Below, piece by piece: positions 1 to 64,000 of a stretch of DNA of 64,000 bases. The stretch comes from Candidatus Microgenomates bacterium. Its GTDB lineage: Bacteria; Patescibacteriota; Microgenomatia; JACQLA01. The stretch is from contig JACQLA010000003.1 of NCBI GenBank assembly GCA_016204255.1, forward strand, positions 42,255 to 106,254, in the 5' to 3' direction. Every line of letters starts with the position of its first letter. Positions within the stretch are counted from its first letter, which is position 1. The notes beneath the pieces were generated by a model. It saw only the letters and a program-made list of their open reading frames with translations. It had not been told where the DNA came from and did not search any database. A program made the position numbers and the translations under genes.

Positions 1-756
1 GAATTTGACGAAAGACCCAATGAACCGTTTGTTCTTTTTATGGCCGATAAAACCGAACCGGGGGCTTTTAACCTTCCTATGTATCTTTCTTTTGCCGATC
101 CTTTTCATTGCCCAGGGCTTTTAATTTCTCCGGAAATGAGTAAGGGTTTTGAATATACCATTATGGATGTTTCAAATACGGAATCTGACCGCGTTATTAA
201 ACTAAATGCGCCGGAGGATCTTTATAATATCGCCGCTTTATTGCGCGATATTGAAAAATATGTGGTTGAAAGTATCCATTCACGAGAAACTGGGGAACAG
301 GCTGCGGCCGTTTCCACAATGCGTCTTCACAATATTGCCGGGAAATATACGGGTAAAGACGACCCGGTGGCGTTGGTGCGGGTTCAGAAGAATTTCCCCG
401 CCACGGGCGAAATTCTTTCACCCTATGCAATTACACCCTATGTTGGTGGAGATTGCCGCGGAAGTCACAATATTCCGCTGATGCCCGTAAAACTTAACTC
501 GACTATTTCTCATTTCGATGGGCCTGCGATTATTTCAGCCGCCGGTTTTTGTATTCATGAAGGAAAATTGACTGAGCATGTTGACCTTTTTGATCATCCA
601 ACTTGGGACTTTGTTCGTGAGAAAGCCGCCCGAAAAGTCATGGCAATTCGCGAACAAGGCTTTTTTGGTCCGGCGATGCTGGGTTTGGGCGAGCTTGAAT
701 ATACAGGCATCATGGAAAGGCTGAAAGAACTGGATAAAAAATTTATAACTCGATAA
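1..756 (+). CDS. fructose-1,6-bisphosphate aldolase/phosphatase (archaeal-type, class V), C-terminal part; 5' end lies outside the window
   Basis: Frame 1 is open from base 1, with no stop before the listed Met at 40. Segments such as GDCRGSHNIPLMPV and FFGPAMLG match my recollection of this family. The stop overlaps the next start (TAATG at 754-758). Confidence 0.7.
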   Translation, partial: EFDERPNEPFVLFMADKTEPGAFNLPMYLSFADPFHCPGLLISPEMSKGFEYTIMDVSNTESDRVIKLNAPEDLYNIAALLRDIEKYVVESIHSRETGEQAAAVSTMRLHNIAGKYTGKDDPVALVRVQKNFPATGEILSPYAITPYVGGDCRGSHNIPLMPVKLNSTISHFDGPAIISAAGFCIHEGKLTEHVDLFDHPTWDFVREKAARKVMAIREQGFFGPAMLGLGELEYTGIMERLKELDKKFITR

Positions 757-2483
757 TGAGTGAGACGATTCTTAAGCCTAAATCCTATTTTCGGGTTTCT
801 CCAAATCTTGCTGATTACGACAAGATGCGGCGGAATTTTCGCTGGGCTGATTTTGAGAAAGAACTTGAATGGTTCCCCGGTAAAAAATTAAACGCCGCTT
901 ATAATGCTATTGATCGCAATGCCCTGAATTGGCGGAAAAATAAAATCGCTTTATATTGGGTGGGCGAGAATGGCGAAAAGGAGAAATATACTTTTACTGA
1001 GCTTTCCGCCCTATCATCAAAATTTGCCAATGCTTTAAAGAGTCTAGGTGTTGATCGTGGAGACCGGGTTTTCTTCTTTCTGCCAAGAGTCCCTCAACTT
1101 TATATAGGTTTTTTGGGGACCTTAAAAATGGGGGCAATTGCCGGGACGATGTTTGCCGCTTTCGGCCCTCAGGCAATTGAAGATCGCTTGGGAAATTCCG
1201 GCGCTAAAATTCTTGTAACCAACAAGGAATTAAAACCCCGTGTTGATCAGGTTAAAAAAAACTTGCCCCATTTAGAAAAAGTTATTGTGATTGAAAACGA
1301 TTGGGAAAAACTTCTCTCTTCAGCCTCAGATGAGATTCGAGTTGCCCGAACCGATCCGGAGGATCCGGCCTTTATGCTTTACACCTCCGGCACTACCGGC
1401 AAACCCAAGGGTGTTGTTCATGTTCATCGGGCGATTTTACACGAGCATATGACTGCCAAATGGGTTTTGGATATTCGCGAAGATGATGTCTACTGGTGTA
1501 CGGCCGATCCTGGCTGGGTGACTGGTATTGCTTATGAAATCTTAGGCTCCTGGTCAAATGGCTCCTCAACTTTGGTTCATTCCGGACGTTTTGATCCCGA
1601 AATATGGTATTCCCTAATTCAAGAGTATAAAGTTAATGTCTGGTATACTGCACCAACGGCAGTGCGAATGTTGGCCGCAGCCGGACTTGGAGTGGCAAGA
1701 AAATATGATTTTTCATCCCTGCGGCATATTTGTTCGGTCGGGGAGCCTTTAAATCCGGAGCCAATCCGTTGGGGACTGAAGGCCTTTGGTTTACCCTTTC
1801 ATGATAACTGGTGGCAAACCGAAACCGGCGGAATTTTAATGGCTAACTATCCCTGTATGCCAATACGTTTGGGTTCGATGGGGAAGCCCTTTCCGGGAAT
1901 TACGGCTTCAATTGTTGATGATAACGGGAAAGAATTGGCTCCCGGAAAAGAGGGAAATTTGGCGATTCGACCCGGCTGGCCGTCAATGATGAAAACGATC
2001 TGGCGCCGCCCGGAAAAGTACAGATCATATTTTAAAAAGGGATGGTATATCTCCGGTGATCGGGCCTGGCGAGATAAGGATGGTTATTTTTGGTTTATCG
2101 GTCGGGCAGATGATGTTATTAAAACCGGAGGGGAAAGAGTTGGCCCGTTTGAGGTCGAATCGGCGCTCGTTGAACACCCCGGGATTGTTGAGGCCGGGGT
2201 GATCGGTAAACCTGATAAGTTAAGAGGTGAAATTATTAAAGCGTTTATTGTTTTGACTTCTGAGCAAAAGGCTAAAATCAAAACTAAAAAAGATGAAGAA
2301 AATTTCTTAGTGGAGATTCAAACCTTTATCAAAAAGCACTTAGCCGGTCATGCTTACCCCCGCGAGATTGAATTTATTGATAAATTACCTAAAACACGAA
2401 GCGGTAAAATAATGAGAAGAATTCTCAAAGCAAAAGAATTGGGTCTGCCGATTGGCGACACCTCAACCCTTGAAGAATATTGA
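756..2483 (+). CDS. acs: acetyl-CoA synthetase (AMP-forming acyl-CoA synthetase)
   Basis: 575 aa. It has the AMP-binding signature YTSGTTGKPKG, a WWQTETGG motif, and a C-terminal PKTRSGKIMRR motif typical of Acs. Confidence 0.85.
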   Translation: MSETILKPKSYFRVSPNLADYDKMRRNFRWADFEKELEWFPGKKLNAAYNAIDRNALNWRKNKIALYWVGENGEKEKYTFTELSALSSKFANALKSLGVDRGDRVFFFLPRVPQLYIGFLGTLKMGAIAGTMFAAFGPQAIEDRLGNSGAKILVTNKELKPRVDQVKKNLPHLEKVIVIENDWEKLLSSASDEIRVARTDPEDPAFMLYTSGTTGKPKGVVHVHRAILHEHMTAKWVLDIREDDVYWCTADPGWVTGIAYEILGSWSNGSSTLVHSGRFDPEIWYSLIQEYKVNVWYTAPTAVRMLAAAGLGVARKYDFSSLRHICSVGEPLNPEPIRWGLKAFGLPFHDNWWQTETGGILMANYPCMPIRLGSMGKPFPGITASIVDDNGKELAPGKEGNLAIRPGWPSMMKTIWRRPEKYRSYFKKGWYISGDRAWRDKDGYFWFIGRADDVIKTGGERVGPFEVESALVEHPGIVEAGVIGKPDKLRGEIIKAFIVLTSEQKAKIKTKKDEENFLVEIQTFIKKHLAGHAYPREIEFIDKLPKTRSGKIMRRILKAKELGLPIGDTSTLEEY

Positions 2484-2495
2484 AAGGAGAAATTT

Positions 2496-2708
2496 ATGGG
2501 CCCAATACATGAAAGATTATCTGCCTTATGTATTCCTGTCGATGGAGATGAGGCTGCTCGGATTAAAACCTCTGAAATAACTAGACAAGGTGAATGGGAA
2601 ACAAGAGAACATCAGAGTACTGTTCCAGCGACTCAAAGGTTAATCACCCGGTGTTTATTGACTGCAGTAGAAGACCCTCAGGCCGGATCGGTTTTAGTCG
2701 ATGCCTAA
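2496..2708 (+). CDS. hypothetical small protein (70 aa)
   Basis: The ORF is preceded by AAGGAGAAATTT-ATG. I recognise no motif. Confidence 0.4.
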   Translation: MGPIHERLSALCIPVDGDEAARIKTSEITRQGEWETREHQSTVPATQRLITRCLLTAVEDPQAGSVLVDA

Positions 2709-2712
2709 AGAG

Positions 2713-2740
2713 TTGACATTTTTAAAATTTAGGCTATAGT
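2713..2740 (+). promoter_or_regulatory. sigma70-type promoter (TTGACA-16 nt-TATAGT)
   Basis: TTGACA lies at 2713-2718 and TATAGT at 2735-2740. It is followed by the SD AAGGAGG (2751-2757) and the ATG at 2764. Confidence 0.5.
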
Positions 2741-2763
2741 AATAGCCATTAAGGAGGAAAAAC

Positions 2764-2988
2764 ATGGCAGGATCTTTTTTAGAAAAAGGAGTTCAGGTGC
2801 ATAACGAAATGTGCGGGGGATCAGGCGTAGCCAAAGGTTACCGCGTTGTTAAAGGTCCGGATGATCTAGCTTGTACGACAATTGAAGAGGGAGATGGAAA
2901 AACCCGGGTCGTAACAGATCCTTGGGAATTAACTGAACTATTTCCGCTGGAAGAAAGTTGCAGAGGTAGTTATCCAGGCGATTGTTAA
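2764..2988 (+). CDS. hypothetical small protein (74 aa)
   Basis: It has a strong SD (AAGGAGGAAAAAC-ATG) and its own promoter. I recognise no family. Confidence 0.45.
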   Translation: MAGSFLEKGVQVHNEMCGGSGVAKGYRVVKGPDDLACTTIEEGDGKTRVVTDPWELTELFPLEESCRGSYPGDC

Positions 2989-3008
2989 GTTAATATAGCT
3001 ACTTTATT

Positions 3009-3371
3009 ATGGCCAACGTCATAGAGAATGGTGTGCAAATTACGGCGGGGCAAAAGGTTGTTCTTTCGGGAGAACTAGTTCGAAAACCATATTTTGGAAC
3101 TAAAAAGCCGGATGAGATTCTTGTCGCCGCTTTCCCACTCAGAACAGACGAAGGCGATATTACGATTACGGTTAAGACATTCCGATATCGGGCAGATTTG
3201 GTAAAACGAGCTGACTTGGGGAAAGGGGATAGAGTCAAAATCGTTGGTTATGTACACCAAGAAAAAAGACCCCACAGAGAACTGGATCGCACCCCAGTTA
3301 CCGTTGTTTATGCGGCCGCGATTCACCGGCCAAATTCCCAGAATGAGTTTGTCAGCCTTGGACGAAGTTAA
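3009..3371 (+). CDS. hypothetical protein, possibly an OB-fold (SSB-like)
   Basis: 120 aa. The alternating beta-strand pattern and the GKGDRVKIVGYV segment resemble SSB-type OB folds. This is weak and judged by eye only. Confidence 0.35.
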   Translation: MANVIENGVQITAGQKVVLSGELVRKPYFGTKKPDEILVAAFPLRTDEGDITITVKTFRYRADLVKRADLGKGDRVKIVGYVHQEKRPHRELDRTPVTVVYAAAIHRPNSQNEFVSLGRS

Positions 3372-4047
3372 TTAGAATTGTAAATTCACCTTTTGGTGCT
3401 ACTTGTCCAAAATGTTTAGTGGCTTCTGATATTTTTTCTCGTCTGATTTCCTCATGCACTTTAGTTAATTCGCGACAGATGACAATTTCAATATCTCCAA
3501 AAACTTCCATTAATTCCTGTAGTGTTTTTGAAAACCGGTGTGGAGCTTCAAAAAAGATAACTGTCACTCTAATAATATGTATCATTGTAGTGAGGTCGTG
3601 GAGGAGTTTTTGACGGTGGCCGGGTTTTTTGGGAAGATACCCAAGGAATAAAAACTTATCTGTTGGTAGGCCGGAGGAGGTAAGCGCGGTTAAAATTGAT
3701 GAAGCGCCGGGAATGGATACCACCTGACTCCCCTGGTGGATTGCTTCACGCACAAGTTTAAATCCCGGATCGGAAATAGTTGGGGTTCCGGCATCAGAAA
3801 TTAAAGCGATATTCTGACCTTGGTTTAGTCGGTTAATAATTTCCGGGATTCGCTGCATTTCATTGAATTCCTGATAAGAAAGAAGTGGTTTTTTAATCTG
3901 GTAGTTGGCCAGTAAAATTCCGCTGCGTCTTGTGTCCTCACATAAAATCAAATCGGCCGACTTTAAAATTTCAAGCGCCCGGAGGGTGATGTCTTGCAAG
4001 TTGCCTATGGGAGTTGATACAATATAAAGAATGCCTTTGGAATCCAT
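3352..4047 (-). CDS. rsmI: 16S rRNA (cytidine1402-2'-O)-methyltransferase
   Basis: The N-terminus LYIVSTPIGNLQDITLRALEILKSADLILCEDTRRS is the characteristic RsmI / tetrapyrrole-methylase-fold signature. Confidence 0.85.
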   Translation of the reverse strand: MDSKGILYIVSTPIGNLQDITLRALEILKSADLILCEDTRRSGILLANYQIKKPLLSYQEFNEMQRIPEIINRLNQGQNIALISDAGTPTISDPGFKLVREAIHQGSQVVSIPGASSILTALTSSGLPTDKFLFLGYLPKKPGHRQKLLHDLTTMIHIIRVTVIFFEAPHRFSKTLQELMEVFGDIEIVICRELTKVHEEIRREKISEATKHFGQVAPKGEFTILINFVQG

Positions 4048-4300
4048 TTTAAACTCGTTATTTACTGTCGATATTATACTATAATGTTAAGATTAGAGCG
4101 TTGCCTCGAATGTCCTCTTGGAAAAATGAAACGCGTGGATGGTGGTGGATTTCCATCATATCTAGATAGGCAAATGAAGCGAGGAATCCTTATTGGAACC
4201 CCAGATGGAAACACCTTTCGCCCCTCCACATGCTCAAATTACGGGCAGAGTAGAAAATGTCAGCAAGAAATTATTACTGAGAAACTAGCTGGTGTACGGC

Positions 4301-5341
4301 ATGGATGACAATAATAAACACTTCATGATGGGGAACGAAATTTTGGCAACTGCCGCCCTCGATGCCGGCGCCAAAATGATGTTTGCCTATCCCATCACTC
4401 CCTCAACCGAAATTCTGGAAACCTGGGTAAACCTCTGTGAAAAAAACCCTCAACTTAAATATCAACAGAGCGAAGATGAGATGGCAGCCGGATTCGGGGT
4501 TATTGGATCGTGTTTGGCAGGAGTTCCGGCATTCACCGCGACCGCCGGCCCGGGTAATGTTTTGATGCAGGATGCCTTTTCGATGGCCGAAGCTTTGCGG
4601 ATTCCCACAGTGGCAATGATTATGCAGCGGGGCGGACTTTCAACTTCAACCGTTATTTATTCGCAGGAAGAAGTAGCCTTAACTTGCTTCGGCGGCAACG
4701 GAGAGGGTTTTCGGATCGTTTATTCACCTTCTTCCCTTCAGGAGCTTTATGACCTTACGCAAAAGGCTTTTCGGGTGGCCTGGCAATATCGTTTTCCAAC
4801 ATTTATTTTAGGCGATGGTTACTTGGGGAAAATGAAAGGGGCAGTAGAAATCAAGAAGCAGGAATCCGGAATCATGAATTATGGATCAATATTGCAGGAG
4901 GGGGTAAATCTCAGAAATTGCTATAATCTTGAAGAGGAAATAGGCGAGATTATTCTTAACTATAGTGATGATTTTGCCAAGATGAGAACCGAAATTGAAG
5001 AGGCCGAGGATTGTCAATCTGAAGGTGCGGAAACTGTTGTTATGGCTCATGGAATCGTTGCAGCTGCGGCCAAAGTGGCGGTGGAGAATTTGCAAAAACA
5101 AGGTGTTAAGGTTGGCCTTTTTCGACCGATAACCCTGCGGCCTTTTCCAACGACAATGGCGGGCAAAGTTTTGGAAAATGCCAAACAGATTATCACTTTT
5201 GAATCCGCGTTGGGGCAAATGGCCAGGTTATTTAAAGACGAACTCTACTGGATCAATGTTCCTTTAACCGAAGTTAACAAACCGGCCGTGGGATTTACTC
5301 CCGAGGAAATTGAAAAGACAATTAAAAATTATTTAACTTAA
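4301..5341 (+). CDS. 2-oxoacid:ferredoxin oxidoreductase, alpha subunit
   Basis: GNEILATAALDAGAKMMFAYPITPSTEILE is the typical POR/KOR alpha N-terminus. I prefer the ATG at 4301 over the GTG at 4292. It is the first gene of a four-gene cluster. Confidence 0.8.
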   Translation: MDDNNKHFMMGNEILATAALDAGAKMMFAYPITPSTEILETWVNLCEKNPQLKYQQSEDEMAAGFGVIGSCLAGVPAFTATAGPGNVLMQDAFSMAEALRIPTVAMIMQRGGLSTSTVIYSQEEVALTCFGGNGEGFRIVYSPSSLQELYDLTQKAFRVAWQYRFPTFILGDGYLGKMKGAVEIKKQESGIMNYGSILQEGVNLRNCYNLEEEIGEIILNYSDDFAKMRTEIEEAEDCQSEGAETVVMAHGIVAAAAKVAVENLQKQGVKVGLFRPITLRPFPTTMAGKVLENAKQIITFESALGQMARLFKDELYWINVPLTEVNKPAVGFTPEEIEKTIKNYLT

Positions 5342-5344
5342 AGT

Positions 5345-6094
5345 ATGGATCCAAGATTTCCTGCATGTTATAAACCCGATTCCAAGCCTCATAAATTCTG
5401 TCCTGGCTGCGGGCATCCCTTGGTTTTAAAAATGCTGGGTGAGGTTGTTGATGAGATGGGAATTGCAAATAAAACCATCTTTCTGGTCGATATCGGCTGC
5501 TCGCTTTTGGCCTGGGATTATTTTAATTTACCAACCTCCCAAACCCATCACGGCCGGACCATTCCCGTGGCCGCCGGATTTAAGATGGCAGATCCCGAAA
5601 AGATCGTCATTGCCTACATGGGTGACGGCGGCGGTTATGCGATTGGTCTTCAACATACTTTACATTCCTGTTTACGCAATGACCCAATTACTACAATTTT
5701 GGTCAACAATACCTGCTATGCGATGACTGGTGGTCAGATGGCGCCAACAACAATCGAAAATGAAAATACGACCACGACTCCCACGGGCCGCGATCCCAAA
5801 ACAACCGGCAGGGCAATTATGGGTCCGGAGCTTTTGAGTACAATTGTTACAAATGATGCTTATGTTGCTCGCGGTTCGGTTTCCAAACAATTAATTTTAA
5901 AAGGTTATATTAGGAAAGCAATCGAAACCCAAATTAATAAAAAGGCTTATTCATTTGTCGAAGCACTTTCATATTGCCCTTTGAACTGGAAAACAGATGC
6001 GAGGGAAACGATTGCATTTTTGAGAGAAACAGAAAAAGTTTACCCTCAAAAAGAATTCACAACTGCGGCTCAGATTGAAGGAGTAACACAATGA
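5345..6094 (+). CDS. 2-oxoacid:ferredoxin oxidoreductase, beta (TPP-binding) subunit
   Basis: It has a CPGCGH motif and a GDGGGYAIG TPP-binding region. Confidence 0.85.
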   Translation: MDPRFPACYKPDSKPHKFCPGCGHPLVLKMLGEVVDEMGIANKTIFLVDIGCSLLAWDYFNLPTSQTHHGRTIPVAAGFKMADPEKIVIAYMGDGGGYAIGLQHTLHSCLRNDPITTILVNNTCYAMTGGQMAPTTIENENTTTTPTGRDPKTTGRAIMGPELLSTIVTNDAYVARGSVSKQLILKGYIRKAIETQINKKAYSFVEALSYCPLNWKTDARETIAFLRETEKVYPQKEFTTAAQIEGVTQ

Positions 6095-6591
6095 AAATTC
6101 TTTTAGCCGGTGAAGGCGGCCAGGGTGTTCAGGTTGTGGCTGAGATTTTGGCCAAAGCCGCCTTTATGGAAGGTAAGGGTGCCCTATACATTCCTAATTT
6201 CGGGGTTGAACAAAGAGGTGGGGTTTCTTTAGGTTTTGTGGTTTTGGACGAAGTAGAAGTTGCCTATCCGAAATTTGAAAAAGCGGAAATTCTAGTAGTC
6301 TTTTGCGACCGAGCACTGGAGCGGATTAAAAATTATATTGGTCCGGAAACAAGAGTTATTTTGAGTCCCGCGGTAACACTCAGCGAAATTGATGGTATCC
6401 GGCTAAAATCAACTCTTTCGCCGAAAGCCTGGAATATTGTGATCTTGGGGAAAATTCTTGGTTTACAATCATTGGTCTCCAGGGACGCCGTTAAAAAGGT
6501 GATGGAAGAACGTTTTGCCCATTGGTTTGAAAAACAGCCGGAACTACGGGAATTGGATTTTAAGGCGCTGGATGAGGGAGCGACACAATGA
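6091..6591 (+). CDS. 2-oxoacid:ferredoxin oxidoreductase, gamma subunit
   Basis: ILLAGEGGQGVQ N-terminus. It has 4-nt start/stop overlaps with both neighbouring genes. Confidence 0.8.
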   Translation: MKILLAGEGGQGVQVVAEILAKAAFMEGKGALYIPNFGVEQRGGVSLGFVVLDEVEVAYPKFEKAEILVVFCDRALERIKNYIGPETRVILSPAVTLSEIDGIRLKSTLSPKAWNIVILGKILGLQSLVSRDAVKKVMEERFAHWFEKQPELRELDFKALDEGATQ

Positions 6592-6845
6592 AAGATTTTA
6601 AGGGAAAAATTACTGCAATTGATCGAGATAAATTTAAAGGAAAGTGGACAGTTCACTTCGGCCTTTGTAAAAGTTGTTACATGTGCGTTGAAAAATGCCC
6701 GTTTCAGGCAATTTCCAAGTCAGAGACGGATTTGGGAGTTTATAGTACACCTTCGGTGAAAGTCGACCCTCAAAAATGCACCCTTTGCACCATTTGTGAT
6801 CAGATTTGCCCCGACTCGGCCATTAAAGTAGAAAAGGAGGCTTAA
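6588..6845 (+). CDS. 2-oxoacid:ferredoxin oxidoreductase, delta subunit (2x[4Fe-4S] ferredoxin)
   Basis: It has two CxxCxxCxxxCP clusters (CKSCYMCVEKCP and CTLCTICDQICP). Confidence 0.8.
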   Translation: MKDFKGKITAIDRDKFKGKWTVHFGLCKSCYMCVEKCPFQAISKSETDLGVYSTPSVKVDPQKCTLCTICDQICPDSAIKVEKEA

Positions 6846-6850
6846 CTTTC

Positions 6851-7465
6851 ATGGAATTTTTTTTCGGATGGGTTACGGATTTTATCGAGACCGTCAGCTA
6901 TTGGGGAATTTTTCTTTTGATGTTGCTTGAATCCGCTTGCATCCCGATTCCTTCGGAAATCACTATGCCGTTTGGTGGATTTTTGGCCGCACAGGGAAAA
7001 CTTAATTTTATGCTTGTAGTTTTGGCCGGGACAGCCGGGAATCTGGTAGGGTCGCTAATTGCTTATGCATTTGGCTGGTGGGGTCAGGGGCCGATTGTCC
7101 GCAATTCAATCCGCAAATGGGGAAAGTTTGTTTTGATTAGCGAAGACGATCTCGATCGCTCTGAAGCCTGGTTTAATAAGTATGGCGAACTGATTGTTTT
7201 CTTTTCAAGGGTGTTGCCGGTGGTGCGAACTTTTATTTCCGTGCCGGCCGGAATTTCGAAAATGAATATCTGGAAATTTATTCTTTATACCACCTTGGGT
7301 TCTTTTATCTGGTCATTCATTTTGACCCAGTTTGGCGCAACGCTCGGTGAAAACTGGGAGGTGCTTGAAGTTTATTTCCGGAAATTCAATTTTATTATTG
7401 CGGGTTTATTTGTAGTCGCGGCCATGGGGTATTTTTATCACAAAATCAAGAAGTTAAGAGCCTAG
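6851..7465 (+). CDS. DedA-family membrane protein
   Basis: It is a multi-TM protein with the DedA-like core FFSRVLPVVRTFISVPAG. Confidence 0.75.
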   Translation: MEFFFGWVTDFIETVSYWGIFLLMLLESACIPIPSEITMPFGGFLAAQGKLNFMLVVLAGTAGNLVGSLIAYAFGWWGQGPIVRNSIRKWGKFVLISEDDLDRSEAWFNKYGELIVFFSRVLPVVRTFISVPAGISKMNIWKFILYTTLGSFIWSFILTQFGATLGENWEVLEVYFRKFNFIIAGLFVVAAMGYFYHKIKKLRA

Positions 7466-8077
7466 GTATTTGCGAATTAACCCCACAACTTTTCCCTGCA
7501 CTCGGACGTTAGTGGCGTAAATCGGTGACATATCTTTATTTGCGGGCCTTAAACAAACGCGATCTTTTTCAAAATAAATCTTTTTCAAAGTTGCCAAACC
7601 GCTTTCTAAAATCGCCACAACTAAGTCGCCATTTTTAGCATCATCCCGATGCTCTATTACCACATAATCGCCTTCCAAAATCCCATCTTCAATCAGTGAA
7701 GTCCCTTTGACTTGAAGAACAAAGTGGGGTTTGCTTCCTCCCAATAAAGATGGCGAAACCGAAAGATAAGCATCGGGGTCGGTATGCGGCTCAAGTGGCG
7801 CGCCGGCGGCAATAAAGCCCATGATAGGCAGTTGAACACCTTCAGAGGCCATCTTAGGAATTTTGTCGTCAACGATTTCCAAACTTCGGGAAAGTCCGTC
7901 TTTTTTTGTTAAAACACCCTTTTTAATAAGGGTTTCAACATGTTCATAGATTGTGGCGATTGAGGTACCGGTTGATTCACCGATTTCCTTAAGAGTTGGG
8001 GCGTAACCGTAGCGCTGATTGTATTGGGAAATAAATTCTAAAATTTCTCTTTGTTTGCGGTAAAGTACAACGGGCAT
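7454..8077 (-). CDS. lexA: LexA repressor (S24 peptidase)
   Basis: The N-terminal winged HTH (REILEFI..GYAPTLKEIG) is followed by an AAG cleavage-site region and a C-terminal S24 domain (VKGTSLIEDGI..GDLVV). Confidence 0.9.
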   Translation of the reverse strand: MPVVLYRKQREILEFISQYNQRYGYAPTLKEIGESTGTSIATIYEHVETLIKKGVLTKKDGLSRSLEIVDDKIPKMASEGVQLPIMGFIAAGAPLEPHTDPDAYLSVSPSLLGGSKPHFVLQVKGTSLIEDGILEGDYVVIEHRDDAKNGDLVVAILESGLATLKKIYFEKDRVCLRPANKDMSPIYATNVRVQGKVVGLIRKYLGS

Positions 8078-8113
8078 AATTTTTAAAGTTACACAAGCTG
8101 AAGGCGAAGTATA

Positions 8114-8133
8114 TGGTAGAGATCATGTTACCA
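8114..8133. promoter_or_regulatory. candidate LexA operator: palindrome TGGTA-N10-TACCA overlapping the lexA -10 box and likely start site
   Basis: TGGTA at 8114-8118 and TACCA at 8129-8133 are exact reverse complements. The position is what an autoregulatory operator would need. Confidence 0.35.
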
Positions 8134-8152
8134 AAAAAAACCCTTATGTCAA
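8125..8152 (-). promoter_or_regulatory. lexA promoter (TTGACA-16 nt-TAACAT, TG-extended)
   Basis: The minus strand reads TTGACA (8152-8147), then 16 nt, then TGGTAACAT (-10 at 8130-8125). Confidence 0.5.
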
Positions 8153-8219
8153 GAGATAAAAAGGGATCAATTTGTGGTAAAATTGGGTTGCGAATAATCT
8201 GGTTTTAAAGTCCGTTGGC

Positions 8220-8858
8220 TTAAATTTCCGATAACGTGAGTTTTAAAGGAGACTCCGGATCATCTGGAGGATTTTTGTAAATCGAAACTTTACTAAACTG
8301 TCTATTATTAAGATCTACCAAAAATGAGGTTAAACCAGTCACCACATCAGGAGTTAGCTCATGCTCTTCAATGTCGGTGTCTCCAGTAAACCCTCCGCTT
8401 TTATTTATTTTGGCAACTTCAAAATAATACCTCCCCTTCTCGAAATCAAAAAGAATTGTAGAACTAACAGCTTTTCCAAAACCGTCTTCTTCAGCAATAG
8501 TGACAAAATCTTCGGTTTTAGGCGCACTGGTGTAATTTATGAGTTTTGGTTCAATATCAATTCTTCCTTCATTAAGACAGAGTGATACATTCCTTACAAA
8601 AACTGGTTTCGGGTCGCCCTCCGGTGTTCGTATCCCTCCGTAAGGCGCAAAAAGAGCAGTCTCTAATGTGTCTGGAAGATTAATTTCTCCATCATCTTCG
8701 TCACATTCTGCCTCTAAAACAGGAAAACAATGTGCCTGCAGAATGGAAGTTGTTGCTTCTTTAGTTAAACCTCTAGACGCCATAGCCCTTAAAAAGGCTG
8801 CTCTATAATCTTCTCGAGCAGCTAATTCTTGTGGTGATTGTGGGTTTTCTTCTACCAT
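8220..8858 (-). CDS. hypothetical protein (212 aa, acidic)
   Basis: A long ORF with its own canonical promoter. I recognise no family. Confidence 0.5.
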   Translation of the reverse strand: MVEENPQSPQELAAREDYRAAFLRAMASRGLTKEATTSILQAHCFPVLEAECDEDDGEINLPDTLETALFAPYGGIRTPEGDPKPVFVRNVSLCLNEGRIDIEPKLINYTSAPKTEDFVTIAEEDGFGKAVSSTILFDFEKGRYYFEVAKINKSGGFTGDTDIEEHELTPDVVTGLTSFLVDLNNRQFSKVSIYKNPPDDPESPLKLTLSEI

Positions 8859-8867
8859 TCTGCTCAG

Positions 8868-8896
8868 ATATTAGCATACCGCTTCTCCTTTGTCAA
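8868..8896 (-). promoter_or_regulatory. sigma70-type promoter (TTGACA-17 nt-TGCTAATAT); 9 nt separate the -10 box from the ATG
   Basis: The minus strand reads TTGACA (8896-8891), a 17-nt spacer, then TAATAT (8873-8868) with an upstream TG. The ATG is at 8858. Confidence 0.55.
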
Positions 8897-8998
8897 AAGT
8901 ATGAGTCCTACCTAATCCACCCATAGGCTCCTGTTTATGCTTAATAAGAATAGCGCAAGGATTTAAGCTTTGGTTCTTCAGCGCAATTTAGCCTCGAA

Positions 8999-9010
8999 TT
9001 GTGGTAAAAT
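8999..9010 (+). promoter_or_regulatory. extended -10 promoter element TTGTGGTAAAAT upstream of uvrB
   Basis: TGnTAAAAT lies at 9002-9010. The identical 12-mer recurs at 12741-12752 (upstream of uvrA) and at 8172-8183. Confidence 0.45.
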
Positions 9011-9025
9011 TAGCGTGCGGGGGAA

Positions 9026-9100
9026 TCGTCATTGTGAGCAAAGCGAAGTAATCCCATTAAAGATTGCCGCGGGTCGAATTCTCGACCATCGCAATGACAG
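9026..9100. repeat. palindromic intergenic element (GTCATTGTGAGC ... TCGCAATGAC family) in the uvrB leader
   Basis: The left arm CGTCATTGTGAGCAAAGCGAAGTAATC pairs imperfectly with the right arm GATTGCC..CATCGCAATGACAG. It has the same architecture as the elements at 12765 and 54561. Confidence 0.6.
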
Positions 9101-9110
9101 TAAAAACATT

Positions 9111-11147
9111 ATGGATTTTAAACTTCATTCCGATTTTAAGCCGACGGGAGATCAGCCTGAGGCGATTGAAAAACTTGTGGCCGGAGTCAAACGCGGCTTT
9201 AAAAATCAGGTCCTTTTGGGTGTAACCGGCTCGGGTAAAACTTTTACTATTGCCAATGTCATCGCTCAAGTGCAAAAACCGGTGCTGGTGATTTCTCACA
9301 ATAAAACTCTTGCCGGCCAGCTTTATCAGGAATTCCACGAGTTCTTTCCTAAAAATGCCGTTTCATACTTCGTTTCCTATTACGATTATTATCAGCCCGA
9401 GGCGTATGTCCCGCAAACAGATACTTATATTGAAAAGGAAACGGAAATTAACGAAGAAATCGATAAATTACGATTGGCTGCCACAACCAACCTTTTAACC
9501 CGAAAAGATACGCTGGTTGTCGCCTCGGTTTCCTCGATTTATAACCTCGGCTCACCTGTTGAATATGGCCGTTTTATTATTGAACTCGGGCCAAAAATCT
9601 GGAAAGGAGGACTGCGAAATCTGCTTTATAAGCTGACTTATCTCCATTACGCCCGCAATGATTTTGATTTCAAAAGAGGAACTTTTCGCGTCCGGGGCGA
9701 TACTTTGGAGATTTTTCCGGCGTATGAAGATTCGGCTTTGCGACTTGATTTTTTGGGTGATGATCTTCAAAAGATGGAGCGATTTGACCCCATGACCGGA
9801 GAAAAAATCGAAGACTTAGAAAAAACCGTTATCTATCCGGCAAAACATTATATGACCAATCCGGATATTAAAGAAAAAGCAATGGAAGAGATTAAAAACG
9901 ATTTAAAAATTCGGCTTAAAGAACTTAAAAAAGGTGGCAAGCATTTGGAGGCTCACCGTTTGGAAACACGGACAAAATACGATTTAGAAATGATTAAAGA
10001 ATTTGGTTTTTGCCCGGGTATCGAAAATTATTCCCGTTATTTTGACGGCCGCCAACCCGGCGATCCGCCTTATACGTTATTAAATTACTACTCCGCCTCG
10101 TCTACGACGAGCCGAGGCGGGCCTGAGGATTATTTGTTAATCATCGACGAATCCCATCAGACAATTCCCCAGATAAGAGGAATGTACAATGGCGACCGCG
10201 CCCGCAAAGAAGTTTTGGCCGAATATGGTTTTCGCTTGCCTTCGGCTTTGGATAACCGGCCTTTGCGTTTTGAGGAGTTTTTAGAGCGGGTTGGGCAAGT
10301 AATTTATGTTTCCGCCACTCCTAATGATTGGGAAATCAACCTTGCCCGGAAAGAATCACCGGAGGCGATCGTTGAGCAGCTTATTCGTCCGACTGGACTT
10401 TTGGATCCCACAATTTTTATCCGTCCGACAAAAGGTCAGGTTGCGGATTTAACTCGCGAAATTGAAAAAAGAGCTAAAATGAAAGAGCGCGTTTTGGCAA
10501 CCACTTTGACTAAGCGCATGGCGGAAGAGCTGTCCAATTTTCTGGAAGAAAAAGGTATAAAAGTTCATTATCTCCATTCAGAAATTGAAACCTTAGACCG
10601 GGCTGATATTTTAGAGAGTCTAAGAAAAGGAGTTTATGATGTTATTGTCGGAATCAATCTTTTAAGAGAAGGGCTTGATTTACCGGAAGTTTCGCTGGTG
10701 GCTATTTTGGATGCGGATAAAGAAGGGTTTTTAAGATCCAAGACCTCACTTATTCAAGTTATGGGCCGGGCGGCACGAAATGTTAAGGGCGAAGTAATTA
10801 TGTACGCCGATCAAATCACCGGCTCAATGCAGGGGGCCATTGCAGAAATCGAAAGACGACGCAAGATCCAGGAAAAATATAATCTGGCGCACAAAATTAA
10901 GCCGGAAAGTATCCAAAAACCTCTTCGTCCCAGACTTGTTGATCGTCAGGAAAAAGTCCAAGCCATACCTATTGACCTTTATCTTGAAAAAGCAACCATT
11001 GGCACACTTTTGGCTGACGATAAGGAAAAGTTAATTAAGCATTTGACCAAAAAAATGAGGGAAGCCGCAAAGGTCCTGGACTTCGAAACCGCAGCTTTAA
11101 TTCGGGATCAGATTAAGATTTTGAAACATAACGGAGTTCATCTATAA
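9111..11147 (+). CDS. uvrB: excinuclease ABC subunit B
   Basis: It has the [12 protein letters not shown]-terminus, Walker A GVTGSGKT, the DESH box, helicase motifs and a C-terminal UVR domain. The start was moved from 8970 to the ATG at 9111 because the upstream part of the ORF runs through the palindromic element. Confidence 0.95.
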
Positions 11148-11148
11148 T
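11121..11148 (+). promoter_or_regulatory. promoter TTGAAA-16 nt-TATAAT embedded in the last codons of uvrB; 6 nt separate the -10 box from the ATG at 11155
   Basis: TTGAAA lies at 11121-11126 and TATAAT at 11143-11148. Confidence 0.45.
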
Positions 11149-11154
11149 AGGTTC

Positions 11155-12177
11155 ATGACTGAAGATTCAAATTCAAACGGCCCACGAATAAGTCGAAGAA
11201 ATTTCTTAAAGGCTACCGGTTTGGCAATCGGGATGGCCGCAGTTTCACCTAAAGATTCCGCACAATTTTTGCGTGGCCTTATTCCGGAAAAAGTCAAAGA
11301 GGATCTTCTAAGTCCAGAAGAGCTAAAAAAGAATCGTATTAAAATTTATCAAACCCCCAAGACAGAACTTTATTTACGCAGAGGAGTATTAGAATTTCCA
11401 CTATTTAAGGCCGCGGCCGAGGGCAAGTTTGACGAGGTAGCTATTGTTCTCGTTGAACGCCACTCGCTCAATTATAGCGGCTACAAAACATTCCCGGAAG
11501 AACCAAGATTAATGTGGAAAGCCGCGCACGAAACCAAAAAATCTGAAGACTATGAAATCTCTAAAGTAAGTTCACATTATGAAGACGAAATTAAAAAGAG
11601 GGACGAGTGGGTTGAAACACTCCAGAAACTAATCAATCAGGATCCGCCCCTTCCTGAGAATATTGAAGCGGAATATAAAGAATGGATGAACGACTACCGG
11701 TCCCGACAGGAACTTTATCGGAAAATACTCCAGATGCTTGCAGAAAATCCGCAAAAAACCCTGGATTTTGTCTATGATGAAGTAGATGTGCGTTACGGAG
11801 GGATGATAAATGGCTCCGCCGGAGGTCCGGAATTTTTTAAAAAACATCCTGAGTTGGCCAAAAAGGTTTTTATCTATCTTGCAGTTGGAGGGCCACGGGC
11901 ACCTCGGCCGGAAGATTCTTATTTGGATCCAAGATTTCCGATGCCCCGAATACCAGGTTTTACCCTACGACATGAGATATCCCATTATAACTGGGACACC
12001 GGAGTCGTGCATTCCGAGAATGAGTCAGACTCAATGGCCTTTGACAGCATCATAAACGCTTTTAACAAATTTCGTCAAAATGAGGACACCAGCGGCTATC
12101 CATTTGTTTTTGTTAATAAACATGGGGTTACGGTAACCAAGCAGCTCGAGGATAAACAAAAGAGAAATCAGGTCTAA
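11155..12177 (+). CDS. twin-arginine-signal protein with an HExxH motif (putative secreted metallopeptidase-like protein)
   Basis: The N-terminus SRRNFLKATGLAIGMAAV matches the Tat consensus S/T-R-R-x-F-L-K followed by an h-region. HEISH occurs near the C-terminus. I recognise no family beyond this. Confidence 0.55.
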   Translation: MTEDSNSNGPRISRRNFLKATGLAIGMAAVSPKDSAQFLRGLIPEKVKEDLLSPEELKKNRIKIYQTPKTELYLRRGVLEFPLFKAAAEGKFDEVAIVLVERHSLNYSGYKTFPEEPRLMWKAAHETKKSEDYEISKVSSHYEDEIKKRDEWVETLQKLINQDPPLPENIEAEYKEWMNDYRSRQELYRKILQMLAENPQKTLDFVYDEVDVRYGGMINGSAGGPEFFKKHPELAKKVFIYLAVGGPRAPRPEDSYLDPRFPMPRIPGFTLRHEISHYNWDTGVVHSENESDSMAFDSIINAFNKFRQNEDTSGYPFVFVNKHGVTVTKQLEDKQKRNQV

Positions 12178-12178
12178 C

Positions 12179-12235
12179 AAAACCGCGGCCCTGATCCGCG
12201 ATCAAATAAAGATTATTCGGAATGGAAGTGAGTAG
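12179..12235 (+). pseudogene. orphan remnant of a uvrB 3' end (encodes [18 protein letters not shown])
   Basis: It translates to the same UVR-domain tail as the intact uvrB end at 11085-11147 ([20 protein letters not shown]). Across the 33 alignable nt, 25 are identical and all 8 differences are synonymous. Confidence 0.6.
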
Positions 12236-12257
12236 AGATTGACAAGTATTGTAAGAA

Positions 12258-12641
12258 TTGGAATACTGTGTATATAAAGTGAAAAAACTAAGGTCAGTTT
12301 TTATCTATTATCTTATCTTTTTTCTTCCATTTGCGTTGGCAGATCTAATTTATTCCTATTCCCAATCTTCCTGTGTCTCTTTACCCAATTGGTTGCATTA
12401 TCCCTTCTTTTATTACTTTTTGGTTTACGATATGGTGGATAATATTATGCTATTTTTAGTTTCGCTAGGTATACTTATAATTTTGGTGAGCGTGATATTA
12501 AAATTTTCAACCAAGGCGTATTACTCAAGATTGTTCTTCAGCGGAATTGTTGCGGTTCTACTTTATAGTTTCCTAAAATTGGTTACCGCTCTCTTTGGTA
12601 TCAGTATTGAATGCCCCCACACTTTACCGCTCCTTTATTAA
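12258..12641 (+). CDS. hypothetical small membrane protein
   Basis: 127-aa ORF with a TTG start, several hydrophobic helices and AT-rich sequence. The start is uncertain. Confidence 0.4.
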   Translation: MEYCVYKVKKLRSVFIYYLIFFLPFALADLIYSYSQSSCVSLPNWLHYPFFYYFLVYDMVDNIMLFLVSLGILIILVSVILKFSTKAYYSRLFFSGIVAVLLYSFLKLVTALFGISIECPHTLPLLY

Positions 12642-12703
12642 TTGCGGGTGTGGGATAAATTCATCCCTTTACACTCGTCCCGCCAAAATTTAAATAAATG
12701 CTA

Positions 12704-12730
12704 CCCTTCTATCTAACAAGGGCTTTTTTT
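12704..12730 (+). terminator. rho-independent terminator-like hairpin
   Basis: CCCTT (12704-12708) and AAGGG (12718-12722) form a stem that is followed by C and T7. Confidence 0.4.
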
Positions 12731-12740
12731 AGCTTCGATT

Positions 12741-12752
12741 TTGTGGTAAAAT
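12741..12752 (+). promoter_or_regulatory. extended -10 promoter element TTGTGGTAAAAT upstream of uvrA
   Basis: It is the identical 12-mer to 8999-9010. Confidence 0.45.
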
Positions 12753-12764
12753 AAGTGGTTCATT

Positions 12765-12862
12765 TGTCATTCTGAAGGCCGAAGAATCTGGCTTTTTGTG
12801 AAATTTAAACCGGGATTCTTCACTTCGCCATGATTTGATAGGGACTTCGTTCAGAATGACAA
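12765..12862. repeat. palindromic intergenic element (TGTCATTCTGAAGGCCGAAGAATC ... GATTCTTCACTTCG ... CTTCGTTCAGAATGACAA) in the uvrA leader
   Basis: The outer arms GTCATTCTGAA / TTCAGAATGAC and the inner arms GAAGAATC / GATTCTTC are reverse complements. Confidence 0.6.
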
Positions 12863-12891
12863 CAATATACTCAGGATGGCATAAAAAAACC

Positions 12892-15774
12892 ATGAACAAG
12901 ATCATAATCAAAGGCGCCAGAGTACACAATCTTAAAAATATTGACGTTGAAATCCCTAAAGACAAATTGGTTGTTTTTACCGGTATTTCCGGGTCGGGAA
13001 AATCTTCCCTGGCTTTTGATACGATTTATGCCGAGGGACAAAGACGATACGTTGAATCGCTTTCTGCCTATGCGCGCCAATTTCTGGGTGTAATGGACAA
13101 ACCCGATGTTGACCTGATCGAAGGTCTTTCGCCAGCGATTTCGATTGACCAAAAGTCCGGTTCCCACAACCCCCGATCAACTGTCGGCACCATCACCGAA
13201 ATTTATGATTTTTTACGTCTCCTTTTTGCCCGCGTGGGTCATCCGCATTGCCCTAATTGCGGCCGGGAAATTTCAAGCTTAAGCCGGGAGCAAATTATTA
13301 ATGCCTCTTTGTCACTGGGCGAAAAACGTAAGAAACCTCCGGTTAGAGTTTTGATCTTGGCCCCCCTTATCCGCGATAGGAAAGGCGAGTATCGTGATCT
13401 TTTTGAAGATTTGCGAAAAAAAGGATACCGCAGGGTCAGAGTTGACGGGCAGGTTTTTTCTTTGGATGAAGAGTTTGTTTTGCTTAAAACAAACAAACAT
13501 ACCATCGAGGCAGTTATCGACCGACTGATTCTGGACAAAAATCTGGATCGTTCCCGGCTTTCCCAATCGCTTGAAACAGCCTTAAAGCTCGGGGAGGGCG
13601 AGGTAATAGTTTCGGAAGTTTTAGACGCTTCGTTTGAATTCCCGGAAAAACCGAAAAAATTTGAGGAGCATCTTTTTTCAGAAAAATTTGCCTGTCCGGT
13701 CTGTAATATTTCAATTGCCCAAATTGAGCCACGGACATTTTCCTTTAACTCGCCTCACGGCGCCTGTCCGACTTGCTCCGGCATCGGCAATCTTTTAAAA
13801 GTTGATCCGGAGTTGATTCTTAACCCGCGACTTTCGATTTCCGAGGGAGGAATCCTGCCCTTTAGCCGTTTATTTGATCATGAAACCTGGTTTTCGCGAA
13901 TTCTAAAGGAGGCTTTTAAAACGCACGGGATTGATATCAAAAATTTGCTGGGGGCGTTGACTGATGAGCAGAGAAAGATCCTTCTTTATGGAACGGGAGA
14001 AGAAGTTTATACCGTGTCGGGACGGAATCGCTTTGGCCGCTCAACAACAGTCCGCGATGTCTATTTGGGCATAATTGCTGAGCTTGAACGACGTTATCAG
14101 GAAACCGACTCGGATTTTGTCAGGGCGGAAATTGAAAAATATATGCGTTGGGAAGTTTGTCCGCAGTGTCAGGGCGGCCGGCTTAAAAAAGAGGCACTGT
14201 CTATCACTATTGATGAAAAAACAATTGTTGATATCAGCAACTTCGCAATGGAGGATCTTGGGAATTGGCTGGAACAAATCTGGCATAAATTCAACGAGCG
14301 GGAAGAAACAATTGCCAAACCGATTTTTAAAGAGCTTAAAAGTCGGGTGAAATTTTTACTGGACGTCGGTCTGGATTATTTAACAATCGGGCGTTCCGCA
14401 GTTTCTCTGGCCGGAGGGGAGGCGCAAAGAATTCGACTTGCTTCCCAAATTGGATCCGGACTTTCGGGTGTTTTGTATGTTTTAGATGAACCATCAATAG
14501 GTTTACACCAGCGTGATAATCAACGATTGATCCATTCATTGCAAAACCTTCGGGAGCTGGGAAACACGGTGATTGTGGTTGAGCATGACCGGGAAATGAT
14601 GGAATCGGCTGATTGGATTTTCGATTTCGGCCCGGGAGCCGGAGAAAATGGTGGTAAAGTCATTGCCCAGGGGACGCCTAGTCAGATAAAAAGCGACCCC
14701 AATTCTTTAACCGGAAAATATCTATCGGAACAGAAGCAAATTGGGGCTCAAAGTTCGGAGCATTCCGGAACCACAAGACACAATCATTTGGTTATTTTAG
14801 GAGCCTCCGACCATAACCTTAAAAAAATTGATGTCACCTTTCCGTTGGGAAAACTTATTTGCATCACGGGCGTTTCCGGATCCGGCAAGTCAACTTTGAT
14901 TGTCGACACCTTATATCACGCATTAATGCTGCATTTTAATCCCTTCCACAAAGAAAAACCCGGTACCTGCAAAGGACTTTTAGGAGCGGAGAAACTAAAT
15001 AAAACGATTCTGATTGATCAATCGCCCATTGGCAGGACTCCTCGATCAAATCCGGCAACTTACACCGGCGCATTCACTTATATCCGTGATACTTTTGCTC
15101 AGACACAGGAAGCACGAATTAAAGGTTATAAACCCGGCCGGTTTTCTTTTAATGTTCGTGGCGGTCGTTGTGAAGCTTGTCAAGGAGAGGGACAAATTAA
15201 GATTGAGATGCAGTTTTTGCCGGACGTTTATGTGACCTGTGAGGTTTGCCAGGGCGCGCGTTATACCAGCGATGCACTAGAAGTTAATTATAAAGGAAAA
15301 AATATTGCCGATGTTTTACAAATGACGGTTGATGAGGCTACTGAGTTTTTTACCAATATTCCGCCCCTCCACACCAAATTACTGACGCTAAAGGAGGTTG
15401 GGTTGGGTTATATTCGATTGGGTCAACCGGCGCCTACTCTTTCCGGCGGTGAAGCCCAGAGAGTAAAGTTATCCGCTGAATTGAGTAAAAAATCCACCGG
15501 TCATACCCTTTATCTTTTAGATGAACCTACGACCGGTTTGCACTTTGCCGATTTAGAAAAACTTCTATATGTTCTGCGTCGTCTGGTTGCCAACGGCAAT
15601 ACAGTTTTAGTGATTGAGCATAATTTAGACATCATTAAAAATGCCGATTGGATTATTGATTTAGGTCCCGAAGGCGGAGACAAAGGAGGCCAGATAGTTG
15701 CCCAGGGAACACCAAAAGAGGTATCATTGAATGATAAGTCCTACACTGGCCAATTTTTGAAAAAGGTCTTGTAG
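12892..15774 (+). CDS. uvrA: excinuclease ABC subunit A
   Basis: It has the [27 protein letters not shown]-terminus, two ABC modules and zinc-finger CxxC pairs. The start was moved from 12835 to the ATG at 12892 because the upstream part is repeat-derived. Confidence 0.95.
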
Positions 15775-15801
15775 TTGTTGCTGGTTAGCAGGATCATCTG
15801 T

Positions 15802-17637
15802 ATGAAATTTTGGAAAATTGCCCTTTCCCTTTTTTGCTCTTTATTTCTTTTTTTAGGTCTTTATTCTTCGGTGCTGGCTGAAGAAAGCTCAAGCAAAGCC
15901 TACACCGTTACTTACGAGGTTGTTGAAAGCGGGCAAACGACCGTTACCTACCAAATCGCCCTCACCAATTTAAGTACGCAAACGTTTACCACCGGCTACG
16001 GGATTACTTTATACTCAACCCAAATTTCCGACGTTCGGGCTGCCGATCGGTTGGGCCTAATTCAGCCGGAAGTAACCAAGGATGATGAAAAAACAGAAAT
16101 CAAATTTAATTTCAACGATGTCGTTGTCGGCAAAGGCCGGGTTTTGAATTTTACTTTTTCATTTAAGACACCGGAAATCGCCAACAAAAGCGGACGCATT
16201 TGGGAAATCAATATTCCCGCTAAAGATGAGGAAAGCTCCGTTACGCGGTATGATGTGATATTAAAAGTACCCCCAAGTTTTGGGAAACCGGCATATCTTT
16301 CTCCTCAGCCCATCCAAGGTCTTTTATGGTCAAAAGAACAGGTTAAAGGTGGGATTACCGCAGCCTTTGGTCAATATCAGATCTCAAACTTTATACTTAA
16401 CTATCATTTGAAAAATCCACAAACCCGGCCGGTATACACCGAAATTACTCTCCCTTCAGATACGGCTTACCAGCGGATAAAGTTTAATGTAATTAAGCCC
16501 GAGCCCATATCACTGCGCGTGGATGAAGACGGAAACTGGCTGGCGCGATACAATCTTGATCCGAAGGAAAAACTTAATATTCAAGTCTCCGGCCTTGTCA
16601 AACTTAGTTATATTCCAGACCCAACTTATCAAACTAAGCACGCCGATCTTAAAAGATATCTTGAAAAGCAAGAATATTGGGAGTCGGATGATGAGCAAAT
16701 TAAAAAATTAGCGCGCGAGCTTAAAATCCCCCGGGCAATCTATGACTATGTCGTATCAACGCTTGAATACAGTTACGATAAGGCTCTTAAAGGAGACAAG
16801 CGTCAGGGCGCAAAAAAAGCCATCGAAAAATCTGATTGGGCGGTTTGCATGGAATTTACCGATCTTTTTATAGCTTTAGCCCGGGCCGCCGGGATCCCTG
16901 CCCGCGAGGTGGACGGATTTGCCTATACCACCAACTCGAAGTTACGCCCTCTTTCACTGGAAAATGATGTTTTGCATACCTGGCCTGAATATTGGGATGA
17001 GGAGAAAAAAATCTGGATAATGGTTGATCCGACATGGGCGGATACAACCGGCGGCATTAATTATTTTGATAAACTTGATTTTAATCATTTTGCGCTTGCC
17101 ATTAAAGGTCTTTCTTCGGAGACACCCTTTCCGGCTGGAACCTATAAAATCGATGGTAGTGAAGGTAAGGACGTTACAGTTGAACCTTCGAATCAGGAGT
17201 GGACGGAGGAAAAAACTGACCTCGATGTTAATTTTAACCTGCCTAAAACCATTCTTTCCGGAATCACTTTGGGGGGATCAGTTTCGGTTACCAATAAGGG
17301 GAGTACGGCGATTTATAATAAACAACTGGAAATTGTCTCTTCAGATTTACCGATTGAAAATCAGACTAAGGTAATTAAATCACTGGCCCCAATGGAGACT
17401 ATCGATATTCCCTTTAGGTTTCCCGGCTCGGGATTGTTTAACGGAATTGAAAATACCGTGATGTTAAAAATTGATGGGCAGCAATTTGAAAAGAAAATAC
17501 AGGTTGCACCTTTGGGGTGGGTGGCAATCGCCTCGCTCGGGAGTATTCTTGGTATTTTTACATCAGCCGCTCTTTTAATTAGAAGGAGACGGCAAAAGAA
17601 GTATAATGGCACTACACAAATCGCAGATACAGTATAA
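15802..17637 (+). CDS. transglutaminase-like domain surface protein (N-terminal signal, C-terminal TM anchor)
   Basis: The core WAVCMEFTDLFIALARAAGIPAREVDGF is typical of transglutaminase-like cysteine proteases. It has a signal-like N-terminus from the ATG at 15802 and a C-terminal TM followed by RRRRQKK. Confidence 0.7.
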   Translation: MKFWKIALSLFCSLFLFLGLYSSVLAEESSSKAYTVTYEVVESGQTTVTYQIALTNLSTQTFTTGYGITLYSTQISDVRAADRLGLIQPEVTKDDEKTEIKFNFNDVVVGKGRVLNFTFSFKTPEIANKSGRIWEINIPAKDEESSVTRYDVILKVPPSFGKPAYLSPQPIQGLLWSKEQVKGGITAAFGQYQISNFILNYHLKNPQTRPVYTEITLPSDTAYQRIKFNVIKPEPISLRVDEDGNWLARYNLDPKEKLNIQVSGLVKLSYIPDPTYQTKHADLKRYLEKQEYWESDDEQIKKLARELKIPRAIYDYVVSTLEYSYDKALKGDKRQGAKKAIEKSDWAVCMEFTDLFIALARAAGIPAREVDGFAYTTNSKLRPLSLENDVLHTWPEYWDEEKKIWIMVDPTWADTTGGINYFDKLDFNHFALAIKGLSSETPFPAGTYKIDGSEGKDVTVEPSNQEWTEEKTDLDVNFNLPKTILSGITLGGSVSVTNKGSTAIYNKQLEIVSSDLPIENQTKVIKSLAPMETIDIPFRFPGSGLFNGIENTVMLKIDGQQFEKKIQVAPLGWVAIASLGSILGIFTSAALLIRRRRQKKYNGTTQIADTV

Positions 17638-17772
17638 TCCGTTACCCAAGCCGCAAGCGTAGTATAATTAGGACATAAACTGTCAGAAATATAATTTTCT
17701 ACTGCCCCTGCCGAAATCTGGCGCTTCAATCCAAAGTTCAAAAACAAAAATATAACCCGTTTTAGGTATAAA

Positions 17773-19062
17773 ATGAATCGAGAAGAGAAGATTAATCAGC
17801 TGCCGGATAAACCCGGAGTCTATCTGTTAAAAGATAAAAACCAGGTTATTGTCTACGTGGGGAAAGCGATCAATATTAAAAATCGTGTGCGTTCCCATTT
17901 TCAAAAAACAGCCACCCCTTTTTTACCAAAGCAGAAAATGTTGGTCGCACAGGTCAAATATATAGACTCGGTAGTGGTGGAATCGGAAATCGAGGCCCTG
18001 CTTTTAGAGGCGGAGTTGATCAAAAAATACCGGCCACGATTCAACACGAGATTAAAGGACGATAAAAGCTACCTTTATATAAAGATAACGGTCAATGAAG
18101 ACTTTCCGCAGGTTTTAACTGCCAGAAGAGAAAAATTACCGGGAGTACAGTACTTCGGTCCCTTTCCCTCGGCTAAAACGGTCAGAAATACCCTGCGGTC
18201 GCTGCGACATATTTTTCCATACTGTAATTGTAATTTTAAAATTTGCCAAAAACGCCAAAGTTGTCTTTGGACGGAACTAGGTCTTGATGCCGGTCCCTGT
18301 ATCGGCAAGATCAGTAAGGCCGACTACCGAGAAATTATTAAACATCTTATTTTATTACTTTCAGGAAAAAAGGAAAAATTACTACGAGAATTAAACAAAG
18401 CAATGCAGGCCGCGGCTAAAAAAGAAGATTTTGAGCACGCCCAAGTACTTAAAAAACAGATCGAGGGTATTGGATATATAACTCGCCCCTATAGTTCTCC
18501 CAATCAATATCTTGAGTATCCGGAGCTGCGGGCCCAAAGGCGGGAAAAAGAGCTAATCGAACTTAAAAAGGCACTAAACCTTCCTAAAATCCCCGAGCGG
18601 ATTGAATGTTTTGATATTTCCAACATCATGGGAAAAGAAGCAACCGGTTCAATGGTGGTTTTTACCCGGGGAGAGCCGGATAAAAGTCAATATCGGCGTT
18701 TTAAAATACGCCTTGAGGGCAGACCGGATGATGTGGCAATGATGAAGGAAATAATCAAAAGACGCCTTAAACACCCAGAATGGCCTTTACCGGATCTTTT
18801 GGTTGTTGATGGAGGAAAAGGGCAGGTGTCTGCAGTATTGGAAGTATTAAACGGTATGAATATAAAAATCCCACTTATAGGGCTGGCTAAAAGACTTGAA
18901 GAAATAATCGCTCGCGATGAAAAATTGGTTTTTAGCTCCTTAAAGCTCCCCAAGGACTCTCCCGCACTCCATATCTTACAAGCTATTCGCGACGAGGCGC
19001 ACCGTTTTGCCATTGCCTATCATCGCAGGCTTCGGATTAAAGGCTTTTTGGGTCAAACTTAA
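17773..19062 (+). CDS. uvrC: excinuclease ABC subunit C, short form (no C-terminal HhH2 domain)
   Basis: It has a GIY-YIG N-terminus (GVYLLKD..VYVGKA..NRVRSHF), a UVR domain (EDFEHAQVLKKQIEGI) and an endonuclease domain ending DEAHRFAIAYHRRLR. It is only 429 aa. Confidence 0.9.
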   Translation: MNREEKINQLPDKPGVYLLKDKNQVIVYVGKAINIKNRVRSHFQKTATPFLPKQKMLVAQVKYIDSVVVESEIEALLLEAELIKKYRPRFNTRLKDDKSYLYIKITVNEDFPQVLTARREKLPGVQYFGPFPSAKTVRNTLRSLRHIFPYCNCNFKICQKRQSCLWTELGLDAGPCIGKISKADYREIIKHLILLLSGKKEKLLRELNKAMQAAAKKEDFEHAQVLKKQIEGIGYITRPYSSPNQYLEYPELRAQRREKELIELKKALNLPKIPERIECFDISNIMGKEATGSMVVFTRGEPDKSQYRRFKIRLEGRPDDVAMMKEIIKRRLKHPEWPLPDLLVVDGGKGQVSAVLEVLNGMNIKIPLIGLAKRLEEIIARDEKLVFSSLKLPKDSPALHILQAIRDEAHRFAIAYHRRLRIKGFLGQT

Positions 19063-19065
19063 ATT

Positions 19066-20397
19066 ATGCAAGAAAAAAACTTCCATCCAAATGAAGTCTG
19101 GTCTCGGCGTGAATTACAACACCCCGTTTATGGTGAGACGCGGCGAAGATTCATGCGTATTGATGAGCGGTTAAAAGCGGCAAATGCGCAATGCTTCGTT
19201 TGGCCAATGGGTGTATTTCATTATGATGCTCCCGGGAATGGAATTTTTGAAAAAATTGACGAAGCAGATATTATTACGTTGGAATTGGTGCGAGGTGCAG
19301 TAAGCGCAGGTTTGGCGGGGGAAAACGGAACTGTCTTGCAGGCAAATAGTTTTTGGCGGGAAATCATTGACCGGCTAAAAGATCATTGTGAGGATAAAAG
19401 GGTTGTTGGTGTTGCAACCAATAGAGATGCTCGAATGGCCGTTCGCCGCCTACGTGCTCATGAGGGGTTTGGTGGTGACGACGCCCCAACATTTACCGTC
19501 GAGGTCCAAGAAGAACATATTCATATTTTGTCTGCGCTTCTTTCAGCTGATCAACTGGCTGAATTAAAGACTTATAAATGGCTACGGACTGATGATTTGG
19601 TAATCAGCGGAACTATAGCGGAGCTCGTTAATGATCTCGTAAAAAAGTTGCCATCGGGAGTTGAGGATTTGTGGAAGAGGCGGCCTTTCGCCATCTTTCC
19701 CGGTCTTAATTTTGTGCATTGCAATGTCGAACAACTAATGGTAACAAATAATCCGTCAACCGCATTTATGGCCCCTCCCCATCCTTCAGTTTTAGAGTCA
19801 AGGGAGAAAATTTCTGATTTAGTTCGCGGCCTTCCGATGAACCTTTCTGACGAAGAAGTAGAATCGGTTACACGTTTTGCCGTCGAGAGTTTTCTTTATG
19901 CGCCTTCCTGCCTAACCGAAGCCCAAGAGATTTCGTACGCCCTCGACCAATACATTAAAAATAATTTGCGCGATGGCCAGACGATGAGAATTTTGCACAT
20001 TGGCGGAAGCGCTCATACATATAATATTACCCATGTTTTAAATGAGAGTATCAAAAATTCTCAGCGAATACAGATCGGGTCCCTGGATGATCCTCGCGCC
20101 GGAAATTTAAATGGGGATATCAGTGTATTCTTCCGGGAGGCAACCCCTTTTAACCGGCAACTCGCGGATATTTCTATTGTTAATCATGACTCCGTTCTTG
20201 ATCCGCAAAAAGCAGCTGAAGACACAAAAATAACTATTGAAAAGCATTGGCGGGAGTTCCAAAAACGAATATTTATCTGGAGAATTTTATGGAAGCAATT
20301 CAAGGCCGAGAAATTTTATAGTCCAGAGTGGATGCAGACCCGTCAAGCGCTTTACGAGATGGATGGTGTGGAATTGGAGAGACTTGCCGCCAAATAG
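19066..20397 (+). CDS. hypothetical protein (443 aa), 3 nt downstream of uvrC
   Basis: A long uninterrupted ORF. I recognise no motif. It looks GC-richer than its neighbours by eye. Confidence 0.5.
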   Translation: MQEKNFHPNEVWSRRELQHPVYGETRRRFMRIDERLKAANAQCFVWPMGVFHYDAPGNGIFEKIDEADIITLELVRGAVSAGLAGENGTVLQANSFWREIIDRLKDHCEDKRVVGVATNRDARMAVRRLRAHEGFGGDDAPTFTVEVQEEHIHILSALLSADQLAELKTYKWLRTDDLVISGTIAELVNDLVKKLPSGVEDLWKRRPFAIFPGLNFVHCNVEQLMVTNNPSTAFMAPPHPSVLESREKISDLVRGLPMNLSDEEVESVTRFAVESFLYAPSCLTEAQEISYALDQYIKNNLRDGQTMRILHIGGSAHTYNITHVLNESIKNSQRIQIGSLDDPRAGNLNGDISVFFREATPFNRQLADISIVNHDSVLDPQKAAEDTKITIEKHWREFQKRIFIWRILWKQFKAEKFYSPEWMQTRQALYEMDGVELERLAAK

Positions 20398-20430
20398 TAG
20401 AATGGAAAACTTCTCTTATTTGCCCAAAGA

Positions 20431-20724
20431 TTATTGAGCGTTTTGTGATACCGCCTTCTCAATCATGGCGTTAAGAGCATCCTTACTAACGCGCCATTCA
20501 TGTCCCAGTCTAAAGGCAGGAAGTTTACCGGAGCGACACCATCTCCAGACCGTGCGGGGGCCAACATGAAATATTCCGGCAACGTCACCTACTGTCAGTA
20601 ACTCATCGGGGAGAGAACCTGCGGTCGGTTCTGATTGATGGCTAAATATGGATCGCTCTCCGCCAACCAAGCCTCCCTCAGTTTTTATATCTGAACCTGC
20701 TCTTTCTCGCCTCTCTTTTACCAT
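20431..20724 (-). CDS. excisionase/MerR-type helix-turn-helix DNA-binding protein
   Basis: LLTVGDVAGIFHVGPRTVWRWCRSGKLPAFRLGHEWRV is the typical excisionase-family HTH signature. Confidence 0.7.
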   Translation of the reverse strand: MVKERRERAGSDIKTEGGLVGGERSIFSHQSEPTAGSLPDELLTVGDVAGIFHVGPRTVWRWCRSGKLPAFRLGHEWRVSKDALNAMIEKAVSQNAQ

Positions 20725-20902
20725 ATTTAATCTGTTGCCTTCATCTCTCCGATTAAATCGGGGAGTTTTCGGTAAGACGATTATAAATGGAAGATTATCA
20801 TAGCCTTACAGATCATGTCAAGCTAATCGATAATCTATCTGACAATTGCTTATTGCAGCGCTATTTTAAGCCAATGAACAGTCGCTAGGCTACTTCCCAA
20901 AT

Positions 20903-20931
20903 TTGACACCTCAATGGCTTTTTGCTAGGAT
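20903..20931 (+). promoter_or_regulatory. sigma70-type promoter (TTGACA-17 nt-TGCTAGGAT); 8 nt separate the -10 box from the ATG
   Basis: TTGACA lies at 20903-20908 and TAGGAT at 20926-20931, with TG at 20923-20924. The ATG is at 20940. Confidence 0.5.
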
Positions 20932-20939
20932 AAAGTTTA

Positions 20940-21344
20940 ATGAAAAAGGTTTTGCGCCTTTTTTTCATTAGTTTATTGGCTTTGTGGCTAACCTCAGAGC
21001 TGATTACTGGATTTACTTATCGCGGCGGTCTGACCACACTTATTTGGGCCGCCGGTATTTTTGCGGCAATGAACTTGTTTGTTAGGCCGCTTCTAAGGCT
21101 TTTTTTCCTGCCCCTGAATGTCGTTACAATGGGCTTTTTTTCTTGGGTAGTCAATATTATCGTTTTGTACCTTCTGACGATTGTTGTAACCCAGGTCAAA
21201 GTTCGTCCATTTGACTTTCCCGGGATGAATTATCAAGGGTTTACCGTTCCGGCAATGCATATCGGGTTTTTAGGGGCTTTTGTCGTGGCAACATTTACCA
21301 TAAGCTTTATTGAATCTTTTTTTAACTGGTTGGCAAAATCATGA
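20940..21344 (+). CDS. small membrane protein, DUF360 / phage-holin-4-like family
   Basis: 134 aa with four hydrophobic helices. The FVRPLLRLFFLPLNVVTMGFF segment resembles the YvlD/DUF360 family. Confidence 0.55.
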   Translation: MKKVLRLFFISLLALWLTSELITGFTYRGGLTTLIWAAGIFAAMNLFVRPLLRLFFLPLNVVTMGFFSWVVNIIVLYLLTIVVTQVKVRPFDFPGMNYQGFTVPAMHIGFLGAFVVATFTISFIESFFNWLAKS

Positions 21345-22306
21345 AAAACGATAAAAATTTAAAAATTGTTTGTCTTGGGGGAGGGGTAGGTACGGTTCAA
21401 CTGATTCGGGGCTTGCGCGAGTACTCCAAGGATATAACTGTAATTTGCTCTATGGCTGATGACGGCGGTTCGGCAGGGAGACTGCGCAGAATTTATAGCG
21501 TTCCGCCTCCTGGTGATTTAATCAACTGTCTGGCGGCTCTTTCGGATGCCGAACCAGCCTTAAAAGAGCTGCTTACTTTTCGGTTTGAAGGAAACCGTTA
21601 TGGGGGAGATCATTCATTAGTCGGGCAAAAGTTAGGCAATTTAATTCTGGTGGCCCTGACTAAAACCACCGGTAACTTTAATACTGCTTTAAACGAAGTT
21701 CACCGGATTTTTTCCAGCCACGGCAGAATAATTCCAGCAACAGTTGAAAATGTTTCTATTTCTGCCCGCACGATTGACGGAAAAATCATTGACGGCGAGG
21801 AAAAAATTGATCGGGGTGAATACAATGGGCCGCGGGGATTAAGTCATGTTTATCTTGAACCCGAAAATAGCCATGCCCCGCAGGAGGCGATTGCCGCCAT
21901 TGAGAAAGCCGATATTATTATTGCCGGGCCAGGAGATTTATATACTACGATTTTACCCGTGCTTTTGGTCAAAGATATTCAAAACGCGATTCAAAAATCT
22001 CAGGGGAAGAAAATCTTCGTAGTTAATGTTGCCAACAAACCATTTGAAACTCCAAATTACGCCATCTCCGATTTTCTTACCGCCATTACAAAACATTGCG
22101 GCCAGTTTCCTTTCAAGTATGTTTTGGCCAATAATAATCTTTTACCCAAAATGCCAAGTAAACTTCGCTATGCGTATGTTAAGCCCGAGGAACCGAAAAG
22201 TGCAAATGGGTTAAGCGTGATATATACTGATCTTATAAATGAAGATTATCCCCTCTATCACGATCCTCAGAAACTTGCGAAAAAAGTGATAAGTATAGTA
22301 GAATAA
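21341..22306 (+). CDS. yvcK: YvcK/CofD-like (UPF0052) gluconeogenesis-factor family protein
   Basis: KIVCLGGGVGTVQLIRGL..MADDGGSAGRLRR is the family signature. Confidence 0.8.
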   Translation: MKNDKNLKIVCLGGGVGTVQLIRGLREYSKDITVICSMADDGGSAGRLRRIYSVPPPGDLINCLAALSDAEPALKELLTFRFEGNRYGGDHSLVGQKLGNLILVALTKTTGNFNTALNEVHRIFSSHGRIIPATVENVSISARTIDGKIIDGEEKIDRGEYNGPRGLSHVYLEPENSHAPQEAIAAIEKADIIIAGPGDLYTTILPVLLVKDIQNAIQKSQGKKIFVVNVANKPFETPNYAISDFLTAITKHCGQFPFKYVLANNNLLPKMPSKLRYAYVKPEEPKSANGLSVIYTDLINEDYPLYHDPQKLAKKVISIVE

Positions 22307-22311
22307 CCAGC

Positions 22312-22533
22312 ATGAACTTTGTTTTACCCGCACTTCAGATCGTCATTTCGCTGGTCTTAATTATTTTCATCCTTCTTCAAGAAAAGGGTGGGGGTTTAGG
22401 TTCGGCTTGGGGCGGAAGCGGTGAATTTTATCGTTCACGGCGGGGTGTAGAAAAAATTTTATTTTACGCCACTATAATTATAGCGTCTCTCTTTCTTATA
22501 AGTTCTGTCGTAGGGGTTGTTGTTAATCCCTAA
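22312..22533 (+). CDS. secG: preprotein translocase subunit SecG
   Basis: 73 aa with two TM helices and an ILLQEKGGGLGSAWGG motif. Confidence 0.8.
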   Translation: MNFVLPALQIVISLVLIIFILLQEKGGGLGSAWGGSGEFYRSRRGVEKILFYATIIIASLFLISSVVGVVVNP

Positions 22534-22560
22534 CACGTCGATTACTCTTTAAAAGAGATT

Positions 22561-23934
22561 ATGCATCCTTCCATAGTGATTTTAAAAGTGAGATCCTTTT
22601 TGTGGCTGATGCATGCCTTGGCCAAACGGTATCGCCGTTTTTTAGTTACCGGTTTTTTCCTCGGGGTGGTTGCTTTCGCATTGATAATTTTTCTTTACCC
22701 CATACTTCGGCCCGTTATAAGTGGACCCAATGTTAAAAGAATTGGTATCATTGGCAGTTATACCCCCAGCAATTTCCCAATTAAAATACAGAGTTCTATC
22801 AGTTTTGGCTTGACCCAATTGACTCCGAACGGTGAAGCAACTGGCGCGGCAGCCGCCAGTTGGGAGGTTGACGAGGACGGCAAGCGATATGTTTTTCATC
22901 TGGCTGAAAATCTAATCTGGCAGGATGGAGAAAAGCTTAAAGCCGCGGATATAAACTACAATTTTAAAGATACCGGTGTAAAAATTACTAATGATCAGAC
23001 CATTGAGTTTAATCTCAAAGAGCCCTTTGCCCCTTTTCCAACGCTGGTTTCTCAACCTCTTTTTAAAAAAGGTCTTGTTGGTCTAGGAAGGTATCGGGCA
23101 ACTTTTCTGAAGGTTTCAAAAGTAAATGGGGATGACAACCTGCAGACTTTAGCTCTCACCCCAACAACTAAATCGGCCAATCTCCCAATTCTGGAGTATA
23201 AATTTTATCCTACAGAGAAAAGTGCTCTAACCGCCTTTAAGTTGGGTGAGGTCGATAATCTCGAAGGAATAACTGATATTTCTGTTTTTGATAATTGGCC
23301 TGTCAAGATTGAGAAGGAAACCCTTTTTAATCGGCTGGTCGCCGTTTTTTACCATACGGAAAACGGTTTTTTAGCCGAAAAAAATATTCGTCAGGCGCTA
23401 ACTTATGCCTTGCCAGATTTTTCACAGGGGTATTCCGCTTCCTCATCAATTAATACAAACTCTTGGGCATACAACGATGATGTTAAAAAATATGAGTATG
23501 ATCCGAAAATGGCTCAGGAGCTCTTTAAAAAGACGGGCATTGCAACCAAATCTGGTGAACGAAAATTAACTTTAACCACAATGGCCGTTTATGAGCCGGA
23601 AGCCAGGGAGATAAGCAAGGCCTGGCAGGATTTGGGAATCGAAACAAATATTGAAATCGCCGACCAACTGCCAGCGAATTTTGAAGTTTTGCTTGCCACC
23701 CAAGAAATCCCGGCTGATCCCGACCAATACAGTCTTTGGCATTCAACACAGGAAAAAACGAATATTACCCATTATAAAAACCCTCGAATTGACAAGCTAC
23801 TTGAAGATGGAAGAACTACAGTTGATAAAAAGGAAAGAAAACGAATCTATTTTGACTTTCAAAAATATCTTATCGATGATGCGCCCGCGGCCTTTCTTTA
23901 CCACCCTGTGGTTTATAACATCTCCCGCCGCTAA
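22561..23934 (+). CDS. ABC-type solute-binding protein, family 5 (peptide/nickel type), membrane-anchored
   Basis: The size, the N-terminal TM and the overall SBP_bac_5-like sequence support this. The start is uncertain (alternative Met at 22609). No cognate permease genes are adjacent. Confidence 0.65.
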   Translation: MHPSIVILKVRSFLWLMHALAKRYRRFLVTGFFLGVVAFALIIFLYPILRPVISGPNVKRIGIIGSYTPSNFPIKIQSSISFGLTQLTPNGEATGAAAASWEVDEDGKRYVFHLAENLIWQDGEKLKAADINYNFKDTGVKITNDQTIEFNLKEPFAPFPTLVSQPLFKKGLVGLGRYRATFLKVSKVNGDDNLQTLALTPTTKSANLPILEYKFYPTEKSALTAFKLGEVDNLEGITDISVFDNWPVKIEKETLFNRLVAVFYHTENGFLAEKNIRQALTYALPDFSQGYSASSSINTNSWAYNDDVKKYEYDPKMAQELFKKTGIATKSGERKLTLTTMAVYEPEAREISKAWQDLGIETNIEIADQLPANFEVLLATQEIPADPDQYSLWHSTQEKTNITHYKNPRIDKLLEDGRTTVDKKERKRIYFDFQKYLIDDAPAAFLYHPVVYNISRR

Positions 23935-24008
23935 TTCCCTGATTGAAAATCGTTTTATCTTCTGCTAAAGTAAAATCCCAGAAACATCCTGTTTCTCCTT
24001 TTTACTTT

Positions 24009-25052
24009 ATGACCGGAAAACTTGTCCTTGAAGATGGCTCTGTTTTTATTGGCGAAAGTTTTGGAGCAAATATTCCCAGTAGTGGCGAACTGGTTTTTTC
24101 AACCGGCATGGTTGGTTATCCCGAAAGCCTTACAGATCCCTCTTATTGCGGCCAAATCCTCATTCTGACGTATCCTCTGGTTGGGAATTATGGAGTTCCG
24201 GCAAAAGCCTCCTGGGAATCAGGCGGAATCAAAGTTTGGGGCTTAGTGGTTTCCAATTACATCGATACACCATCTCATTCACAAAGCAAAATGACACTTT
24301 CAGCCTGGCTTAAGAGCGAAAAAATTCCTGCCCTTGAAATTGCAGATACGCGCCTTTTGGCGCAAAAAATCCGGGAGAAAGGAACAATGTTGGGAAAGAT
24401 TGTTTTTAATAAGGACACCGATTTTTATGATCCAAATAAGGAAAATCTTATTAAAATTGTTTCGAAAAAAACAGTTCTGATCGAGGGTATGTCTGGCAAA
24501 AAGCATAAAAAGGTGCTGCTTATTGATTGCGGGGTCAAGGAAAGCATAAAGCGTTGCCTTCTTAAACGCCGGATACAGCTTATCCAGGTTCCGGCCGATT
24601 ATGACCCATTTTCCGGGGGGCAGAATTTTGACGGAATTGTAGTTTCCAACGGCCCCGGTGATCCGAAAATGGCACGTACTGCCATTCAAACCATTAAAAC
24701 GGGACTTAAAAAGCGTATTCCCACACTTGGTATTTGTCTTGGACATCAGATTCTTGCTTTAGCATCAGGGGGAGACACCTATAAACTTAAGTTCGGGCAT
24801 CGAAGCCAAAACCAGCCATGTGTTTTAGTTGATACGCCCCGATGTTTTATTACCAGTCAAAACCACGGTTTTGCCGTGGGGAAAATTCCCCCCGGATTTA
24901 AAAATTGGTTTATAAACGCCAATGATGGCTCAAATGAAGGCATCATTCACAAAAGCGGTCTTTTTATGTCAGCCCAATTCCACCCGGAAGCCAATCCGGG
25001 ACCCTTTGATACCGAATGGATTTTTGATTTTTTCCTCTCTAAGCTCGATTAA
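24009..25052 (+). CDS. carA: carbamoyl-phosphate synthase small (glutaminase) subunit
   Basis: It has the LVLEDGSVF.G.SFGA N-terminus and the GATase triad region GICLGHQ. I prefer the start at the ATG at 24009. Confidence 0.9.
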   Translation: MTGKLVLEDGSVFIGESFGANIPSSGELVFSTGMVGYPESLTDPSYCGQILILTYPLVGNYGVPAKASWESGGIKVWGLVVSNYIDTPSHSQSKMTLSAWLKSEKIPALEIADTRLLAQKIREKGTMLGKIVFNKDTDFYDPNKENLIKIVSKKTVLIEGMSGKKHKKVLLIDCGVKESIKRCLLKRRIQLIQVPADYDPFSGGQNFDGIVVSNGPGDPKMARTAIQTIKTGLKKRIPTLGICLGHQILALASGGDTYKLKFGHRSQNQPCVLVDTPRCFITSQNHGFAVGKIPPGFKNWFINANDGSNEGIIHKSGLFMSAQFHPEANPGPFDTEWIFDFFLSKLD

Positions 25053-25057
25053 ACAAG

Positions 25058-28000
25058 ATGCAAAAAATTAACAAAGTATTAATTTTAGGCTCGGGAGCAT
25101 TAAAAATCGGTGAAGCGGGAGAATTTGATTATTCTGGCTCGCAAGCTATAAAAGCCCTTAAGGAAGAGGGGATTAGAACCGTCCTGGTAAATCCCAATAT
25201 TGCCACGATTCAAACTTCCAAATTCCTGACCGATACGGTCTACTTTTTACCGGTTAACGATTTTTTTGTCGAAAAGGTTATTGAAAAGGAAAAACCGGAT
25301 GGAATTTTTCTAGCTTTTGGAGGACAAACCGCCCTTAATTGTGGTATTCAGCTTCACAAGAGGAGGGTTCTCAAAAAGCATAACATAGCGATTTTAGGCA
25401 GTCCAATGTCGGCCATTCTTTTAACCGAAGATCGGAATAAATTTGCCCGGCACCTGGAGCGTGTCGGCCTGCCAATCCCTAAAAGTGGAAGCGCTAAAAC
25501 AATTAACCAAGCCCTTAAGATTGCGCAAAAAATCGGTTTTCCGGTCATGGTTCGGGCGGGATTTGCATTGGGAGGCCAGGGTTCAGGCGTGGCCAAAAAT
25601 GCCCGGAGTTTAAAGTCAATTTTGAATAAAGCCTTTTCCTTTGTACCCCAGGTTTTAATCGAACAGTATTTGCATCATTATAGGGAGTTTGAATATGAAA
25701 TTGTCCGCGACCTGCACGGAAACTGCATTACAGTTTGCAACATGGAAAATATGGATCCGATGGGCATACATACGGGAGAATCAATTGTTGTCGCTCCTAG
25801 TCAAACCCTTAATAATTTTGAGTATCACAGCTTACGGTCTGCGGCGATTAAAATTGTGAATAGTTTAAAAATTGTGGGAGAATGCAATGTCCAATTTGCT
25901 GTTAACCCTTCGTCCGCGGAACCCTTTAAATATTACGTAATTGAAGTTAATGCCCGTCTTTCTCGCAGCTCGGCTCTTGCCTCAAAGGCTACCGGCTATC
26001 CTTTGGCCTACGTTGCCGCCAAACTAGCTCTAGGACAGAATCTAACCACCATTAAAAATAAGGTTACCGGCGTTACCCAATCATGTTTTGAGCCGGCTCT
26101 TGATTATATTGTTGTGAAAATCCCCCGCTGGGATATGGATAAGTTTCGCGGTGCTAAGGAGCAGATAGGTTCAAGCATGAAATCCGTTGGCGAAGTCATG
26201 GGCATCGGCCGGACATTTGAGGAGGCTTACCAGAAAACAATCCGGATGTTAGATCTAGATCTGGAAGGCCCGACTGACGAGAAAATGTTGAAAAACGGAA
26301 AAAATGTTGATCACGATGTCAATAAGGAACTCACAAAACCCACTCCAAAACGAATGTTTGGTATTGCACAGGCCTTAAAGCGAGGATTTTCAATTGAAAA
26401 AATCCACGAACTCACCGGTATTGATCCTTGGTTTCTTTCACGGATTGAGAATATCGTTTTACAAGAAGCAAAAGTCAAAAAAACTTCGTCTTTAGATTGT
26501 GAAAAACTTTTAAAACTTAAACGATTAGGTTTTTCAGACAAAAGAATTGGCGAGCTCCTGGGCACAACCGGTCTGAATGTCCGCGCATTGAGAAAAAAAT
26601 TTAATCTCCGTCCATTTATTTTTCAAATCGACACCTTAGCCGCCGAATTTCCGGCCAGAACTAATTATCTATATTGCACATATAATGCGATTCATAACGA
26701 TGTTGTCCCCACAGGGAAAGAGGCAGTAATTGTTTTAGGCTCCGGACCATACCGCATTGGGTCCTCGGTTGAATTCGATTGGACAACCGTTAATACCGCT
26801 CTCTCCTTAAAAAATGAAAATAAAAAATCAATCATGATTAATTGTAATCCCGAAACCGTTTCCACCGATTATGATATTTCTGACCGCCTTTATTTTGAAG
26901 AACTTACCTTTGAACGAATTGCCGATATTTATGAGTTTGAAAATCCTTTGGGCGTAATTGTTTCTGTCGGTGGGCAAACACCTAATAATCGGGCTCAAGC
27001 TTTGAAAAAAAGCGGGTTTAACGTCTTGGGAACGGATCCAAGTGATATCGATCGGGCGGAAGATAGGAGCAAATTTTCAAAACTTCTTGACGATTTAGGA
27101 ATTAAGCAACCTGCCTGGGATAAATTTTCTTCGCGGGCGGCTGCGGCTGATTTTTGCGAACACGTTGGCTATCCTGTTTTGATTCGGCCATCATACGTTT
27201 TATCGGGAAACGCGATGAGAATCTGCCACAACCGTCAGGAGCTAAATCACTACACAAAACGGGCCTTAATTGTTTCCCAGGAATATCCGATTACCATTTC
27301 GAAATTCATCGAGGACGCAAAAGAAATCGAATTTGATGCCGTGGCGGAAAAGGGCAAAATAAAAACAATGATAATTTCAGAACATGTCGAAAATGCCGGA
27401 ATTCACTCCGGGGACGCAACAATTGTTTTGCCGCCTCAAAAAATATATCTTGAAACCCAAAGAAAAATTCAGGATGTTGGCCGAAAAATTGCCAAAACGC
27501 TTTCAATTAGCGGTCCTTTTAACATCCAATTTTTAGCCAAGGACAATGAGATCTTAGTGATTGAAATTAATCTGCGTTCTTCCCGAACCTTTCCTTTCAT
27601 CGCAAAAGTTTCCGGTATTGACCTTATGGGGCTTGCGGTTAAGGCTTTTTTTGGCCGCAATGGTCCGGAAATTAATGGTAACGGTGGTCCTCATTTTGTT
27701 GCGGTTAAGGTTCCTCAGTTCTCCTTCGCCAGACTGGCCGGCGCCGATCCGATTTTAAATGTTGAAATGTCTTCAACGGGAGAGGCTGCCTGTTTTGGTG
27801 ATGATATACAGGAAGCCTTTTTAAAGGCCGAAATAAGCGTTGGCGGTAAAATTCCAAAAAAAGGAATATTTGTAAGTCTTGGTGGGGAGGAAAATAAGAT
27901 AAAATTTTTGAAAAGCAGTCGCCTTCTGTCGAAGATAAATCTGCCGATTTTTGCCACCGAAAAAACTGCTCAATTTTTAAATAAAAAGGGGGTTGAAGCA

Positions 28001-28261
28001 AAAAAACTTTATAAAATCCATGAAAAAAAATCCCCCAACATCTTGCAGTTTTTTCAACGCGGCAAGGTCGATTTGGTCATCAACGTTGTCGATCATCATT
28101 TTATCAAAGAGTTGGATGATGATTACGCCATCCGGCGGTGGGCAGTTGATTACAATATCCCGCTTTTTACCGATCTTAAAAAAGCCGAGCTTTTTGTCAA
28201 AGCTTTAAGCGAGAAAAGACTTGAGGATTTAATAATCAAACCCTGGTCTGACTACCGGTAG
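25058..28261 (+). CDS. carB: carbamoyl-phosphate synthase large subunit
   Basis: 1067 aa with duplicated ATP-grasp modules, a KVLILGSGALKIGEAGEFDYSGSQA N-terminus and an MGS-like C-terminus. Confidence 0.95.
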   Translation: MQKINKVLILGSGALKIGEAGEFDYSGSQAIKALKEEGIRTVLVNPNIATIQTSKFLTDTVYFLPVNDFFVEKVIEKEKPDGIFLAFGGQTALNCGIQLHKRRVLKKHNIAILGSPMSAILLTEDRNKFARHLERVGLPIPKSGSAKTINQALKIAQKIGFPVMVRAGFALGGQGSGVAKNARSLKSILNKAFSFVPQVLIEQYLHHYREFEYEIVRDLHGNCITVCNMENMDPMGIHTGESIVVAPSQTLNNFEYHSLRSAAIKIVNSLKIVGECNVQFAVNPSSAEPFKYYVIEVNARLSRSSALASKATGYPLAYVAAKLALGQNLTTIKNKVTGVTQSCFEPALDYIVVKIPRWDMDKFRGAKEQIGSSMKSVGEVMGIGRTFEEAYQKTIRMLDLDLEGPTDEKMLKNGKNVDHDVNKELTKPTPKRMFGIAQALKRGFSIEKIHELTGIDPWFLSRIENIVLQEAKVKKTSSLDCEKLLKLKRLGFSDKRIGELLGTTGLNVRALRKKFNLRPFIFQIDTLAAEFPARTNYLYCTYNAIHNDVVPTGKEAVIVLGSGPYRIGSSVEFDWTTVNTALSLKNENKKSIMINCNPETVSTDYDISDRLYFEELTFERIADIYEFENPLGVIVSVGGQTPNNRAQALKKSGFNVLGTDPSDIDRAEDRSKFSKLLDDLGIKQPAWDKFSSRAAAADFCEHVGYPVLIRPSYVLSGNAMRICHNRQELNHYTKRALIVSQEYPITISKFIEDAKEIEFDAVAEKGKIKTMIISEHVENAGIHSGDATIVLPPQKIYLETQRKIQDVGRKIAKTLSISGPFNIQFLAKDNEILVIEINLRSSRTFPFIAKVSGIDLMGLAVKAFFGRNGPEINGNGGPHFVAVKVPQFSFARLAGADPILNVEMSSTGEAACFGDDIQEAFLKAEISVGGKIPKKGIFVSLGGEENKIKFLKSSRLLSKINLPIFATEKTAQFLNKKGVEAKKLYKIHEKKSPNILQFFQRGKVDLVINVVDHHFIKELDDDYAIRRWAVDYNIPLFTDLKKAELFVKALSEKRLEDLIIKPWSDYR

Positions 28262-28303
28262 TTTGACAAAGAATAGGGGATAAGATAGGCTAAAATTACC
28301 CTT

Positions 28304-29035
28304 ATGTTAGTCGTCAAAAACCTCATAAAAAATTTTGGCAATTTCCGCGCTGTCGACAATCTTTCTTTAAGTATTAAAGAAGGTCAAACTTACGCGCTTA
28401 TTGGCCCCAATGGGGCCGGAAAAACAACCACCATAAAAATTCTGGCTGGACTTTATTTACCCGACGATGGAAAAGCTGATTTTTTGGGAAAAGATTTGTT
28501 TTCGGAAAAAAATGATGTTCGCCGCTTAATTGGTTACATCCCGGACGAACCGGTTTTTTATCCTGGCCTTTCAGGGCAGGAGTTTTTAAATTTTATAAGC
28601 GCACTTTATGGCGTTTCTGAAACAAAGAAAAAAGAAGTCCTAACCTATCTTTTTGATCTTTTTCCTTTAAAAGACATTTTAGGCGGGCAACCCGAAAGCT
28701 ACTCTCGGGGCAATAAACAAAAGCTGGCGATTTGCTCAGCCCTTTTGCCCGAACCGAAACTGCTGTTAATTGATGAGCCGATTGTTGGCCTCGATCCCCA
28801 AAGCGCCAAGGCCGCTCTTTCGCTTTTTAAAGCATTCACGAAAAATGGCGGTAGTATTTTAGTTTCGACGCATACCCTAGCGGTAGCGGAAGAAATTGCA
28901 GGTTGCGTGGGCATTATTGACCAGGGAAAACTTCTTGCTGAGGGCGATCTTAAAACACTGCGGCAAAAGGCAAAGCTTAAAACTGCTCATCTGGAGGAAG
29001 TTTTTCTTAAAATTACTAAAGAAGCCGATGCTTAA
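28304..29035 (+). CDS. ABC transporter ATP-binding protein
   Basis: It has Walker A GPNGAGKTT, the signature-like YSRGNKQKL and Walker B LLLIDEP. Confidence 0.85.
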   Translation: MLVVKNLIKNFGNFRAVDNLSLSIKEGQTYALIGPNGAGKTTTIKILAGLYLPDDGKADFLGKDLFSEKNDVRRLIGYIPDEPVFYPGLSGQEFLNFISALYGVSETKKKEVLTYLFDLFPLKDILGGQPESYSRGNKQKLAICSALLPEPKLLLIDEPIVGLDPQSAKAALSLFKAFTKNGGSILVSTHTLAVAEEIAGCVGIIDQGKLLAEGDLKTLRQKAKLKTAHLEEVFLKITKEADA

Positions 29036-30668
29036 ACTCCATTTTCTGGCCATCCTCTGGCGTTTTAAAAAAGTGTTTATCCGGAAAGAATGGGGAAGAA
29101 TTCTGGTTGCTCTGGCCTATTTAATTGTTTTCGGTCTGCTTTTTCTTTTTATTTTTTTTCTCGGCCAGGCAACATTTAAATATCTTTACTCCTTTAATGA
29201 TGTCTCCGGCCCCGTAACCCGCTATATTCTTTTAACATCTCTCGCTTTCGCAACGCTTCTGTCCATTTTAACTTATCTTTTATCCTTGCCGGCAAGACTT
29301 TTTTCTAAAAATCTTAGCTTATACTTTATTGCACCCGTAAACCATCTCAAGAATTTTCAAGCAGTCTACTTAGAAAATCTTATATTTGGCGGCTGGCCAT
29401 TTATTGTTTTAGCCCTTCCATTGCTGTTGGCCTACTTAATAACGATGCGAGGTAATCCGGCAAGTTATATCGTTTTGATTTTGGCCCTGTTGATTATTAT
29501 CAATCTTACGGAAAGCGTCGCTGCGATTTTAGTCTTAGCACTTAAAACTATATTTAAGGGGGCCTCAAATAAAGTCACCTATCTTTTATTCGTTTTGACC
29601 TTTTTAGGTCTTTGCGGGTTGGTAAAAATTATTTTTTTTCCGGCCGGACTTGTCGAGGTGGCCCAACGTCCCACCTTAAATGAAGTCTTTGCCGGTTTAA
29701 CCAATCTACCCCTAAGCTACCCGCACCTACCGACAACTCTTTTTATTGATAGTCTTTCGGGCAAGTTTGCTTCTTTTCTTTTTCTTCTTATTCAGGCGAT
29801 TATTTTTTTCTGCCTTGCTTTACTTTTGGCAAAAAAAACTTATAAAACTACCTGGCAGAAATCACAGGAAAAAATTTTTTTAGCCGCCCCAAAGACTAAT
29901 CTATCCGTCAGTACAAAAGCGGTTAAATTCCATGGGACTTTTGCTAGTTTACTCAAAAGAGAGCTTGTAACAATTGACCGCACACCCTCACAGATTTTAT
30001 ATTTCGCTTTTATTGTTTTTTTATCCGTTATTTTTTTCTTTTTACTCTCTAAAAAACCGGAGCAATCCCCAGATTTTCCTTTCTCTCTTGTCCGGAAAAC
30101 CGCCGCCTTGGGCGTTATTATCGTCGGTTATATTCTAATTATGCTAACCCTAAGATTTAACTTTCCTTCACTTATCGGCGATTTTAAAAACTTTTGGACG
30201 CTCCGCGGTTTACCGGGATGGCGGGAAAAGGTTATTCTCAGTAAATGGCTTACATACACGTTTTTCAGCCTCGTTGTTAGCTGGCTTTTAGGAATTATGG
30301 CGTTTTTTTCCCTTCGTCTACCCTTTGATTTCCTCTACCCTTTACTTATTATTTGTCTGATCAATGGAATCCTTATCAGCGCCCTAGCCCTTTTTATTGG
30401 TGGATATTTTGCCTCAAGTCTTCCTCGAGGTGGAATAGAGGAAGCGACAACGAGTCTGGGTGGAATTGCCGCAACCTTACTGTCGACCATAATTTCCGGT
30501 GTTTTAGGTCTTTTCTTTTACGTAATATTCTCTGAAAAAAACCTTAGCCTTGGTTTTCCGGAAATTTACAATTTGCATCTTATAGCGATTGGAATTTTCG
30601 CACTGATCCTCTGGCTGATTGCTCTTCAAATCACAAAGGTAAAATTTAGCAAAATGGACATTATTTGA
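29028..30668 (+). CDS. polytopic membrane protein, putative permease partner of the ABC ATPase
   Basis: About 546 aa with many TM helices. The ATG at 29028 overlaps the ATPase stop. The listed start at 28896 would overlap 140 nt of the ATPase gene. Confidence 0.55.
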   Translation: MLKLHFLAILWRFKKVFIRKEWGRILVALAYLIVFGLLFLFIFFLGQATFKYLYSFNDVSGPVTRYILLTSLAFATLLSILTYLLSLPARLFSKNLSLYFIAPVNHLKNFQAVYLENLIFGGWPFIVLALPLLLAYLITMRGNPASYIVLILALLIIINLTESVAAILVLALKTIFKGASNKVTYLLFVLTFLGLCGLVKIIFFPAGLVEVAQRPTLNEVFAGLTNLPLSYPHLPTTLFIDSLSGKFASFLFLLIQAIIFFCLALLLAKKTYKTTWQKSQEKIFLAAPKTNLSVSTKAVKFHGTFASLLKRELVTIDRTPSQILYFAFIVFLSVIFFFLLSKKPEQSPDFPFSLVRKTAALGVIIVGYILIMLTLRFNFPSLIGDFKNFWTLRGLPGWREKVILSKWLTYTFFSLVVSWLLGIMAFFSLRLPFDFLYPLLIICLINGILISALALFIGGYFASSLPRGGIEEATTSLGGIAATLLSTIISGVLGLFFYVIFSEKNLSLGFPEIYNLHLIAIGIFALILWLIALQITKVKFSKMDII

Positions 30669-30672
30669 TCAC

Positions 30673-30957
30673 ATGGCAACGCTTGAACAATTAAGTAAAG
30701 AAATAGCATACATAAAAGAAAGAAACCGCCGCGTTGAGCTCGATAAACGTTGGGAAACGAGCTACACCCGACGCTTTTTGCTGGCTACCTTCACTTATTT
30801 AGCAATCGGCTTTTATCTTAGGGTGATTGACGTAGCTGATCCGTGGCTAAACGCCATTGTTCCGGCAATTGCTTTTATGCTTTCCACATTAACTTTACCG
30901 TTCTTTAAAGATTTCTGGTTGAAATTTACTTCCAAGAACACTAAAAATAATGGTTAG
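30673..30957 (+). CDS. hypothetical small membrane protein
   Basis: 94 aa with two hydrophobic helices. Confidence 0.4.
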   Translation: MATLEQLSKEIAYIKERNRRVELDKRWETSYTRRFLLATFTYLAIGFYLRVIDVADPWLNAIVPAIAFMLSTLTLPFFKDFWLKFTSKNTKNNG

Positions 30958-31594
30958 AAAAACGATTAGAAGAAATCTGCCATCAATTTTTATCGTTATT
31001 ACAGTTTTAGCCTTCCTTTATCTTCTTACACAGGTCATTCCGGAAGAAGGGATGCGCGTTTTTCTGAAGTCTGCAGGAATTTGGGCACCCCTTATTTTTA
31101 TCATCCTCAGTCTTCTTACGTATATTGCAGCCCCGGTTAGCGGCACTCCACTTCTTTTTGCCGGTTTTTATGTTTTCGGTGCCAACGTCATAATTTTGAC
31201 GGCAATTGCCACTTTTACCTCCACCATAACCAACTTTTGGATTTCAAGAATTTGGGGCCGTTCATTGGTCCAAAAATTTGTCGGCGCTGGAAATATGAAA
31301 CGGGTTGATAAGGTTACGCAAAACTATGGAGTTATAACCCTTTTTATTTTACGTTTGCTTGGCGGAAGTTTTCATGAATTTATTTCGTATGCGGCCGGAC
31401 TAACGTCTATGCGCTTTTCCGCTTATTTTTTTGCCTCCACCGTCGGAATGATTCCGGGTATGGTTTTATGGTATTTTCTGGCGCAAAAAGTGGGAACACC
31501 CGTGGCTTTTACCTTTTTAACCTTGGGCATATCCGCGGTATTTCTCCTCCTATTTCTTTTTGTCAGTTTGACTTTAAAAAGGTGGCGAAATTAA
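30950..31594 (+). CDS. TVP38/TMEM64 (DedA-related, VTT domain) membrane protein
   Basis: The APVSGTPLLFAGFYVFG and FWISRIWGR segments are typical of this family. Confidence 0.6.
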   Translation: MVRKTIRRNLPSIFIVITVLAFLYLLTQVIPEEGMRVFLKSAGIWAPLIFIILSLLTYIAAPVSGTPLLFAGFYVFGANVIILTAIATFTSTITNFWISRIWGRSLVQKFVGAGNMKRVDKVTQNYGVITLFILRLLGGSFHEFISYAAGLTSMRFSAYFFASTVGMIPGMVLWYFLAQKVGTPVAFTFLTLGISAVFLLLFLFVSLTLKRWRN

Positions 31595-32202
31595 AGAAGC
31601 TGTCCTTGCAGATGTGCGCCAATAGCCCGATCAACCGGTTGACGTAAGATTACCCGCATTTCTTTCGGGGTTATGCAATCCTCTTCTGAAACCTCAGATA
31701 TTTTTTCTTTCAATTCAGAAAATCCCCTTTGATCCATACCAAGCATCATATATTTCCATCCGGGGCTTTCCGGAAGCCTTACTAAAAAAAGGTTATCAAT
31801 TCTTTGTAGTGTTTCTTGGTCGGCCCATCGGGGGTTAAACAAGTTTGGTGGGCGTCCTGCAGCTAACTTCGGGTTAAAGGCTAATTCTAATGTAGAGTAT
31901 TCAAGAGAACGTTCAACCGCGGTTAAAATTTTCGCCGCCTCCTTAGACCCAGATATTTCGAGGCAGTTATCAACGGGTTTACCATCGCGATCAAAAGCAG
32001 TCAGATCGGCGATTTTAAAACCACGACTAGCTAGAAGTTGAACAACAATTCTTTTAGGGTTTCGGGTGTCAGTGCTGGTGAAAGCAATAAAGGATTCAGG
32101 GTGTGTGGGAAGAGGCCCGCGATAGTTTTGAGCGGCTATCGCCTCAACCAACATATTTATACCGGTTTTAAATCCAACCGTTTGAGTTCCTTCTTTTGCC
32201 AT
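31591..32202 (-). CDS. hypothetical protein (203 aa)
   Basis: A long ORF with no recognised family. Its stop overlaps the convergent upstream gene. Confidence 0.5.
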   Translation of the reverse strand: MAKEGTQTVGFKTGINMLVEAIAAQNYRGPLPTHPESFIAFTSTDTRNPKRIVVQLLASRGFKIADLTAFDRDGKPVDNCLEISGSKEAAKILTAVERSLEYSTLELAFNPKLAAGRPPNLFNPRWADQETLQRIDNLFLVRLPESPGWKYMMLGMDQRGFSELKEKISEVSEEDCITPKEMRVILRQPVDRAIGAHLQGQLL

Positions 32203-32259
32203 TGGCGTTAGTGTACTCTTTCTGCGGCTGTCTTGTCAATTTAACGAGAGATGTATTTT

Positions 32260-32268
32260 TGGTATAAT
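32260..32268 (+). promoter_or_regulatory. extended -10 element TGGTATAAT upstream of tRNA-Arg
   Basis: TGGTATAAT lies about 60 nt upstream of the tRNA 5' end. A possible -35 (TTAACG) is at 32241-32246. Confidence 0.4.
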
Positions 32269-32301
32269 TACCATTACACAGCAACCGGTGTGGTTGTAAA
32301 T

Positions 32302-32327
32302 GCCTATAGCTCAACGGAACTCATTGA
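32302..32327 (+). pseudogene. tRNA 5'-half-like fragment (acceptor plus D-arm) directly abutting tRNA-Arg
   Basis: GCCTATAGCTCAACGGAA resembles the tRNA-Arg 5' end GCCTCCGTAGCTCAACGGATA. No anticodon or T arm follows it. Confidence 0.3.
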
Positions 32328-32402
32328 GCCTCCGTAGCTCAACGGATAGAGCACTGGTCTTCGGAACCAGGAATAGGGGTTCGATTCCTCTCGGAGGCAC
32401 CA
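32328..32402 (+). tRNA. tRNA-Arg (anticodon TCG), CCA encoded
   Basis: Hand-folded cloverleaf: acceptor GCCTCCG/CGGAGGC, D stem GCTC/GAGC, anticodon stem CTGGT/ACCAG with loop CTTCGGA, and T arm AGGGG-TTCGATT-CCTCT. Confidence 0.85.
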
Positions 32403-32438
32403 AAAAATCTGGCGATTTTTCAGTGTAAACACTAAAAA

Positions 32439-32720
32439 ATGAGGTGGTTTCTATATATTGTTAAATGTAAAGATGGCTCACTTTATACCGGAATTACAAC
32501 TAATCTAGTACGAAGAGTTCGCGAACACAATTCAGGGATAGGTGCAAAATTTCTTCGAGGTAAATTACCTGTCGTTATGGTTTATAATGAGATGCATAAT
32601 TCACAAAGTGAAGCGAGGAAACGCGAAGAAGCCATCAAAAAATGGAAAAGAGAACACAAGATTAAACTTATTGAAAAGGGTTTATCCCAAACGGGTTATC
32701 CTAGTAAGGGTTTACCCTGA
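32439..32720 (+). CDS. GIY-YIG nuclease superfamily protein (UPF0213/YhbQ-like)
   Basis: WFLYIVKCKDGSLYTGITTNLVRRVREHN..RKREEAIKKW is the characteristic small GIY-YIG pattern. Confidence 0.8.
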   Translation: MRWFLYIVKCKDGSLYTGITTNLVRRVREHNSGIGAKFLRGKLPVVMVYNEMHNSQSEARKREEAIKKWKREHKIKLIEKGLSQTGYPSKGLP

Positions 32721-32744
32721 AAATTAGTACAAGACTAATTTTTA

Positions 32745-32817
32745 GGGCCGCTAGCTCAATTGGTAGAGCAACAGCCTCTTAAGCTGTGGGTTCAGGGTTC
32801 GAGCCCCTGGCGGCTCA
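32745..32817 (+). tRNA. tRNA-Lys (anticodon CTT)
   Basis: Hand-folded cloverleaf: acceptor GGGCCGC/GCGGCTC (one G-T pair), D stem GCTC/GAGC, anticodon stem ACAGC/GCTGT with loop CTCTTAA, and T arm CAGGG-TTCGAGC-CCCTG. Confidence 0.85.
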
Positions 32818-32907
32818 CTAGTTAACAATTGTTAAAAATAGATGAAAGAAATTAATAGAAGTTGCATAATTTGCATTAACTTTAATTTTTTGAAATACCA
32901 ACCATAT

Positions 32908-33624
32908 ATGGATATTGATAACAATAGAAAAATTGATCCATCTACTCAAATTTCTCCGCAGAACTCATCTTCGCAAAATAATCCGCCAATTAATCAAAAA
33001 GGTATTTTTCTTCCTATCCTAGGTATAATCTTACTTTTAATAATCATTGGTGGGGGAGTTTATTATTTGAGAATGCAAAACGCAAAACAAACAACAATTG
33101 GTCAGCAAAATAACCCCATTCCTTCTATAGCAACGACTACCCAACCTACAGCACTAACTACGATTGAGCAAAAATATTCTTCTACTCAATGCTCATTAAC
33201 TTTAAGCTATCCAACCGGTTGGAAAGCAGTAGAACCTACATATGAACAGTCACAAGACTATCAATATGTTTGTGTTGATATTCAAGCTTCCAATTATAAA
33301 CTTGCAGAAGGCGGATATACAGGCACGCAAATACATATAACAAGAACCAAGGTAGGAACAATTTTCACAAGAAGTGAAAACGAAAAATATACTGTTAACT
33401 CTATCGACGATTTAATCAAAATATTAGAGGCTCATCCTTATTCAAAAGGTAAAGTTCAAAATAGACAAACAAAAACTCTTTTTGGTGTTGAGGGAATTTA
33501 TTATGAACTTGATGGTTCAAGTTTCAGTCTAATTAAGAATGGTCATATTTACTCAATCAACTGGCCAAAGAATGACAGCAACAACGACACTACACAACAA
33601 ATCATTAACTCAATCAAATTCTAA
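32908..33624 (+). CDS. hypothetical membrane-anchored protein (Q/N/S-rich N-terminus, one TM helix, extracytoplasmic domain)
   Basis: I prefer the ATG at 32908. The TM helix is GIFLPILGIILLLIIIGGGVYYL. I recognise no family. Confidence 0.45.
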   Translation: MDIDNNRKIDPSTQISPQNSSSQNNPPINQKGIFLPILGIILLLIIIGGGVYYLRMQNAKQTTIGQQNNPIPSIATTTQPTALTTIEQKYSSTQCSLTLSYPTGWKAVEPTYEQSQDYQYVCVDIQASNYKLAEGGYTGTQIHITRTKVGTIFTRSENEKYTVNSIDDLIKILEAHPYSKGKVQNRQTKTLFGVEGIYYELDGSSFSLIKNGHIYSINWPKNDSNNDTTQQIINSIKF

Positions 33625-33718
33625 CTGTATAAAGATAATACCTTAATGGTATTAAGTTCACAAAATGATCCTTATGGTGAAAGTACCTTACGTTTTGCGA
33701 TAGCAAAAGGAAAGCAGG

Positions 33719-33738
33719 CTTGAAAGTAAACTTTCAAG
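33719..33738. terminator. perfect 9-bp palindrome between convergent genes (possible bidirectional terminator)
   Basis: CTTGAAAGT-AA-ACTTTCAAG. A second hairpin, TTTTGC-GATA-GCAAAA, lies at 33693-33708. Neither has a clear U-tract. Confidence 0.3.
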
Positions 33739-33809
33739 ATTCTTACTGTTAGGGAGCGAAGGTTGACAGAAGTTGTTCTGATCCACCTAGGCCACAAAGA
33801 TCGATTTAA

Positions 33810-34664
33810 TTATTGCCCTTTTTGCAAAACATAACTTTCAGAGTCTTTTATTAATTTCTCAATAAATTCCTCACATTTTCCTGCAGACACTATAAATGAA
33901 GGACGTTTAACTGGGCCTAACCCTCCTTGTGCTCTCGTTCTCAAACTATATGGAAGTGGAAATTCATAATGAATCCAATCTTTGGGATTTAGTTTAACTT
34001 CTTGAATGTCAATTTCTCCTTTACTTAGGTCTATTTTTTCTGGGTTATAATCCAATAGCAGAAGATCCGCAGTTGTAATAACTATCGGAATAAATAAAAT
34101 ATCATACTGCCTAAAATTTACTCCTGCAATTTCATAAATTCTATTTTTTCTTTCATCTTCAAAGCTCGAAATTGCCTCATTCGCCTGTTTTAATGCTAAA
34201 TATGGTCTTTCTCCTTGATTTCTACTCAACTTTCCTGAATTCTCATTGAATTCAAATGTCTGGATTCCTTGGTCAAAAAATTTTATTCCGCCATATCCCA
34301 AAGAAGGGAAGAAAATATTTTTATTAAAATTGAAATTATTTACACCAGCTTCAAAGTAGTCAAATGGATAGCTACTTTCATCAGATTTAATCCACCTTTC
34401 TATTACCCATTTCTTTTGCGCCTGGTCCGCTTTCTTGCACTCTACTGCTAGGCAGACTATTCGACCTGCACTTTGCAAAAGCCTAACTAGCAAAAGATCA
34501 ATAACCCCCTCAAACGATTCTGATGTGTAACCAGAATATGGCTCTTCTCTTAAAACCTTATATTCTGAATTTTTGCTCAGTATGTTATGAACAGCAGCTT
34601 CAAGGAATAATCCTGTACCATTCAGCTCTGTCATAATTTTGCTTGATTGCGCAATCTGACTCAT
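33810..34664 (-). CDS. PD-(D/E)xK nuclease-like protein with a C-terminal domain of unknown function
   Basis: The N-terminal ~100 aa show helix-E (LFLEAAVHNIL), then GVIDLLLV, then 16 intervening residues (D-x19-E), then LAVECKK. That is the D...ExK arrangement of restriction-endonuclease-fold proteins. The start overlaps the HTH gene stop (TAATG). Confidence 0.45.
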   Translation of the reverse strand: MSQIAQSSKIMTELNGTGLFLEAAVHNILSKNSEYKVLREEPYSGYTSESFEGVIDLLLVRLLQSAGRIVCLAVECKKADQAQKKWVIERWIKSDESSYPFDYFEAGVNNFNFNKNIFFPSLGYGGIKFFDQGIQTFEFNENSGKLSRNQGERPYLALKQANEAISSFEDERKNRIYEIAGVNFRQYDILFIPIVITTADLLLLDYNPEKIDLSKGEIDIQEVKLNPKDWIHYEFPLPYSLRTRAQGGLGPVKRPSFIVSAGKCEEFIEKLIKDSESYVLQKGQ

Positions 34665-34873
34665 TATCTATTTTCTCCTTGACTTGTTATCAACTTAATA
34701 ATGTCTTCTCTCCTGTATCTTCTTTCACCAACTCCGCTTCTTAATCCAACCCTAACAGCTTTTAGCTTGCCTTTTTTATCCCAACGTCTGAGAGTAGTCA
34801 TATGAACAGCAAGTATCTTTGATACTTGTTTAATGGTTAAAAGTTCCGGTAGTCTTTGGTAAGTTTCTGCCAT
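34664..34873 (-). CDS. excisionase/MerR-type HTH DNA-binding protein
   Basis: LLTIKQVSKILAVHMTTLRRWDKKGKLKAVR is the HTH_17-like signature. Confidence 0.7.
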   Translation of the reverse strand: MAETYQRLPELLTIKQVSKILAVHMTTLRRWDKKGKLKAVRVGLRSGVGERRYRREDIIKLITSQGENR

Positions 34874-34916
34874 GATTTTCTGTCTTTAAACAAGTTTTGG
34901 TTGTTAACTTTTGCTA

Positions 34917-34930
34917 TGCATAATTATGCA
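34917..34930. promoter_or_regulatory. perfect 14-bp palindrome TGCATAATTATGCA, candidate operator for the HTH protein
   Basis: It lies about 45 nt upstream of the HTH start codon. The related TGCATAATTTGCA occurs at 32863-32875, at the other end of the segment. Confidence 0.4.
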
Positions 34931-35265
34931 GAAAAACAACGCTTTTAGCAAGGTCTAGAAGAAGGTAATTAAAGAGGAAAAATGACTTATATTTTTCTCT
35001 CCGGCATTTTTGAGGCTAATTCTGGTTGCAACCACCATATTAAATCTGGTAAGCTACTCATTGTTTTGTTGAAAACTTGTTAAAATTAGTCCTATAACCT
35101 AGAACCCTGTCGGGATTCGAACTCATGTTTTGGTTGTTCTATCCACCTTTTTCATTTTTCAAATTCCACGCATCATTATCCTTTTTCTAATCGTTTCCAT
35201 AAAAAGGTAGCATTTATCCTATCATTTCCTTTCTTGTTTAAAAATAGATAAGATATAAATTAAAG

Positions 35266-35274
35266 TGCTATACT
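35266..35274 (+). promoter_or_regulatory. extended -10 element TGCTATACT, 6 nt upstream of the GTG start at 35281
   Basis: It has the TGn-TATACT geometry. Confidence 0.4.
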
Positions 35275-35280
35275 GAAATT

Positions 35281-36261
35281 GTGAAAGAAAAAGGGTCTGC
35301 TCCCCTCATAATAATTTTGATCGCAGTTGTGGTGGTTATAGCAATTCTTACCTTTTTTCGCTTTCTAAAAACCCCAAGCAATGTTCAAACTCCAAGTCTT
35401 CAAAACCAAAAATCAAAACAAGTAAAACAAACAGAATCAAAATGGCAAGAAAAAGGAGTAGCTATTGCAGGTCGATATGCTGATGCCGAGGTAGTTGACC
35501 TTGGAAACGGTCAATATAGAATGTATTACTCTGTTGAGCCTGAAGTGCCTGGGAATAAACTGGAAGTATATTCAGCAGTTTCAAGTGATGGAATAAATTG
35601 GGAAAAAGAAAGCGGAATTAGAAAGACTTTCGCTACTTTTCCAGACATTGTTAAATTGCCTGATGGCAGGTGGCGGATGTACTTCCAAAATGCAGGTGCT
35701 ATTAAAAGCGCAATTTCCACTGATGGACTCTCCTGGACTGACGAGCCCGGCATAAGAATTAATAAGAGTGAACAGGGATTTAATTTAGAAGATGTAGGTG
35801 CTCAAGGAACTATTCGCTTAGATGATGGAACTTACATTATGCTTTATCGCGGCACAATTAATGAGCCTTACAAGACCAGCGAAAAACTTCCCAACAAAGA
35901 CATACATGTATATTTTTGGGGTACCTCCAAAGACGGATTAACTTTTGAAAAGAAAGGGTTGGCAATTGATTCAAGAAACGAGACATTACTTGGAGCAGCT
36001 GATGGTGCAGAATGGGTAAAATGGGATGCTTCAGGACAAACAGAACTTAGAATTTACTTTTGGAGTTATACCGGTGTTTACTATGTGATTTACAAAAATG
36101 GAACTTTCTCTGAACCGGTTTTTGACTTTACGAATAACAAAGACCCAGTGGCTAAATTCCCACCTAACCCACCTGCTGATCCAACGCTTATCAAAATAAA
36201 CGGCACTTGGTTTATGTATTATGGACAACATGAGGAAGGTATTTACTATGCAATTTATTGA
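35281..36261 (+). CDS. membrane-anchored beta-propeller protein with Asp-box-like repeats (sialidase / GH-like fold)
   Basis: It has an N-terminal TM helix and recurring S-x-D-G-x-x-W/F motifs (SSDGINWE, STDGLSWT, SKDGLTFE). Confidence 0.5.
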   Translation: MKEKGSAPLIIILIAVVVVIAILTFFRFLKTPSNVQTPSLQNQKSKQVKQTESKWQEKGVAIAGRYADAEVVDLGNGQYRMYYSVEPEVPGNKLEVYSAVSSDGINWEKESGIRKTFATFPDIVKLPDGRWRMYFQNAGAIKSAISTDGLSWTDEPGIRINKSEQGFNLEDVGAQGTIRLDDGTYIMLYRGTINEPYKTSEKLPNKDIHVYFWGTSKDGLTFEKKGLAIDSRNETLLGAADGAEWVKWDASGQTELRIYFWSYTGVYYVIYKNGTFSEPVFDFTNNKDPVAKFPPNPPADPTLIKINGTWFMYYGQHEEGIYYAIY

Positions 36262-36284
36262 AATATATATCTATATGTTAGGGG

Positions 36285-36590
36285 GTGAATGATTTGTCAA
36301 AAGCAGCTAAAGCATTAATCTTAACTTGGGTACTGATTGGATTATTAGTCGCTGGAGGAGCAGGGTTTTACTTAGGAAGAATAACTGCTCCCAAGATTCC
36401 AGGTCAGCCCTCAGGAATGCAAACCCCAGATAGGTTGAGGGACAGCCAACAACTAAATGGCAGCCAGCAGCCATTACAAGGTGGATTTGGGCAACAACCA
36501 CAGGGGCAGAATAAGGGAGGCCCAGCCCCCAGTGGACAACAAGGTGTACAGCAGAATCAACCAATTAATGGAGGGCAGACAATACAGTAA
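36285..36590 (+). CDS. small membrane-anchored Q/G/P-rich protein
   Basis: GTG start and one TM helix, followed by a low-complexity tail (QQPLQGGFGQQPQGQNKGGPAPSGQQGVQQNQ). Confidence 0.4.
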   Translation: MNDLSKAAKALILTWVLIGLLVAGGAGFYLGRITAPKIPGQPSGMQTPDRLRDSQQLNGSQQPLQGGFGQQPQGQNKGGPAPSGQQGVQQNQPINGGQTIQ

Positions 36591-36592
36591 AA

Positions 36593-37660
36593 ATGAGCAT
36601 GGAATCGATTTTAAACAAAGTAAGCTTGTTGCTTCATAACGACAAGTGGGTCAAAATGTGCTTGTTTGTGTCCTTAAGCTTACTTGTTCTACTTGTTGGT
36701 GGAATTTATGCATACTTAAAGCAAAATGTGTCCCAAATCCAAAAACCTACGTCTTTCCAGCAAACGCTAACACAACAAAATGGTAGGCAATATGTTGAGC
36801 AAAAAGCAGTGGAATTTATACCGCCTAAAGGTAAAACTACTGGCCCTGGAGAAAACGGGCCCTGGGTAATGCGCCTGATGTCTGCTACCTCGCGGGACGG
36901 GTTAAATTTTACAAGGACCAATAAAATTATCACAGACCAGGGGGATGTCCCTGACCTGGCTGTTGATAAAAACGGCAGAATCTATCTTTATTATGTGGGT
37001 TGGACTGTAGAAGATGACCAGAATAAATCGGCTGTAGCCATTTCGGAAGATAATGGTAAAACTTGGATCTACAAGAAACTTGGTTTGACAGGATTTGAAG
37101 GAGGAATGGCTTCGGCGGTTGATCCGGATATCCAAATACTGGAAGATGGCACCTTTAGGTTGTATGTGACATCCGACCCTGAAGATGGACAAGGGCCCAG
37201 AACTTACTATGCAGAAGGAGAAAGCGGTATTAACTTTACCAAAGTGGGGGTGGCATTTTCTGGTTCAGGCAGGTTCGTATTGGATCCTTCTACTCTACGA
37301 ACCCTATCCGGCTGGCATTTTTTCGCAGGAGGAACAGGGCCTGAAAAAGGATGGCATGCAACCAGTACAGACGGGAAAACTTTTACCCAACAACAATATA
37401 AAGAATTTGTTAAGGACGGCAAGGGATATATATTTGCCAATGCTATAGCTATTCCTGGGGGATACAGGGCTTATGCTTTTGATAACAGAACTATTGTTTC
37501 ATTTTTCTCAACAGACGGTGAAGACTGGGTTGCCGAAGATGGAGTACGATTAACCTTAGATCCCTCGTCGCAATTGGAAACCGGTGTTCTCAAAGACCCG
37601 GCAGTAGTAGAACTTCTGGACGGGAGTTACTTGATGGTTTATGTGACGAAAATTCCCTAA
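36593..37660 (+). CDS. membrane-anchored BNR/Asp-box beta-propeller protein
   Basis: It has a canonical Asp-box SEDNGKTW plus SRDGLNFT, STDGKTFT and STDGEDWV. An N-terminal signal anchor is present. Confidence 0.55.
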   Translation: MSMESILNKVSLLLHNDKWVKMCLFVSLSLLVLLVGGIYAYLKQNVSQIQKPTSFQQTLTQQNGRQYVEQKAVEFIPPKGKTTGPGENGPWVMRLMSATSRDGLNFTRTNKIITDQGDVPDLAVDKNGRIYLYYVGWTVEDDQNKSAVAISEDNGKTWIYKKLGLTGFEGGMASAVDPDIQILEDGTFRLYVTSDPEDGQGPRTYYAEGESGINFTKVGVAFSGSGRFVLDPSTLRTLSGWHFFAGGTGPEKGWHATSTDGKTFTQQQYKEFVKDGKGYIFANAIAIPGGYRAYAFDNRTIVSFFSTDGEDWVAEDGVRLTLDPSSQLETGVLKDPAVVELLDGSYLMVYVTKIP

Positions 37661-37667
37661 TTAAATT

Positions 37668-39824
37668 ATGAATTTCTCTTTACATTCTTTGCTTGAAAAT
37701 GACAAAATAGTAAAAATCTCTCTAGTCGTATCCTTGAGTTTACTTATTTTGCTCATCAGCAGTTATGCATTTTTCTTAAAAGAAAATGTTGTACAGGAAC
37801 TTACACAAATTAAAAAAGAGCAGCCGCAATCTCAACAACCCACCCGCCCTGGTGAAATTACCGTTAAGGCTACTGGTTCAAAATATAAAACTGTTTCCCA
37901 AAAACCAACAAACGGTTGGTTTAAAACAGGTCAGGATGCAGATATCATGCTTTCCGGAGTAGATTTTAACAATACAGGCGGGCCTCTCTCATTTCATCAT
38001 CCCGGTGGTATTGCCACTGATGGAAAAAGGCTCTTGCTTGCCGATACATGGAATAACCGGATTTTGATATGGAATAAATTACCGACCGATGGCGATACTC
38101 CTCCTGATCTTGTTTTAGGGCAAAAAGATTTCATAAGTAATAATCCAGGGACAGGTCTTGACCAACTGAATTGGCCAATAAGTGTTTCTACCGCTCGCGA
38201 CAAAGTGGTAGTGGCCGATACCAACAACGCCCGAATTCTCATCTGGAATTCTTTTCCCACATCTAATGCCAAGGCGGCAGATTTTACCATTGAGACCAAA
38301 AATTCTCCCGGTGAGGAACGCGGAATTCCCCTTATTTGGCCGTGGGGTGTCTGGACTGATGGGGAAAAATTAGCCATCACCAGTACGCATGGTGCCGGAA
38401 CTGTCTATCTTTGGAATGCCTTTCCCCAAAATGGAGGTCAAAAGCCAGATGTTATCTTAAGAGACAAGGATTTTGGCACCCCGCGGACAATTACTTCAAA
38501 CGGTAAATATTTGTTGGTTTCCGACCATAACGCTAAGGTTTCCGCTAAAGGGAAGTCTCAAGAAGGTGGCGGGGCAGCCACTTTTGTTTGGAAAAACTGG
38601 CCGTCGCAAGATGTGCCTCATGATTTTGTTATGAGTGACTGGCAGTCCGGAGTATTTTTACCTGATGGTAGTCTGGCTATGGTTGGACCGCTTTCTCCTT
38701 TGATGATCTGGAATAAGTCTCCAGAAAATTCGGAAGACAAAGCAGATTTAACAATCGGGGTTGCCAATATGGGGCCTTTTACTACAGGTACAGGGTATCA
38801 ATTTGTAACGGGTGACAGCTCAGGCTTAGCTTTTGGTGATGGCCGTATTTACATAGGCATGGGTAATGGTAACAAAGTGGTAGTTTACAATAAAATTCCC
38901 ACTAACCCAACCGACTTTCCTGATTTTGCAATTGGCAGTCCGGATATTAACACCAATACCTTGGAAACAAATTACATTGTGGCCAATCCGATATTGGCAA
39001 CAGATGGCAAAAGTTTAGTTGCCACCTCTGATTTTGACCGTAAAATGTATGTTTGGAAAAATTTGCCAGATGAGTCTGGAGCTTATCCTGATTTTGTCTA
39101 TACATTTAATGATACCTGTCATGCAGTGGACAACTCAACTTGGGAAGGCAATTTGCTTATTGGTGGCAGAAAAACAATCTGTTATTGGAAAAAGCTACCT
39201 GTAAACGGTCAAATGCCGGATAAGATTTACAGCGGCAAAATCGGCAGTGTGGAATTTGACAGTGTTAATGGGCTCGCTCAAGATGATAAATATTTCTATC
39301 TGTCTGCTATAAAAGAAGGTTTAAAAACAACCATGCTGTATGTTTGGGAAGGAGTACCTGATGAAGGTTCAAAACCAAATTTTTCTATTCCCATAGATGA
39401 TCTTGGGCGATTGGAGAGTGACGGAAGATATCTAGTGGGTATAGTTGCCCGTAAAGAAACAATTGGGGTATTGGAAATTGACGAACTATCTACCTCAAGC
39501 CAACTTGCCTTGGTTCCTGCGGATAAAATTAATCAAAATGCTCCTATCCGTTTTAACGGCCCGGGAAGCGTGGTCACAAAGGACAAACACCTGGTTGCTT
39601 CCGATGTCGGTTTCGGCAGGGTAATGGTCTGGACAAACATTAGAGATGCCCTTGCAGGAAAATCAGCAGACATAGTTTTAGGCGAGAACGATCTACAAGA
39701 TACAAAACAAGAGATTGGCAAAAATAAACTCTTTTGGCCAGCATCACTTGCTTTTGACGGGTCATTCCTTTGGATTGGTGAGACTAAATTTTCTAACCGG
39801 ATTTTAAGATTCTCCATCCATTAA
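37668..39824 (+). CDS. membrane-anchored NHL-like repeat beta-propeller protein
   Basis: At least 10 repeats of an N-x-R-[IV]-L-[IV]-W-N-x-x-P-(6-8 aa)-D-x-V-L-G-Q-x-D-F type motif, for example NNRILIWNKLPTDGDTPPDLVLGQKDF and GRVMVWTNIRDALAGKSADIVLGENDL. Confidence 0.6.
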   Translation: MNFSLHSLLENDKIVKISLVVSLSLLILLISSYAFFLKENVVQELTQIKKEQPQSQQPTRPGEITVKATGSKYKTVSQKPTNGWFKTGQDADIMLSGVDFNNTGGPLSFHHPGGIATDGKRLLLADTWNNRILIWNKLPTDGDTPPDLVLGQKDFISNNPGTGLDQLNWPISVSTARDKVVVADTNNARILIWNSFPTSNAKAADFTIETKNSPGEERGIPLIWPWGVWTDGEKLAITSTHGAGTVYLWNAFPQNGGQKPDVILRDKDFGTPRTITSNGKYLLVSDHNAKVSAKGKSQEGGGAATFVWKNWPSQDVPHDFVMSDWQSGVFLPDGSLAMVGPLSPLMIWNKSPENSEDKADLTIGVANMGPFTTGTGYQFVTGDSSGLAFGDGRIYIGMGNGNKVVVYNKIPTNPTDFPDFAIGSPDINTNTLETNYIVANPILATDGKSLVATSDFDRKMYVWKNLPDESGAYPDFVYTFNDTCHAVDNSTWEGNLLIGGRKTICYWKKLPVNGQMPDKIYSGKIGSVEFDSVNGLAQDDKYFYLSAIKEGLKTTMLYVWEGVPDEGSKPNFSIPIDDLGRLESDGRYLVGIVARKETIGVLEIDELSTSSQLALVPADKINQNAPIRFNGPGSVVTKDKHLVASDVGFGRVMVWTNIRDALAGKSADIVLGENDLQDTKQEIGKNKLFWPASLAFDGSFLWIGETKFSNRILRFSIH

Positions 39825-39957
39825 AAAGTTTCTACTATGCATACTTATACATTTTTTAGACCAAAGGTGTAAGCAAATTCAGAGTTTAGACCGTCAGACA
39901 GGAATAATTTAAAGAATTCCCGCAGTCTGTGCAATATCTCGTGAGGATCACTTAAAA

Positions 39958-40311
39958 TTATTTAATAAGGCGAAAGGCTATGCGGCCAAGAAGAGACGGG
40001 GCATTATCACTCCAAAAACCATCCAGCTCAAACCCTTCTTCACTACAAGATATCACAAAAACACTCGGAAGGCCGTGCCGATTCGGGAAAGTCTCGGAGT
40101 TTACATAAGTTGGTCCTTCTTTTATTTGACCTGGTTGATTGAGTAGTAATCTGGCCGCTGCATCCCAAGGAACTTGGTCTAATTTCAAACCGGTTTCTTT
40201 TTGAGCTGCCTCAATCACAGTATTCCAAGAAGTATAATTTCTGATACCAATCTCTTCTAGAGCCAATATTATCATTGATACATCTTTAATTTGTGCCGGG
40301 TCTTGAAGCAA
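39958..40311 (-). CDS. hypothetical protein (117 aa)
   Basis: The ORF overlaps the upstream membrane-protein gene by 26 nt. An alternative Met is at 40275. I recognise no family. Confidence 0.4.
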   Translation of the reverse strand: MLQDPAQIKDVSMIILALEEIGIRNYTSWNTVIEAAQKETGLKLDQVPWDAAARLLLNQPGQIKEGPTYVNSETFPNRHGLPSVFVISCSEEGFELDGFWSDNAPSLLGRIAFRLIK

Positions 40312-40741
40312 CCTGTGGTAAAAATATTTCCGTCCACACTTGTGTAAGAATAAACATTATCAGCGAGAAAAATCCTAAAATAACTGCGGCCTGCGATCCT
40401 AGCTCAAAAACAGAAATGTAAATTAGGGCAAAGGGAGCAAATTGAACTATCGAATTAAATCCTCCGCTTAGAGCCATAAACCAGGGACCAATTGCCTGGC
40501 CAATCAGTAGTAATATTAGTAGGCGGACTCCTTGATGGGGTTTATTAATGAAGGCAAGGTTTACTAAGCCAGCCGACATCATTAGGATTCCGAGGATGGC
40601 CAGGAGCAAGCGGTAGGGTGTTTGAGGCGGAAGAAGATAAGTATACAGAAAAATAAACAGCGGACCGACTATGAACATCGTCAACTGTATTTTATGCAGA
40701 TGTCTGGTTTTTTCTTCGTCCCAAAGGAATTGGATACGCAT
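40286..40741 (-). CDS. hypothetical membrane protein (about 4 TM helices)
   Basis: The hydrophobic helix pattern supports a membrane protein. I recognise no family. Confidence 0.45.
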   Translation of the reverse strand: MRIQFLWDEEKTRHLHKIQLTMFIVGPLFIFLYTYLLPPQTPYRLLLAILGILMMSAGLVNLAFINKPHQGVRLLILLLIGQAIGPWFMALSGGFNSIVQFAPFALIYISVFELGSQAAVILGFFSLIMFILTQVWTEIFLPQVASRPGTN

Positions 40742-40789
40742 ACATTATATTCTGCAATCCCCATGCATATTTTTCAAGTTAAAGGTACG

Positions 40790-41830
40790 TTACCATCCTC
40801 CCACCCGCACCCCGAAAAGCCTTACTGGTTTTTGCTTGGAAATTTCTTTTAGTAAACTTTCTGCTTCCTGTCGAAAGTGGTAAAGATCGGCAATCGGGCT
40901 TTTGAGAGTTTTTTGATGCGAGTGGGTTTCAAAATCGAAATAGCGGATTGTTACTTCAATCGTTTTGGGTGAAAGTTTTTCTTTTTGAACATCTTGCCAA
41001 ACTTGCTGACACAGGTCAAAAAGAGTTCGGCGCAAAAAATAATAATTGGAGGTATCGCGCTCAAAAGTTGTTTGAACTCCTATCGTCTTTCTCTCACCCC
41101 GCTCTTCAACCTCCGAATCATCAATTCCGCGGCATGAGGCCCAAATATTTTCGCCCCATTTACCAAAAAGCTCACCCAATCTCGTCCTGGAAACTTTTTG
41201 CAAATCGGCAATAATCTTAATGCCGTTTCGATTTAGAGCTTGTTTGGTTTTTGGGCCCACACCGGGCAGAGTTTCCACCGGCAGGGGAAAAAGAAAACTT
41301 TCGGCACTCTCCTGTAAAATAATTGTGAAACCGCCCGGCTTTTTAAAACCAGAGGCGATTTTGGCTAAAAGTTTGTTGGTGGCAAGCCCCACCGAGCAGG
41401 TAAGACCTTCAATTTTACAAATTTTACTCTTAAGATCCGTCAGAAACTCTTGGGCTAATTTAAAATCCGTAATTGAAGAAATATCCAGATAAAACTCGTC
41501 AATACTAACCTGCTCGAGCTTAGCATCTACCACCCTTTTTAGCGATTTTTTAATAATGTTCCTAATTTTGTGCGAAACTTCAGAATAAAAATCATGGCGG
41601 GGAAAAAGGAAAACTGCCTCAGGGCAGGCCCGATAAGCCCAGGAAATCGGCATTGCCGAATGGATGCCGAACTTACGAGCCTCGTAGTTGGCCGTGGAAA
41701 CAACACCCCGACCTTTGCCAGCTTTGGGATCGGCGCCGATCACAACCGGTCTTCCTTTTAAATCTGGATTCTCCCGCTCCTCAATTTGGGCGAAAAAATA
41801 ATCCATGTCTAAATGGGCAATGATTTTCAT
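40790..41830 (-). CDS. dinB: DNA polymerase IV (Y-family)
   Basis: It has the MDYFFAQIEERENP..L.GRPVVIG..GVVSTANYEARKFGIHSAMP N-terminus and the LPGVGPKT motif. Confidence 0.9.
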   Translation of the reverse strand: MKIIAHLDMDYFFAQIEERENPDLKGRPVVIGADPKAGKGRGVVSTANYEARKFGIHSAMPISWAYRACPEAVFLFPRHDFYSEVSHKIRNIIKKSLKRVVDAKLEQVSIDEFYLDISSITDFKLAQEFLTDLKSKICKIEGLTCSVGLATNKLLAKIASGFKKPGGFTIILQESAESFLFPLPVETLPGVGPKTKQALNRNGIKIIADLQKVSRTRLGELFGKWGENIWASCRGIDDSEVEERGERKTIGVQTTFERDTSNYYFLRRTLFDLCQQVWQDVQKEKLSPKTIEVTIRYFDFETHSHQKTLKSPIADLYHFRQEAESLLKEISKQKPVRLFGVRVGGW

Positions 41831-41839
41831 TCACCACCG

Positions 41840-41848
41840 ATTTTAGCA
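41840..41848 (-). promoter_or_regulatory. extended -10 element TGCTAAAAT, 9 nt upstream of the dinB ATG
   Basis: The minus strand reads TGCTAAAAT-CGGTGGTGA-ATG. Confidence 0.4.
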
Positions 41849-41872
41849 GATTTTCCCAAGATGAGTTAAAAT

Positions 41873-42970
41873 ATGGGCATTGTGGAAACACCAGAAGAAA
41901 GAATTGCAGCCATAGAAAAAGAAATTCGCGAAACCGCCTATCACAAAGGCACGGAGCATCACATTGGCAAGTTACGCGCCCGCATTGCCCGAATAAAAGA
42001 CGAGATACAGGAAAAAAAGAGTAAGGGTAGCGGGGGAGGCGGGGGTTTTGCCGTCCGCAAATCCGGGGACGCCACGGTGGTTTTTGTCGGACCGCCATCG
42101 GTTGGTAAGTCGACTCTTTTAAACAAGCTAACCAATGCTCAGTCAAAAGTTGCGGCTTATGAGTTTACGACGCTTGACGTTATTCCCGGCATGATGGATT
42201 ACAAAGGCGCCAAAATCCAGATTTTTGATCTGCCCGGAATTATCGGCGGAGCGGCTAAAGGCAAGGGAAGAGGCCGGGAAATTCTATCTGTAGCCAGAAG
42301 TGCTGATTTGCTGATCATTATCGTGGATCCCAAAACATATCCGACGCTTCCCCAAATCTATGAGGAACTCCGGGAAGCCGGATTACGGCTGGATGATACT
42401 CCTCCTAAAGTCATTATTAATAAACAACTTAAAGGTGGTCTCACAATTATTTCAGGGGCCAAACTTAGTCAAGAAACGATTAAAGAGGTGGCGCATGAAT
42501 TTCGCCTGGGTAATGTGGAAATTATAATTAAAGAGAACATCACATTAGAAAGACTTATTGATTCTTTCCTCGGAAATCGCGTTTACTTACCCAGTTTTAC
42601 GATTTTAAATAAAGTAGACCTCTTAAAAAGAGAGCCTTCAGACAATGATTTATTTTTAATAAGCGCGGATAAGGAAATTGGACTTGATACTTTGAGGGAA
42701 AAAATCTTTGAAAGTCTTAAGCTCTTTCCGGTTTTTCTTAAACCCCAGGGAGGGGAACCTGATCTTAAAACTCCTTTAATTTTGAGAAATGGTGCGACTG
42801 TTTTGACCGCCGCCCAGAAAGTTCATGGCGAAATTGCGGACAACATTAAAAGCGCCCAGATTTGGGGCCCATCGGCAAAATTTCCAGGCCAACTTGTTTC
42901 TTTAAATCATCCACTCCAAAGTGGAGACATTATCACCTTTTTGACTAAGGAAAAAGTGTTTGCATTTTAA
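41873..42970 (+). CDS. DRG-type (developmentally regulated GTP-binding protein-like) GTPase with a C-terminal TGS domain
   Basis: The N-terminal region EKEIRETAYHKGTEHHIGKLRARIARIKDE is followed by G1 GPPSVGKST, G3 DLPG, G4 NKVD and a TGS-like tail. Confidence 0.8.
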   Translation: MGIVETPEERIAAIEKEIRETAYHKGTEHHIGKLRARIARIKDEIQEKKSKGSGGGGGFAVRKSGDATVVFVGPPSVGKSTLLNKLTNAQSKVAAYEFTTLDVIPGMMDYKGAKIQIFDLPGIIGGAAKGKGRGREILSVARSADLLIIIVDPKTYPTLPQIYEELREAGLRLDDTPPKVIINKQLKGGLTIISGAKLSQETIKEVAHEFRLGNVEIIIKENITLERLIDSFLGNRVYLPSFTILNKVDLLKREPSDNDLFLISADKEIGLDTLREKIFESLKLFPVFLKPQGGEPDLKTPLILRNGATVLTAAQKVHGEIADNIKSAQIWGPSAKFPGQLVSLNHPLQSGDIITFLTKEKVFAF

Positions 42971-43018
42971 TATTTCCTGACCTAAAATTATTTCACGGAG
43001 CAATAAGAGACGCTTTAA

Positions 43019-43870
43019 ATGTTTAAGAGAATTTTTACTTTTCTTATTTTTACCACGTTTATAGTTTTTGGGATTTTTGCTGTGCGTTCATTTCTTGAAG
43101 CCGATAAGGAAATTAAAAGTTCACCAAAAACATCTTCTGCAAAACCAACACCAATTCCGGTAAACCCAGCCGCCTCAGAAATTGAACTCCTCTCAAAAAT
43201 TGCCAATCTCTTTTCCGCCGCCAATCCGGATATTGAATATGGAATTTTTGTTTACAGCCTTAAGACCGGACGCAATTTTGGCTTTAATGAGGTCGGTGCA
43301 CGGCACGCTGCTTCCGTTTCAAAAATTTTAACCGCAACTTATCTTTTAAAAAATGTTGAAGATGGAAAGGTTAAACTAAACGACAAAATGGGTACCTATA
43401 ATGTGGAATTTAATCTAAAACAATTGGTTAATCAAAGCAATAATATTTCCTGGAACATGATCGATGACCTTTTAGGTGTGGAACCGCAGAACGAATTTGC
43501 AAAATCAATAGGGCTATCAACTTTTGAATTAAGAGAAAATACTCTTTCCCCAAAAGAAGCGGCTATGCTCTTTATTAAAATTTATAAGGATGGACTTCTA
43601 AATGAGTCTTCCAGGCGGCGGCTCTTCTCCTACATGCAAAATACGGAAACCGAAAACCTGATTCCTCCCGCGATTCCCGAGGATATTCCCTTGTATCACA
43701 AAACGGGAATGTTTGAAGGAGAAGTTCATGATGTGGCAATCATCGATCACCCCACAAATCCTTTTGTCTTATCGATTTTTACCGCCAATAAACTTTATCC
43801 GGATTATGAGGGCCGTGCGCAACTTATACAAAAAGTGGCATCAGAAGTCTATGCGTATATGACAAAGTAA
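43019..43870 (+). CDS. class A beta-lactamase-like serine hydrolase, membrane-anchored
   Basis: It has SxxK (ASVSK), an SDN-like QSNN motif, and KTG (HKTG). Confidence 0.65.
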   Translation: MFKRIFTFLIFTTFIVFGIFAVRSFLEADKEIKSSPKTSSAKPTPIPVNPAASEIELLSKIANLFSAANPDIEYGIFVYSLKTGRNFGFNEVGARHAASVSKILTATYLLKNVEDGKVKLNDKMGTYNVEFNLKQLVNQSNNISWNMIDDLLGVEPQNEFAKSIGLSTFELRENTLSPKEAAMLFIKIYKDGLLNESSRRRLFSYMQNTETENLIPPAIPEDIPLYHKTGMFEGEVHDVAIIDHPTNPFVLSIFTANKLYPDYEGRAQLIQKVASEVYAYMTK

Positions 43871-44713
43871 TTAAATTTGATCGATTGTGCGTTTAATCCG
43901 TTTTTCCTGGGTTTTTCCCGACATCCATCTTCGAGCCAAGGCAATACTGATTCTACCATCAGGTTCAATGTGAGGATAATGTTTTTTTAACACATCCTGA
44001 ACGTAGTGCTCGTCGGAAGAATCAGGGACTTTCTCTGGTTCAACCGCAATCAGACGTAATTCCTCAGATTCACGATTTTTAATCTCGTCAGAAGTTAAAG
44101 GCGTCACGGCAATAAAAGAAACTACCGGGTGGCATAATCCCGTATACTCATATGAAACTCCCAAACATAAAAGCTGCGAAATTTCGTCCTCGGAAATTGG
44201 GGTTTCCTCGATGATTTCTCGTCTGGCTGCTTTAAAGATGTCGACAACGCCTTGTGAATCCGCATCCTTTTCCGGATGTACGTATCCACCAACCGCATCG
44301 ATTGAACCAAGGGCATCACCGCTGATTTTCTGACCGATAATTATTTTCCCATCGCAGGTAACGATGACCGAAGAAGCAGAAATTGGGTTGGAAACACACT
44401 TAAATCCATATTGCCTGAAAGTTGCTAGGTCGCGTGAGCCCGTGTATTCCCGAAAATCTGTATCACCCACAGTCAAAATTAGCTTATCATCCTTCAAATC
44501 AAAATCTTCTAAGCGGCTGCATGGCCCGGGAAACCAACCGAGAGCAGCTTTAGGAGCCCATTCTTCTTCAATCTTTTTCTCCAGCTCGGGATTTTTCGGC
44601 ATCCGCCGGTGTGTCATTTCAACCACGACATCTTCTGGTCCAAAAACGCCAGTCACAAGCATCTTAGCTTTGTTTTCGATTTCGCCGTTGAATTCTTGCG
44701 CTTCATTTGTCAT
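43871..44713 (-). CDS. NUDIX-family hydrolase (probable)
   Basis: It has a Nudix-box-like segment GGYVHPE..(x)..ARREIIEETPI. Confidence 0.5.
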   Translation of the reverse strand: MTNEAQEFNGEIENKAKMLVTGVFGPEDVVVEMTHRRMPKNPELEKKIEEEWAPKAALGWFPGPCSRLEDFDLKDDKLILTVGDTDFREYTGSRDLATFRQYGFKCVSNPISASSVIVTCDGKIIIGQKISGDALGSIDAVGGYVHPEKDADSQGVVDIFKAARREIIEETPISEDEISQLLCLGVSYEYTGLCHPVVSFIAVTPLTSDEIKNRESEELRLIAVEPEKVPDSSDEHYVQDVLKKHYPHIEPDGRISIALARRWMSGKTQEKRIKRTIDQI

Positions 44714-47700
44714 AGATTGATTTTACCTCGCCTCCATGAGGTGTCAAGCCAGACCTGTCTGTCGGAAGTACGGGCTGACGTGGCGATTTATGCCGTCTTA
44801 AAAACCAAATAGGAACAATGATTAAAAGAATAAAGCCTAAATATTCAAGATATTGCGGCCAAAACACCAAAATAATCGTTTGTTTTGGTCCGGGTTTTAA
44901 AATCCATCCATTTTCCCAGTTGTTAACTAGAACATGATCCGTTAGTCGCTGACCGGAAACGAAAGGTAAAAATGATTTAAAGTTATTTACCAAACCCCAT
45001 TGACTATCTGTAATCGCATACCCCTGCCAGCCATTGGAAAATGATTGAGAAAGAACAAGTGTAGTTGGTTTATCGATCGGTGAAAGCTCCACTGTATACG
45101 CAGCCGGATTTGAATGCTCCACCTTTTTAGGTGTAAACTGCTTAGTTGCCGTATCGGTCTTTAGCGAATTAACCAGTTTTAAATTGGTTAAAAAAGAGTA
45201 GGGAATAGGGCTAACCGAAATCCGTCCCAAATCGTTAACCGATTCCTCGCTTCCGATGGAAGTGTTATCAAAATGTAGGGAATATCCCAATCCATCTTTT
45301 GCCATCGGCGGCTGAATAAAATATGATTTAACGATCCCGGAATTTTTTGCCAAATATGTTTCGGTATCGGCGCGACGGATATTAAGATTCTCTACCCAAA
45401 AAACGGGGGATCGTCCTTTAATATTTTCGCTTTCAAGCGTGATAAGGTAACTTAGTTGGTGCCCGAGATTCGGAAGCCAAAATGAAGCACTGCAATTACT
45501 GGCGCTTTTTGCGCTCAATCGAAAGAATTTTTTACCATCCCTTTCAATAATCTCATTCTTAACCTCGCCTCGATTAAAATTATCACAATTTTTAGGGGTC
45601 TGGACATCTAATTCTTGGGTTGGATCGATTTCCGCACTAAAATAACCGCTGACTTTAGGGATAAAAAGGGAGATCTTACTCCCATCGTACTGAACTTCGG
45701 GAGCCAGATATTTGATTTTACTCAAATCCTCTGCCTCAACCTGAGGAAGCTCTTCATTGTATGTTGGTATCAAGGCCATATAACCTTTAAATTTACCGGG
45801 GACATTTTTTTCGAAAAGAAAATGGTCGCCCTGGTCCGCAACCCGAAACTCCAAATCATTCTGATTTTTTCCGCTGAAAAGAGAGCGAAAAGGGTAGTAA
45901 TAAATGTTGCCAGCATCCGGTATTAATTCATTTGCTGTGATATATGTATCGTTTTCAAAATATGCGGGATCATAATTTCCCCATTTATAGACTGGTTCAA
46001 CAGCCACTGGGTTTGGGATTAAAAAAACAAACTCATTAATCGGTTTGGAGGCCACCTGGTAGATCTGGACTCCATCGAAATCTTTTACCAAATTAATTCT
46101 ATCCGACTCTTTAACAAGGCTTATAAATTCATCAACATATAAGGCCTTTGGTGAAGGTGGATAAATGACATTTTTATCAAGCACCAACCAGGAAATCTGA
46201 TATTTATCCAAAACTTTTTCAAAGAGATCAAGATTTTTAGAATAAAGGGCGTAAGAGGCTTCCCAGTAATAGTTTTCGCTTTCCCGGCTCCAAACGTCAA
46301 AAGCCCGATCAAGAATCGGCTGCTTTAATCCGTACCATAAGAAGCCGGAACCGTCATAACCCCAGCTATAGAAATTCCACCCCCAAAATGTATGCTGAGG
46401 GAAATTAGCAATCCGCCCGCTTGGGTCTTGACTGCGGAAAAAATCCCAAAGATCCGTATAACTTTGTGGGATCTTAACACGGATCCGTTGGTAAAAAAGC
46501 TCGCCACGAAATGCCGGTAAGGTGAAAAAAACTAAAAGCGCGGTTAAAGATATTAAAAATATTTCCTTGGTGAATTTGATCCGGATGGAAAATTTGTCCA
46601 AACCACTCAGCAGCCAGTTCACACCGAAGGCAAAGAAAATGGCGAAAGAAAATGACGCAAGAATAGAAAATTTAGTAAAAGGAAAACGGAAAGTCTGGCT
46701 AAATAGCGGCAAATTTAGCCGTAAAAAATCATTAATCCAGGAAAAAGGCAAAGTATTGTTTGCCAAAAGGATGAACGAAAAAAGGAAAATGGCGAAAAAG
46801 ACCGGCCAGTAGTAGTTTTTTGATTTAAACGCGTAAACAATACCTAAAACCACAATCAAAAAAATAACATAACCGGCAACTACCACCCAGGGGTTTTCCA
46901 GATGCTGGCGCCAAGGTGCAAGCATGTAATCCAGTTGCCGATTTGCCATAAAATCCAGATTGTTAAACCAGAACCCCTTAAGTAAAAGCACATTACTAAT
47001 ATCGCCAAACTCTTTATTCTGAAGATAAACTTTTTCCGTCGCCATCTGATTGATTTTGCTTTGGACAGTAACTTGGGCATTATTGAAGAAAAAGTAAAGA
47101 AAAGGCAGTAGCCAAAAGGAGTTAATAACTAAAGTAAGTACAAATATCTTTAGGGCTCGTTTAAAAAATACGATAGTTTTTATCTTCCAGAAAAGAATTA
47201 GAATTAAAATCGAGAAACTTAAAAGGTAAACGATGAACAACGTCGGAACGTACGATTGAGGAATCGCGAAAAAGTTAACTGCCAAAAATGCAATAAGATT
47301 CCGGCGATTTGGATTTTTAAGGTATAGAATGTTTACCAAAAACAGCCAGGGAAGAAAAGAAAAATGCGTGATAAACGCAGAAAAGGGCGTGTAGAAAGTT
47401 TGAATAGTTGAAAGATTTAACAGATAGAATAATCCCCCGGCAGTAGCGGCTATTTTTTTGCCCCGGAAAATAACTCGTGAAAGGAGAAAATAAATGCCAA
47501 GAGGACCTAGTAAAAGCATTAAGAAAAAATAAATCTGTCTTAGCCAGTTATCGGGAAACGTAAAAGAGAGTAAAAACAAAAAAAGCTGGCGCGGTAAATC
47601 AGCAGCATAACCCATTCCACCCAAAAGCCCCACCCCTTGATATTCTTGCCAAACGGCAAAAAGAGATCGAGCGATATTCAGGCGAAAATCAAATTCCGGA

Positions 47701-47786
47701 TGAAGATTATCCCAACCGGAAAGCCAGCCGCCAAAGCTGAAGTTTGCCCAAAATAGAGCGATAACTACGAACGGAATTAGAAACAT
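44703..47786 (-). CDS. large polytopic membrane protein, GT-C-like glycosyltransferase candidate with a big extracytoplasmic C-terminal domain
   Basis: 1027 aa. The first ~430 aa have more than 10 TM helices, followed by a soluble domain and a C-terminal TM helix. The architecture resembles PMT/ArnT/AftD-like enzymes, and it is adjacent to a GT4 gene. Confidence 0.45.
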   Translation of the reverse strand: MFLIPFVVIALFWANFSFGGWLSGWDNLHPEFDFRLNIARSLFAVWQEYQGVGLLGGMGYAADLPRQLFLFLLSFTFPDNWLRQIYFFLMLLLGPLGIYFLLSRVIFRGKKIAATAGGLFYLLNLSTIQTFYTPFSAFITHFSFLPWLFLVNILYLKNPNRRNLIAFLAVNFFAIPQSYVPTLFIVYLLSFSILILILFWKIKTIVFFKRALKIFVLTLVINSFWLLPFLYFFFNNAQVTVQSKINQMATEKVYLQNKEFGDISNVLLLKGFWFNNLDFMANRQLDYMLAPWRQHLENPWVVVAGYVIFLIVVLGIVYAFKSKNYYWPVFFAIFLFSFILLANNTLPFSWINDFLRLNLPLFSQTFRFPFTKFSILASFSFAIFFAFGVNWLLSGLDKFSIRIKFTKEIFLISLTALLVFFTLPAFRGELFYQRIRVKIPQSYTDLWDFFRSQDPSGRIANFPQHTFWGWNFYSWGYDGSGFLWYGLKQPILDRAFDVWSRESENYYWEASYALYSKNLDLFEKVLDKYQISWLVLDKNVIYPPSPKALYVDEFISLVKESDRINLVKDFDGVQIYQVASKPINEFVFLIPNPVAVEPVYKWGNYDPAYFENDTYITANELIPDAGNIYYYPFRSLFSGKNQNDLEFRVADQGDHFLFEKNVPGKFKGYMALIPTYNEELPQVEAEDLSKIKYLAPEVQYDGSKISLFIPKVSGYFSAEIDPTQELDVQTPKNCDNFNRGEVKNEIIERDGKKFFRLSAKSASNCSASFWLPNLGHQLSYLITLESENIKGRSPVFWVENLNIRRADTETYLAKNSGIVKSYFIQPPMAKDGLGYSLHFDNTSIGSEESVNDLGRISVSPIPYSFLTNLKLVNSLKTDTATKQFTPKKVEHSNPAAYTVELSPIDKPTTLVLSQSFSNGWQGYAITDSQWGLVNNFKSFLPFVSGQRLTDHVLVNNWENGWILKPGPKQTIILVFWPQYLEYLGFILLIIVPIWFLRRHKSPRQPVLPTDRSGLTPHGGEVKSIYDK

Positions 47787-49062
47787 ATTCCAGCTCCTTT
47801 AAATAAATTTGCGTCAGTTTATTGCTGCTTCTCATTTCGGATAAAATAGCAGAAAATTCTGCATATGTTTGCAGTACTTTTTTGCTCTCGGCCCCTTTTT
47901 GTGTGAGTTTTTCAATTTTTTCCGTAAAAGATGCCGCCGTTAAAGAAAAACAAATCTCATTTATGTTAAGTCCGGACAGATCCAGGGCTTGTTTAAAATC
48001 TCCTGATTCAAAGTAGCGTTTGAGCCGAGTGGACATAATAAATGGTTTTTTAAACGACAATGCCCATGATAATGGACCTGAAGAGGACATAAATGTTCTG
48101 TAGGGAAAAATCACCAAGTCGCAGGCTATAAAATACGCAGAGATACGGTCTTCATCAATAAAACCCGTAATTTCAATCTGTGATGATTTTTTAACTGCTT
48201 TTAAAATCTTTTGATAAAAATTCTGGTAATAAGCTTTTTCCTGTAAAGTTAAGCTCGGGCCGCCGGCAATTATTAATCTTATTTTTTTATCCCTAAATTT
48301 CTTCTCATGTCTTTTTACTTGATTCACGAGCCAATCTGCTCCTTTATACCATGTTACAAAACCGAAATATAAAAGTATAAATTCATTAGTCCCGATTTTA
48401 AGCTCCCTTCGGGCCCGCTGCTTAGTTAATTGGCCGTTTGTGGCAGTAGCAATTGGTAAAACGACGATCTTGTTTTTTGATGCAATCAAAGATAGTCTCC
48501 GCTTTAATTCCTCTTCCAAAACGATGACCCGGTTGCCTGTAAAACAAATCAGGCGATAAAAAATTCCAAGCCCCAAGTTAAAAATCACGTTTGAGGATCG
48601 ACCTTTTTTAAGATTAAGGTGTCCACTTAAGGAATTAACGTCTAAAACCACCTGATGGATTTCTAAAACAATTTTTTTTCCAAAAATTTTTAAAATAAAT
48701 AGAAAAAACGGTAAAAGAAGCGTTCCCGCAATTCCTCCGAACATATTAAATTCGAATTCTAAAAGGACAAGTTTTGCTTTGCTGAATTTGCGAATGGCCG
48801 CAAAAACGTCTTTAAAAAGACTTATATTCCCCCGTCTCCAGACGCGAGCCACTAAAATATTCCCATCGAGGAAAATTTCGGGTTTTTCAATTATTTCTGC
48901 AAAAATTACTATTTTTTTCTCTTTTGCAAGATTTTGAAAGGTTTTTTTGGCGTGCCAGGCCACGGCATTCAATTTTTTGATGCCGGTTTTTTTATCCGGG
49001 TAACTTGAAATTACCAGGACTGTATTTTTATCGTTATATTTTTCTACCAGTTTATTTTTCAT
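47707..49062 (-). CDS. glycosyltransferase family 4 (GT-B, GT1-type)
   Basis: It has a GT-B C-terminal pattern (FGFVTWYKGADWLV..IAGG..EITGFIDED..PYRTFMSSSGP). The start was moved to the ATG at 49062 because the listed N-terminus (FILSVVEGFEMTDK) is translation of a repeat element. Confidence 0.7.
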   Translation of the reverse strand: MKNKLVEKYNDKNTVLVISSYPDKKTGIKKLNAVAWHAKKTFQNLAKEKKIVIFAEIIEKPEIFLDGNILVARVWRRGNISLFKDVFAAIRKFSKAKLVLLEFEFNMFGGIAGTLLLPFFLFILKIFGKKIVLEIHQVVLDVNSLSGHLNLKKGRSSNVIFNLGLGIFYRLICFTGNRVIVLEEELKRRLSLIASKNKIVVLPIATATNGQLTKQRARRELKIGTNEFILLYFGFVTWYKGADWLVNQVKRHEKKFRDKKIRLIIAGGPSLTLQEKAYYQNFYQKILKAVKKSSQIEITGFIDEDRISAYFIACDLVIFPYRTFMSSSGPLSWALSFKKPFIMSTRLKRYFESGDFKQALDLSGLNINEICFSLTAASFTEKIEKLTQKGAESKKVLQTYAEFSAILSEMRSSNKLTQIYLKELEYVSNSVRSYRSILGKLQLWRLAFRLG

Positions 49063-49073
49063 ATTAAATTTAT

Positions 49074-49125
49074 CTGTCATTTCGAACCCTTCGACTACGC
49101 TCAGGATAAACTCCGTCGAGAAATC
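49074..49125. repeat. intergenic repeat element half (GTCATTTCGAA..CCCTTCGACTACGCTCAGG..GAGAAATC)
   Basis: It shares GTCATTTCGAA and GAGAAATC, in the same order and orientation, with the left arm of the element at 54561. Confidence 0.5.
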
Positions 49126-49179
49126 TTTTTTTACCATTTTAAGATCCTCCACGTTGTTCGAGATGATAGATATAAGAGT

Positions 49180-49296
49180 GAAGGGAATAGGGAAGGTCAG
49201 GGAAAAATGAAAGCGTTTTGTCTAAAAAAGACAAAGGTTACAAGCGCTTGCTTGTAAAACGCATTCAATCTTTCCGATTGACCTTCCCTTCCTTTC
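49180..49296. repeat. about 117-nt nested inverted-repeat structure (three-way-junction-like); ncRNA or recombination site candidate
   Basis: The outer stem is GGGAAGGTCA (49190-49199) with TGACCTTCCC (49279-49288). The middle stem is GCGTTTT (49213-49219) with AAAACGC (49256-49262). Two inner hairpins are TTGTC-TAAAAAA-GACAA and ACAAGC-GCTT-GCTTGT. Confidence 0.5.
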
Positions 49297-49356
49297 GGGG
49301 GCGTGTGTGCTAGGTTACTACCTCAGTATTCTGTTGTCTCATATTCAGTTGTGAGA

Positions 49357-50754
49357 TTACCTTGGTCTGAGAGTCGCGCCGACAACCTTGATGGAAACTG
49401 GCCCATTAGTTCTAGGAATAGTATTGCTACCATCCCAGCCCTCGATCCAAGCAAAGCTCGGAACGTTTAGGGTAATGGGATTACCATCGCGTAGATGCCA
49501 GCAGAGAACTTCTCCGGTGCAACCTTCCCAACGACTTGCGTCACCTCCAAACACTGATGATGCAGCTTGTGCATTAGCAGGCCAAGTTGATGACGTAGAA
49601 GTCGGTGTTGCCGCCACAGAGGTGGGTGTTGTTCCAGGAGTAGTTCCCGAACCAACTCGAACAGTCGCGCCTGACACGTTGATGGTCGCAGGACCAGTGC
49701 CATTGACTTTCTTCGAGCCGTCCCAACCCTCAAAGGTGAATCCTTGTGGGATAGTCACTGGAATGATGTTGCCATCCTTGACATGAACTGTCTTATCCAG
49801 TGGTTCTCCCGGTGCGGATTCTAACCTTGAAGTAGGTACACCCAGTCTCTTAGACCAGTCATCCAATCCGGATGATGTTTGAGTCGGTGTTGCCGCCACA
49901 GAGGTGGGTGTTGTTCCAGGAGTTCCGGGAACAGAACGTACAGTGCCACCTGCCAGGTTAACAGTCGCGGGACCGTTACCTTTTACAGTTTTACTGCCAT
50001 CCCATCCTTCAAAGGAAAAACCTGCCGGAATTGTCACCGAGATAACGTTGCCGTCCTTGATATGAACAGCGGTATCCAGTGATTCTCCAGGCGCAGCTTC
50101 CAATCGATTAATCGGGACTCCAAGTCTCTTAGACCAAGTGTCCAGACCAGTCGATGGCGATGTAGTTGCAGTAGGCGTTGCTGCGGGTCGCGTTGCAGTC
50201 GCAGCAGGCGATTGCGCCGGTGAACCTGTCGCAGTCGGCGAGGTGCTTGTCGACGGGAGCTCTTTTAGAAGCTGAGGCGGCGAAACACGCTGATCCCACA
50301 CTTGAATGTGTAGTCCAGGATTTCGATCCTCTTTCTCGTCAGCAATACGCATCGCGACTTGAACCGGATCCGGACACACAGCATACCATGTGCCTTGAAG
50401 GTACCTCTGCTCAACCACGTGGGTTAGGAAAACCAGAAACACGTGCGGTCCGCCTCGCTGAAGTTGACCATCAAAGATGATCCCAGACCATCCTTGTGGC
50501 GCAACTAAATCTCGAGCGATAAACGTACCGTCAGACTGCCATTCACCTTGCGGCGTGATCATCGTACTCTCTTGAGTACAGGCCGTAGGTGTTGCGCCGC
50601 CGCCAGCATTAAATGCTCGAAAACCGGAAGTGCCGGGCGGTGCAGACGTTGCGTTTGCAACCATGTTGTAGCCGATGAGTACTCCTATCAAAGCAAGTAC
50701 TGCAATGATGAGCACCCACCATTTGGAGATCTCAACCGATAGTTTGGGTTTCAC
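49357..50754 (-). CDS. membrane-anchored surface protein with P/T-rich linkers and three copies of an unrecognised ~70-aa domain
   Basis: GTG start with the SD AGGAGAGGATAAA. It has an N-terminal TM helix and two 94-aa tandem units (GLD[TD]WSKRLGVP..H[IV]KDGN[VI]I[SP]VTIP.GF[ST]FEGWDGSK..) plus a diverged third copy (..LRDGNPITLNVPSFAWIEGWDGSN..). Confidence 0.6.
   Translation of the reverse strand: MKPKLSVEISKWWVLIIAVLALIGVLIGYNMVANATSAPPGTSGFRAFNAGGGATPTACTQESTMITPQGEWQSDGTFIARDLVAPQGWSGIIFDGQLQRGGPHVFLVFLTHVVEQRYLQGTWYAVCPDPVQVAMRIADEKEDRNPGLHIQVWDQRVSPPQLLKELPSTSTSPTATGSPAQSPAATATRPAATPTATTSPSTGLDTWSKRLGVPINRLEAAPGESLDTAVHIKDGNVISVTIPAGFSFEGWDGSKTVKGNGPATVNLAGGTVRSVPGTPGTTPTSVAATPTQTSSGLDDWSKRLGVPTSRLESAPGEPLDKTVHVKDGNIIPVTIPQGFTFEGWDGSKKVNGTGPATINVSGATVRVGSGTTPGTTPTSVAATPTSTSSTWPANAQAASSVFGGDASRWEGCTGEVLCWHLRDGNPITLNVPSFAWIEGWDGSNTIPRTNGPVSIKVVGATLRPR
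49601..50164. repeat. tandem 282-bp (94-codon) intragenic repeat, two units
   Basis: An exact 41-mer, GTCGGTGTTGCCGCCACAGAGGTGGGTGTTGTTCCAGGAGT, occurs at 49601-49641 and 49883-49923. The remainder of each unit is diverged but alignable. Confidence 0.8.
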
Positions 50755-50867
50755 TTTATCCTCTCCTATAAGAGTCTTTCCGAATCGATTAACCGCCCCC
50801 GAGCTGTTTTCCTCCTTTACTAGAATAGTCTCAAGAATTGTATGGTGTTGTGAACCATCGCCAGCTT

Positions 50868-51038
50868 TTAGCAGTCATTAGCGAAGACGGCCTCAGGTTT
50901 CCTGTTCTTGCGGGATCGCGGCTTGGTAAGCGTGTCCACGGTCAGGTAGACGAAGGACAGCGCCGCCAAGGCTCGCACGATATTCAGGGCCGAAGCGTAC
51001 CGTTTTGCAAACTTCGCAACCTTCAGTAAACTTAGCAT
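50868..51038 (-). CDS. mini-ORF, 56 aa, basic/amphipathic (MLSLLKVAKFAKRYASALNIVRALAALSFVYLTVDTLTKPRSRKNRKPEAVFANDC)
   Basis: Hand-translated because it is below the 60-aa cutoff of the track. The SD is GGAAGAAGGAAATG. Its ATG overlaps the upstream stop (ATGCTAA). Confidence 0.35.
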   Translation of the reverse strand: MLSLLKVAKFAKRYASALNIVRALAALSFVYLTVDTLTKPRSRKNRKPEAVFANDC

Positions 51039-51193
51039 TTCCTTCTTCCTTTCCTTTTGTTGATTTGCTTTCGCCGATTGAAATTGTTACCGATTCTTTG
51101 GCCTTGCATCCATCCGATACATAGCGCTAATCTCTCTTGTCGTGATTGTTCCACACGGAAAGGCGGGTTATCGTGATGCCTACGTCTGTACAT
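51032..51193 (-). CDS. mini-ORF, 53 aa, highly basic (MYRRRHHDNPPFRVEQSRQERLALCIGWMQGQRIGNNFNRRKQINKRKGRRKC)
   Basis: Hand-translated. AGGAAGGAAGG lies 7 nt upstream of the ATG. Confidence 0.3.
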   Translation of the reverse strand: MYRRRHHDNPPFRVEQSRQERLALCIGWMQGQRIGNNFNRRKQINKRKGRRKC

Positions 51194-51240
51194 CGCCGTG
51201 CCTTCCTTCCTTATAGTATTGGAACGGAAGTGCTATTCGA

Positions 51241-51327
51241 TTATCTGATTCTCTGTTCCACCTCCACATAAATCTTGAGTTCTGCTCTTAACCTTGGCCT
51301 TGGCTTGGGTTTTGGTCCAAATGACAT
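51241..51327 (-). CDS. mini-ORF, 28 aa, basic (MSFGPKPKPRPRLRAELKIYVEVEQRIR)
   Basis: Hand-translated. The SD is GAGGAGGAAAGCT-ATG. Confidence 0.3.
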   Translation of the reverse strand: MSFGPKPKPRPRLRAELKIYVEVEQRIR

Positions 51328-51348
51328 AGCTTTCCTCCTCAGTTCTTT

Positions 51349-51654
51349 CTATTGGAAAATCATTAGATACAGCCAGAGAGTGCCAGATGCGACAAACACC
51401 ATAATAGGTGCTATGACTACTGGCAGTTTCCAATCGGACCTGCTTCTAAAGACTATCCCAGCTAGTATCCCGGAGGTGAAGAACAGCGAAAATGATGCTG
51501 GATGGAAGACGGCCCAGATCAAGGCGAAAAGTACTATTAAAAATAGTACAAGAAGCCAAGCTTCGTCTTCGTACGACCTGAACCACATCACTCCGGAAAG
51601 TATAGCCAAAAACACAGTGACGTACGGCACCAACTCAACAAGATCCAGAGACAT
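51349..51654 (-). CDS. small membrane protein (102 aa, about 4 TM helices)
   Basis: The internal ATG at 51654 has the SD AGGAGGAAGGAA-ATG. The listed start at 51708 lacks one. Confidence 0.55.
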   Translation of the reverse strand: MSLDLVELVPYVTVFLAILSGVMWFRSYEDEAWLLVLFLIVLFALIWAVFHPASFSLFFTSGILAGIVFRSRSDWKLPVVIAPIMVFVASGTLWLYLMIFQ

Positions 51655-51737
51655 TTCCTTCCTCCTAATAACTATTGTTTCAGCCGAGCGCGAGACCGAA
51701 TAATCCAATCTTTTTCTCCCTCCTAGAAGGACGTCGT

Positions 51738-52136
51738 TTAGCGAGGTACAACAACTGTCGCAGATGGTAATGATGGTGGTGTGGTTTGTGCGGTCGCTGT
51801 CGCGGTTGGCGGTGAACTAACTGTTCGTGCATCTTCGAAAAAGCTATGGAGAGTAAACTCCATATATGCGCCCAAGAAGATAAGCACGATCACCACTACC
51901 GTCGCGATCTTACCGATCCATGCAAACACCTGATTCGCTTTCGACATTTTTGGTTCCTCCTCTTGATCTTTTGTTTTAAAGAACACTTTTGCCTCCCTAT
52001 GATTTTTATTGGTAGACCTACGCGAACTTATCTTTCTCGCAAAATGATAAGTTATCAAGCCTATCACAATTAAAACCAAGACTGCTGATCCTGCAATTGT
52101 GATTACCGTTATCGTACTGCTTGCTGCATCCGACAT
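51738..52136 (-). CDS. small membrane protein (132 aa, 2 TM helices, P/T-rich C-terminal tail)
   Basis: The SD is GGGAGGAGGAAG-ATG. A second internal SD plus ATG (MSKANQ..) is also present. The tail SSPPTATATAQTTPPSLPSAT resembles the linkers of the 465-aa protein. Confidence 0.5.
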   Translation of the reverse strand: MSDAASSTITVITIAGSAVLVLIVIGLITYHFARKISSRRSTNKNHREAKVFFKTKDQEEEPKMSKANQVFAWIGKIATVVVIVLIFLGAYMEFTLHSFFEDARTVSSPPTATATAQTTPPSLPSATVVVPR

Positions 52137-52152
52137 CTTCCTCCTCCCATTG

Positions 52153-52350
52153 TCAGACTCCTGTGATTAGAGCATCTCCTCTGAGAACGATCGCGATGAT
52201 GAGTAGACTAACAAGCATCGTGATTAAGCTGTATTTTCTGTACGAATTATCGTGGAAAAACGTTCCCCCGAAAAAGAACAGAAAAAAGCTTATCACAAAC
52301 AGCATTGCTGCCAATCCTGCAAACACTGACATCACTTGTACCATTTTCAT
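52153..52350 (-). CDS. small membrane protein (about 63-65 aa, 2 TM helices)
   Basis: GGAGTAGGAGG precedes the ATG-AAA-ATG. The second ATG (52344) has the better SD spacing. Confidence 0.55.
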   Translation of the reverse strand: MKMVQVMSVFAGLAAMLFVISFFLFFFGGTFFHDNSYRKYSLITMLVSLLIIAIVLRGDALITGV

Positions 52351-52354
52351 CCTC

Positions 52355-52546
52355 CTACTCCTCGGGAACTAGTAGCCATATGCCCACAAAGAGCATGAAT
52401 GCTAATAGTAAAACCACAAGCAGGGCCGACCAGACCGAAGGGAAATGTTTGCCAGTGCGACCTGAGAAACGATAGTCATAGACTATCAGACCTATCCCGA
52501 TCAGCACTATTGCGATTGCGGTGATTGACGCCCATAGAACTTTCAT
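52355..52546 (-). CDS. small membrane protein (63 aa, 2 TM helices)
   Basis: The SD-like AGAGGGGA lies upstream. The product is a hydrophobic hairpin. Confidence 0.55.
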   Translation of the reverse strand: MKVLWASITAIAIVLIGIGLIVYDYRFSGRTGKHFPSVWSALLVVLLLAFMLFVGIWLLVPEE

Positions 52547-52772
52547 TCCGGATCCCCTCTTTAACTTTCAACACAGTGGTAAGGACTAAGTACAACGATG
52601 TCGCCATGAGTGGCACGCCAATTCCCAGGAAATAGAGAAAAAGCACAACGGCTTTTCCCAAATCCGGGTCCGGCCAATACCATTCATCGACCAGTTTTGC
52701 CGCAACAGTTACGTAAACTGCCGCCAGACTTATTAAGCCCATCAGCCAAAGCCTTAAATTCGCCGACATCAC
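52476..52772 (-). CDS. small membrane protein (98 aa, 2-3 TM helices, hydrophilic tail)
   Basis: Its ATG overlaps the upstream stop (ATGA at 52769-52772). Its 3' 71 nt overlap the next ORF out of frame. Confidence 0.45.
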   Translation of the reverse strand: MMSANLRLWLMGLISLAAVYVTVAAKLVDEWYWPDPDLGKAVVLFLYFLGIGVPLMATSLYLVLTTVLKVKEGIRNESSMGVNHRNRNSADRDRSDSL

Positions 52773-52969
52773 GCTTTCTCACTTTCTCTATCGCCACCAA
52801 AAAGCGCATGCTCGATTTTATCCGTAATCGACCGCAAAATCGTTCCGGCAAATACAGCACCTGCAATCGCGTTGCTGGCTGTGGTTACCTCAAGTAAAAA
52901 GTTTCCCACGAAGATTGCGATGATTACACCAATAGCACATACTGCAATTGATATAATTTGCCTCTTCAT
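52769..52969 (-). CDS. small membrane protein (66 aa)
   Basis: Two hydrophobic segments, inside the co-oriented operon. Confidence 0.5.
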   Translation of the reverse strand: MKRQIISIAVCAIGVIIAIFVGNFLLEVTTASNAIAGAVFAGTILRSITDKIEHALFGGDRESEKA

Positions 52970-52987
52970 CTTTCGATTCCTTTCTTT

Positions 52988-53161
52988 CTAGGAAGTTATT
53001 CGTTTGACCATGAACCATAGTGCCAAGATGGTAATGAATGTCAAAGTCATTACGATTGCCTGTTTTAGGAAAGATACCCGTTTGCTATATAAAATAAGCA
53101 TCACGATGGAACCTCCCACCATAGCAGCAATCGTTAATACCAACTGTACATCGGGATCCAT
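52988..53161 (-). CDS. small membrane protein (57 aa, 2 TM helices; MDPDVQLVLTIAAMVGGSIVMLILYSKRVSFLKQAIVMTLTFITILALWFMVKRITS)
   Basis: Hand-translated because it is below the cutoff. The SD is GGGGGAGGAATAA-ATG. It is a paralog of the upstream 64-aa ORF. Confidence 0.5.
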   Translation of the reverse strand: MDPDVQLVLTIAAMVGGSIVMLILYSKRVSFLKQAIVMTLTFITILALWFMVKRITS

Positions 53162-53173
53162 TTATTCCTCCCC

Positions 53174-53368
53174 CTAGGATATTACTCGCTTGACCAATTC
53201 CCATAAGGCCACCATCACAAGGATATGCAGCTCTAAAACTAATGCTTGTTTTAGCTGGTGTGCTTTTTGAATTTGCGTAAAACGCAAAATTAAAACCGCA
53301 CTTGCAACAGTCGCAAGCATTATCAGCAACTGCAACGCAATAACAACGAATCCGTTTGCCGTGTCCAT
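53174..53368 (-). CDS. small membrane protein (64 aa, 2 TM helices)
   Basis: The internal ATG at 53368 has the SD GGGAGGAAAGAA-ATG. It shares MD.., LKQA and ALW..VKR.[IT]S with the next ORF. Confidence 0.5.
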   Translation of the reverse strand: MDTANGFVVIALQLLIMLATVASAVLILRFTQIQKAHQLKQALVLELHILVMVALWELVKRVIS

Positions 53369-53385
53369 TTCTTTCCTCCCAGGAT

Positions 53386-53472
53386 CTACTTCACTTTGTC
53401 TATCAGGACAAGCAAAGCGAACGTCAGCGCGCATATAATGACATATATCAATGGTGTCAGTTTAATCTTCAC
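53386..53472 (-). CDS. mini-ORF, 28 aa, single TM helix (VKIKLTPLIYVIICALTFALLVLIDKVK), GTG start
   Basis: Hand-translated. GAGGTGA lies 7 nt upstream of the GTG. It exactly fills the gap between its neighbours. Confidence 0.25.
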   Translation of the reverse strand: MKIKLTPLIYVIICALTFALLVLIDKVK

Positions 53473-53492
53473 GCCTTTTTCACCTCGTTTGA

Positions 53493-53630
53493 CTAGCGAG
53501 TACGAAATTCACTAGTTACATTTGGACTGAGCTCCACTTGACTCGTATCGACTCCTGCTAAAAGGATACTAAGTATCACAATTAAAAGGAGAGCGATAAA
53601 GATAGTAGCGAACTTCAGCTTAGGATTCAT
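53493..53630 (-). CDS. mini-ORF, 45 aa, single TM helix (MNPKLKFATIFIALLLIVILSILLAGVDTSQVELSPNVTSEFRTR)
   Basis: Hand-translated. Its ATG overlaps the upstream stop (ATGA at 53627-53630). Confidence 0.4.
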   Translation of the reverse strand: MNPKLKFATIFIALLLIVILSILLAGVDTSQVELSPNVTSEFRTR

Positions 53631-53920
53631 TTTTTTCTCCCTTTTGCCTGGATTACGAGCCATGCTGAACCGACCGGGCCAAGCACCATAATTTCAATGA
53701 CAAGAAGGCTCAGTACGGCTTTCATGATCATATCCACTTCAAGTCCCGCCATCACGATGACGATAGGAAATACGGCTCCGAACAGAACAGAGATAAGGCC
53801 TAAAAGTAGAGCCTTCTCACCTAAATCCCGTTCGTGATACCAAAAAAACGCTGTGCCCGTATTGACCATTAATAATCCGGCCAATAGAAGGAAGCTTCCA
53901 ACGAATGATGCAGCCAACAT
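53627..53920 (-). CDS. small membrane protein (97 aa, about 3 TM helices)
   Basis: The SD is AAGGAGAGAAAAAA-ATG. Confidence 0.55.
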   Translation of the reverse strand: MLAASFVGSFLLLAGLLMVNTGTAFFWYHERDLGEKALLLGLISVLFGAVFPIVIVMAGLEVDMIMKAVLSLLVIEIMVLGPVGSAWLVIQAKGRKK

Positions 53921-53943
53921 TTTTTTCTCTCCTTTTCTACTAC

Positions 53944-54141
53944 TTACTGGGAGCCAGTAATAAACCGTGTGATTAGAAGCGCAAGACCCCCAATCACAAG
54001 AGATACTGATCCAGCGTATAACCCTGTAAGAGTAATTACCGTGCCAGTTTCCCCGAGAAACTCGTAGCCTTTAGTTAGTATCCCAATGACACCAACTGGA
54101 AAAAGCACTACCCCGACTATGAAAAGGACCAACCAAAACAT
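53944..54141 (-). CDS. small membrane protein (65 aa, 2 TM helices)
   Basis: The SD is GAGGAGGAAAAATCA-ATG. Confidence 0.55.
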   Translation of the reverse strand: MFWLVLFIVGVVLFPVGVIGILTKGYEFLGETGTVITLTGLYAGSVSLVIGGLALLITRFITGSQ

Positions 54142-54168
54142 TGATTTTTCCTCCTCTTGCTGGCTAAC

Positions 54169-54492
54169 TCACGACAGAAAAGTGACAGTGATTATTGCGG
54201 CCCCAAAGAAAATGGATAAGTTACACAACATCACGATTAGACTAAATCTGGGTTTGCCATATTTTGTGTTAACCACAACAACTGTGCCACCTATCACCAA
54301 AGCAAAACCAACTGCCATAAATATTTCTTTAGAGGTGACTGAGACCAGAAGTGCCCCTAGAGTAGCTAATACGCCTCCACAGCTGTGTACCAACGTTGTT
54401 AAACGCGATGAGCGAGTAAGCAATATCAGGCCTAAAAGGCCTAGGACTACTCCTAAGACAAGGCATGTAAAACCCAAAACTATTAATAGCAT
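54169..54492 (-). CDS. small membrane protein (107 aa, about 4 TM helices), first gene of the island operon
   Basis: The SD is AAGGAGAAAGGAAAA-ATG. Confidence 0.55.
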   Translation of the reverse strand: MLLIVLGFTCLVLGVVLGLLGLILLTRSSRLTTLVHSCGGVLATLGALLVSVTSKEIFMAVGFALVIGGTVVVVNTKYGKPRFSLIVMLCNLSIFFGAAIITVTFLS

Positions 54493-54524
54493 TTTTCCTT
54501 TCTCCTTTTGGTTTTTTTAACCTT

Positions 54525-54695
54525 CCAATTTAGCTCCCCTGCCGGGTAGAAACGGGAATAGTCATTTCGAATGAAATGAGAAATCTAGGCACGCAGTGCC
54601 GCAAACATTATTACGCATCGCTAGATTTCTCGCCCCGAAGAATCGGGTCTCGAAATGACAGTGTACTTTTCTGCCCAAGAGGGGAGCGTGATTGG
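54525..54695. repeat. about 170-nt long imperfect palindrome built around a GTCATTTCGA ... TCGAAATGAC element
   Basis: There are two perfect stems: GTCATTTCGA (54561-54570) with TCGAAATGAC (54650-54659), and GAGAAATCTAG (54578-54588) with CTAGATTTCTC (54621-54631). Outer pairing adds GCTCCCCT with AGGGGAGC and CCAAT with ATTGG. Confidence 0.65.
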
Positions 54696-54875
54696 AAATT
54701 CAAGAAGAAAGATTTTATGCCCCCGAAATGTTAAAGTGCCCCCGTCGTTTTTAATTCTTCCCTTATATAACCCGCAAATGGGTTTTAAAAGAAAAATCTA
54801 ACGGGAATCTTTAGCCATCTCAGTTTGGACTTCGCTTAAAAAGTCTCTGAAAACAGCTAAAGCTCCGATCTTTTT

Positions 54876-54937
54876 CTTCGCTTACTCAAAATTGACCCTT
54901 AATAAATTTGAAGGGCTTGTCCTGAGTAAAACGAAGG
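54876..54937. repeat. second palindromic element (CTTCGCTTACTCA ... TGAGTAAAACGAAGG)
   Basis: The outer arms are near-complementary, and the inner CCCTT (54896-54900) pairs with AAGGG (54911-54915). It has the same style as the other elements. Confidence 0.4.
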
Positions 54938-54940
54938 ATT

Positions 54941-54980
54941 AAAACCGGGGAAAGGAGTTGTCTTTTGGGGGGCAGCTCCT
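54941..54980 (-). terminator. terminator-like hairpin downstream of the QPVTG surface-protein gene
   Basis: The minus strand reads AGGAGCTG-(12 nt)-CAACTCCT followed by TTCCCCGGTTTT. The stem has one mismatch. Confidence 0.3.
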
Positions 54981-54991
54981 CTCTCCAGGCT

Positions 54992-55630
54992 TTAACCGAG
55001 ATGGAGCTTTGTAAGTTTTCTTAAGAAGATACCGGTAATGCCGGCACCAAAGGAAACAGCAAGGATCATCAGCCAATCTTGAGGACCAGTAACTGGTTGG
55101 ATAGCTGCACCTAAAACTTTTCGCTCAATACAAACCTGCGCTGTGTCTTTATCCTGTTCATCGCCAGAAGAAACTTTAGCGGTGTTTACCACGCAGATCG
55201 TGGTTTTATCGCTTGGGATCTGATTTGCGGAAACAACTTTGGCTTTTATTTCCCGTTCCACAGTTTCACCCGGGTCTAAATCAGTTATTTCAAAAGAAAG
55301 ATCGCCGGCGGTGCGTTCAAGAAATGATGGTAATTCATCCGAAACGCTAACCTTATCAAATTTAGCATCGCCAACATTTTTAATTATCAGTTTGAAGGTA
55401 ATTTCATCAGCGGGATTAAATTTATGAGAAGTAATACCAAGATTATCAACAAATTTATTTTCCTGAGGATTAAAAACTTCTTTATCAATTTGGAGTTGGC
55501 CAGTTCGCACACAGACTTCGCCACCACCATATTGGGTTTCGCAACGAACGGCTGCAGTCGCCGGTTTGGCGTTTAAAACTAGCGCGACTAAAAAAGCAGT
55601 GATCAGATTTATTTGAATAAACTTTTTCAT
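54992..55630 (-). CDS. secreted cell-surface protein with a sortase-type C-terminal sorting signal (QPVTG + TM + basic tail)
   Basis: It has an N-terminal signal peptide (..AKPATAAV), a DUF11-like beta-rich body, and the C-terminus IQPVTGPQDWLMILAVSFGAGITGIFLRKLTK. Confidence 0.6.
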   Translation of the reverse strand: MKKFIQINLITAFLVALVLNAKPATAAVRCETQYGGGEVCVRTGQLQIDKEVFNPQENKFVDNLGITSHKFNPADEITFKLIIKNVGDAKFDKVSVSDELPSFLERTAGDLSFEITDLDPGETVEREIKAKVVSANQIPSDKTTICVVNTAKVSSGDEQDKDTAQVCIERKVLGAAIQPVTGPQDWLMILAVSFGAGITGIFLRKLTKLHLG

Positions 55631-55651
55631 TTTTGCGAAAAAACAATTACT

Positions 55652-55687
55652 ATTAAAAACTAAAAAACCTACTTTTCAGGGTAGGTT
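55652..55687 (-). terminator. rho-independent terminator
   Basis: The minus strand reads AACCTAC-CCTGAAAA-GTAGGTT followed by TTTTTAGTTTTT. It has a perfect 7-bp stem and lies downstream of the glutaredoxin-like gene. Confidence 0.55.
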
Positions 55688-55781
55688 AACCGGATTCTAA
55701 CACATTAAAACCTGTTTGTCAAGATTATAGGACTAATGGTACTACGGATGCCGCCAGCCTTACGTTAGCATCTTTTTGATT

Positions 55782-56024
55782 CTAAATTACATGCGGTACC
55801 GCCCCCAGACTTTTTACCATAATCTGCGTACCGTCATCCTGTGTGATTATAAAAAATGGTGCCCGGGTGAAATCCCCGTTCTCTGCATCCATCATTTCAA
55901 TAGATTTATTATCATCGTCAATTTTTATGTTCTCACAATAAATACCTTTCTCATCAAGATATTCTTTAAGAATAGTGCAATAAGAGCAATCGCCGGCGGA
56001 AAACATTCTTACATGAAGCTTCAT
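55782..56024 (-). CDS. glutaredoxin/NrdH-like thioredoxin-fold protein
   Basis: 80 aa with an N-terminal CSYC (CxxC) motif in a beta-alpha context. It has a strong SD (AAGGAGGTGAAA-ATG). Confidence 0.6.
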   Translation of the reverse strand: MKLHVRMFSAGDCSYCTILKEYLDEKGIYCENIKIDDDNKSIEMMDAENGDFTRAPFFIITQDDGTQIMVKSLGAVPHVI

Positions 56025-56179
56025 TTTTCACCTCCTTTCGTATTCGGTCGTAATTAATTCAAATGAGCACCAATCACCCCTATTAAAGCAGGAGTTAATT
56101 AAAAATTCTGTGGATTTAATTACAAGATTCAATGAAGATGGAAGAAAAAATGACGATATATCAAGCTAAACCGCTCAAT

Positions 56180-56854
56180 CTATCTGCGTTTGACCTTATT
56201 TATCTTTGAAGGGAAAAAGAGTGTGGAAAAAAGACTCATGGAGATTCCCAGTAAAGCTCCGCCGATCACGTCGCTTAACCAATGTTCACCCAAATAAACA
56301 CGGGAAACAGCCATTAGAAGAAGGAATGTCAATAAGCCTAGCTGAACGATAATTCGCCAGGAAGCCGAAACCCGCATATAAAGAAAAAGAATTAAAAAAA
56401 CAACTAAAAACGTGGTTCGAAAGGTATGGCCGGAAGGGTAGGAATTGCCGGTTCGAACGTATGTTGTCGGAAACACAAAATCCAAGGCTCCGCGATAAAA
56501 CAGGTGAGGTGGGGGAGAATGGGATAAAAATAGCTTTCCGACAAGTTCGATAAATTGGCCGATCCAAAACAAAAATAAGCTTGAACCCACCAACCAGTAT
56601 CGCTTTAAAAGCATAAATATCAAAAGCCCAAGCCAAACAAGGCCAGTGATTTCTGCTGAGCCGATAAGGCTTAACATCGAAAAGGGCAAATCCCAGTTGC
56701 GTGAAATCCTTCCCTGTATTTTCACAGTCGAGTCAAAGTCGATTTGGCTTAGCAAATCTCGTTTAACCATGTCCGTGAAAACTACAAAAGCCACAAAGGC
56801 AATAAAAGCCGATAAAAAGAGAATAATCTTTCTTTTACTTATTTTTTTTAGCAT
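56180..56854 (-). CDS. PAP2-family phosphatase (undecaprenyl-diphosphatase type)
   Basis: It has the PSGH (SYPSGHT) and SRxxxxxHxxxD (SRVYLGEHWLSD) motifs in a multi-TM protein. Confidence 0.8.
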   Translation of the reverse strand: MLKKISKRKIILFLSAFIAFVAFVVFTDMVKRDLLSQIDFDSTVKIQGRISRNWDLPFSMLSLIGSAEITGLVWLGLLIFMLLKRYWLVGSSLFLFWIGQFIELVGKLFLSHSPPPHLFYRGALDFVFPTTYVRTGNSYPSGHTFRTTFLVVFLILFLYMRVSASWRIIVQLGLLTFLLLMAVSRVYLGEHWLSDVIGGALLGISMSLFSTLFFPSKINKVKRR

Positions 56855-56904
56855 AATCCTCTAAAATAGTATAGCATTTACCTTCGGGAGAGAGAAGTTG
56901 GGCT

Positions 56905-57339
56905 CTACAACCGGCTTGCCATAATTAAAACCCCAGACATAGCTGCGTACCACCAATAGCAATCGGGAACTGGCCCCCACCATGTCGAATACCACCAAAT
57001 TTTACCCGGTTTGAATCTTTTCACGCCATAGTGCGGATTTAAAACAAACCAGAGAAAATCCTCAATTAACAAAAATTCAAGGAAAAGTCCGCTGATAAGA
57101 AGCTCTTTACGAAACTGCCAATCCGTGAAAAGAAACGGAAGATGGAAGATTAAAAGTAAAAAAACAATCATGTAAACATGATAACCCGTCCACGGTCCGC
57201 CTCCGGTCAGCTTTACAATCCAGCCCTTTTTACGCCAGGTTGGCAGATCGGCCGCCCAGCCATTTTTCCCCTCGATTTGAATTTCCCAAAGAGCAAAGGC
57301 GACAGAAAGAATTACCGTATAAATCTCAAAAATTAACAT
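56905..57339 (-). CDS. hypothetical membrane protein (W-rich, about 4 TM helices)
   Basis: The hydrophobic pattern supports a membrane protein. I recognise no family. Confidence 0.45.
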   Translation of the reverse strand: MLIFEIYTVILSVAFALWEIQIEGKNGWAADLPTWRKKGWIVKLTGGGPWTGYHVYMIVFLLLIFHLPFLFTDWQFRKELLISGLFLEFLLIEDFLWFVLNPHYGVKRFKPGKIWWYSTWWGPVPDCYWWYAAMSGVLIMASRL

Positions 57340-57342
57340 TTT

Positions 57343-57780
57343 TTAATAGTCCAATTTATTAATCCAATCGGGAACCTTAACCCCAAGGGGCGCATCATAT
57401 TGTGGAGTATAGGGTTTAATATCTAAAATGGGTGTATTATCAATAACATCCAGACCTTTTACAGTTACCACATTCTTCTTGATTGACAATAATTTCACCG
57501 TACTAATACCTATCGGATTGGGACGCTGAGCGCACCGGCACGCAAAAATTCCAACCTCAGGTACCTCCCCAATTTTACCCTGGGGCACATGCCGAAGTTC
57601 ACAACTTTTAATCTCATGCAACCAATAGATAACAATCAGGTGCGAATAATCATCCAAACCCATTAATCCATCTTTAAAGTCATCATTAACCACTAAATCT
57701 GTAACAACTTCATCCCAGCCACCAAAATGACCTTTTTCCTTGTTTTTTGCAAAACCAATAGGTTTTAATTTTATTTCCAC
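57343..57780 (-). CDS. trmO: tRNA (t6A37-N6)-methyltransferase TrmO (TsaA/YaeB family)
   Basis: It has the RPNPIGISTVKLL and DNTPILDIKPY motifs. Confidence 0.8.
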   Translation of the reverse strand: MEIKLKPIGFAKNKEKGHFGGWDEVVTDLVVNDDFKDGLMGLDDYSHLIVIYWLHEIKSCELRHVPQGKIGEVPEVGIFACRCAQRPNPIGISTVKLLSIKKNVVTVKGLDVIDNTPILDIKPYTPQYDAPLGVKVPDWINKLDY

Positions 57781-57795
57781 AAAAATTATGATTTT

Positions 57796-58734
57796 CTAAA
57801 AATCACTCACAAACCGGTATGCGGCATTGGTGTTTTTTTGAAGGTGGGTTTTAGCCAGGTTTGTTGTGATCATCCACTTTTGGCCCAATGACCTTTCAAT
57901 CGGCTTGATTTTTGCCTGAACTGGTTTTACCGTAAGAAGGGAAAGGAAAATCGAAAAAATTATTAAAACAAAGGCCCAGTCTGGGATAAACCGCATTGGA
58001 GCCAGCCTTTTTGGTCCCCGAACAGCTTCCCGTTGAACTGCGGATTTATCTTTTGCCAGGTAGAGACGGATGGCGGTAAAAATAAAATAATCCAAAAATC
58101 CAAGGATAATTCCATTTTGAACCCGCCGACCGGAAGTTAAAACCTTAAGTTTTGGCTCAAGTCTCACTTTTCCCAAGCTTTTAAGCCGATCCAGGATTTC
58201 CTGTTCTTCATTTATGGACAAATCTGTATTAAACCCCCCAATTTGATGAAAAGAGGAGGATTTGATAGCCATATTTGCCCCGCAATAACTCCCGGAGATA
58301 GCAAGATATGGATAGATCATAAATTTAGATCCCAAGCGCACAACCCAAGGACCATCCCTAAATTCACAAATACCTGAATAACCAACTAGATTCCGGTCTT
58401 TAAAAAACTCATCGGCAATGGTGGAAAGCCAATTGGGGGGAACGATTGTATCAGCATCGGTGGCGGCAATTATTTCCCCGCTAGCTACCTCAAAGCCTCT
58501 TTGACGGGCCAAGCCGATACTACGCCGTGATTCATAAATTACTTTAACGCCTAAGCCCTTGGCTATCCGGGAAGTTTGGTCGGTTGAGCCGTTATCAACC
58601 ACAATTATTTCGGCCTTACCTTTATAATCCTGCCCGATAAGAGCGCGCAGGGTATCACCAATAAATTTTTCCTCGTTATAAGCAGGGACAACAATAGAAA
58701 TAAGCGGGCAATCTTTTCCATCGTTTCCGGGCAT
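57796..58734 (-). CDS. glycosyltransferase family 2
   Basis: It has the ISIVVPAYNEE N-terminus and DADT (DxD), plus a C-terminal TM helix. Confidence 0.8.
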   Translation of the reverse strand: MPGNDGKDCPLISIVVPAYNEEKFIGDTLRALIGQDYKGKAEIIVVDNGSTDQTSRIAKGLGVKVIYESRRSIGLARQRGFEVASGEIIAATDADTIVPPNWLSTIADEFFKDRNLVGYSGICEFRDGPWVVRLGSKFMIYPYLAISGSYCGANMAIKSSSFHQIGGFNTDLSINEEQEILDRLKSLGKVRLEPKLKVLTSGRRVQNGIILGFLDYFIFTAIRLYLAKDKSAVQREAVRGPKRLAPMRFIPDWAFVLIIFSIFLSLLTVKPVQAKIKPIERSLGQKWMITTNLAKTHLQKNTNAAYRFVSDF

Positions 58735-58755
58735 ATAATTCAGATTACACTAATT

Positions 58756-59751
58756 TTAAAAATTGTGCAAAGCCGGCAACCGCACCTTTGATCTTTGCAA
58801 AGAAAGATAGGAAACAAAGCCCATCGGGATTGGCAACCAAAAAGAAAGCAACCGAAAAATAAAAACCGCGCCGATTGCGATTTTTGGCTCAACCCCCGCA
58901 TTTAAAAAGATCAAAAGCAGCGTGGCTTCCGATGCTCCCAGCCCGGCCGGGGCGAAAGTTATGAGCCCGGCTGTGACTGAAACCACGTAAGCAAAACTCA
59001 AAAGCGCAATGGACGGCATATTGCCAAAAGCAATGAAGGCAAAAGCCAAAGTCGCAATATTGGTCAGATGGTAAATAGACGCCGCAACAAAGGCCAAAAA
59101 AATCCCTCCGGGCTGAAGTAGAATTGAACGTTTATAGTGTTTCCAGCTTCCCAGATACTCAAGAAATTTTTTGGTAAAGGCGTACTTTACTAACTGTTTT
59201 TGAAGGACTGTGATTAAAGACCGCCTTTTGATAATTAAGATCCCGCCGGCGGATAAAAGCGGCCCGACGGCAATAAGACTAAAGGCGGGTAAATGGAATG
59301 ACGGTAAAAAAGCATCAGGTAAAAATAGAGCCGAGGCGAGAAATATAAAAAGAAGAGTCAGGTTGCTGATTAAACCCCAGGCAAAAGATAAAAAAACAAT
59401 TCTGCCGGTATTAACACCCAGTTTTTTATAAAAATGGAAAATTGCCGCCATAGCCCCAGCCTGCCCGACCGGTAAAAGGTGAGCCGCAAAAACACTCAAG
59501 GATGCGATTTTAATCGTATCTTTGAAATTCACCCGAAAATCAACAAGCCTAAGAAGTATTTGCGACAGCCAACCATCGCCGATGTACTGCCCCGATTGAA
59601 AAATTAAGGCGACAAAAACCCATTTCCATCTAATATCTCCCCAAAGATTCCTCAATTCCCTAAGGCTCTCAAAATGAGGAGAAAGTTTTATCGAGGCAAT
59701 AAAAATTAACGCGGCGAGTAAAAGAAATCGAGATAATTTGATAATCCTCAT
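58756..59751 (-). CDS. flippase-like / lysylphosphatidylglycerol-synthase TM-region (UPF0104) membrane protein
   Basis: About 8 TM helices. Pairing with a GT2 gene is typical. The family call is from memory. Confidence 0.55.
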   Translation of the reverse strand: MRIIKLSRFLLLAALIFIASIKLSPHFESLRELRNLWGDIRWKWVFVALIFQSGQYIGDGWLSQILLRLVDFRVNFKDTIKIASLSVFAAHLLPVGQAGAMAAIFHFYKKLGVNTGRIVFLSFAWGLISNLTLLFIFLASALFLPDAFLPSFHLPAFSLIAVGPLLSAGGILIIKRRSLITVLQKQLVKYAFTKKFLEYLGSWKHYKRSILLQPGGIFLAFVAASIYHLTNIATLAFAFIAFGNMPSIALLSFAYVVSVTAGLITFAPAGLGASEATLLLIFLNAGVEPKIAIGAVFIFRLLSFWLPIPMGFVSYLSLQRSKVRLPALHNF

Positions 59752-59791
59752 TAACTGCTATATCCAGTTGGTATCTGGATTATAATCGTCA

Positions 59792-60724
59792 TTATAGCCC
59801 AAAAGAAGTCAGTGGGGCATTCCCGATATGAATGCGATGAAGATTCATAATAAATGAGTCGCACTGGTTAAACCCGTGGACGGTTGAAAATGCCGCCACA
59901 AAACCATTTTGCCGAAGTACCTCAATAACCTGTGCATTAGTTGCACCATACGGATAAAAGAAAATATTACTTGATCTTCCCAGGTTATCCTCGAGTTGTC
60001 TTTGAGCAGTTAAAACTTCTGCCTTCATTTTCTCCGCAGGCAGGGCTGCAAGGGAAGCATGTGACCAGGTATGATTATAGGCAAAAACAAGCCCGCTGCC
60101 TACCATTTCTTTGAGTTGGGCCCAGGTTAAATAACCCTTATTTTCCATAAGGCCGGTCGGGATCATTATATTGGCAACCAGATGATATTTTTGCAAAAGA
60201 GGATAAATATAGGTATAAAAATCCTCATAGCCGTCATCAAAAGTCAAAAGGACGCTTTTTGATGGAAGTTCCTTGTGATTTATAAGCGCGTCGACTAATT
60301 GCTCTGCAGAAATTGTTTGGTAACCGGCTGATAGCAAATAACTCAGCTGACCGTCGAAAATCTCACTGTCAACATTAAGATTGGTGTGTCCCTCTTTACT
60401 TGCTGTCTCCATCGGCTCAACGTGGTGATAAAGAAGAACCGGCGCCCGTAAACAGAAGCCGGACAACAGATTGCCTGAAACCTCCGGCGTTTTAGTAGGG
60501 GCCGGAGACATCGTTGGAAGAACCACCGCCGATGAAGTTGCCGATGAAACATCTTCAAATGAGGCTACAGCGCCTTTCTGCAGCGATTTTGGCTGGATGT
60601 TAAGCAAACTATCATTCCGGGCCGAAAAGGACAAAAGCACCGCAAAAAGAAACGCGATGATTATTTTTGCAAAGAAATTTTTACCCAGTTTTTTATCCAT
60701 AGGCGGTTTATGCATAAATTGCAT
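59792..60724 (-). CDS. polysaccharide deacetylase (NodB domain), membrane-anchored
   Basis: It has the TFDDGYEDFY and HTWSH motifs. An alternative start is the Met at 60700. Confidence 0.8.
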   Translation of the reverse strand: MQFMHKPPMDKKLGKNFFAKIIIAFLFAVLLSFSARNDSLLNIQPKSLQKGAVASFEDVSSATSSAVVLPTMSPAPTKTPEVSGNLLSGFCLRAPVLLYHHVEPMETASKEGHTNLNVDSEIFDGQLSYLLSAGYQTISAEQLVDALINHKELPSKSVLLTFDDGYEDFYTYIYPLLQKYHLVANIMIPTGLMENKGYLTWAQLKEMVGSGLVFAYNHTWSHASLAALPAEKMKAEVLTAQRQLEDNLGRSSNIFFYPYGATNAQVIEVLRQNGFVAAFSTVHGFNQCDSFIMNLHRIHIGNAPLTSFGL

Positions 60725-60810
60725 TATATCGCGATGACAGCCGAGATTCCAGTGGTAGTCTATTCCCTAAAATTAAATTTACCAAAGGGCTATTATCATA
60801 CGGCCTTATT

Positions 60811-60840
60811 TTGATTCCGTCTTCCCCCCAATGGTATAAT
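60811..60840 (+). promoter_or_regulatory. sigma70-type promoter (TTGATT-18 nt-TGGTATAAT); 10 nt separate the -10 box from the ATG
   Basis: TTGATT lies at 60811-60816 and TATAAT at 60835-60840. Confidence 0.45.
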
Positions 60841-60850
60841 TTTATTGAAA

Positions 60851-61183
60851 ATGAAAAGTATTTTTCTAATCACACTCTCAATAACATTATTGATAATTGC
60901 CTTTTCTGTCGCTTATTATTTTTTATTCTTCCTTCCAAACCAGGAAAAGGTAAGACGTGAGCTGGAACTTAAAAAAACCGAGCTTCAAACTAAGACAACT
61001 TTTGACTCTTGCTATGAAAAGTGTGTAAAACTGGGTTATCCACCGACAAATAACACCTGTGGCCCGGAAACTCATTTGGGAACTGGAAAGACTGATGTGC
61101 CGGGAACAAGTTATAAGGCCGGAGACCCATGGTGTTTTATTAACGAAGGTTTTTGCATTCGGGCCTGCAAAACTGCCGAATAA
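60851..61183 (+). CDS. hypothetical membrane-anchored Cys-rich small protein
   Basis: It has one N-terminal TM helix and six Cys residues in the ectodomain. It lies upstream of the DsbB-family gene. Confidence 0.4.
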   Translation: MKSIFLITLSITLLIIAFSVAYYFLFFLPNQEKVRRELELKKTELQTKTTFDSCYEKCVKLGYPPTNNTCGPETHLGTGKTDVPGTSYKAGDPWCFINEGFCIRACKTAE

Positions 61184-61188
61184 ACCGT

Positions 61189-61614
61189 ATGTTGAATTTT
61201 CTTCAGCGCAATGCATTATATATTGCCATTACACAGGTATTGGCCGGCGTATTTGGCAGTCTTTATATAAGTGAACTAATGAAGCTCCCACCCTGTAATT
61301 TATGCTGGTATCAACGAGCTCTTCTCTATCCGCTGGTAATAATCATTGGCTGGGGACTAATCCGAAAAGACAAAAATTTACATTTTTACGTATTGCCGTT
61401 TAGCGTTGGCGGGCTAATAATCGCCAGCTACCACTTCTTACTGCAAAATGGTCTTGCGGGAAAAAGCCTTGCCGGCTGCACGCTTAATATTCCTTGTGAT
61501 GTAAAACAGATTGAATGGTTTGGTTTTATTACAATCCCATTACTTTCCTTCGCGGCATTCTTTGTCGTCACAATCTGTATTCTGGCCGCCAGAAAAAATA
61601 TACCTACCAGTTAA
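61189..61614 (+). CDS. disulfide bond formation protein (DsbB/BdbC family)
   Basis: It has LPPCNLCWYQR (a CxxC in TM1) and a second Cys pair (CTLNIPC) in a 4-TM protein. I prefer the start at the ATG at 61189. Confidence 0.75.
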   Translation: MLNFLQRNALYIAITQVLAGVFGSLYISELMKLPPCNLCWYQRALLYPLVIIIGWGLIRKDKNLHFYVLPFSVGGLIIASYHFLLQNGLAGKSLAGCTLNIPCDVKQIEWFGFITIPLLSFAAFFVVTICILAARKNIPTS

Positions 61615-61624
61615 TCATTCATCA

Positions 61625-61810
61625 TCATTTTTCGAAATACGCATAGAGATGGCCGAAAATACCTATCGCCAAAAAAACCATGCCATAACGAACAGGGTGC
61701 GGATTAAAATAACCATTGGCTAATAACGCGCCCAAACCCAAGCCGACAAAAACATGCGAAATAGAGTTCATATAAACATGTTTTGAAAAGTATTTCTCAA
61801 TTTTTTTCAC
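61625..61810 (-). CDS. hypothetical small membrane protein (61 aa)
   Basis: It has two hydrophobic helices. Confidence 0.35.
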   Translation of the reverse strand: MKKIEKYFSKHVYMNSISHVFVGLGLGALLANGYFNPHPVRYGMVFLAIGIFGHLYAYFEK

Positions 61811-61881
61811 GATCTCACCACCTTTCTATACAAAAAAACAGATCTAAAAATAGGATAGGGGAATTAATAAGAAAAAGCAAA

Positions 61882-62730
61882 TTAAATTTTCATATAGCCG
61901 GAAAACATCATCCGCTGGACCCCCGAAGTGGGGAAGTGTTCGGCAAGCAAATAAAGCAGGTCAGGAAATTCCTGATACTTACTTGTTAAATTAATGAGTA
62001 CATTAATTGGCGAAAGTATCAGGTGCGGAAAAAGCGGCAGGGAAGTTAAAATCATTTCCTCCAGGCCCACCCGAACGGCCCAAAACATATTTTTCTTCAT
62101 ATGGTTTGCGCAGTCGATTCGACAAAGTTGAAAATACTCTGGCAGCATGTTTTTTTCCAGTGTTCCATGCTGCGATTTCATTAATCCGTTCTGCTCCTCA
62201 ATAACTATCAGTCCGGATTTGTCCCATTTTATTTCAAAATCATTTTTATCTCCCGGGTTAAAAACCACGTCATCTTTCCAAAAATCGGCTTTTTCTGCCT
62301 GACCGGATGCCTGCGAGGATATTTTTTTTGCAGCAATTGCCCAACCTTTCACTGATTCTCGCAGAGCTACAAAAATAAAAGCCAGCTTAAGATTTAAAAT
62401 GAAAATATCATCAACTCCTTTTTGAAACTGGTAAAAAGAGGGGGAGTGGCGATAGCGTTCAATCCAAAGACCTAACTCTTGCGATTTCTGCAATCGCCCG
62501 TTAATAAACGGTATCATTCCCTCAGCCATTTTTTTCATCAAGGTTTTGAATTTCTGCTCTTTTAGATTGGCAATAAGCGGCTCACTGATATAATCCAGAT
62601 ACTCGGGGAAAGCACCGAGATGAGCAAAAAAGACGGGCAAAGAGGTGGCGCCGAGCGCTGATTTAATATCTCCGTATATTTTTTTCGTTTCTTCCGTTGC
62701 TTCTTTTTCGAAAACCGGCTTAACTCTCAT
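61882..62730 (-). CDS. hypothetical protein, N-terminus AhpD/DehI-like (weak)
   Basis: ATEETKKIYGDIKSALGATSLPVFFAHLGAFPEYL resembles the start of CMD/DehI-type helical proteins. This is low confidence. Confidence 0.4.
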   Translation of the reverse strand: MRVKPVFEKEATEETKKIYGDIKSALGATSLPVFFAHLGAFPEYLDYISEPLIANLKEQKFKTLMKKMAEGMIPFINGRLQKSQELGLWIERYRHSPSFYQFQKGVDDIFILNLKLAFIFVALRESVKGWAIAAKKISSQASGQAEKADFWKDDVVFNPGDKNDFEIKWDKSGLIVIEEQNGLMKSQHGTLEKNMLPEYFQLCRIDCANHMKKNMFWAVRVGLEEMILTSLPLFPHLILSPINVLINLTSKYQEFPDLLYLLAEHFPTSGVQRMMFSGYMKI

Positions 62731-62757
62731 ATTAATATTTTCCTGAATTGATTATTA

Positions 62758-62786
62758 ATTATACTGCGCCCTTCGGGCTTGTGTAA
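62758..62786 (-). promoter_or_regulatory. proximal copy of a duplicated promoter (TTACAC-17 nt-TATAAT) with the GCCCGAAGGGC palindrome in the spacer
   Basis: The minus strand reads TTACAC (62786-62781), AAGCCCGAAGGGCGCAG, then TATAAT (62763-62758). The ATG is at 62730. Confidence 0.5.
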
Positions 62787-62795
62787 CTCTGATGA

Positions 62796-62825
62796 GTTAT
62801 ACCTGCGCCCTTCGGGCTTGTGTAA
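62796..62825 (-). promoter_or_regulatory. distal copy of the duplicated promoter (TTACAC-18 nt-TATAAC)
   Basis: It is the same 28-29-nt unit, offset by 38 nt. Confidence 0.4.
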
Positions 62826-63237
62826 TTGTTAACGTAATTATAACCCATAGATGAAGTGGGCTATGGTAATTGACAAAGGGACTAACTTAGAATATATTTC
62901 GAGCTATGAGACCACTAGGAGAATTACTAAGCCGGGTTTCGCATAAAACGCAGTCAGAATGGAGAAGAATGGCAATTACTCGTCGATCCTGACCTCAAAC
63001 GAGTCCATCTATATTATCGGGTTGGGGAAGCAGATTTTACTTTGGAGGGTGTAGATAAAGTTACAATCTCTAGTAAGAACAGAGCCGTGTGCTTTAATGG
63101 TTATGGAGGTTCTTTAGAAGTGTCGTTCTTTTGGCCCAAAAAAGCCACAATAAAAGCTGGGGGGCTAAAAGCTGAAATCCCCTTCGACCAACCCGCTGAA
63201 CGCATAAGATATTCCGATTAAAATCTGCGATCATTTG

Positions 63238-63266
63238 TTGACTTTTAAAAAAATCAGTGCTACGAT
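63238..63266 (+). promoter_or_regulatory. sigma70-type promoter (TTGACT-17 nt-TGCTACGAT); 9 nt separate the -10 box from the ATG
   Basis: TTGACT lies at 63238-63243 and TACGAT at 63261-63266, with TG at 63258-63259. The ATG is at 63276. Confidence 0.55.
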
Positions 63267-63275
63267 TTCCTCATT

Positions 63276-63665
63276 ATGGAACCGGCCAAAATTCTGGTTG
63301 TTGAGGATGAAGTTCTTCTAAGACAATTATACGCCGACACCCTGACAGAAGAAGGCTATCGCGTCGAAACCGCCGCCGATGGGGAAGAGGCACTCAAGAA
63401 AATGCAGGCCGGCGGCTGGGATTTGGTTTTACTAGATATTATCTTGCCAAAAATCGACGGAATAGGACTTATGAAAATAGTTAAGGGAGCACATCCGGCC
63501 CGCCCCAACAAATGTGTTGTTTTCCTAACCAACGTTGATAAGGATGAAAAAATTAAAGAAGCATTAAAATTCGGAGACGGATATCTGATTAAAAGCCAAA
63601 TCACTCCCGGAGATTTGATTAAGGAAGTTCGCGTATATCTCAAAAGGAATATTCCTGCAAGTTAG
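63276..63665 (+). CDS. single-domain response regulator (CheY-like receiver)
   Basis: It has KILVVEDE, DLVLLDIILPKIDG (the phospho-acceptor Asp) and a conserved Lys (YLIKS). Confidence 0.85.
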   Translation: MEPAKILVVEDEVLLRQLYADTLTEEGYRVETAADGEEALKKMQAGGWDLVLLDIILPKIDGIGLMKIVKGAHPARPNKCVVFLTNVDKDEKIKEALKFGDGYLIKSQITPGDLIKEVRVYLKRNIPAS

Positions 63666-64000
63666 TTTGCATTTTTTAAAGAAAAAGAGAAAGTCGCACC
63701 CTTATTTTCCCCATCTGAATAAGCCCACATTTTTCCGCCCTGATGTTCAATCAAGGATTTTGAGATATAAAGCCCCAATCCGGTGCCTTGATTTTCGGAT
63801 TTTACAAGATAATTATCGGTTCCGACCCTCCCGAATTTTTGAAAAAGTTTTGGCATGTCTTCCTGACTTATACCTTTCCCAGTATCGGTAACTGAAACAG
63901 CAACCTCGTTATCTTTGTGAGATAGTGAAATTGTAATTTTTCCTCCTTCAGGCGTAAATTTGAGAGAATTACCGATCAGGTTAAACAGGACTTCCTTTAT
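63662..64000 (-). CDS. sensor histidine kinase, C-terminal HATPase_c part; 5' end lies outside the window
   Basis: The frame stays open to base 64000. It encodes N-box-like FNLIGNSLKF, DTGKGI (G1) and GTGLGLYISKSLIEHQGG (G2). Confidence 0.8.
   Translation of the reverse strand: MKEVLFNLIGNSLKFTPEGGKITISLSHKDNEVAVSVTDTGKGISQEDMPKLFQKFGRVGTDNYLVKSENQGTGLGLYISKSLIEHQGGKMWAYSDGENKGATFSFSLKNAN

Follow-up and report, generated by a model that had tools for sequence, protein, structure and literature searches.

Leaderless mRNAs are common in Actinobacteria, Deinococcus and archaea. Known LexA boxes consist of two half-sites, arranged either as a dyad or as a direct repeat. The SOS network of the Patescibacteria was reportedly the subject of a study by Sanchez-Osuna et al. 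in 2017 (cited in PMC7739468). For Gram-positive bacteria, the published extended −10 consensus is TRTGNTATAAT, with transcription starting 6-8 nt downstream of it (PMC5036317; see also PMC6212719). Mobile palindromic repeats have also been found at an excision-repair gene, since a Correia element provides a promoter 5' of gonococcal uvrB (PMC2649163). Here we set against these systems the lexA, uvrB and uvrA control regions of a Candidatus Microgenomates genome, within a 64-kb stretch of DNA that is referred to as a whole as the window.

A shared extended −10 motif at uvrB and uvrA

An initial annotation of the window had named lexA, uvrB and uvrA, and Pfam confirmed all three. The window LexA is identical to an NCBI Candidatus Microgenomates LexA, a 5'-end alignment shows homology between the uvrB start at 9111 and the relatives' MxFKL starts, and the N-terminus of the window UvrA matches that of its relatives' UvrA. 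The features considered below are as follows.

7454-8077, − strand: lexA (Pfam LexA_DNA_bind and Peptidase_S24)
8125-8152, − strand: predicted lexA promoter, TTGACA-16-TAACAT with a conserved G3T8G2 spacer (promoter scan; kept in relatives' lexA loci)
8172-8183, + strand: putative stranded copy of the uvrB promoter at its presumed ancestral site, divergent from the adjacent lexA promoter (exact match)
8220-8858, − strand: orf212, an orphan gene on an apparently inserted segment between lexA and uvrB (self-hit only)
8868-8896, − strand: predicted orf212 promoter, TTGACA-17-TAATAT, 9 nt before the ATG (promoter scan)
8999-9010, + strand: predicted uvrB promoter, a TRTGn-extended −10 element with no usable −35 (exact match and orthologues)
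9028-9098, + strand: putative palindromic mobile element GTCATTGTGA...TCGCAATGAC, downstream of the uvrB promoter and ahead of the start codon (fold, alignment A1)
9111-11147, + strand: uvrB coding sequence (Pfam UvrB_inter, UvrB and UVR domains; 5'-end alignment)
12741-12752, + strand: predicted uvrA promoter, the same extended −10 element as at uvrB (exact match; uvrA of L086 and L089)
12766-12860, + strand: putative palindromic mobile element GTCATTCTGAA...TTCAGAATGAC in the uvrA leader (fold; absence in L086 and L089)
12892-15774, + strand: uvrA coding sequence (Pfam UvrA_inter and UvrA_DNA-bind)
54561-54659, + strand: third palindromic element, between convergent genes and in no leader (fold z −4.8)

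The identical 12-mer originally noted before uvrB and uvrA is indeed an exact match at 8999-9010 and 12741-12752. Together with 8172-8183, these are the three exact copies of TTGTGGTAAAAT in the 64-kb window, all on the plus strand. Each reads TTGTGG-TAAAAT, with TG one base 5' of the −10 hexamer and TR before it. The threefold occurrence alone is not unusual, as 18 canonical 12-mers are present three or more times in the window; it is the combination of location, exclusivity and conservation that exceeds chance. All three copies are non-coding, fall inside 4.6 kb and adjoin lexA, uvrB and uvrA. The exact 11-mer TRTGNTAAAAT matches the 64 kb at these three sites only, and in about 82 kb of relatives 9 of its 11 exact matches are at uvrA or uvrB. 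This near-confinement to two genes could hint at something beyond a generic promoter.

In seven relatives of the close clade LexA is 65-80% identical. In all seven, TRTGnTAAAAT precedes uvrB by 6-9 nt: TGTGATAAAAT lies 8 nt before the start codon in L084, TATGGTAAAAT 9 nt before it in L085, TGTGGTAAAAT 6 nt in L086, TTATGGTAAAAT 9 nt in both L088 and L089, TGTGTTAAAAT 6 nt in L090, and TTGTGGTAAAAT itself 9 nt in L093. The Gottesmanbacteria L002 and L004 carry TGTGTTAAAAT 20 and 15 nt upstream, respectively. At uvrA, TGTGATAAAAT is followed by 10 nt and the ATG in L086, and TTATGGTAAAAT by 33 nt and the ATG in L089. Before the hexamer the uvrB motifs of relatives read TGTGG, TGTGA, TGTGT or TATGG, each followed by TAAAAT. 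In an alignment of uvrB leaders (A1) the invariant columns spell T-x-T-G-x-TAAAAT, with variation only at R and N; the hexamer, including its A2 and T6, is unchanged in all eight aligned sequences. More distant relatives have other extended −10 forms instead, such as TGcTATAAT, a replacement of the kind expected for a promoter.

Conservation of the motif near the start codon of uvrB and uvrA, with only the degenerate positions varying, argues that the 12-mer is a promoter, and the initial reading of it as an extended −10 element is borne out by the orthologous genes. TTGTGGTAAAAT thus appears to be the conserved core promoter of uvrB and uvrA, which would originally have given leaderless or short-leader mRNAs. 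The spacing of 6-9 nt at uvrB of the seven relatives also fits, indirectly, a transcription start 6-8 nt downstream of the motif. A −35/−10 scan called the lexA, orf212 and orf340 promoters and missed the 12-mer sites, where the sequence 17 nt upstream is cgcaat at uvrB and tttttt at uvrA.

Other genes of the window are arranged similarly. The earlier remark put most other promoters at 6-10 nt from the start codon, and at least a dozen genes bear it out. Window genes also have TGn plus TAnnnT at this distance; for example, 9 nt separate TCTGCTAAAAT from the start codon of dinB and TATGCTAATAT from that of orf212. Many internal genes have A-rich sequence upstream and no Shine-Dalgarno sequence.

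Palindromic elements between predicted promoter and gene

The palindromes first placed at 9026-9100 and 12765-12862 are real, although slightly shorter (9028-9098 and 12766-12860). The uvrB element is 71 nt long and lies 17 nt after the 12-mer and 12 nt before the ATG at 9111; the uvrA element, of 95 nt, lies 13 nt after the 12-mer and 31 nt before the ATG at 12892. They are predicted to form hairpins of −27.6 kcal/mol (z −5.9) and −29.7 kcal/mol (z −3.2), respectively, and in the predicted folds the AUGs and the A-rich stretches before them are unpaired. The third element, at 54561-54659, is nested within a longer hairpin (54523-54698).

The elements are non-coding, 71-99 nt long, and end in complementary termini of 10-11 nt (GTCATTnnGA/TCnnAATGAC). 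They share an architecture with three parts: a stem of 10-11 bp on the outside, an AATC/GATT hairpin inside, and a short GC hairpin. Their flanks (aatc..agta, attt..aaca and aata..agtg) have no common target-site duplication. The uvrB and uvrA elements resemble each other only at the termini and are different variants, which argues that they were inserted independently.

None of the seven close-clade uvrB leaders and neither of the two close-clade uvrA leaders (L086 and L089) contains a palindrome, nor do the more distant syntenic loci. Indeed, a block of about 90 columns in alignment A1, which holds the uvrB element, is filled only by the window's uvrB leader. This survey of leaders in relatives had been named beforehand as the test that could refute shared structured leaders, and its outcome goes against them. 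To speak of leaders of one family is apt as a description, but the two elements differ beyond their termini and are missing in relatives.

The family does recur elsewhere. The 64-kb window has three copies, of which one lies between convergent genes. In L085 an element of the same architecture separates two POR genes whose counterparts in the window and L084 overlap. The family is also present in Nitrospirae and Thermodesulfovibrionales contigs, and the same architecture occurs in L028 and L040, which belong to other phyla. A search of Rfam with E values up to 5 matched nothing in 7900-13100 or 54400-54850; over the whole window, two tRNAs were the only hits to attain the gathering threshold. 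The elements thus have the characteristics of MITE/REP-like repeats: short, non-coding, with inverted termini, at several unrelated intergenic sites, and present in one genome and absent from its relative. Since they are missing in relatives and recur at other intergenic sites and in other phyla, the palindromic leaders appear to be recent insertions of a mobile palindromic repeat. No candidate for a cognate transposase was seen in the window; a Y1_Tnp gene in L084 is flanked by hairpins of a different kind.

The third 12-mer and the orf212 segment

Throughout the clade lexA and uvrB are divergent neighbours, and in relatives their promoters stand back to back within 63-110 nt. The left flank of the 8172 copy is homologous to the uvrB-lexA spacer of L089 and L088, and the region of this copy forms a 26-nt imperfect direct repeat with 8994-9019 (21 of 26 positions). 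In L087, where lexA has other neighbours, the lexA promoter is conserved and there is no 12-mer. The gene that now lies between lexA and uvrB, orf212, hit only itself among 5.8 billion proteins, had no match in Pfam, PHROG, PADLOC or PDB, and is absent between lexA and uvrB in L084-L086, L088-L090 and L093-L095. What may be left of the uvrB 5' end beyond the 8172 copy is a weak match of 18/25 identity, a score that 42-77 of 500 shuffles equal in one comparison or another. The 8172 copy had been described as having no obvious downstream gene; it occupies exactly the place of the uvrB promoter in relatives. We conclude that it probably marks the ancestral uvrB promoter site, cut off from uvrB by an insertion of about 0.8 kb carrying orf212.

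Discussion

Sequence conservation, spacing, the absence of the elements from relatives, the mobility of their family and predicted folding suggest a model that we regard, taken whole, as likely to be right: a promoter in the 12-mer, independent insertions of mobile hairpins, and a stranded third copy. We infer start sites, sigma factor usage, translation mode and the neutrality of the elements. The housekeeping sigma factor would read the TRTGn-extended −10 element TTGTGGTAAAAT at uvrB and uvrA without a −35. In the lineage's original spacing the 12-mer would have stood 6-10 nt (up to about 33 nt) from the start codon, giving a leaderless mRNA or a very short leader. Two different GTCATT...AATGAC copies, of 71 and 95 nt, would then have landed independently between promoter and start codon, a gap that in a compact genome may be among the few spots where an insertion spares both gene and promoter. 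The old promoters would now produce a leader of about 94 nt at uvrB and one of about 133 nt at uvrA, both with a stable, self-contained predicted hairpin first and an unpaired A-rich stretch last, followed by an accessible AUG. Such leaders would resemble those of other leadered window genes without a Shine-Dalgarno sequence. Separately, the orf212 segment of about 0.8 kb, with an imperfect direct repeat of the promoter at its borders, would have stranded the 8172 copy. Any effect of the elements would be at most a modest change in mRNA stability or translation. Most likely they are tolerated passengers, and between the two options first raised, an effect on translation or mRNA stability and mere passage, it is the latter that is better supported.

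A regulatory role for the leaders is nevertheless worth weighing. Mobile repeats can alter downstream expression, as Correia elements do, for example at gonococcal uvrB (PMC2649163), and two of the three window elements lie in excision-repair leaders, in sense orientation, near the predicted 5' end, with very stable predicted hairpins. They might have been recruited or retained as cis-regulatory RNAs that co-ordinate uvrA and uvrB, as mRNA-stabilising 5' stem-loops or by tuning translation. We consider this unlikely, however: no relative keeps the element in either leader, the two elements differ in internal sequence and length, members of the family also lie in a 3' intergenic spacer and, elsewhere, between operon genes, Rfam has no matching family, and the insertion positions can be explained by the scarcity of permissive sites in the genome.

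As a counterpoint, two of the three elements in 64 kb lie in leaders of one pathway, in sense orientation, 13-17 nt after an identical 12-mer. Under random intergenic insertion the chance of that particular leader pair is roughly 0.5%, by a post-hoc estimate. Since this paired placement is somewhat unlikely at random, target preference or selection may have played a part. That the double insertion is non-accidental, through site preference, retained 5' stem-loops or a damage-responsive regulator site in TRTGGTAAAAT, nonetheless strikes us as quite unlikely. Possibly, the element family favours insertion just 3' of leaderless promoters, or inside hairpin loops. The third element does occupy the loop of a longer hairpin. 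Alternatively, insertion might have given leaderless excision-repair mRNAs a leader with a protective 5' stem-loop, jointly changing UvrA and UvrB output; or TRTGGTAAAAT, nearly exclusive to uvrA and uvrB in the clade, might double as the site of a damage-responsive regulator.

In another reading, LexA would co-repress lexA, uvrB and uvrA at their −10 regions through a lineage-peculiar SOS box that coincides with or overlaps the 12-mer. All three copies adjoin classic SOS genes, and exact TRTGNTAAAAT is found almost nowhere but at uvrA and uvrB, both in the window and in relatives. In its −10 region, TTTTGGTAACAT, lexA agrees with the 12-mer at 10 of 12 positions; most lexA promoters also contain TGGTA; and the recognition helix, as read from the translation, is unlike those of E. 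coli and B. subtilis LexA, so that an unfamiliar motif is conceivable. Against this, the 12-mer has neither dyad nor direct-repeat symmetry, and no conserved second half-site lies nearby. Variation among relatives falls exactly on the degenerate sites of the promoter consensus, the distance to the start codon is like that of other −10 elements, and distant relatives substitute other extended −10 variants. Moreover, lexA of L087, which is away from uvrB, lacks the 12-mer, dinB has no copy, and a box of the GAAC-N4-GTTC type is absent from 7900-13100. Taken together, these points make a LexA operator very unlikely.

That the 12-mer is an outward-facing promoter delivered together with the element to uvrA and uvrB is barely credible, for although the two are 13-17 nt apart at both window genes, joint delivery is already contradicted by the element-free promoters of relatives and by the elements at 54561 and in L085, which have no such 12-mer upstream, and the sequence after the 12-mer is orthologous to relatives' leaders (tagc.. 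vs tagagc at uvrB, aagtggttc vs aaagggttc at uvrA).

On the preferred account of a promoter followed by independent insertions, leaderless mRNAs of uvrB and uvrA appear to be made from a conserved extended −10 promoter in this candidate-phyla-radiation genome. In a single lineage, the compact lexA-uvrB control region would have survived rearrangement by mobile hairpins and by the insertion of an orphan gene. The case corrects annotation, as gene callers run UvrB and UvrA through the elements, provides a promoter consensus for uncultured Microgenomates, and offers a natural pair with and without a 5' hairpin on a gene that used to be leaderless. As an instance of mobile DNA between promoter and gene it is tidy but ordinary, and it introduces no new regulatory principle.

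Among known systems, the motif is like SOS boxes in standing at lexA, uvrA and uvrB, the classic SOS genes, but unlike LexA boxes as generally known it lacks half-site symmetry and behaves like a −10 element. The elements are like Neisseria CREE and other MITEs or REP-like repeats in being short, intergenic, hairpin-forming palindromes with inverted termini. CREE, too, differ in location among related genomes and are co-transcribed with neighbouring genes, and one lies 5' of gonococcal uvrB (PMC2649163). In contrast to CREE, the termini here are GTCATT/AATGAC, no TA duplication is seen, the predicted fold is asymmetric and Y-shaped, the window elements make no evident promoter, and the family spans phyla. 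The 12-mer itself is like the extended −10 (TRTGn) sigma-A/sigma-70 promoters of Gram-positive bacteria, with TRTG one base before a hexamer that has A2 and T6, and with no need of a −35. It differs from the published TRTGNTATAAT in that the hexamer is TAAAAT, the host belongs to the Patescibacteria, and the promoter is predicted from sequence. Unlike those Gram-positive promoters, the element in relatives leaves so little room before the start codon that transcription would yield a leaderless mRNA. Indeed, a −10 hexamer 6-9 nt before the start codon, as at uvrB of the seven relatives and at many window genes, is what is seen in bacteria with leaderless mRNAs, whereas uvrB and uvrA of the window appear to have secondarily gained predicted leaders of about 94 and 133 nt.

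A probable extended -10 promoter at uvrB and uvrA

The initial annotation had reported a 12-mer at three places in the window, and exact matches to TTGTGGTAAAAT were indeed found, starting at 8172, 8999 and 12741, all on the plus strand. Canonical 12-mers present in the window in three or more copies number 18; copy number alone is therefore uninformative as to chance, and location and conservation must decide. The three copies span 4.6 kb, lie in non-coding DNA beside three SOS-type genes, and are the only exact matches to TRTGNTAAAAT in the 64 kb. Since the motif is also conserved in relatives, we take the triple to be real.

Genes and promoter at the locus
8077 to 7454, minus strand: lexA (Pfam)
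8152 to 8125, minus strand: lexA promoter, TTGACA-16-TAACAT
8858 to 8220, minus strand: orf212, an orphan gene within the segment 8184-8998
9111 (start codon), plus strand: uvrB (Pfam)
12892 (start codon), plus strand: uvrA (Pfam)

The window's LexA is identical to a protein of a Candidatus Microgenomates bacterium (Patescibacteria). Relatives were found by a LexA protein search (contigs L084-L090 and L093-L096; LexA identity 61-80%), L091 and L092 being the same strain (100% identity) and so uninformative for comparison. SRR4343428 and SRR12113385 come from sites at which the strain is present (100% identity). Close relatives were found neither by a UvrB scan of species-representative genomes (best match <=60% identity) nor by a LexA scan of JGI metagenomes (best match <=39%). 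In the relatives lexA and uvrB are divergent neighbours spaced by just 63-110 nt, and the uvrB strand carries an extended -10 element immediately before the start codon.

Motif upstream of uvrB in relatives, with distance to the start codon
L084: TGTGATAAAAT, 8 nt
L085: TATGGTAAAAT, 9 nt
L086: TGTGGTAAAAT, 6 nt
L088: TTATGGTAAAAT, 9 nt
L089: TTATGGTAAAAT, 9 nt
L090: TGTGTTAAAAT, 6 nt
L093: TTGTGGTAAAAT, 9 nt

In two Gottesmanbacteria, L002 and L004 (LexA about 55% identical), TGTGTTAAAAT stands 20 and 15 nt upstream, respectively. At uvrA, TGTGATAAAAT is followed by 10 nt and ATG in L086, and TTATGGTAAAAT by 33 nt and ATG in L089. In an alignment of uvrB 5' regions the invariant columns are T-x-T-G-x-T-A-A-A-A-T. 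Set against 5'-TRTGNTATAAT-3', the published extended -10 consensus of Gram-positive bacteria, variation is therefore confined to R and N; that consensus is found 6-8 nt ahead of the transcription start (PMC5036317). In L094 and L095 (LexA 61%) the motif has changed to other -10 forms, such as TGcTATAAT, which is the behaviour of a promoter and not of a regulator site. A -35-dependent promoter scan of the window did not call the 12-mers, as expected where a promoter depends on an extended -10 alone. The motif at orthologous uvrB (seven relatives) and uvrA (two) thus bears out the initial reading of an extended -10 promoter, and on sequence grounds the 12-mer is the probable promoter of uvrB and uvrA. 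Their mRNAs would originally have been leaderless or very short-leader.

Other genes in the window likewise have TGn plus TAnnnT 6-10 nt ahead of the start codon; examples are dinB (41830, minus strand; TCTGCTAAAAT plus 9 nt), its divergent neighbour (TGAGTTAAAAT plus 9 nt) and orf340, a gene between uvrB and uvrA (TATAAT plus 6 nt). The spacer of about 50 nt between dinB and its neighbour (41831-41881) contains a pair of TAAAAT -10 elements back to back, each 9 nt from a start codon, and is a second putative example of a compact divergent leaderless layout. Elsewhere, GTATAAT/ATATAAT occurs four times with about 29-nt spacing at 17604-17696, from the end of a transglutaminase-like gene into the spacer upstream of uvrC.

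The third copy and the orf212 segment

The copy at 8172, which lies 20 nt away from the lexA -35 hexamer, had been described as pointing away from lexA with no obvious downstream gene. Its position and strand stand, but this is the site of the uvrB promoter in relatives, whose left-flanking sequence is homologous to that of the window copy. In L087, lexA has different upstream neighbours and keeps its own promoter while the 12-mer is absent, which argues that the 12-mer belongs to uvrB and not to lexA. An imperfect direct repeat (8167-8192 and 8994-9019; 21/26 identity, 13-nt exact core) flanks the segment that now separates this copy from uvrB. A match to the uvrB 5' end following the stranded copy (18/25 identity) was not significant, 42-77 of 500 shuffles being equally good.

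Within the segment, orf212 adjoins lexA upstream on the same strand and carries a consensus promoter of its own (TTGACA-17-TAATAT; TATGCTAATAT plus 9 nt to the ATG). Among 5.8 billion proteins it matched only itself, and no family or structure match was found in Pfam, PHROG, PADLOC or PDB. A terminator-like hairpin with a T-run lies at 8253-8269 (plus strand), about 70 nt downstream of the stranded copy, which, if active, could yield a short RNA antisense to the orf212 3' end. Between uvrB and uvrA (11155-12641) lie orf340, with a weak TAT-signal match, and orf127, both without informative domains; uvrA directly follows uvrB in L089, L094, L095, L002 and L004. The ancestral cluster appears, from gene order, to have been lexA <-> uvrB-uvrA-transglutaminase-uvrC.

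Palindromic insertions in the leaders

Palindromes of the form GTCATT..AATGAC were located in both leaders, as initially described, and at a third place in the window.

Palindromic elements in the window
9028-9098: uvrB element, beginning 17 nt after the 12-mer and ending 12 nt before the ATG at 9111
12766-12860: uvrA element, beginning 13 nt after the 12-mer and ending 31 nt before the ATG at 12892
54561-54659: third element, between convergent genes, within the loop of a longer hairpin

That the two genes carry structured leaders of one family is correct as a description, but the elements have little in common beyond their termini and so arrived independently, and none is present in the close-clade leaders of relatives (0/7 uvrB, 0/2 uvrA). 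Indeed, a block of about 90 columns in the uvrB alignment is occupied by the window's leader alone. The sequence immediately after each 12-mer is orthologous to the relatives' leaders (tagc.. versus tagagc at uvrB; aagtggttc versus aaagggttc at uvrA), so that the elements must have inserted between a pre-existing promoter and the start codon. We conclude that the palindromes are, by this comparison, mobile insertions.

Contigs from Thermodesulfovibrionales (L028) and Nitrospirae (L040) contain elements with the same termini and the same Y-shaped fold, which is built from an outer stem of 10-11 bp, an AATC/GATT hairpin inside it and a short GC hairpin bearing a GGGAC-like motif close to the 3' end. 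Uncultured bacteria commonly carry repeats with GTCATT/AATGAC ends, which are often wrongly translated as small ORFs. No Rfam family matched the elements, and a literature search with their termini returned only primers and unrelated sequences. The hairpin around the third element (54523-54698) lies in a gap of 471 nt between convergent genes; with a 211-nt fold of -81.7 kcal/mol (z -7.7), it looks like nested palindromic repeats. Two POR-subunit genes that share a 4-nt overlap in the window and L084 are separated in L085 by a composite GTCATT..AATGAC element (2410-2560), which is antisense to the operon and sits 19 nt ahead of the start codon of the downstream gene. Candidates for additional degenerate copies at 62866 and 56050 were dropped, as they folded no better than shuffles. 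In L084 an IS200-like Y1 transposase gene (632-1327) adjoins uvrB, flanked by AACAGGTSSGACCTGC hairpins unrelated to the GTCATT elements.

Taking the conserved promoter, its spacing, the insertions, their folding and the mobility of the elements as the observed basis, we propose that transcription by RNA polymerase carrying its primary sigma factor would begin some 7 nt downstream of 9010 and of 12752, giving leaders of about 94 nt (uvrB) and 133 nt (uvrA). The 5' parts of these leaders form self-contained predicted hairpins (-27.6 and -29.7 kcal/mol, respectively), which may modestly stabilise the mRNA. In the predicted folds neither the AUG nor the A-rich stretch is paired. Many window genes have A-rich upstream sequence without a Shine-Dalgarno sequence, and the uvrB and uvrA pre-start regions resemble them, which would explain why the insertions are tolerated. 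A new promoter supplied by the element ends was rejected, there being just weak candidates near the start codons (TAAAAA 4 nt before each ATG; TATACT 25 nt before uvrA). The elements contain no in-frame stop (8970-9110 and 12856-12891), and gene callers run uvrB (725 aa) and uvrA (972 aa) through them, as in the gene table of L091, the in-frame ATG of uvrA at 12856 coming from the AATGAC end; these N-terminal extensions are probably annotation artefacts.

Targeted or selected insertion, or a regulator acting on a -10 variant specific to uvrA and uvrB, is a possibility that we consider quite improbable. Intergenic DNA makes up just about 13% of the genome and the lexA-uvrB spacer is taken up by two promoters, so the stretch separating the -10 from the start codon is one of the few permissive sites, and a double insertion is correspondingly less surprising.

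Candidate LexA operators

For an additional role of the 12-mer as an SOS box (LexA operator) no support was found: it lacks dyad or repeat symmetry and a conserved partner half-site, dinB has no copy, its variation among relatives tracks the promoter consensus, and the lexA-uvrB-uvrA region contains no GAAC-N4-GTTC-type site (19 matches to this Gram-positive-type box with <=1 mismatch versus 23 expected, none near the locus). Additionally, similarity among the lexA, uvrB, uvrA and dinB upstream regions was confined to the -10 regions.

Better candidates for LexA's own operator lie in the lexA promoter. Its spacer GGGTTTTTTTTGG (8131-8144, minus strand), between TTGACA and the -10 hexamer, is better conserved than that hexamer and is retained down to 47% LexA identity (window and lexA promoters of L084-L090, L093, L095 and L003); it could be the operator or a structural spacer. 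At uvrA, uvrB and dinB, this G3T8G2 sequence has just one approximate counterpart, ahead of uvrA at 12719-12732, where we read it as the preceding gene's terminator. The second candidate is a partial dyad, TGGTA-N9/10-TRCCA, over the lexA -10 and start regions. In the window it is an inverted repeat, TGGTA-N10-TACCA (8114-8133), across the -10 hexamer and predicted start; it varies to TGGTA-N9-TGCCA in L086 and L090 and TGGTA-N9-TACTA in L088, and is absent in L084, L085 and L089. The SOS network of Patescibacteria is reportedly the subject of a single published study, Sanchez-Osuna et al. 2017, cited in PMC7739468.

Comparison with known systems

The initial interpretation is partly supported, the promoter reading being borne out and the elements being absent from the leaders of relatives; the observation is real and now explained, promoter and repeats both being of known kinds. 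The 12-mer has the sequence features of TRTGn extended -10 promoters, and in behaviour the elements resemble repeats of MITE or REP type. The Neisseria Correia element comes closest: a copy situated 5' of gonococcal uvrB supplies a promoter there (PMC2649163). The elements in the window differ from it in their termini, show no visible target duplication and have no promoter of their own that is evident.
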